Below, piece after piece: positions 1-38,611 of a stretch of 38,611 nt of DNA (position 1 is the stretch's first letter; the number at the start of each line of letters is the position of its first letter). The DNA lies in assembly GCF_004010195.1 (NCBI RefSeq), contig NC_057752.1, positions 7,033,971 through 7,072,581 on the forward strand. The letters are read 5' to 3'. A model generated the notes under the pieces. The model saw nothing but the letters and a program-made list of their open reading frames with translations, was not told the DNA's origin and did no database searches. Source of the stretch: Chiloscyllium plagiosum. Lineage: Eukaryota. A program made the position numbers and the translations under genes.

Positions 1-835
1 ATTAAACTCCATCTGCCACTTCTCAGCCCATTGGCCCATCTGGTCAAGATCTGTTGTAATCTGAAGTAACCCTCTTCGCTGTCCACTACACCTCCAATTT
101 TGGTGTCATCTGCAAACTTACTAACTGTACCTCTTATGCGCGCATCCAAATCATTTACGTAAATGACAAAACGTAGAGGACCCAGCATCGATCCTTGTGG
201 CACTCCACTGGTCACAAGCCTCCAGTCTGAAAAACAACCCTGCACCACCACCCTCTGTCTTCTACCTTTGAGCCAGTTCTGTATCCAAATGGCTAGCTCT
301 CCCTGTATTCCGTGAGATCTAACCTTGCTAATCAGTCTCCCATGGGAACCTTGTCGAACTTCTTACTGAAGTCCATAGAGATCACATCTACCAGTCTGCC
401 CTCATCAGTCCTCTTTGTTACTTCCTCAAAAAACTCAATCAAGTTTGTGAGACATGATTTCCCATGCACAAAGCGATGTTGACTATCCCTAATCAGTTCT
501 TGCCTTTCCAAATACATGTACACCCTGTCCCTCAGGATTCCCTCCAACAAATTGCCCACCACCGATGTCAGGCTCACTGGTATAGTTCCCTGGCTTGTCC
601 TTACCACCCTTCTTAAACAGTGGCACCACACCACCTCACCTGTGACTATCGATGATAAATATCTCAGCAAGAGGCCCAGCAATCACTTCTCTAGCTTCCC
701 ACAGAGTTCTAGGGTACACCTGATCAGGTCCTGGGGATTTATCCACCTTTACCCATTTCAAGACATCCAGCACTTCCTCCTCTGTAATCTGGACATTTTT
801 CAAGATGTAACCATCTATTTCCCTACAGTCTATAT
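1..835 (-). mobile_element. CR1-clade LINE fragment (reverse transcriptase region), degenerate
   Basis: ORF 332..682 reads PVSLTSVVGNLLE...SQHRFVHGKSCLTNLIEFFEEVTK...VDVISMDFSKKFDKVP, typical of CR1 ORF2 RT. The minus strand near 100-120 reads KFADDTK. Frameshifted. Confidence 0.9.
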
Positions 836-839
836 TTTC

Positions 840-2620
840 CAGAAGTAATTGTCAAAATCCACTGTTAGCATCCAGTTTGATGAATAGGGTGATCTTGGCT
901 AATTTTTCTAGACTGAAGCCATGAGATGAATTCATGCTCCACTGCTTTGTTGAATAGAGTTAAATCCACACAGAACCTTATTGAAACATTTTTTGGAAAC
1001 CTAACCATACAGTACTGGAATACCATCTTGTTGGCATGGTAACTGATGAAATCATTCCTTGATGTAGTACATTTTATTTGTTATCTTAAACTTTGCCCAG
1101 GACTGTCCTCAGCATTTATAAGCAAATTGGTTAGCATCATGTTTTAGGTGATGGGATATTCAGTCTTTAATTTTCTCTGCTCTGAAAACAATTTTGGAAA
1201 CTCACTGAAATATAGTTGTTTGCTCAGCATCAGCAATTTCATTAAATTCACAGATTAATCTGAGCTTAAGGCAGGTCTTTCTGATGTGTGGAGAACCTTC
1301 TCCATTCTGAATGACACTTTCTAGGAATATTCTTCCCTTATATCTGAGATTTGCCATGAGTTGGGCTTTTACCTTCAATGATCTTCTTCCAGGATCTTGC
1401 AATCTCATGCATGGTATTTGCAATTCAATTTGTTTGAACTACTTAAGTTGATCTGATCCAAATGGAGTGATTCATGATTGCACATAATGCAGTAATGCCA
1501 CTGTATATGCTGTGAAGCAGGAGTATTGGGTAGAGGGGTTGGATGGGTGGAAGGCTGGGAGCAGGAACGTCTGCCCCCTCCAGCTTGAGAGCGCGCAGGG
1601 GCCTACTCAAGAGTACTCAAACTCAAGAGTAACAAATGCTTCTGCACCCACTTCCTCCATCTCGTCTGTCATTTATCCTCAATGCCATTATTCATATTAC
1701 ACACTTCTAAAAGCACCTTTTTCTTCCATGACATCCAGGTTGTGACAGAGCACAAGCATGTTCACATTAAATGCATTCAATAGCAAAACACCATTTTCTG
1801 TATGTTGTTTAAACATATAGGGGAGGGGAATCCATTTACTTTTAGCTTGGCACTCGAGCCAGTATCATTAACTGTTCCAAAAGAGGTGTTTTTAAAAAAG
1901 AATTTCTTCCTTTGTTTGCCAATTGTGTACATTTTCAAACAATACTCTTTTAAAATTAGCTGCTCTTCCACAGTAATGGTACCATGCTCCCCCTGCTGGA
2001 CAGTCTTCACATTTTTGTGACTCATTCCCATCACACCAGACTTTGGAATTGCACTTGGTATGATTTTTTTTCCCCATTATGGTGGGCCAAGATTTTCACA
2101 TGCTTTCTCCTTTGCTGCCCACAATCTGAATCGACTTGCTCAATTATTTTCCCCATAGTGTATCGGTTTTCCTTCAGATGAATACCCGGGTTCTGTCGCC
2201 TTACAATTTGCTTTGCTTTCGCTCAGACTAAATCTTCCCTATCTTATGAAAGGTCTCATCTGCCACCTTACCGACGAGCTAGTTGCAAATCAACTCTGCC
2301 TTAAAACTTTCATAAGTGCAATTCTCCGACAGCTTGTGAATGTCCTTAATGAATTTTGCCCATTCAATAATTAGTTTGCCAAACACTAAAACACGCATCG
2401 AATGCCCACGATACAATACTGCATTCTCAAATACACCATTAGCATTCATTCCTCCAGCATAGCGTAATGTGCTGACCTGCTCTTTCTTACCTCACCCTGA
2501 AGAAGTTCTGTACCTGCCAAACGTTTTCTTTCTGGGCCTGGTACTGCCTCTCGATTGCTTGGCATGTTTCCAGGAGTGGTAGCTTAGTTTCCACGCTTCT
2601 CCTGGGCCTTGGAGCTGTTT
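840..2620 (-). mobile_element. Decayed Gypsy/Ty3 LTR-retrotransposon internal region (gag to start of RT)
   Basis: Manual minus-strand translation gives KKEQVSTLRYAG (about 2490-2455) and FIKDIHKLSENCTYESFKAELICN*LVG (about 2355-2270), both gag-like. GKKNHTKCNSK is a zinc-knuckle relic. GMISSVTMPTRW, SIRFCVDLTLFNKAVE and FIKLDANSGF*QL (about 1060-845) are Gypsy RT motifs. Many stops and frameshifts. Confidence 0.75.
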
Positions 2621-3224
2621 CTGCATCTTTTAGTTTGTCTTGCTGCTCACGGTTTCAGGCTATTGCTCGCTGCTATCCAGTCTCTGGATCTGTTTTCCAA
2701 CCCTCTGGTGAGTCTTACAAAAATTGTTATCTTGACCAGGAGGTTCACTTCAACTGTTGATTTTGTTGCTGTTTGCCTTTCCCACTGCCACTTCATTTTG
2801 TTTTGTGTTTTGAGAGTTTGGGACTGTTTAGACACTTAAAGGAATGCTGTTTGAGTCTATGGAACTTTCTGTAAGAACTCTTTATTTATAGATTGATCTG
2901 TGTGCACGTCATCTTCACACAAGGTTAGCACATCAGCTTTCTTCTATCTCTGTGTATTGCCCCAATGCTCTCGTGTTGTGTAAAACCTAAAACTTATTTT
3001 TATTTTGCTTAATATCATACTTCGTGCTTTAGTATAACTTTTTGTCTAACTGTATCCTGTATCTCTACAAATGATCTCAAGATGCTTTTCAATGTTCATG
3101 TGCCAGCTGTACATTGAGTGCCATACTGTTAGTGATGCCATCTTTCAGATGGGATATTAAACCACATTCTGTCTTCTCTCTCAAATGGCTTTAAAGAAAT
3201 GGGGAGATTTTTTTCAAAAAATAA

Positions 3225-3510
3225 TCAGAATATATGAATCACTAACAAGGCCAACATTTACTGCCCAATCATAATTGCTTTGGTGAAGATAACGATACTA
3301 GATGCCTTCTTGAATGCAATGGAGTAACTTGCTTGACCATATCCGAGGCCAGTTAGGAGTCAAACTACAGTAATGTGTCTGGAGTCACATGTAGGCCAGA
3401 TTAGGGAAGGAGCTAACTTTCCTTCTGTAGAGTAACTAGATAGATATCTATCATAATCCAGGAGCTGCACAGTCATCTTTATTCATATTAGTATTTTGTT
3501 TCAAATTTGA
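3225..3510 (-). mobile_element. Short non-autonomous element (core + 3' tail) of the tRNA-headed LINE/SINE family
   Basis: The GAGTCA..CTACA...GAGTCACATGTAGGCCAGA..GGGAAGG block is shared with 24130-24270 and 26900-27030. Confidence 0.6.
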
Positions 3511-3514
3511 TCAT

Positions 3515-3811
3515 TAGATTAGATTAGCGATAGTGTGGAAACAGGCCCTTCGGCCCAACCAGTCCACACCGCCCCTCCGAAGAGAAACCCACCCAAACCC
3601 CTGACTAACACACCCAACACTGTGGGCAATTTTAGCATGACCAATTCACCTGACCTGCACATCTTTGGATTGTGGGAGGAAATCAGAGCACCCAGAGGAA
3701 ACCCAGACAGACACGGGGAGAAAGTGCAAACTCCACACAGACAGGCGGGAATCGAACCCAGGACCCTGGTGCTGTGAGGCAGCAGTGCTAACCACTGAGC
3801 CACCGTGCCAC
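3515..3811 (-). mobile_element. HE1-type tRNA-derived V-SINE
   Basis: A box TGGCTCAGTGG, B box GGTTCGATTCC, V-domain-like TGTGTGGAGTTTGCAC..TCTCCCCGTGTCT, CR1-like 3' end and (AATCT)n tail. Confidence 0.9.
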
Positions 3812-5143
3812 CTTATTCATTAAAAAAATCAAACATGTCCCCAGACAATTCATTTACCTAGAAACAAAACCAGCACGCTGCATACGGAGTGCTCTACTGC
3901 ACCCTGGACAATATTTAAACCCAGAAATGATGCTGATCATTTATTTCATTGCTGTTTGTGGACACTTGCTTTGCTCATGTGGTGTGTATGTAGCATTGGC
4001 AGTTCAGAAGAACTTCAGTGGCTATAAGGTCCTTTAGGATGTCCTGAGGTTGTGGAAAAAACACTCAAATACAAGAATTTCTCTTCAAAATTAAGTTATA
4101 AATGTGAGTTATTTGAACACAGATGAGACTATATAAAACTATGGAAACTACAAAACAATCCTCTGTACAGCCTATATTATTTAACAAAAAGAGAAGGGTA
4201 CCTGGTTCAGCTTGTCCAGCTCAGCCTCCCAAAACAAAAAAAAAATCCCAATAATTGGCTAATTTTCATTTACATGGTTGGATAAATCTCAGAAACACTT
4301 CCATTGTTGTGCTGTTCTAAAATACAAAATTATCTTGGAGATGACCATAAGCACTGAACCAGTGCCATCAGGTGGCCAGAAATGACAGTGCAAGAAATTA
4401 AAAACAAAAAAAAGCTCAAATAGTCTACAGATCAGGTGGCACTTGAGGAGAGAAAAACCAAGTTAACTATCTGATGGATAACATCGACATGAGGCTCCAT
4501 AATGTTGGAGATCCTTCTTTCAGTGCCCACCTTCTTATCATTAGTGTTGTGCACAAGTTTCTCCTGCAGGAAGATTGAATTAATGAGATGAAGACTGGCA
4601 CAGGTCAACTGTCTCCTAGGTAGCATTGAGATCTGGCAGCTTCTGACTAGAGGCTGAGCCATCTGGCGCAGATGTGATGAGCTGAATGACCTCCTGCTAT
4701 GATGTATTATTTTATAATTTGAGGTTTTCAATAAATAAGCAATCAGGAGCACCTGTAAACAGGGCTTCCCAAAGTGGGGATCAAGATGTCAAATGGGGTC
4801 ACATTAGAATTTTGGAGTTGCAAGATCCATAAGCAGTAATATCTGCTGTGGAGATCCAGAAAAAGTTAGTAACGGGTTCTGTCTCTCTCTCTCATTCACT
4901 GAAGAGTTGTAATAACATTTAAACCTCAAAATGGGGTTACAACAGGAAAACATTTGTGAAACACTGGTCCAAGGACAGTGTTTGCTTTTCTGAAGTAGTA
5001 ATGTTTAACCAGAACTGTTGATGTCATTTTTCTTTTCACAGATGTTGCCAAAACGGAGTGTTTCCAGTCCAGCATGTTGTTTTCATTCCATAAAGGATTA
5101 CACTGGAGTGTCCCCATGTTGTCAACAGAACCAATTTTACACT

Positions 5144-5149
5144 TTTATT
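5144..5149 (-). promoter_or_regulatory. Candidate distal polyadenylation signal (AATAAA) of CDK2; alternatives at 5347-5352 and 7548-7553
   Basis: Minus-strand AATAAA at the end of a roughly 3.4 kb AT/U-rich, repeat-poor stretch downstream of the stop codon. Confidence 0.4.
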
Positions 5150-8100
5150 TTAAATATAAAAAACAACAAATAAAGTAACTATAAGATAAGCTTTCAACAA
5201 AACAAAATGAAACTAAATTATCTTACTTCTGGAGTCTCTAAAACATTTCTGAGACTGGCAGGCACCACAAGAATGGACTCATTAAATCATTCAAACATTT
5301 TCAGCTTTAACTACCAAGAGGTTAAAAATTAAGAAGTCACAAGGTCTTTATTCTGGTAATTGTGAATTACAAAGTATTAAAATGATATTGATTGGCAAGG
5401 CCCTACAGTGCTCAAGACATGTCGCCTAGTAGTTTAGCTGAAGGAAGTGACATGCTTGAAGACATTTCCAGATAGGAGTATCCAGTTTACAATGGTCACT
5501 GAAGCCCAAATTACAAACATGGCAAGAAACATGTAGCTTTAAGTACAAGAAAAGGTGACTCAAACCCCCTCCTCTCTTGTTGGCTCTCAGGAAAAAAATG
5601 CTCATCCACTGTCTTGGATCCAATTTTCAATCTTTCAACACAGACAATTCAGTCAACAAAATATTTTTAATTTTCTATACAAGAGTTAAAACAGGGCAAA
5701 TGCAAATCCCATGAATAGTTAAAAAAAGACTAAACAGCACTCATCTTCACACCCAAAATTTTATGACAGTATCAAAGCAGTAACCAAGCCTGTTATTTTG
5801 GCAAAGTTGGTCAGATAAAGCCACCAGTGCAACCATAGTTGATCTCCCAAAAGGCAAAAATCACAGAAACACGCAGCAATGAATGCAATATTTGAAATAT
5901 CTCTACATTAAAAGCAAACAGTTCATAGGCTCAATTTTAATGTGCATGGAATTTTTAAGTTTGCAAATATGAATGTAATTTCAATTATTCATCACTTTTC
6001 TGCTTTTTGTAATATCAATCTATAGTCTGAAATTAATTTAGTTACTACAGTGTGAGGTAGGGGAGTGCCTAGAGCAAATGAATAGCTTGGGAAGATTTTA
6101 TCAATGGAAGAGACGACAGTTTACTGAAGTAATCTCTTTTCTAGCCAAGGGATATCTTGGTTCATTGTTGCACCTCCATGTAACTCAGTGCAGGCTAGGG
6201 ATTGAATCAGGGATTTTTCTCCTCTGTGTTGCAGTTTTCACATGCACACCATTACTTAGTCACTGAAAGGGCCATAAAGATTTAACCATTTTGCATATTT
6301 GGTTCAATTTTCTCATTCTATTTTTGTTCAGGGGTGCACAAGTGGGAAGGATGAAAGTCTGTGATGAACAGTAGTTAAGTTAGTATTGCTACATCCCAGA
6401 CTTGCCCAAATGATAGACATTGTAAGACTACATGAACAATCATGTTACTACAATTCCTGCTCATTGGAAGCATTTAGTGCATTCTTAAGATATCACAAAA
6501 AAAAGGTGCCTGGTGATTTAGACCAAGTGGCAGCACAGTTTCTTCACTGGATTACTCAATTACCTGCTGGATTTGACTTGCTTAGGGAGAACCCGATTCA
6601 GTTTTGTTGACCATCAGGCGCAAAGTATGCAGTCCATGAGATAATTTGAAACACCAAAACAAAGCAAAAGCCAGACTTATAATTGCTTGACATGTTTATG
6701 TTGCAAGAAATGCTGATCCCGCTGGCCAGGTAATCTCACAGTACTTAACCTTCTACTAATGCAGAGTAAGTTGGCCACAATACAAGCCCAGAGTATCAGG
6801 ATGGTTGTATTGCATTCAGATAGGACAAGCATTGGTTAAACTCCAATAAGAGTTCAGATGAGCTTATGTAGGTAACAATACTTATATCCACTCTCAAAAC
6901 ATCGTAAAAATAATCCCTTCGCAGATTCAAATTTAGAATTATGCATAACAGATTAAAACAAAGGAATTGTTCAAAAATGCACATTGCTATATTGTCTTAA
7001 AGTGACAGTATCCACTAATCCAAACCTGCGCAGTTCCAACTCAAATTTTGGGGAATTGTGGACTCAACTGAGATGGAGGCAACCTCAATTTAAAAATTAC
7101 TTGCTCCAAAGATTTCATACAATTTCAGTTTCTAAGCATTAGCTTGTGCATTTTCTTTTGTGCAGCTCAATCTCCTCCTTGTTTTTTGGTGCTTTCCTTC
7201 CAGTATTGTTCAATACTAGTAGATCCATATTTATGTCAACTGCAGTTGTGACCAAGGATAACAGGATCAGATGGGTTGGATTGATGTCAAGATCTATAGT
7301 ACAGCACAGGCTATCTCGTAACCATCAGCATCCAAGTGCATGGCTGCTTCTTATGAGAAGAGACAAAAAAATCTCAACATTGAGTTTTTCGGCTGACTTC
7401 ATTATCATGCATTCACCTGAAGTGACTTTCCGAAAAGCTACAAGAATCTATCTACTGCAACTAGAAAATAAACCTACTCAGCAAAATGCTCAATTAATCT
7501 AATTATACTGTTACAACAAAGTATAATTGACTCTTTCTCTAATAATCTTTATTTCCCTTTTGACCAGTTTCTCCCCAATTCTCTTCCAATCCATGTTCAC
7601 CCTGTGTTCACCAGAAATCTGCAAAAACACATTTTCTGGAACAGACTGCTGGATACCAACTAAGAATAAAGACTCAATTTGTCTTTCTCCCTTCCTAACA
7701 GAGTGTCACTGGCGAGTGGACAGTCCTCACTGGCTGAGATTCACTAATCCAGCACCAGAGTCCTTCATAACTCAACATTAGAATGGATGCAGAGCAATTT
7801 ATCCCATACTTTTAAAATTTTCTCTTCTGCTCTCCAAAATCAACTCTCACTTTGAACTCAATCAGGGCATTTCTGCTACCTTGTCTAAAAGGCCATTTTT
7901 CACATGCCAGACTGGACAATAAGTGCTACCTGACCATCCAACTGCAGGTAGTGTCACATCTACGTCATCACCTATCCATACTGCCAACAAGGTTCACTAT
8001 ACAGGAATTTGGGCAGGGAGGGGGGAGAGGGGGGCCTAACTCAGTCACCTCTATCTTAACTTTAGATGAAATCAGTCGGTACTGTGAATCAAAACTAGGA

Positions 8101-8589
8101 CCTCCTGGTTTGTATGGCTCAGAGTTGGAGATTTGCATCTGAGTCACTGGGACCTTTTAATGCAAATGTAATTTTCATTCAGATGAAAGAATCTCACCAG
8201 GGCTTCGTTAATGCTGTTCTGGATGAGTGATGACAATCAGAGCTTACTGTAGGAATTAAAAATAAAGCACAAATGTAGTTATTGTGACTCTTTGTGTAGC
8301 CAATTATGTTGACATGATAAATTGGAAGGATGGTCTCACGAGAAAAGCCAACTGGAGACCACCCATTTTTCCAAGGATTATGAAAAATACTTTGATAAAA
8401 AAGTTAAATTTTAAATGTTTGCAAAAATCATATGGAACTTGTTAAATAAAAAGCTCTGCTGGAGATGTGAATTACCAATACATGGATCTTTGGTACTTCT
8501 GGGAATAAAGACTGGATGACAATATGAACAGACGCTGCCTCATCAGTTCCTTCCAAATGACATTTCAGGATTTCCAGATCAGCTGGATT

Positions 8590-8694
8590 TTAAGCTCGAA
8601 GTTGAGGGATGGGTGTGGTCACATCTTGGAAGAAAGGGTGAGACAGGGCACTCTTTGCTGAGATCCGCTTGCTTGGATCATACTGAAGCATTTG
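8590..8694 (-). CDS. CDK2: CDK2 exon 7 (coding part, 105 nt including stop)
   Basis: TTGCAG acceptor; [34 protein letters not shown]. The C-terminus is CDK2-like rather than CDK3-like. Confidence 0.96.
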
Positions 8695-8869
8695 CTGCAA
8701 GAAAGAGGGATCAAATTGGTCAGTTAAAATTCAGCAACAACTTTTAAAAAGCAAGGGAAAGATCAGAGAGATTTAAAGAATAGTGAAGCACTGATTTGTA
8801 GTAGAATGAACAACCACAACTTTTTATTTACATAGTGGGTTTAAAGTAATAAAAAGCTCCACAATGCTT

Positions 8870-9090
8870 CATAAAACCATTAGAAAACAAAATTTGCCAT
8901 CGAGTCACATAAGAAAAAACAAGATCAAATGGTGAAAAACTCGGTCCAAGAGGTAGATTTTCAAGAGCATCTAAGTGTAAGGCAGCGAGATTTAGACAGA
9001 AAATTCCAGAGTTTTGGGCTGTAGCAGCTGAAGGCATGGCTAACCATGGTGGAGAGGTTAAAATCAGAGATACTCAAGAGGGCACAAGTA
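8870..9090 (-). mobile_element. Probable old L2-type LINE 3' fragment in intron 6
   Basis: AATTCCAGAG...GCAGCTGAAGGCATGGC..CCATGGTGGAG resembles shark L2 3' regions (recalled motif only). Confidence 0.35.
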
Positions 9091-9468
9091 GAGTCTATGT
9101 CAGGTTTTTAAAGAAGCTACCAGCTTATATCAATGATAAACTGTTTTTCTTTCCCTCTCTGCCTGTTATCAAGTCCAGATTTTCACAACTTGTGGACACT
9201 GTTATTTAAGCAGGACAAAAAATATCCATTGGTTCTGAGGTTGCTCTGGTTTCAAAGCCAAAGTGTAAACACAGCGAACCTAGGACTCTGACCTCTTCAT
9301 TTCAAATTAATCCACAGGTATAGATGATTGAAATTCCCCTCTCAAATTTTCTCACTTTCCCAGGATCCTGGATGGAATTCCACAGACTGATCATCAGATC
9401 AATGCGGGTAAGTGACTACTTGAAGTCTTTACATGACATGCCGCTTGTACTCGTATCTCATGACTCAC

Positions 9469-9672
9469 CGCTAACAGGTCTCTGCCAACCTCATCGAGAG
9501 GGGGCACCACTTTACCAAGATCCTGCTGAATCCACCTTGGGAATGTAGGCTTGTAATCAGGCATGGAGGTTACTCCTGGCCAGACCGATTCATCTGGTGT
9601 TCCAAGTGTTCGGAAAATGCGAAACAGCTGATCAATCTCAGAGTCTCCAGGAAATAGGGCTCTCCTCGTGAC
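9469..9672 (-). CDS. CDK2: CDK2 exon 6 (204 nt)
   Basis: TCTTAG acceptor, GTGAGT donor; [68 protein letters not shown]. Confidence 0.97.
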
Positions 9673-10189
9673 CTAAGACAAACAAAACCAAAACCAGAAT
9701 TGGCAATATTGCTTCAGTAAAACACCCTATGCACTCTCAACTAAGAGTACCTGTGCTCTTTTGAGTTTTCACATGCAAGTATCCAGTCCATATCTGAAGC
9801 ATCAAATAGTTTGGAACCCAAGATTCCACTGCTGTTCCTCTAGTTCTGAAGTTCCAAGACCAGCTACTCCCTGGTTTGTCACCAGTGACCATATGCACAT
9901 GCTGAGACAGCAGTGTTGGCAGAGCATTAAAAACACAGCTTGCCCCTGCCCACACTGCATATGTCCCAGCAGAAGACAGGAGCAGGGAGACAAAGGTTAA
10001 TCACATTGTCATGTTCCTCCCGCTACCCTGATGTCTAGCAAATATCAATACAATCAAGATAGATTGGAAAATTGTAGGTACAGCCTCAGTGGTTTGTACA
10101 CCAACAATTTTACCTAATGAATCAACAGAAGCAAACTAACAAAAAGCAGAAAATTAACTTATACAGACTGAAGGTACTATATTTGCTTT

Positions 10190-10380
10190 GGTAGCATCAG
10201 TGGAGACAAAGCAGCATTAATGTTTTGAGTCCAGTGAACAGTTGGGAACAGTTCTGAAGAAATGCCACTGGACCTGAAAAGTTAACTCTGTTTTCTCTCC
10301 ATAGATGCTGCCCGGTCTGCTGAGTTTTTCCTGAAATTTCGGTTTTTGTTTCTGATTTCCAACACTGCAGTTCTTTTTTT
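10190..10380. mobile_element. Penelope-like terminal fragment (back-to-back pieces) with a decayed hammerhead motif
   Basis: AGTT-CTGAAGA...GAAAAGTT-AACT followed by AGATGCTGCCCGGTCTGCTGAG, similar to 14687-14810. Confidence 0.6.
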
Positions 10381-11952
10381 AAAAAACTGTACTTGCTTTC
10401 TTGGCTGCGGAACCTGCCATCTACAAACACAGGAATCAATGTCCACTTTCAAAATGAAAGTTTCATTATTCGGGCTTTTGTTTTAAAAAAATGAGTAAAA
10501 GCAACGAATAAATATACTTTTACACTTGTTTTGGTTTTATCAATGGGTGATAAAATCCAGATACTGATGTGGAAAGGTTAGCAAGTCTGACATAGCCATG
10601 GTCCCAGCAATGTACTTTTGTTCTCCTGGCAAATTAAGGTTTGATTACATGATCTACATAATACATACAGCTTGCAGATAAAAGAAATATAGATTCACTG
10701 CAAATATGCACAGTAATCTGGTTATGCAATGGTTACAGCTTGAGCTCAACTGCTTTGAATATTTAATTAACAATGTACCCTTTCTTCCCCAGTCCGACCC
10801 TTCAAGAACCTCAGTGTGAAACATACAACTACTGCTTCACCAGACTGCTTGTGATTCCACAAAACACAGTGGGCATATTATCCAACAAAAAGGCAAAAGT
10901 ATGTGTAGAATGGAGGGCAAAAATTTCTATCCTAAGGGGAGTGGGTCAGCAAGTTTCATTACATCATTAGCCCAGCACACTGGAATCATACACCACATTT
11001 AAACAATGCAGCTATTTGAAAGCAGAATTCAGAGGAGCTCTGTTTAATCTATTCCTTGCACAATGAACACTGTCACAAAGAACAGTCCTCAACCTAAATT
11101 TCCCCTTGCTCCCTGAGGGTGCAGAAGTGTCCTCTGTGGTAGTACAGGGTTAGGCATAATTCTTGAGCAGGCATGTGTTTTCTTACTGGGCACACGCTCT
11201 ACAAACACGAGGCATTCTTCACTGCCTCGCTCAAGTGACCATTTTTCATGTGTGAGCCAAGACAGCAAGTTTTGGAAGGCAAAGGCAAAGTGATCACTTC
11301 AATTGCATGAAGCAAGGATTTTTATAGCAAGACTTGAGTCACTGGGTGGGGTCATACTAGTGTGCTCTAGAGTGAACTGTGTGCAGATCTTTCTTTGCCC
11401 ATGAATAGGGCAAAGGAAAAATCTATCCCAATTATTACCTGTCTTCTCAGGTGTGTAATATATTGTCTGATTTTTGAATAGATTGGTTCTTTCAGTCGTG
11501 CTGTTCCTTTCAGGTAGTTTTATTCATGCATAATTTAAGGTGGAGATGGTGATCTATAAACATAAACATGAAGGATTTTTGAAGCCATCATTGGCCTGTG
11601 TCCCTTGGTTCAGAAAAGTAGAATCAGATTGAAACTTGCTCCTCGTGATTGTCTAGTGACTGGAAGGAGAAAAATGTGAGTGTCAAGGAGGACAAAGTTG
11701 CATATGTGCCCTGCAACTAAACAGCCTTCCAATGCTTGCTGTCTTGGTTCACACATGCAGTGTGTCTCCTGAAATGCATCTTTGCCTCCACTACTCCATA
11801 AGACATAAGAGCAGAATTAGGCCATTTAGCCCGAATGCTCCACCATTTGATCATGGCTGATTGGGAGCGAGAAACATTTCTCCTGCCTTCTCCTCATAAA
11901 CCAGAAGACTCCATGTGGTAGTCGTGTTCAGCCTAAAACGGAGAGTCATAAA

Positions 11953-12271
11953 TAGATTAGATTAGGTTCCCTACAGTGTGGAAACAAGCCCTTCGGCCCA
12001 ACAAGTCCACACCGACCCTCTGAAGTCACCCACCCAGACCCATTTCCCTCTGACTAATGCACCTAACACAATGGGCAATTTAGCATGGCCAATTCACCTG
12101 ACCGGCACATCTTTGGATTATGGGAGGAAACTGGAGCACTCGGAGGAAACCCACGCAGACACGGGGAGAATGTGCAAACTCCACACAGACAATCACCCGA
12201 GGCTGGAATCAAACCCGGGTCCCTGGCGCTGTGAGGTAGCAGTGCTAACCACTGAGCCACAGTGCCGCCCC
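11953..12271 (-). mobile_element. HE1-type V-SINE, full length, with probable TSD
   Basis: Same head, V domain and tail as 3515-3811. Flanked by AGAGTCATAAA (11942-11952) and AGAGTCACAAA (12274-12284). Confidence 0.9.
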
Positions 12272-12284
12272 TAAGAGTCACAAA

Positions 12285-12520
12285 AGAAATCCAAGGAGAA
12301 ACTTCTTTACTCAGAGCAGAACTTGCTACCACATGGAGTGGTGGAGACAAACACTATAGATGTATTTAAGGAGAAACTACATGATACAGAAAGGAATAGG
12401 AACTCATGTTGGTCAGGTTAAAATAAACAAGGTGGGAGGCAGCTCATATAGTATGCAAGTACCAGCACAGACATACTGGGCGAAATGATCCATTTCTGTG
12501 CTGTAGATGCAATGTAATTT
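12285..12520 (+). mobile_element. CR1 LINE 3'-end fragment
   Basis: AAACTTCTTTACTCAGAG...GGAGTGGTGGAG...TTTAAGG...GGGCGAAATGATCCATTTCTGTGCTGTA, similar to the 3' end at 16750-16990. Confidence 0.65.
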
Positions 12521-12736
12521 TCTTTAAAGAGAGCTGAAGGGCTTTGAAAAAAATGCATCAATACAGATGGCATCAGTTTCTCCTCATCCACTCTATCCAG
12601 TCCACTTGTGATTTTGAAAACCTCTTTAAACCTCCTGTCCAGCCTTCTTCTCTCAAAGGAGAACAGTTCCAACTTCTTCAATAGAAGTTGCTGGAAAAGC
12701 TCAGCAGGTCTGGCAGCATCTGTGAAGAGAAATCAG

Positions 12737-12774
12737 AGTTAACGTTTCGGGTCTGGTAACCCTTCCTCAGAGTT
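12737..12774 (-). ncRNA. Minimal type I hammerhead-like motif (Penelope-associated); core intact, stem I weak
   Basis: CTGAGGA-A-GGGT(TACCAG)ACCC-GAAA-CG-TT. The inverted twin at 14687-14725 has a perfect AGTT/AACT stem I but GAAA changed to AAAA. Confidence 0.55.
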
Positions 12775-12792
12775 GTTGACAGCTAGGAAAAT

Positions 12793-13114
12793 TTAAATTA
12801 AATTCCCCACAGTCCAGAAACAGGCCCTTCAGCCCAACAAGTCCATACTGACCCTCCAAAGAGTAACCCACCCAGATCCATTCCCCCAATCCCTACTAAT
12901 GCATCTATCACTATGGGACAATTTCCCATGGCCAACTCACCTAACCTGCACATCTTTGGACTGTGGGAGGAAACCGGAATACCTGGAGGAAAACGACACA
13001 GACATGGGAAGAATGTGCAAACTCCACGCAGACAGTAACCAGAGACTGGAATTGAACCCAGGTCCCTGGCACTGCGAGGCAACAATGCTAACCACTGAGC
13101 CGCCATGCTGCCCC
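12793..13114 (-). mobile_element. HE1-type V-SINE, full length
   Basis: Starts GGGGCAGCATGGCGGCTCAGTGG; B box GGTTCAATTCC; V domain; ends GGGGAATTTAATTTAA. Confidence 0.9.
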
Positions 13115-13177
13115 AAAAAATAATGACCCACCCAAACACTGCAAGCATCACTCATTGGCAAACCTCAACACTATGCT

Positions 13178-13251
13178 TGGACAGTGTGGGGATTGAACCC
13201 ATGACCTTGGCGTTATTAGCACCACGCTCTAATCATCTGAGCTAACCGACC
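13178..13251 (-). tRNA. tRNA-Ile(AAT)-derived copy, probably a pseudogene
   Basis: GGTCGGTTAGCTCAGATGATTAGAGCGTGGTGCTAATAACGCCAAGGTCATGGGTTCAATCCCCACACTGTCCA (74 nt) is colinear with vertebrate tRNA-Ile-AAT and has an intact anticodon arm. Defects: D-loop GG changed to GA, a T-T mismatch in the acceptor stem and an A-C mismatch in the T stem. Confidence 0.85.
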
Positions 13252-15899
13252 TACAGTCAGTTTACATGCAAAAGATAGGGTGGGGGAGGGGATAAGGAGT
13301 AAACAGAAGTTGGGGACAGAGCCCAAAGGGAGAGAGAAGAACAATTGGACAGACAAAAGAGTAGGGAACAATCTGGCTAGGAGAGTGATTAGCTGTTAAT
13401 GGAGGCTGTAAGTGGCTAACAATAGGTAGTGTGTAATGGCAGTCTATGTGAAAACAAGGCCAAGTGTGTGGGGTAGGGGGCTAGGACACAGGGGAGTTCA
13501 GCCCTAAAAGTATTGAACTCAATATTGAGTCTAGAGGGCTGCAGAGTCCTCAAGCAGAAAATTGAAGTGTTGTTCTTCCATCTTGTGCTGAGCTTCACCA
13601 GAACACTGGAGCAAGCCTGAGACAGAGATAGTGGCCAAAGAACAGGGTGGTGTGTTAAAGTGGCAGGCAACTGGAAGCTCAGGGTTTTTTTTGCAGGACA
13701 GAACGTAGATGTTCTGTGAAGCGGTCATCCAGTCTATGCTTCGTTTCCCCAATGTAGAGGAGACCACATTGTATGCAGCGAATGCAGTAGACTAGATTGT
13801 GTGAACTACAGGTAAAGTGCTGCTTCACCTGGAAGGTATCTTTGGGTCCTTGGATACTGAGGAGGGAGGAGGTAAATGGGCAGGTTTACACTTTCGACAG
13901 TTGCAGAGGAGGTGTCGTAGGGCTGTGGGGTGGGGATGCTGAGAGTGAAGGAAGAGTGGACCAGGGTGTCCCAGAGGGAACTGTCCCCACGGGAGGTGGA
14001 CAAGGGATGGGAGGTAAATGTGCGTGTCTGGTGGTGGCTGATGATCCTCTGGATGCGGATGTGGTGGAATGGGAGGTAAGGACATGGGAACCCTATCGCT
14101 ATTGCGGGAAGGAAGAGAGGGGGTGAGAGCGGAGGCTCCTTCTGAAACGTCCATGTTCTTCCTCAACAGAGGATTCCCCAGCACCTTTGTCAACAGGGCC
14201 CTCAACCGGGTCCAACCCATTTCCTGCACTTCCGCCCACCAGCTTCTACGTTCTGCTCCTCAAAAAATGGCCCTGAGCTTCCAGTTGCCTGCCACTTTAA
14301 CACACCCTTCCCTGCCCAACATCTCTGTCTCAGGCTTGCTGCAGTGCAACCTGGAAGAAAAACACCTTATTTTCTACTTGGGGACCCTGCAGCCCTCGGG
14401 ACTCTGTAGAGTTCAATAATTTTAGGGCCTGAACTCTCCCATTTCCCAGCCCCCTACCACACACACACCACACCTTATCACGCAGTCTGCCGTTACACAC
14501 TACCTATTGTTAACCACTAACAGTCTTCATTAACACCAATCACCCTCCCAGCCAGATTGTTATCCACTCCTTTGTCTGTCCAACTGTCTTCTCTCTCTCT
14601 TTGGGCTCTATCCCTACCTATCGTTTATTCCTTATCCCCTTCCCTCCCATCTTCTGCATGTAAACCAACATTTTCCTAGCTACCATCAGTTCTGAGGAAG
14701 GGTCAACAGAGCCAAAACGTTAACTTTAATTTCTCTTCACAGATGCTGCCAGACCTGTTGAGCTTTTCCAGCAATTCTGTCTTTGTTTCTGATTTACAGC
14801 ATCTGCAGGTCTTTAGGGTTTTATTCCAACTTCTTCAACGTACCCTCATAACCAAGTTTCTCATTCCCAGAGCCATCCTTGTAAGTCACTTCTGCACCTT
14901 CTTCAATGCAGTCACATCTTTCCTATAATGTGGTGTTCTTAATTGTACACAATACTCCAGCTGAGGTCGAACAAATGTCTTTAAGTTCAACATCACCTCC
15001 TTGCCTTCATACTCTTTGCCCTATTCACAAAAGCTAAGGATACTAAGCTTTATTAATTGCTCTCTCCATCTATCCGGCTACCTTTAATGATCTGTGGACA
15101 TATGCATCCAGGTCCCTCTGTTCCTTCAGAATTGTATGCTTATTTTATATTGTCTTTCCATACTCCTCCTACCAAAGTGTATTACCTCATATTTCTCTGT
15201 ATTGAACCTCATCTGCCTCCTATCCATCCACTCCACCAACTTGTCAATGTCCTTTTGGAATTCCACAGTGTTCCCCTCACAGTTTACAATTCTCCCAAGA
15301 TTAGTGTCATCTGCAAACTTTAAAATTGTTCCCTGCCCACCAAGTTCCAGATCATTTGTACAGATCAGGAAAAGGAAGGATGCCAATACCAACCCTTGGG
15401 GAACTGCACTACAAACCTTCCTCCAGCCCTAACAAGTATCCATTAACCCTTACTCTCCGTTTCCTATCACTCAGCCAATTTTGTATCCAAATTGCTACTG
15501 CCCCTTCTATACCATGATGCATAACTTTCCTTCCAAGTCTGTTGTGCAGCACTGTATCAAATACCTTCTGGAAATTCATGTAAACCACATCAACAGCATT
15601 GCTCAGCAAGTCGTTGTTGCTTCTTCAAAAAAAAACATCAGCAAGATTTCCCTCTCAGAAATCCATGTGGACTCTTTCTAATCAAACTACCCTTTTTCCA
15701 AAGTAACTACTTTGCCGATTAATTATTTCCAGAAGTTCTTCCCCAAAGTTAAACCGAATGGTCTGTCATTGCTGGGATTAGCCTTACAAGTTTCCTTACA
15801 CAAAGGTGAAATGTTGCAATTTCCCAGTCTTCTGGCACCTCCTCAGAGGAAGACTGAAACATTATGGTCAGCGTTCCCCAATTTCTACCCTCATTTCAT

Positions 15900-17610
15900 C
15901 CAATTAGGGATAAGGCTATTTTGGATCTGATGTGTAATAATGTCAGAGTAAAAGATCAAAGAAACAGTGACCATTACATGGTACAATTTAGCATTCACTT
16001 TGAGAGAGAGGAACTTGGGTCGGAAATAACTTTTTGTCATTTACATAAATTATTTGGATGCGAGTATAAGAGGCACAGTTAGTAAGTTTGCAGATGACAC
16101 CAAAATTGGAGTGGACAGTGAAGAGGGTTACCTCAGATTACAACAGGATCTTGACCAGATGGGCCAATGGGCTGAGAAGTGGCAGATTTAGTTTAATTCA
16201 GAGGTGCTGCATTTTGGGAAAGCAAATCTTGGCAGGACTTATACACTTAATGGTAAGGTCCTGGGGAGTGTTGCTGAACAAAGAGACCTTGGAATGCAGG
16301 TTCATAGCTCCTTGAAAGTGTAGTCACAGGTAGATAGGATAGTGAAGGCGGCGTTTGGTATGCTTTCCTTTATTGGTCAGAGTATTGAGTACAGGAGTTG
16401 GGAAGTCACGTTGCGGCTGTACATGACATTGTTTAGGCCACTGTTGGAATATTGCATGCAATTCTGGTCTCCTTCCTATCGGAAAGATGTTGTGAAACTT
16501 GAAAGGGTTCAGAAAAGATTTACAAGGATGTTGCCAGGGTTGGAGGATCTGAGCTATAGGGAGAGGCTGAACAGGCTGGGGCTGTTTTCCCTGGAGCATC
16601 GGAGGTTCAGGGGTGACCTTATAGAGGTTTACAAAATTATGAGGGGCATGGATAGGGTAAATAGACAAAGTCTTTTCCCCAGGGTCAGGAGTCCAGAACT
16701 AGAGGGCATGTGTTTAGGGTGAGAGGGGAAAGATATAAAAGAGACCTACAGGGCAACCTTTTCACACAGAGGGTGGTGCGCATGTGGAATGAGCTGCCAG
16801 AGGAAGTGGTGGAGGCTGGTACAATTGCAACATTTAAGAGGCATTTGGATGGGTATATGAATAGAAAGGGTTTGGAGGGATATGGGCTGGGTGCTGGCTG
16901 GTGGGACTAGATTGGGTTGGGATATCTGGTCAGCATGGACGGGTTGGACCGAAAGGTCTGTTTCCATGCTGTACATCTCTATGATTCTATAACTGTACTC
17001 AGTTTAAACAAAGGCAATTACAAAGTAATGAAGGCAGAGCTGGCTGGAGTGGACTGGAAAAGGAGTTTTAGCAGCAAAGACAGTTGGGGAACAATGACGG
17101 ATATATAAGAAAATAGTTCATGCTTCACAGTGAAGATACACCCCAGTGAGTGAGAAGGAGTCTCAGAAGAGATAAGCCAATCTTGGTTAACCAAGGAAGT
17201 GAAAGGATCGCATCAAATTGAAAGGAAAAAAAAACGTACAATTTGGTGAAAATTAGTGGTAAGCCAGAGCACTGTGAGTTTTAAAAACTGACATGACAAA
17301 AAAAAAATGGAGAAGATAAACTTTTACGGTAAACTTGCTATAACATCAAGAGCTCCTTTAAAGAAGTAAAAGGGAAGAGAGAAGCCAAAGTGAACATAGG
17401 CTTCTGAGGAATGAGACTGGGGAAATAATAATGGGGAATGAGGAAATGGCAGAGGACATGAATAAATCAGTTTTCACAGTAGAGGACAGTAATAGCATTT
17501 CCAAAACACTAAAATAATCAAGGAGCAAAAGGAGGAGAGAAAATAAATACAATGACTATCACTGGAGAAAATGTGCTCGGGAAACTAATGGGGCTTAAGA
17601 CCAAGGCCTG
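15900..17610 (+). mobile_element. Older CR1 LINE (end of endonuclease and linker), interrupted at 16032-16988
   Basis: AILDLMC..SDHYMVQFSIHFEREELGSEIT continues after the insert as VLSLNKGNYKVMKAELAGVDW. Confidence 0.8.
16032..16988 (+). mobile_element. Younger 5'-truncated CR1 (HER1-like) LINE with intact 3' end and 6-bp TSD
   Basis: KFADDTK and RPLLEYCMQFWSP...LERVQKRFTRMLPG...RGDLIEVYKI; TCTATGATTCT tail; ATAACT at 16026-16031 and 16989-16994. Confidence 0.92.
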
Positions 17611-19155
17611 AGCATTCACCAGTCTGTCCTGTCCACTGAAGATGGGGGTGGAAGAGAATTGCGGCAGGGGAAAAATATCCAATGGCCTTTCAGTTAAATA
17701 ATTTAAAAAATCAAATGGATAATTGAAGTGACTCATCAGATTAAAAAAAAGATAAAACTAATATTTATGAGAAATGGTTCTGTAGATTCGCAGCAATGGT
17801 TCAAACATGTCTTCTCAATTCTCGCCTTCCCTATCACCCATCCTCCCCAAGTCTATTGCAGCAAAGTCATGAACTATGTCATATCCCACTCTCATGGCCT
17901 CATGGTGAAACCTGATGAGATTGATCACACAGACGTTAGGGTAGGGAGAGAGGGTGGAGATCATCCGAGTGCAAATGATAGCAATCAAATACTCCTTTGG
18001 GAACATGATTCTGAATAGACATGATTGTATCCCATCACACTCCAGGCAATCTTGCATAAATTCATCAGATGAAAAGATGTTTTTCCTCCTCCCATCACCA
18101 CATAGTTATCTCACTTTCTATATTAAAGTCACACAGTCAGTGTGTGCTTTATTGCTATCCAGTATGATTCTCAATAAGTCCAAGTAAGAATAGTGTTTTA
18201 TTGGGTTACTCACGAATGAGTCAAAAGGAGACACTACCTAGCAATCAGCCAAAACTAAGGTGTTTTCAGGAGTTATTTACAACTCTCAAACATCTTTCCG
18301 CTCCTTCCGTTCTCAGGTATTTATCTAGCTTCCTCTTAAATTCATCTATACGATTCACCTCAACCAATTCCTATACACGGATTCCTGAAAACAGCTTCCA
18401 TATCCTGCATACCTTTGCAGCTTTCTGAGACTGTTGAGATCAGAGAGTTGGACTATTTCACAATATGGGGTACACTGGTAGAGATTCACGTGCCTGAAGT
18501 TGTTTCTCAAACCTCTACAAAGACCCCTGGTTCAGAAGATCACTTATTGCATAGATCAAGCCAAAGGCAGCTGTGCAATTTATTCCCTACTCAAATGGTT
18601 AAGACATGGGTGTCCAAAATAAGGAGCTTTCACTATCTGCGCACTTCTTGACTTTTGTTCCCTACAACACGTCCAAAGTTTTAGGTCTTGTAAATAAGAC
18701 ATAACCACAGAAAATATGCATTTCTAAACTGAACAACTGATGAATATGTAAAGAAAAATCCCATGTCCGGATTTATCATAGGGCTGTGTTAATTAACGAT
18801 GGGATCAATGTTTTCTTGCTCCTCTTATTTTGGGATCAATGCTCCAATCTCCATTTCAATGGAAATTCACCCCAATTCTTCTCCAGATAAAAATTTATTT
18901 GAGGCTTTATGACATTTTGGCAAATGGGAGGGAAGAATTAGTGGAACAGTGGGATAGGTGAGGAGGCAAGAGAAGCAAGAGTCCCACTTCAACACTTCCA
19001 TGTTATCAAACTATAAAACCAAGCCAATAAATAACCATCAGCTCTTGCCTAGAATGAACAGCCTGTTGCAGGAACACAGGAAGAAATGTAAAGAGGATTT
19101 TTTTTAATAAAAGGAGTGTGTTTTTGATGTATGTCTCAGTTTAATCACCATCTTA

Positions 19156-19329
<174 letters not shown>

Positions 19330-19922
19330 TTACTTCCTCTAACAGACCTTTGGACGTTTTAGTCCAAACAGTGATATTTATCAATAATAATACAGTCCCT
19401 GACAATGGAGAAATTGCAAAGAATTCCACATCGAGGCAATCAACATTCTTTAATAAAAATTCACTTTGTTGTATTTAAATTTGACAAATAATTTTCCCTT
19501 GGTCTCTATTTCTCCTACTTACCCGAGCTCTAACCCTCGGAATAAAAGCCATTAATGCTGGAAATACTCAGCAGGTCATGCAGCATCCATGGAAAGCACA
19601 ATCCAAAGAACAGTGGTCCTATCTTCTCAACTCCTGCACCATATTAAAAAAAGGCCCATTTTATTTTATTTTGGTTGCCACTCAAAATAAACAAAAATAA
19701 TTTCAGAACGAGTTCAAAGGCCATCAGCAAATGGATCAAGGACAGAAAAATGCAGTTATGAAACTCTATGCCACTGAATGGCAAAATGAGTTTCACTGAC
19801 AAGCTGCAACCCCAGTCGCAGTTACTATCAAACGCAAGAAGCTCCAGCCTCTAGTTGCCCATTAAAACCTGTCACCCATTGCTATCTCCTCAGCTTCTGG
19901 GAATGATTACATTACTTGCAGC

Positions 19923-20611
19923 TGTTATGAAGGTATAGGTGTATGCTCTACCTTTAAGAGAGAGAGGGGAAGCTGGTAAGGACTGAAAGCACAGAGTGTG
20001 CTGAACAGTTTAAAAATGTAACATTTGGTTGACACAAATAGCTGGTGCTGTCATGCCATGGTAGAAAAACAGATTCAAATTTGGCCAGTTTAAATTATGT
20101 GCCAAATACCAAAATCCAATCGAATTTGAATTTAATGTTTTGATGACATCAAACCAATGAAATGATCCGATGTTTTAGGGTATAAAACTGGACATTTTGA
20201 ACAGCTGGGCAAGAACTGCCAAGAACACCAACAAGTATAGACTGCTAGCCAACTAGCTCTCTGAAAGGTACCTGTCCATTAGAAATTTGTGCAGCAGAAC
20301 CCCAAAGCCGACCTAGAGAAATCTACAGAGAAAGACTGACATCTGATGATGACAACTGGGTCCAAAGTTGATTTGCCGTAACCTTAAGAGGGAATGTATC
20401 AGACCAGTATTGTAGAGTGGGATGTAAAAGATATGTTTAAGAGAAAGGAGTTGTAAGTAGTTGTGGTTTTAATGTTCTCTGTTGGACCTAAAAAGTAAAA
20501 ATTAACAATTTTATTCTAAATACCGAAATCTGGGATAGTTCTTTGCCTCTCGAGATGAGCTTCTCTTTGTCGGATTTAAATTAGCAGAGGGGTTTACCCA
20601 GTGTCGTAACA
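19923..20611 (+). mobile_element. Solo LTR (689 bp, Gypsy- or ERV-type) in CDK2 intron 4
   Basis: TGTTA...TAACA termini; 4-bp TSD CAGC (19919-19922 and 20612-20615); CCAAT at 20116 and 20154; TATAAAA at 20181-20187; AGTAAA at 20494-20499. Confidence 0.85.
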
Positions 20612-20682
20612 CAGCAAAATTAACAATTCCCATCCCGTGATACCTTGGCACATGTTGCTGTCCATTTGAATCACTGTATTCA

Positions 20683-20892
<210 letters not shown>

Positions 20893-22594
20893 TTATTAAC
20901 CAATACACAATAATCAATTGCACAGATCACAGTAACCACTGGATCGGAGTCAATAATATATAGAACTGGAATAGCTCAAAACCCCGTAGCTAGTATGCAA
21001 ACTTCATCGGAGACTCCGGGGCTCCCATTAATATAGCTAATTCAGGTGATAAGTAAGGTCTTTAGACCAGGGCTTCCCTAAGTGGGGTCACCAGCTCACA
21101 GTCTGTGCCAGGAACTCTGACCAAGTGAACAGTTATCAGGCAGCTTTAAATCCTTGCATTTTTTTTCAAACATGGACTAATAACTTAACCTAGAGGGTTG
21201 GGTCCTAGCAGTAAAAATGGCAAGTCTCACAAGCTTTAAAAAAAAAACAAAACTTCTGCTCACACCACTCTATTCCACACCCTTTGCTCTTAAAGGTCAC
21301 CCCACACTCCCAGCTTAGAGTGTATAATGGCTGCAGGGTCTGAGCTCAAAATTAAAAGCAAATTAAGAAAGCCTTGCAGTTCAAAAAAAAAATTAAACAA
21401 TAAGATTCATGGGTGTACATTCGCAGCTGTAAAAATAGCAGAATACTGGGATTCCACTCCCCCACCTCATTCCCTAGCTGTATATAGGTTTGAATATCAT
21501 AAAGGACAATAAACAAGAAATCTCTCTCACAAAAGGTTGAAAAGAATCATGTTCACTTGCTTCAAGAGAAGACCTAGTTTTCAAGAACTGATAAAACTCA
21601 TGTAGAATTGAGGCACATAATGCTAAAGACCAGAGTGCAGAGCTTTGGTGATCCAATGATGTCAACAGTAACAATGGACCAGTAGGTCATCCTTCGCCTG
21701 CCCAGCAGCAGATAATTCCTGCAGTTTTAAGCAGGGGCCATCTTAAAAAAGTGTGGGTGACACAGGGCTACATTGAAAACACTGGAAAGCATCAATATAA
21801 AAGGATCTAAGGAGATACAATGTGTAAAATGTTCACATAGAATCAGGACAAGGTCTTCAGCTCATCAAGAATGATTCCACCATTCAATTATACCCTCTGG
21901 TTCCAGACACCCCTACAAGAGAAAATGACACCCTGGACAAGGGGTCATTTCCAGAGTCACATGGGGATAGAGCAAAATCTCCACACTGTGAAAATGCACA
22001 AGCTGGCACTGTGAAAGTAGGCGGTGACTTCAGGTTACGAAAAATAAAATTGGTTTGAAAACCCCAGTTAAAGAAAGTGAGGGTTATCATTACCTAAGAA
22101 ATTGACACACATTAAAAGATGAAATCTGTTGCTCTTCTATATGTAACAAATATTGCTTTCCCCACACATGCAGTCAAAGGATTTGCCAAGTTAAACATGC
22201 CACTGTCAAAAGGAGAGGTTAGCATGACATTACAAATTGTGCGCACAAGCTGTTTGGAGGTAGCTTTGGATGGTAAAGGACCACTTCCTGCAGAGGCGCA
22301 GCACCATACTCCCCTCCGAAACACCAAAAGGGACGACATGATGGCTCAGTAGAATGCCCAATGTGTGTTCTGACCCATCTTTCTTTCTCCAGTCAAACCT
22401 TCTGCCAAGGATGGTTCCTCCCCTTGGTCTAATCCAAGTATACAGAACTCAATAGGATCCTCAATTTACAAATCTGCAAATACCAAGCAATTTGTAATAC
22501 AGGATGATTGTCCACCACACATGAACTGATAAAAGTACATAAAAATTGTGCTCTCCAGATTAGTAAATAATTTTGAAAACCAGATCCACTGTTT

Positions 22595-22870
22595 GTTTTT
22601 GCGTCATTTGGATGAGACATTCAGGTGGATGCAAAAGATCCTAGCATACCCGTTGAAATAAACTAGAGCTCTTTTTCCAACATTTCCTGCTCAAATAATA
22701 CTGTCAAAAACAGATTCAAATGGTCATTTACCTCATTGCCGTTTGTGGATCCTTGCACTGTGCAAGTCGTTGCCATGTCTGCCTACACAACAAAGCTTCA
22801 AAAACGCAATAAACTGGTTGTGAAGGAACTTTGTAATTCCCCTAGAATAAGAAACGTGCAAGTGCAGCTT
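22595..22870 (+). mobile_element. Old Deu-domain-type SINE fragment
   Basis: TTTGGATGAGACATT..CAGGTGGATGCAAAAGATCC...CATTGCCGTTTGTGGATCCTTGC. Confidence 0.55.
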
Positions 22871-23181
22871 CCCATCAATTGCAGAATTAATCCAATGAAT
22901 TTACCAAATATCATTTTGGGAACAGTTTTAATAGGGTGGAGAACACATTTATATGAAGTTTTCTAAATGCTATAAAAGTTAAGGAACGTCTACGCATTTG
23001 TGAATTGAACAGGTTTAATCAGCACCACAGATACAGCCACCACGTTGTCTGGAAAACTTATATATTAAGTCACTGCACAGCAAAGCGCATACTAGGGCAG
23101 ATACCAGCCACCTCAAGAAGATGACCTGCTTTGGATCCGTTCCATTTTTAATTTTGCCCTATGAAACCCACATGATTTTAC

Positions 23182-23302
23182 CTTGACGAGTGGCAATGAG
23201 ATCCCATTGACTGAGGAGATGTCCATGAATTTCTTCAGATCCTGGTGCAGGAACTCAAAGACCAGATACAGTTTATTCTCCGTGTGAATGACATCAAGTA
23301 AC
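23182..23302 (-). CDS. CDK2: CDK2 exon 3 (121 nt; gatekeeper and hinge FEFL)
   Basis: CCTTCAG acceptor, GTAAAA donor; (E)[40 protein letters not shown]. Confidence 0.97.
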
Positions 23303-23864
23303 CTGAAGGAGTAGGGTGGGAGGGGAAAAGAGGAATACTAGTAATCCAACCACGGGTTCCAACTTCATTCCCAATTTCTTCTTGAAAGATCTCATTCTCA
23401 CCAACTGTATGGTCACAAATACTGAAATTTGCAGGACTCACAATAGATTCAATTGACAAGCAGCAAATGCAAAACTAGTGGGATTTTTTCCTCTATTTAC
23501 ACTTGAGCACTTTAAACAAGTGCTATATAAATGCAAGCTGTTGTTATAATGATAGTCTATAACTCAGAGGAAGATGATTTACTACATTCTTTGTAGATCA
23601 GTCTCTTGTCACACTCTCCATTTTCAACCCAGACTGATGAGATTCAAAAGTTTCTGCATTAGCTACACAGGTCCTTTTACAAAATCTGCACCATTGCAAA
23701 CTGGTGAGATTAGCAACTCTGTCTGAGTTATGACAGAGCACATGCAGATTTCAATTTGTTTTGCTGAGCATCTCAATTCAGTTCACAAAGCGTGACCCTG
23801 AGTTTCTGGTTCCTGGTCTTTTTCATTCTTTGCTTCACTCCCACTGTGCTTGACCCCTATACTA

Positions 23865-23960
23865 CGTGACTGTAGCTCAACAGAAGCTGGAGGAACAATA
23901 TCTCATTGGGCAGTTTACAACCTTCTGGACTCAACACTGTGTTCAACAATTTCAGATCCT
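23865..23960 (+). mobile_element. Short Penelope-like fragment
   Basis: AAGCTGGAGGAACAATATCTCAT...CAACCTTCTGGACTCAAC...TTCAACAATTTCAG matches the arm at about 14350-14425. Confidence 0.55.
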
Positions 23961-24089
23961 AATTGCCATTCCCATTTTTTTTAAAGAAAAATAGGCAGCA
24001 GCTGCCTTTTCAACTCTTCCCTCCTATCCCTCCCACTGTACTTGCTTAAAGTCTGTTACTTCTTGTCCAAAATTTTCCATTGTTTCTCT

Positions 24090-24445
24090 TTATTCTTCCA
24101 TGGGATGTTGCCTGTCTTTAAATACCTTTGAATGGAGTAGCTTGTTTGGCTATTTCAGACTTCAGTTAAGTCAACCACATTGTTGACACTGAGCTAATGC
24201 ATAGGTCAGACTGGGTAAGGAGGGCAGATTTCCTTATCTAAAGGGCATTAGTGAACCAAATTGTTTTCTCATAAAAACCTATCAATTTATGATCATCATT
24301 ATGGAGCCTAGCGTTTAATTCCTGATTAATTAAAAACTTACAGTTCCACCAGTTGTGAGATGGAATTTAAATCTATATGCTCAGAGCATTAAACTGGGCC
24401 ACTGTATTAGTAGCCCAGTGACATTACCACAGCACCACATCTCCC
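24090..24445 (-). mobile_element. tRNA-headed SINE-like short copy of the family at 26880-27180
   Basis: Shares GGTAAGGA.GGCAG.TT.C.T...CTAAAGG.CATTAGTGAACCA and a degenerate tRNA-like head. Confidence 0.7.
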
Positions 24446-24554
24446 AACAAGCACCCCACGTCCATCATTTACCACTTTTGATAGGAGGTCATAACCTGAA
24501 ATAATCTGTCTTTCTGTCTCTCTCTCTCTCTCACCATCCCTCCTTTCTCGGTCA

Positions 24555-27180
24555 CTGGATGATAGACAGGCTTTGGGGAAGTCAGGAGGTGAGTTACTTG
24601 CCATGGCATTCCTAACCTCTAAACTGTTCTTGTAGCCACTGTGTTTATGTGGCAAGTCCAGTTGAGTTTCTGGCCAATGGTAACCCCAAGGATGTTGATA
24701 GTGGGGGATTCAATGATGGTAACACCATTGAATGTCATAGGGCAGTGGTTAGATTGTCTTTTGTTGGAGATGGTCATTACCTGGCATTTGTGTAGCGCGA
24801 ATATTACTTGCCACTTGTCAGCCCAAACCTGGATAATGTCCAAATCTTGTTGCATTTGGACATGGACTGCTTCAGTATCTGAGTCATGAATGGTACTGAA
24901 CATTGCACAATCAGCAAGCACCCCCACTTCTGACCTTATGGTGGAGGGAATATTATTTAGGAAGCAGCTGAAAATGTTTGGGGCAAGCACTCTATCCTGA
25001 GGAATTCCAGCAGAGATGTCATGGAGCTGAGATGACTGACCTCCAACAACCACAGCCTTCTTCCTTTGTGCCAGGTATGACTCCAGCCAGAGAGTTTGCT
25101 CCCTGCTACTCAATGATTTCAAATTTGCAAGGGCTCCTTGATGCCACAGTCAAAAGTGACCTTCATGTCAAGGGCTCTAATCTCACGCATGGAATTCAGC
25201 TCTTTTGTCCACGTTTGATCCAAGGCAGTAATGAGGTCAGGAGCTGAGTGGCCCTGGTGGAACCCAAACTGGGCGTCACTGAGCAGGCGCTGCTTGATAG
25301 CACTGTTGATGACACCTTCCATCACTTTACTGATGACCAAGCATACACTGATAGGGCAGTAATTGGCCAGGTTGGATTTATCCTGCCATCTGTGTACAGG
25401 ACATACCTAGGGAAAGCCCACACAGTCAGTGTTTAAACTGCACTGAAAGAGCTTGACAAGGGGAGCAGCATGTTCTGGAGCACAAGTCTTCAGAACTATT
25501 GGAATGTTTTCAGGGCTCATAGCCTTTGCACTGTCCAGTGCCAGCAACCATTTATTCATATCATGTGGAGTGAAAAGAATTGGCTGAAAACTGGTATCTG
25601 TGATGCTGGGGACCACTGGAGGAAGCAGAGATGGATCATCCACTTGCCACTTCTGGCTGAAGATTGTTATGAATGCTTCAGCCTTATCTTTTACACTGAT
25701 TTGTTGGATCTTGCATCATTGAGGATTGGGATATTTGTGGTTGTTTAATAGTCCACTACCATTCATGACTGGATCTGGCAGAACTTCAGAGCTTAGATTT
25801 GATCCATTAGTTGTGGGATTGCTGATTTCTTCATATCACTTGCTGTTTGACATGCAAGTAGTCCTGTTTTGTAAGATTCACCAGATTGACACCTCATTTT
25901 TAGGTATGCCTGTAGCTTCTGCTGCTCCTGCCATGCCCTCCTGCACTCTCCATTGAACCAGCATTGATCCCCGGCTCGATGGTAATGGTTGAGTGTGAGA
26001 TACACCAGGCTAGGAGGTTACAGATTGTGCTGGAGTACAATTCTGTCGCTGTTGATAGCCCACAGTGCCTCATGGATGCCCAGTCTTGAATTGCTAGATC
26101 TGTTTGAAGTCCGGCTCATTTAGCACAGTGATAGTGCCACACAGTATGATGGAGAGTATTCTCAACGTGAGTGGGATTCCATTCACACAATGACTGTGTG
26201 GTGGTCACTCTGACATGATGCGGTCATAGACAGATGCATCTGGAGCTGAGGGCAGATTGGTAAGGATGAGGTCAGGTTTATTTTTCCCTCTTGTTGGTTC
26301 CCTCACTACCTGCCACAGACCCAGTCTAGCAGCTATGTCCTTTATGACCTGACTAGCTCAATCAGTAGTATTGCTGCCAAGCCACTCGGTGCTGGATATT
26401 GAAATCCCTCACCCAGAGTACATTCTGTGCCCTTGCCATCCTCAGTGCTTCCTCCAAGTATTGTTCAACATGGTGGGGCATTGATTCATCAGCCAAGGGA
26501 GGACAATACATGGTAGATCAGTAGGAGTTTTCCTTGCCCATGCTTAACCTGAAGCCATGAGACTTCATGGATTGAGGTTGAACATTGTATACAGTTGCCC
26601 TCTGAGTCAATGTGCCACTACTGCTTGGTCTGTCCCGTTGGTGAGAAAATCAGGGATGGTGATGATGGTGTCAAGGATATAGTCATCCTCATAAAATCAT
26701 ACCTTACAGACAATGTCAGGCTGTTGCTTAATTACCCTGGGAGACAGCTCTCCCAATTTTGGCACGAGCCCCATATCAGTAAGGACGACTTTGCAAGGGC
26801 TGTTTGTGCCATTGTCTTTTCTGATGCCTAGGCCAATGTCAGTTGGTCCATCTGTTTCACTTCTTTGTTGAAACGTCATAGTGATTGATACAACAGAGTC
26901 ACTTCCTGGGCCATTTCAGAGGACTTTGAGAGTCAACTACATCTGTGGATCTGACCAGGTAGTCCAGACCAGGTAAGGATGGCAGTTTGCTTCCCTAAAG
27001 GACATTAGTGAACCAGATGAGTTTTTCTGACAATCGACAATAGATCCATGGTCATCAGTGGATTTTCAATTCCAGTTTTTAAAATTTAAATACCACCATC
27101 TGCCACGGCTGGATTCGAGCCTGGGTCCCAAAGTTTCTGGATTAATAGTCTAGTGATAATACCACTAGGCCATTGCCTCC
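24555..27180 (-). mobile_element. CR1/L2-group LINE (EN+RT, decayed) with a tRNA-like 5' head
   Basis: Head GGAGGCAATGGCCTAGTGG...GGCTCGAATCC (27180-27111). EN start GLVPKLGELS..KQQPDIV. RT relics LKTCAPEHAAPLVKLFQ, QFGFHQGHSAPDLITAL and WADKWQVIF. Confidence 0.8.
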
Positions 27181-28160
27181 TTGTTAGAGGATAAAGTTTG
27201 ATGTTCACCTAAATTTTTCCATTAGGGAAGTGACAGTGTAGGAATTTATTGCTTTTAAAACTAGGCTGCTAAATGTTCTGGCAGGCTGCACATGCTCACA
27301 ATGTGTCCCCAATTAACAGCACAGGTACAGTGTATCCACCTATTTGGAAGCACATTCCAGTCCTGCTTCAGAACAACTGTACAGGATGCAACCAGACTCA
27401 AGTTTCAAGTCACAGTTCTTTTAAGAACAGGTGAGAGATAGATGTACAATGGTTTACTAAAGCTACACTCCATCAATCACAAAAAGCAAAGACATGAACA
27501 GGTCCAAAAAAAACAGAATGTACAGACAGCTTTGACCTTATTATTCTGCTTCCCTGTTTAAACAGGAATTTCACCTCCCTGCTTGACCACTCCTTCTGCC
27601 ACATGTTACCTGCCTGCCTACTGCAGTTCTTCAGATCACCAGTTATTGATGGACTGGTGTAGCATGCAGGGCAGCATGAAAATGGGGGTCTGTTTCCAGG
27701 CATGAGGATGGTGTGGTTCAGACCTCCACTATTGCTTCAACTAAAATTGCACAAAACTAGAACCTCCTAATCACCCCAAACTTAATGGCACATATTTAGG
27801 AGTAATAATCTTTCTTTTTAAAAGGACTTCTTTGCATCGTCAAGTAAGGCGATAAAAGTTTCAAACACCAGATTGCTTGCTGGTGCATTTGGCCAGTTCC
27901 TCCAGGTCTGGCTTTTCCATTTTGTTATTGCTCCGTTTCTTCTCTCGTAAATGTGGTGACTTTGTAAGTTTAGGAATTTGCTGCTGTTACATTTTTCTAT
28001 TGACATAAATATATGTGAACTTCTAGTTAAAATGCCATAGAATCTACATCCACTCAGAAACCATTAGTGCTGACCATAGAAATGGATCTCAAGGCAGCAC
28101 AGAATCCCAGACAGCCGACAACAGGACAAGCTTACTTTGCTCAAGTATTTACCTCAATGC

Positions 28161-28320
28161 AATCTTTGCGCAAATTTCAGCTCACTGCTGCCAGCATGAT
28201 CTTAATGAGTGCATATATTCAGCTCATTTAGCGCTAGTGTGATTTTTGCGCAAATATTCAGCTCTTTACTGCTCTTAGTATGATCTTATCGCACACATTT
28301 CCCCCACTGCTGTACAATCT
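28161..28320. repeat. Degenerate tandem repeat of about 40 bp (about 4 units)
   Basis: Units starting near 28161, 28198, 28241 and 28282 share ATCTT..GCGCA.AT.TTCAGCTC..CTGCT. Confidence 0.6.
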
Positions 28321-28485
28321 TACTTTTGCAAAATGGCTGCCTCATTCCCCCATGTCATGAAGAGCTTACTATGTGTAAAGTGCTTTTAGATGTTTGAGGG
28401 AATTCATTACATGCTATAAAAATGTAAAGACCCGCTTTACAGGCAATGTTTCATTTAACCACACAACACAAAAAAAAAGTCCTTA

Positions 28486-28710
<225 letters not shown>

Positions 28711-28832
28711 TCAAAGTCTCAATATTCTCAGATTACTTTACATGAAAGAAGTGGAATTACAACACCTGCTAACTCTGCACCACCTTTTTAAAGCAGCTTA
28801 CAATGAAACTATATCAAAGGCTGGGTGCCCAT

Positions 28833-28980
28833 GCCTGTGTGGGTCTGTGCACGGGACCATGTGTTGGACTCTGTCGTGGCTGTGTCGGACGGTGTGTTGC
28901 GCATGTGTTGGATTGTTTACTGTACCTGTGTGGGACTGTGCATCAGATTGAGAGTCACACTGGGACTGTGCAGCACACGT
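28833..28980. repeat. Degenerate TG-rich minisatellite
   Basis: Recurring GTGT(G/T/C)GGAC(T/G) motif. Confidence 0.5.
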
Positions 28981-29454
28981 GTTGCTACGCACCTATTTTT
29001 TGTGGTGTTAAATGAGGGAGGAATTTTGAGCAAGACACTGGGAGAAATCCTCTCTCTTCTACACACATTGTTATGGGCAAGTACACCAGGATACAGTTTC
29101 AATTCTCATCTACAAGACAATGTTGTGTCAGGATATGTGGCAGCGAATATGTGAAATGGACTTCTACACAGAGAGGGTATCTGAAGCAAATAATCCTGAA
29201 ACCTTTAAGTTAGTTCATTGTGACCTAAAGGAGGTTTGTCTGAATGGATATTCTGGGTAGTATAATGACATTGTTGACAGTACTCAGGGATGTTGGCAGC
29301 AGTGATCCAATCAATCATTTTACCACCTCCTAGTCCAGGGGACGGTGGGAGCAGTTGTTACAACATGGGGTAATATATGAGAAGTTTGTTCATAAGTCTG
29401 ATAACTGGGGAAGAAGCTGCTTTTAAAATCTGTTGGTACATGTTTTCAAACTTT

Positions 29455-32400
29455 TCAGTTGAGTTTCTGGTCAACGTTGACCTCAAGGACGTTGATAGTG
29501 AAGGACTCACTGATGGTAACACCATTGAATATCAAGATCAACAGTTAGATTGTCTCTTGTTGGAGATGGTCATTGCTTGGCATTTGTGTGGCGCAAATGT
29601 TACTTGCCACTTGTCAGCCCAAGTCTGGAATATTGTACAGATCTTGTTGCATTTTTGAACATGGACTGCTTCAGTATCTGAGAAGTCATGAATGATACTG
29701 AACATTGTGCAATCAATCATCGGTGAACAACCCCACTTTGGACCTTATAATGGAGGGAAGGTCATTGATGAAGCAGCTGGAAATGGTTGGGCCTAGAACA
29801 CTACCCTGAAGAACTCCCACAGATATGTCCTGGAGCTGAGATGACTGACCTCCAACATCCACAACCATCTTCCTCTGTGATAGGTATGACTTCAACTTGG
29901 GGAGATTTTCATCCCCAACCGAGCAACTGCCACAGACTCTAGTTTTTTTAAAGATATTTTTATTGAAAAAAAATTTCTTTTACAAAATTATAAAATACAA
30001 AAACGTGGAAACAGTGTAACAACAACAACAATAAACAACAAACCAACTACTATACTAAAAGAACTCACAACTACACTCATTACACATCAATAAATAAATA
30101 AGTAAATAACGCTGCTCAGCGTAACAAGACCATAGCTCTCAACCTTCGAGGGCATCAATTATTACGTTTGCTCTAAATTCTTCCTTTCAGGACATTAGGC
30201 TTACTAAACCAAACCACTGTGGCTAGACAAAAGCACTAATTAAAATGGCAGACAGATTTGCTTCCAAATAATTCAAAAAGGGCTGCCATGTCTTGTAAAA
30301 ATTGTCCGTTTTCTGGTGCACCATATTTGTAAGAAAGTCCAAAGGAATGTGTTCCATAATTAACTTATGCCACCCCGACAGACCCGGGGGGTTCTCAGAT
30401 ACCCAGCACATCAGAATGTTCTTCCTCACACAAAAAGTGAGGATGCTAAAAAGCCTTCTCCCATGTATAGGTAAGGGAGATAAATTCAGCAAACTCAGGA
30501 GAAGAGAAACAGGGTCCACCTTGACTTCGGTCCCCAAGACCCTCTCTATTATTCCTGCTACAGCACTCCAGTATACACGGAGCCTGTGGCAAGATCACAA
30601 ACGATGGGTGTGAGGGTACCTATATTTATTTTACATTTGGGGCACATTGAAGGTGCTCCCTGCTTAAATTTTGCAAGACCATCTGGGGCCAGATGAGCCC
30701 AATGAAGAATCTTTAACTGCATAGCAGGGGTCCTGCTACATATCAAACTCTACCTCACATTCTTACAAATGTCCTCCCATGTTTCGGGAGTGATCTCCAC
30801 CCCTACCTCTCTCTCCCAGACCTTCCATAATCGCTCAATGTCACCCGAGGAACCTCCCCCCAACAAATGATAGACAGTACTCACTGAAAGAGTGATCCTA
30901 GCCTGAAGCACCTTCTTTTCCGTATCAGATCTATAACACTCAGTCAAAAGCATGGTCTCCTATCGGACAAAATCTCTGATCTGAAAAATACGGAAGAGGA
31001 CCTGACTCGATAATCCTTACTTACGAGTTATTTGATCAAATGATGTTAATGTTTCATCTTCAAACAGGTCACCCAAACAAGAGACTCCCCTATCTGCCCA
31101 GGACGTAAACCCGGGATCCACTGTTCCTGGTTGGAAATGTGGCATACCGATTATGGGAGTATGGAAAGATGTTTTAGACATATTACCCTCCATCTGTCTC
31201 ATTGCCCTCCATGCTTTGACAGTGTTAATAACTATTGGATTGCGGCAGTGTTCTGCAACTATCCTCACTTTGTCCATAAACAACAGGTTAATAAGAGGAG
31301 GCCTCTTATTAACACTCTGCCTGGGAGGCCTCAATGTCCAACCACATCGACGCAGAGTCCTCACAGGCCCAATCACTCTCAAAAAATAGAAGGGAGCTCA
31401 ACTGATATCTTCTGACATCCAGGAGATCCACTCCTCCCAACTCCTGGAGTATTTGCAATTTTGTAAGCTTGATAAGGGGCCACTTATGATACCAAATAAA
31501 AGAACTAAACCAATCATTTAATTTCCGAAACGTTTGTCTCAGAAAAAGCAAGGGAAGCATCCACAGAGGGTATAATAAGCGAGAAAGAACATGCATTTCA
31601 ATAAGAGCAATTCGACCTAGCCATGATATTAGAAGGGCCTCCCATCTTTGACGGTCTTGTTTAATCTTGTGAAACAAATAAATAAAATTAGCCTTGAATA
31701 ACTGATCAAAACTGGGGGTAACAGAGAGACCCAAATAAAGAAAGCTTCCCTGTGCCCCCTTAAAGCTTCCCTGTGCCCACCTTCAACGTCCAGAATTCCC
31801 CTAAGACCCCTCCATAGGCATAGCGTCCAACTTTGAAAAATTGATCTTGTAACCTGAGAAAAAGTCAAACGAACTAATACACCGTATCAAACAGGGCACA
31901 GAAACTGCCGGGTTCGAAAGAAAAATGAGAACATCATCCACATATAATGCGATCTCAAGCACCTTCGACCCCACCTTTGGGGCAGCTATATTAGGGTCCC
32001 CACGAATGGCCTCCGCCAATGGCTCAATCACCAATGTGAAAAGCAAAGGTGAAAGGGGACAGCCTTGCCGACTGCCCCTACCAGTGTTAAAATTAGCAGA
32101 CCTTATACCATTGGTGAGAACCGCTGCCAGAGAATCCTTACCAATCTAGTAAACACTTCACCCAGGCCAAACCGCTCCAGAGTATAAAAAAGATGTGGCC
32201 ATTCCACCCAATCAAATGCTTTCTCCCCATCCAAGGAGACCACCAACCCTTGAACCAATCGCTGCTGGCACAGCAACCTCCTAACATTATTAGAAGATCT
32301 TTATAAAGCCCATCTGATCCTTCTTTACAATAGAGGGCAACCTTTCCAACCTCAATTCCAGAGTCTTTGATAAAATTTTAAAATCAGAGTTTAAAAGCGA

Positions 32401-34150
32401 GATGGGTCTGTAAGAACCAGAGTCCTCCCCTTTCTTGAGGATAAGGCAAATATTAGCCTCTCTCAAGGATGGCGGGAGGCAATCCCAACTATATGAATAG
32501 TTATAAATGTCGAGCATCGGCCCTAACAGTATGTTTACAAATTCTTTATAAAACTCACTGGGCCAGCCATCAGAGCCGGGTGCCTTTCCACTTTGAAGCT
32601 GCCTCACTGCCTCCTGGATCTCTTCAGCTGTTAACGGAGCACTAAGGAGAGACGCCTGCTCAGCAGTCATACCGGGAAGATCCAAATTCCTAAAAAAAAG
32701 ACTCCATCTTATCCCATCTGTCCTCACAGCATTCAGACTGGTAAAGTTCAGAGTAAAACCTCTGAAATGCCTCATTGATATTTTTACCATCAAAAGAGTC
32801 CCATTCCCTTCCCTAATAGAAGCAATAGACTGGGAGGTATTCTTCTTCCTAAGCAGACATGCCAAATATTTACCCACCCTATCACCATGCTTAAACAGCC
32901 TCTGCTTTGTAAAGGAAAGTTCCTTCCTGGCTGTATGCGTAAGCATGAAGTTTAAGGTGAATCGAAGGGCTATGATCCGCTGCAGCTCAGTCAGTGATGA
33001 TCTACTGTAATATGCCGTCTCAACTGCCTTCAATCATGCCTCAAGCAGACACTGCTGCACTCCCTTCCGTCACTTCTGGCTGGCAGAGTATGAGGTAATT
33101 ATCCCTCTAGCATAGGCCTTAATAGTCTCCCAAACAACGGACGGATTACCAGCTGTACCAGAGTTGGTGGCTAAAAAAGCTTCACACTCCTAGAGAGATA
33201 TTGTACAAACTTGCTGTCCTTGAGAATGAAGGGATCTAATCATCAGTACCGTGAGCCCATTGCATCACCCTTAAGCTTAACCATTAATTATACTGCTGCA
33301 TGATCAGAGATGGCAATATTCCCAACTGAACATCCACTTGCCACTTCTGGCTGAAGATTATTGTGAATGCTTCAGTCTTAACTTTTGCAATGACGTGTTG
33401 GGTCTTCCAATGAGGATGGGGATATTTGTGGAGCCTCCTCCTCCACGAGAGTTGGATTTGGTGGGATTGCAGAGCTTAGATCTGATCCGTTGCTTGTGGG
33501 ATCACTTAGCTCTGTCTATCACTTGCTTATGCTGTTTGATGGCTTCACCAGGTTGACACCTCATTTTCAGGAATGACTGCTGCTGCTCCTGGCATGCCCT
33601 CCTGCACTCTCCATTGAACCAGAGTTGATCCCTGGCTCGATGGTAATGGTTGAGTGGGAGATAAAGCAGGCCACGAGGTTACAGATTGCACTAGAGTACG
33701 ATTCTACTGCTGTTAATGGCTCACAGCACCTCATGGATGCCCAGTCTTGAGATGCTAGATCTGTTTGAAGTCTGTCCCATTTAGCACAGTGATAGTGCCA
33801 CACAACACAATTGAAGTTATTGTCAATGTGGTGAGACTTCACCTCCACAAAGACAGTGTGGTGGTCACTCTTACCAACACTGTCATGGACAGGTGTGTCT
33901 GCAGCCAGCAGATTGCTAAGGATGAGTCAAGTATGTTTTTCATTCTTATTGGTTTGGTCATCACCTTCCGTAGACCCAGTCTAGCAGCTATGTCCTTTAG
34001 GACCCAACCAGCTTGGTCAGTAGTACTGCTGCTATTGAGCCACTTTTGGTAGAGTCTCCCATCCAGTATTTTGTGCCTGTCCCACTCTCAGTACTTCCTC
34101 TGTGTGGACTTCATAGGGTCTGGATTCAATGTTGAGGACTTACAGGGTGG
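29455..34150 (-). mobile_element. Second copy of the CR1/L2-group LINE, split by L1 (pieces about 29455-29920 and 33328-34150)
   Basis: QGSVLGPTISSCFINDLPS...LFTDD. The pieces align with about 24660-25100 and 25636-26590. Confidence 0.85.
29943..33327 (-). mobile_element. 5'-truncated L1-clade LINE ORF2 pseudogene (about 3.4 kb), sense to CDK2 in intron 1
   Basis: Contains the EN end (IAISDHAA), GKAPGSDG...SYRPISLLNSDFKILSK, RQGCPLSP, LYVDDVLIFL and GYKINFSK, and a C-terminal CPKC. AATAAA at 29964-29959 is followed by a short A tail. Many frameshifts. Confidence 0.9.
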
Positions 34151-34339
34151 CAACCCCACATCGAACAACAATGAGACCGAAGACCATTTCCATTTCCGAA
34201 AATACTTGCCAAATGTTTGCTTGGAGATGTGGCTCTAGGATTGGGCCCATCAGCCACAAAGGAACTCATTACCAATGACACAGAATTCCTAGGTGAACAA
34301 TCATACTCATTAGCAAGTGATTGCTCATGATGACGTATG

Positions 34340-34520
34340 AACAAAACATGGAAAACAGGAGCAAGATTGGTCATTTGGCCCATTGAGCTCTGTCCATCAT
34401 TCAATGTGACCATGACTGATTCTGTATCTCAATGCCATACTCCTGCTCTTGCCCTATGCCCTTGTCACCTTCAGTGCCTAAAAAATCTACTTCTTTGTTA
34501 AACATATTCAGTGATTCAGC
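34340..34520 (-). mobile_element. CR1 3'-end fragment
   Basis: AACAGGAGCAAGATTGGTCATTTGGCCCATTGAGCTCTGTCCATCATTCAAT is the reverse complement of a CR1-like tail; a similar piece lies at about 11797-11900. Confidence 0.6.
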
Positions 34521-35237
34521 TTCCATCATCAAAACATGGACTGTATACTGTAAATATTAAAAACTATTACAATTGTATCGTGCCAGTGGATTTTTGCCTA
34601 CTTTGTTGGTGTTGGAATTCAGGCTATCTGTCTTCTGTTGCTATCTCAAGACCCCTTCAGGTTAATCATAGTGCCCCTCATTACTACCTGAGCGAAGATT
34701 AAGCTCAGTCAGTAGAGAATCAAACCTGAAGATTTTCCTCAATGGCGTGCAGTACACAGCTGTACTACTGTACAAGTCATGATAGGAATCAGAAAAATGA
34801 ATCAAAAACTTTAGTCAAATCAGTGTGCAGCGGACATTAAGGAGTACCTAAAGTCTTGGCATCATGGGGAAAGCAGATTGGATGACTGCCTCGATCATCA
34901 ATAACTCTTAATTCTCCACTCCCTCTGTTGTTACAAGATCAGTCGTACACATTACAAGGCCTGTCGCCACCATTAACACAATCTGTATTTCAGGAAGTTA
35001 CAGAATTCGGGCAGTAAACGCGTGCAGAATCTAATGTTTATTTTTTTAAAAAACTATAACTCCTCCCGTGGATAAAAAGTTTACGCAAAACTATAGCAGT
35101 CTTAACCAGCGCCAACAAAACATAAAAGTGGTTGCATCCTGCTAGATCTTTTGTGCCTGCGCCAAGACCCGTATATGCCGGTTTAATAATCTCGCTATCG
35201 GTCGCTCACAAACTTTCAAAAGAACCCCGCCACTCAC

Positions 35238-35353
35238 GTGTCTAGTCGAATTTTCTTCAGGGCCACCACTTCACCAGTGTCTTTATTTTTGGCTTTATAT
35301 ACCACACCATACGTCCCTTCTCCGATCTTCTCGACTTTCTGGAAACTGTCCAT
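35238..35353 (-). CDS. CDK2: CDK2 exon 1 (coding part, 116 nt)
   Basis: AGGATGG Kozak context; [38 protein letters not shown](T); GTGAGT donor. T14, Y15 and K33 are present. Confidence 0.98.
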
Positions 35354-35605
35354 CCTCTCTCTCTCTATCTTCCCCCACCTCCTCCTCCTCCTCCTCCTGC
35401 CAGCCTTTGCTCTTCAGTTCGTCCCTCGCGAGACGATCAACGGCTCTGGTCTAAAGGGAAACGATGGTGACTTTCCAGCCGAGATTGCGGAACAGACAGA
35501 AACCGTAACAAAGTAACATTCAGCACCGCGCCATGACACTGCTTTTCCCGCGCTCCTTCAGTCCCACCCACATCCTATACCATTGGTCCAGGAAGTTCAA
35601 GCTGC
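35354..35605 (-). promoter_or_regulatory. CDK2 5' UTR and proximal promoter
   Basis: CpG-enriched. E2F consensus TTTCCCGC at 35544-35551, CCAAT (minus) at 35586-35582, CTCGCGAGA at 35425-35433, and a GGA/GA purine tract just before the ATG. Confidence 0.7.
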
Positions 35606-36020
35606 GAGTATCATCATCTTCTGGATTGGTGGTGCTGGAAGAGCACAGCAGTTCAGGCAGCATCCAAGGAGCTTCGAAATCGACGTTTCGGGCAAAAGCC
35701 CTTCATCAGGAATAAAGGCAGAGAGCCTGAAGCGTGGAGAGATAAGCTAGAGGAGGGTGGGGAGAAAGTAGCATAGAGTACAATGGGNNNNNNNNNNNNN
35801 NNNNNNNNGGCGGTGAAGGAGGCCCAGGATCTCCATGTCCTCGGCAGAGTGGGAGTGGGAGGGGGAGTTGAAATGTTGGGCCACGGGGCGGTGTGGTTGA
35901 TTGGTGCGGGTGTCCCGGAGATGTTCCCTAAAGCGCTCTGCTAGGAGGCGCCCAGTCTCCCCAATGTAGAGGAGACCGCATCGGGAGCAACGGATACAAT
36001 AAATGATATTAGTGGATGTG
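35606..36020 (-). mobile_element. Young Penelope-like element 3' part (GIY-YIG + terminus); contains an assembly gap at 35788-35808
   Basis: NIIYCIRCSRCGLLYIGETGRLLAERFREHL...PVAQHFNSPSH; CpGs are undecayed. Confidence 0.9.
35679..35714 (-). ncRNA. Minimal type I hammerhead ribozyme motif with intact core
   Basis: TATTC-CTGATGA-A-GGGC(TTTT)GCCC-GAAA-CG-TC-GA; the palindrome ACGT replaces helix III. Confidence 0.75.
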
Positions 36021-36203
36021 ATCATCAAACGAGTTGTCCCATGAAAGGAGCTTTCCAAGGATTAGAATATACTGATGGAGCGCATAACTTATTGAAAAGA
36101 TAAATTATGGACATTCACTTTAAAGGCTTATTTTTGATGCCCGCCTTTATTTGTCCTAAAGCCACAAAATGTTGAGTGAGAGAGAATAAACTGAAACATT
36201 CTC

Positions 36204-36331
36204 AAATCACACAACACCAAGTTATAGTCCAACAGGTTCATCTAGAAGCACTAGCTTTTGGAGCGTTGCTCCTTCATAAACTAGTGCTTCCAAATAAACC
36301 TGTTGAACTATAACCTGGCGTTGTGTGATTT
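36204..36331. repeat. Hairpin with 51-bp inverted arms (back-to-back Penelope termini)
   Basis: 36204-36254 pairs with 36281-36331. The loop contains a decayed hammerhead. Confidence 0.85.
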
Positions 36332-36680
36332 TTAACTTCGACCACCCCAGAACAAAACATGCACCTCCGAGTCATGAAACATTTTCGGTTGCCAAAAATC
36401 ATTACCAGTGCACACTGGCTGCTATAAATGCTTTTTTGACCCATTATTAGTATTGATAGTGATTTAGGACTCTTTCAAGAACCACAGTTTTTAAAATGAA
36501 AACTGTAAAAAATTGTAGTTTTGCACAATGCCTGGAGAGAGTTTACCATGTGAATTTTTGGAACTTGGAGGTCCAAAGTGGAACTGTTTTATACTTCACT
36601 TACTGTTTCCAAAAGATCAAGTGATCCTCAGAAAAGCAGAGCTGTTCAAAAAGGTGGATTTGCTAACTTTTGCTAGACAA

Positions 36681-37700
36681 AGTTAAAAATCACACAACAC
36701 CACGTTATAGTCCAACAGGTTTAATTGGAAGCACTAGCTTTCGGAACACTGCTCCTTCGTCAGGCGGTTGTGGAGGTTAAGATCATGCTCACAGAATTTA
36801 TAGCCAAAGGAGTTCAGTGTCATGGAGATGTGATCCAGTAAACAATCTTAGATTAAAACTTTCATCTTTTATAATGGGGATATGCTGGTTTCTGTTCTTT
36901 GATATGTAAATCCCAGAACTTCTTTTAAATTACATTCTCAAGATAGCTCAGCTTTTTAAACAATAGGTGTGAAGTCTGTCTGTGTCCCACTGCAATGTCA
37001 GACTGACAAACCCTCTGTGTAGTTTTACATGGACTCATGCAGTTTTTGAGCAAAATAAAATGTAATTCTGCAGAAACAGATTCACCCCATAAGCTTATAT
37101 GTGTGTGTATGTAGGAGCGACAGATTGAGTGGGCATGTGTGTGCTTGTGGGTGTGAGTACACGTGATAGAGTGTGTGTAAGCTTGGTTAAATTTGTGTGA
37201 GAGTGTGATGGGATATGTGTGAGAGGGTGCGTGTGTTAGTGTGAGTATGGGGGATGAATGTGTGTGCATGAGAGAGAGCTTGTGTGTGAGGGAGGGTTTG
37301 CATAGGTGTGTCAGCATGTAGGAGTGTGTGGGTGTGTGTGCGTGTGTGTGTATTGTGTAGTGGGGTCACCTGTAGTGTGACATGAACCCAAGGTCCCTGT
37401 TGAGGCCATCCCCATGGGTACCGAACTTTGCTATTGGCTTCTGTTCGGCCACTCTGTTGTTGCTTGTCCCGAAGTCCGCCTTGGAGGATGGTCACCCGAA
37501 GGTCCAAGGCTGAATGTCCCGCACCTCTGAAGTGTTCCCCAAATGGGAGGGAACACTCCTGTCTGGTGATTGTTGTGTGGTATCCATTCAACCGTTGTTA
37601 TAGCGCCTGCTTGGTCTCACCAATGTACCATGCCTCAGGGCATCCTTGCCTGCAGCATATGAGACAGATCACATTGGATAAGTTACATGAGGACTCGCCA
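36681..37700 (-). mobile_element. Penelope-like element of a second family, with internal TG-rich tract (about 37095-37360)
   Basis: CLICCRQGCPEAWYIGETKQAL..RLNGYH...LPFGEHF GIY-YIG relic. Its terminus matches the arm at 36204. Confidence 0.85.
36732..36766 (-). ncRNA. Minimal hammerhead motif with intact core (AGCT palindrome variant)
   Basis: CGC-CTGACGA-A-GGAGC(AGT)GTTCC-GAAA-GC-TA-GTG. Confidence 0.65.
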
Positions 37701-37849
37701 CACCATGTACTCAGTGAGTATTCATGTGAGTAAAATACAACACTCAAAGGCCCTGAAAACTGAATTACTAACTCAATAGAATAACTGAGCTTAATTGATC
37801 AGCTACCGTAACTGAAGATCTTCCATCACCCTGTGGCCAACAGCAGAGT

Positions 37850-37970
37850 AATCCTGATGAAGGGTCTTGACCCAAAATGACGACTTCTCCACCTCCTGAT
37901 GCTGCTTAGCTTGCTATGTTCTTCCAACTTTCTGTTTGTCTACTTTGGATTCCAGTATCTGCACTATTTT
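37850..37970 (+). mobile_element. Penelope terminal fragment with a decayed hammerhead
   Basis: CTGATGA-A-GGGTC(TT)GACCC-AAAATGAC followed by GATGCTGCTTAGCTTGC. Confidence 0.65.
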
Positions 37971-38079
37971 TCTCCCAAGCAAAGTAATCTCATTGGTAGA
38001 ATTCAAAAGACCTGTGAGAAAGTGCCCTCATTCCCCTTAGTGATTGGACTCTTTCATACCTAAAATGTTCATTTTTGCC

Positions 38080-38611
38080 TATTTTTCCCACACTGAGGGA
38101 AAAACACTGAGTACAGTGCAGGAGAGAGAGAGAGAGAACCTGCACAGTTACCGCCTTTGCTGTTTGAATTTGTGTATCGCTTGACATCGGTGTGCATCTG
38201 GGAAAATTAACAAACAGTGAAATTCACAACTAATCTTGGAGGAACTGTTGGGCGAAGTTCACAGCACAGAATCAGATAAGTTAATTGTTGTTTTAAGTCT
38301 GTCCAAGAGAAAGGCTGCAGTAGTGAGTACAGTGGATTCAATCTTGATTATATGTTTTTGGAGATAAGTCTCTTGATTAAACTTAAAATATAAGCCATAG
38401 CTATTAATTTAACCTGGGGCAGTTTGTAGAGGAATAAGACGGTGTTATTTTCTGGGTCTGGAGATTGTGAAGGAGCAAAAATGGCCGTTGCAGTGATATG
38501 TACTTCTTGTCAGATATGGGAGTTTAAAGAGAGTTTAAGGGTTACTCCGGATTATATCTGCCATAAATGCTGTTGAATGTGAATCTTATCAGATTGAGTG
38601 GATCGGTTGGA
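38080..38611 (+). mobile_element. 5' end of a CR1 LINE (5' UTR + ORF1 zinc finger, premature stop)
   Basis: ATG at 38481 gives MAVAVICTSCQIWEFKESLRVTPDYICHKCC*, a CxxC...CxxC arrangement typical of the CR1 ORF1 N-terminus. Confidence 0.7.

Follow-up and report, generated by a model that had tools for sequence, protein, structure and literature searches.

Structure of the locus

The window analyzed here is a 38,611-nucleotide stretch of the Chiloscyllium plagiosum genome (contig NC_057752.1, positions 7,033,971 to 7,072,581). It contains an element with inverted arms and the remnant of a GIY-YIG endonuclease at 13682–13885 on the minus strand (Pfam PF01541, E = 6e-5, 23.7 bits against a cut-off of 22.6). 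This combination would be expected of a Penelope-like element, and the host, examined over its endonuclease end and inverted arms, is given that label here. One of the two arms is interrupted. The portion to the left of the interruption (12688–12792) is 89% complementary to 14670–14774 by alignment, and the portion to the right (13256–13698) is defined by alignment and by the inverted repeats I4, I7–I9, I11, I12, and I14. The opposing arm (14257–14774), delimited by inverted-repeat analysis and alignment, runs without interruption through the empty site around 14656–14681. The flanks 12690–12792 and 13256–13460 adjoin exactly on this intact arm (14470–14774, reversed), with zero bases lost or duplicated. 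Consistent with what had been proposed from the sequence, excision of 12793–13255 restores the host exactly. The within-window comparison also demonstrates that the empty arm contains neither the tRNA nor the SINE part of the insertion and that zero host bases separate the two parts, while comparison of the flanks with the uninterrupted arm revealed neither a target-site duplication nor a deletion around the unit as a whole.

The insertion (12793–13255) is read on the minus strand and consists of a 4-nt leader, a 74-nt tRNA-Ile(AAT), a 57-nt trailer, a T6 run, and a full 322-nt SINE. The leader, TGTA (13252–13255), lies inside the insertion as bounded by the empty arm. The tRNA (13178–13251), an array-type variant that lacks CCA, was recognized by ARAGORN and by the Rfam model RF00005, which is covered over its full length (49.6 bits) and has its sole match in the window at this position. 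Trailer comparisons place the trailer (13121–13177), which contains no T4 over its 57 nt, in an older subtype of the array trailer family described below. The T6 run (13115–13120) appears to combine a copy of the U-tail with the junction and is still a Pol III terminator. The SINE (12793–13114) is tRNA-headed and complete from its first base to its tail, as the alignment to a young copy spans positions 1–312 of 315; it differs by 13% from a majority sequence built from 67 copies. Consequently, the parts, the coordinates, and the tRNA identity given in the original prediction all hold. The window trailer has no stable fold beyond that of shuffled sequences (z = 0.39), and the same is true of an array-unit trailer (z = 0.25). 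The SINE is a putative HE1 (V-SINE). Elements named HE1/HER1 are listed for sharks and rays (PMC3747384).

The locus thus presents a small-RNA copy joined directly to the 5′ side of a retroelement, with both in one orientation. The window copy itself is a dead passenger, and its interest rests on the genome-wide process behind it.

Recurrence of the tRNA-Ile/SINE fusion

Dispersed copies of the tRNA-Ile variant were collected using a tRNA-plus-trailer query without SINE sequence, for which the best 40 of 264 candidates were scored, and a 33-letter pattern, for which 100 of the 137 matches were listed and the other 37 lie outside the counts. The loci fetched yielded 104 distinct tRNA rows, in which the tRNA is followed by a SINE head (61), a truncated SINE (4), or other sequence (24), or belongs to an array unit (10) or a canonical gene (5). 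Removal of rows L117, L118, and L120b, which are within-locus or duplicate rows, leaves 86 dispersed copies with the window copy included. The count of tRNA, trailer, and SINE combinations that had been called for can now be given: 60 of the 86 dispersed copies examined are fused to a SINE head, 4 to a truncated SINE, and 22 to other sequence, although a few of the assignments are loose, with L083 containing only 35 nt of SINE and L075 misfiled under other. An exact 42-mer from the variant tRNA had only 3 matches.

Partners other than the SINE head include LINE pieces and further tRNAs. Pfam identified reverse transcriptase fragments at L011 and L047 and an endonuclease fragment at L086, or three of the six partners tested, and returned no match for the fragments at L071, L027, and L044, where the LINE labels come from a reading of the translations. 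The partner is a second tRNA at L003 and L120.

The 3.56 Gb genome contains at least 60,537 exact SINE heads. The chance of finding one within any particular 30 nt of a single strand is approximately 0.03%, or 0.13% with an assumed fivefold copy number, as compared to the 60 of 86 observed. The adjacency of tRNA-Ile and SINE is not due to chance, and independent fusions of this kind number at least 60, the locus in the window among them. A one-off event, which the original prediction had offered as one possibility, is ruled out by these many dispersed loci.

Source array and transcript boundaries

The source family of the dispersed copies is a SINE-free tandem tRNA-Ile array with a repeat period of ~2.3 kb (measured at L045), the units of which are found on C8 and on many unplaced contigs (at least 45 matches). 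The 10 array rows run past the TTTT terminator into a common flank, none with a SINE after the terminator, and upstream flanks are also common to 7 of the 10. At 8 positions, the array tRNA departs from the sequence of the canonical Ile-AAT genes. Since these changes, read by eye, mostly keep or improve stem pairing and the tRNA at L045 scores 63.9 bits, the array probably consists of genuine isodecoder genes. No SINE accompanies the five canonical Ile-AAT rows, whose trailers are unrelated. The array stretch is also present in DNA-type sequencing runs of three organisms (shares up to 0.42), while shares of 0.04–0.06 in RNA runs are no evidence.

In the dispersed copies, homology extends from 4–5 nt upstream of the tRNA to the T-run that corresponds to the array terminator. 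Across the 58 dispersed copies with complete 5′ ends, conservation is seen at positions −1 to −5 (top base 0.47–0.81) but not at positions −6 to −15 (0.28–0.43). None of the dispersed copies share the upstream flank of the array, and the only other shared flanks among them belong to three copies that sit in the same type of repeat and to two located behind SINE tails. Judged from these sequence comparisons, the limits of the dispersed copies are those of a primary Pol III transcript, bearing out the proposal that the 5′ part of the window insertion has the boundaries of an unprocessed pre-tRNA.

The window trailer matches those of L002 (91%) and L003 (81%) and is 55% identical to the present array trailer; trailers related to the window type are found at many loci. 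It had been anticipated that the trailer would identify the source tRNA gene, and here the expectation failed: in the assembly, BLAST returned three matching places and a stricter pattern two, none of which is SINE-free with gene flanks. A SINE-free source is present only for the younger trailer type. Because the window trailer is of an older type for which the assembly holds no SINE-free gene, its precursor presumably came from an ancestor of the array, which would have turned over since. SINE identity to the young copy is 0.93 for the array-type trailers and 0.89 and 0.85 for the two other trailer classes (p = 1e-5), the classes having been set by eye post hoc. Trailer identity to the array does not correlate with SINE age (rho = 0.06, p = 0.66).

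Independence of the fusions

The relationships among the SINEs were probed with 67 near-full-length copies, of which 46 are Ile-linked, 5 are U6-linked, and 16 have neither Ile nor U6 upstream, including the second SINEs of L026 and L075. The resulting tree is star-like with unsettled bootstrap support. The 46 Ile-linked SINEs are mixed among the 21 others, with 17 changes of the linkage label as compared to 18.1 in shuffled data, and a single clade for them is rejected (p-AU = 6.6e-5). Rare changes are shared at 0.23 per Ile–Ile pair and 0.22 per Ile-free pair. Furthermore, L002, the closest locus by trailer, has 1 of 25 rare SINE changes in common with the window copy and ranks 33rd of 50 in SINE identity. 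As far as sequence can tell, the Ile/SINE copies arose independently of one another.

The junctions point the same way, with 43 different 8-mers among 49, a number that decay and alignment offset have raised to some extent. The SINE begins at its base 1 at 36 of 60 fusion junctions and at the repeat-ambiguous position 10 at 9 more. T3 or longer precedes it at 28 of 38 junctions, as compared to 16% of 1,220 flank 10-mers; as free SINEs are also T-rich at their 5′ junctions (T3 or longer at 4 of 14), part of this signal may reflect a general joining preference. The T run reaches 4 or more at only 7 of the 38 junctions and is shorter at 31, with a mode of 3, and the T6 of the window copy is the longest.

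A dimeric SINE family was considered and rejected, as there is no single clade and no excess of shared changes, the junctions vary, and in the window copy a T6 run stands between the two heads. The possibility that the window locus founded a dimeric subfamily is likewise unlikely, given the T6 run and the near absence of shared changes with L002. A head-swap element was also rejected as a family, as it has only 3 copies.

Fusions with other RNAs

The process that generates these fusions is general and extends to other pre-tRNAs, U6, and 5S rRNA. Among 61 Rfam tRNA matches, 20 high-scoring dispersed chromosomal ones were fetched, and three of these loci are SINE chimeras: Thr-AGT (L147), Cys (L150), and Thr-TGT (L155), the last with a trailer of ~130 nt. 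For each of these, the 20 also include a relative that shares its trailer but lacks the SINE (L148, L151, and L141). A SINE follows the U-tail in 7 of the 21 U6 copies fetched (20 loci from 48 matches, with the C25 gene cluster left out), and all four loci fetched from the 16 matches to a 5S junction pattern contain full-length 5S rRNA.

A generic pattern that joins a T-arm to a SINE head (gap 16–26) gave 78 matches, and a control with the antisense tail gave 42; consequently, only the tRNA-like subset of matches counts. A reading by eye identified tRNA ends in ~36 of the 78 sense-pattern matches and in at most 1 of the 42 antisense matches, indicating that the fusions are in the sense orientation. 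A reversed-pattern control (1 as compared to 78) overstates the effect. The amino-acid labels of most of these tRNA ends are presumptive. Eight of the loci were fetched, and ARAGORN or Rfam called a tRNA at seven. One locus, L168, retains an insert of intron length (92 nt); the contig is unplaced, and the locus may be a gene.

Three loci have three parts. L026 consists of a young pre-tRNA, an old SINE-derived piece ending in TTTT, and a young SINE; L120 joins a pre-tRNA to a pre-tRNA; and L125 contains a 5S-like end, U6, and a LINE-like tail. At L160, U6 is joined to a tRNA-Lys that still bears its downstream gene flank, an arrangement outside the prediction of the simple model set out below.

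Proposed mechanism

The structure of these loci suggests a mechanism in which a LINE reverse transcriptase jumps end-to-end from the 5′ end of SINE RNA to an acceptor that ends in U, an explanation to which we assign a probability of roughly 0.65. Each fusion would result from a single retrotransposition event carried out by a LINE enzyme, possibly of the CR1 clade. At the window locus, a nick in the Penelope arm would have primed reverse transcription, which would have proceeded from the SINE 3′ tail up to SINE base 1. The enzyme would then have jumped to a nascent pre-tRNA-Ile that was still unprocessed, entering at its U-tail, perhaps through pairing of an untemplated A with that tail. Finally, the pre-tRNA would have been copied to its transcription start and the cDNA joined to upstream DNA. 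We infer that the joining took place on the cDNA during insertion and that this enzyme was responsible. The same jump would have been repeated independently many times in the lineage, with other pre-tRNAs, U6, and 5S rRNA as acceptors and LINE fragments as an alternative 3′ partner, and the three-part loci suggest that jumps can be serial. The reverse transcriptase of R2 adds mainly untemplated A, which is needed for jumping (PMC8857657); if A addition of this type is needed here, U-tails would be favored. The same report indicates that jumping may be dispensable in vivo. With respect to the CR1 clade, the SINE 3′ end gave modest local alignments with two of three LINE-like 3′ ends (L094 and L044) and none with L027.

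Pol III transcripts begin with a triphosphate, and the 3′ ends of pre-tRNA and 5S rRNA are hydroxyls. We know of no cyclic phosphate at the pre-tRNA and 5S ends, which counts against a route in which the U-tail of the pre-tRNA is first ligated to SINE or LINE RNA, by RtcB or otherwise, and the chimeric RNA is then retrotransposed via the SINE tail. Ligation by RtcB requires a 2′,3′-cyclic phosphate and a 5′-OH (PMC6789731), and the finding that most partners start at or beside SINE base 1 (the 36 of 60 noted above), not at internal cleavage sites, argues against a cleaved partner. The same work leaves a route independent of RtcB open for RNAs other than U6, which also detracts from this explanation, yet it demonstrates ligation for U6/L1 in human cells, and this is the only route shown in cells. 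The products observed here resemble U6 chimeras, which are themselves common in this genome, and truncated partners exist (L091, L129, and the LINE fragments). On balance, prior ligation is an unlikely origin of these fusions.

Two further routes were considered. If a SINE landed at a tRNA-Ile gene terminator, the resulting read-through RNA could have been amplified as one or a few dimeric masters, and the best trailer match, L002, does bear a SINE, an outcome that had been set out beforehand as pointing to read-through. The 31 junctions with fewer than four T could be read through, and older versions of the array are gone, so that lost masters cannot be seen. However, a single clade is rejected, the SINEs share no excess of changes, the junctions differ, L002 is no close relative of the window copy by its SINE, none of the 10 array rows contain a SINE, and the T6 of the window copy should stop Pol III; nor does read-through explain the LINE, tRNA, U6, and 5S partners. 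For the family, this route is already largely refuted, and we regard it as very improbable; the other evidence outweighs the L002 match and favors a chimera of RNA or cDNA. Alternatively, a tailless pre-tRNA retrocopy may have inserted first and a SINE later been targeted to its T-run, so that the site was hit twice. The two parts are not tied together by a target-site duplication, some free SINEs have T-rich 5′ flanks, and a few dispersed copies have no recognizable partner (e.g. L017 and L030). This scenario requires several hundred-fold targeting and a single orientation, the latter in view of the sense and antisense counts read by eye above, while real genes with the same terminators (the array rows, L141, L148, and L151) are untouched; it is the least credible of the routes considered. 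Template jumping by a LINE enzyme thus remains the preferred explanation, and the family-level evidence supports the initial proposal that an entire unprocessed pre-tRNA became linked to the RNA or cDNA of a SINE and that the two inserted together, in the manner of U6/L1.

A broader proposition, to which we give slightly less than even odds, is that a LINE reverse transcriptase in this lineage routinely jumps between intact Pol III transcripts during insertion, sometimes twice, and leaves behind both an archive and proto-SINEs. If so, the genome would be a datable archive of nascent germline Pol III transcripts, including those of vanished tRNA-array versions. It would also hold a standing supply of proto-SINEs (tRNA with a LINE tail, tRNA with a SINE, and head swaps), a few of which would be transcribed and recopied (L074/L075). 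Such a process would provide in-vivo support for a template-jumping route separate from RtcB and would supply intermediates in the birth of SINEs.

Comparison with known systems

How SINEs gain tRNA heads, and whether ligation or template switching joins such RNAs, are long-standing questions, usually debated on the basis of isolated, ancient cases. The present set offers dozens of independent events whose ends are intact and which can be both counted and dated, and the chemistry of the ends could distinguish the two models. The fusions constitute a natural record of the step by which, according to a long-held proposal, mobile elements acquire new heads, and they retain former transcription starts, trailers, and terminators from a tRNA array whose present form is different. 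Furthermore, shark genomes have been reported to contain many tRNA loci (bioRxiv 10.1101/2025.06.08.657570), some of which may be retrocopies of this kind; 3 of the 20 fetched here are SINE chimeras.

U6/SINE chimeras are already known, and the recurrent fusion of whole pre-tRNAs to SINEs would be the new aspect. A literature search that took in few subscription journals or Repbase reports, and main texts without supplements, did not turn up any account of whole pre-tRNA/SINE chimeras as a recurrent phenomenon. Some full-length sense cases could be listed in the chimera tables of PMC13174262 and PMC4476161.

The closest precedents are the chimeric pseudogenes U6/L1, U6/L2, U6/Mon-1 (platypus), and U6/AnolisSINE2 (Doucet et al. 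2015, PMC4476161). Similar to the fusions described here, these contain a small Pol III RNA that ends in a U-run and lies in the sense orientation 5′ of a retroelement, they arose as independent, non-spreading events, and their partners include SINEs and non-L1 clades. In contrast, the RNA on the 5′ side here is an entire pre-tRNA before processing, or in other cases 5S rRNA; its partner is in most cases a SINE that is intact from base 1, and there is no target-site duplication. In that report, pre-tRNA is mentioned only as stand-alone retropseudogenes, and target-site duplication is a feature of the L1 events and is short or absent in the L2 and RTE chimeras. The RtcB-ligated U6/L1 RNA (Moldovan et al. 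2019, PMC6789731) gives the same bipartite product, but neither the cyclic phosphate nor the cleaved 5′-OH that it needs would be expected for a pre-tRNA and an intact SINE.

Human tRNA/L1 and 5S/L1 chimeras (Law and Burns 2026, PMC13174262) consist of tRNA or 5S sequence inserted with a retroelement in one event, as is proposed for the fusions described here. The 21 human tRNA/L1 loci are described as mostly tRNA halves, mostly antisense, with duplications, and are interpreted as twin priming, whereas here at least 60 fusions involve one tRNA, as whole precursors in the sense orientation; antisense halves would be undetectable by the searches used here. Template switching onto small RNA has also been proposed as the source of new SINE heads in SINEU (Kojima 2015, PMC4494074) and PittSINE (Suh et al. 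2017, PMC5729268), and TguSINE1 is composed of tRNA-Ile and a CR1 tail (Suh et al. 2017, PMC5729268). SINEU, TguSINE1, and PittSINE are families amplified from a master, in contrast to the fusions described here, which are un-amplified single events that keep both the leader and the trailer of the pre-tRNA.

Other Repeats in the Window

Besides the chimera, the window contains two free-standing SINEs that belong to the same family as the chimera's SINE part (3514-3826 and 11957-12274), both on the same strand as the chimera. A LINE-like repeat is present as several decayed copies, with 24659-26377 matching 29456-29894 and 33328-34032 (direct repeat families D2, D3, D5 and D7-D9). A short element occurs three times within 36204-36758 (inverted families I3 and I5, direct family D11); two of the three copies form neighbouring inverted arms separated by 8 nt. 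Sequence similar to this element is also found in the long trailer of a tRNA-Thr(TGT) gene elsewhere in the genome (L141).

Tandem tRNA Arrays

The SINE-free source family of tRNA-Ile(AAT) is arranged in tandem units of ~2.3 kb, each with one variant tRNA-Ile(AAT) gene, as seen in locus L045 and on C8 (G000:C8:49.69-49.70 Mb). Unplaced contigs C100726, C100366, C95563 and C101108, among others, also carry the array, which has probably been collapsed in the assembly. In L039, a 44-bp satellite is joined to array DNA that begins just upstream of the tRNA. This type of join is found on three chromosomes (G000:C1:152260106, C9:18856712 and C23:6264465) with identical match statistics, and may reflect duplication or an assembly artefact. 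A 3' motif that we take to be tRNA-Pro-like gave 89 matches, and suggests a second array because many of these lie on unplaced contigs (~40 such contigs). The same motif is the commonest type among the short-trailer SINE fusions in the matches to the generic T-arm-to-SINE-head pattern.

Other Fusions of tRNA and U6

Three loci (L073, L074 and L075, at G000:C18:60.94, 67.78 and 68.62 Mb, respectively) are head swaps, in which the SINE body from about position 83 directly follows tRNA-Ile with no trailer. The head-swap element has exactly three copies. L074 and L075 share 97% identity over a stretch that opens with a 9-nt leader and ends in a T-run beyond the tail, and their flanks are unrelated; a young SINE lies after L075. 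The head swaps possibly represent a SINE family that was stillborn; alternatively, a chimera may have gone through a further round of transcription and copying. Four further loci are three-part chimeras (L026, from the tRNA to +550, L120, L125 and L003), suggesting two jumps in succession. The precursor's first 21 nt are present again at the 5' end of L026.

In L123 and L160, tRNA-Lys lies directly 3' of U6; L160 retains the downstream flank of the tRNA-Lys gene, and the same flank occurs in L158. In seven other loci (L122, L133, L137, L138, L126, L130 and L135), U6 is followed by sequence that we judged to be Penelope-like or L1/Tx1-like. Finally, a short 3' end, LINE-like in our judgement, is attached to pre-tRNA-Ile in L094, L027 and L044; a Pfam scan of the latter two returned no match. 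This layout is the anatomy of a new SINE.
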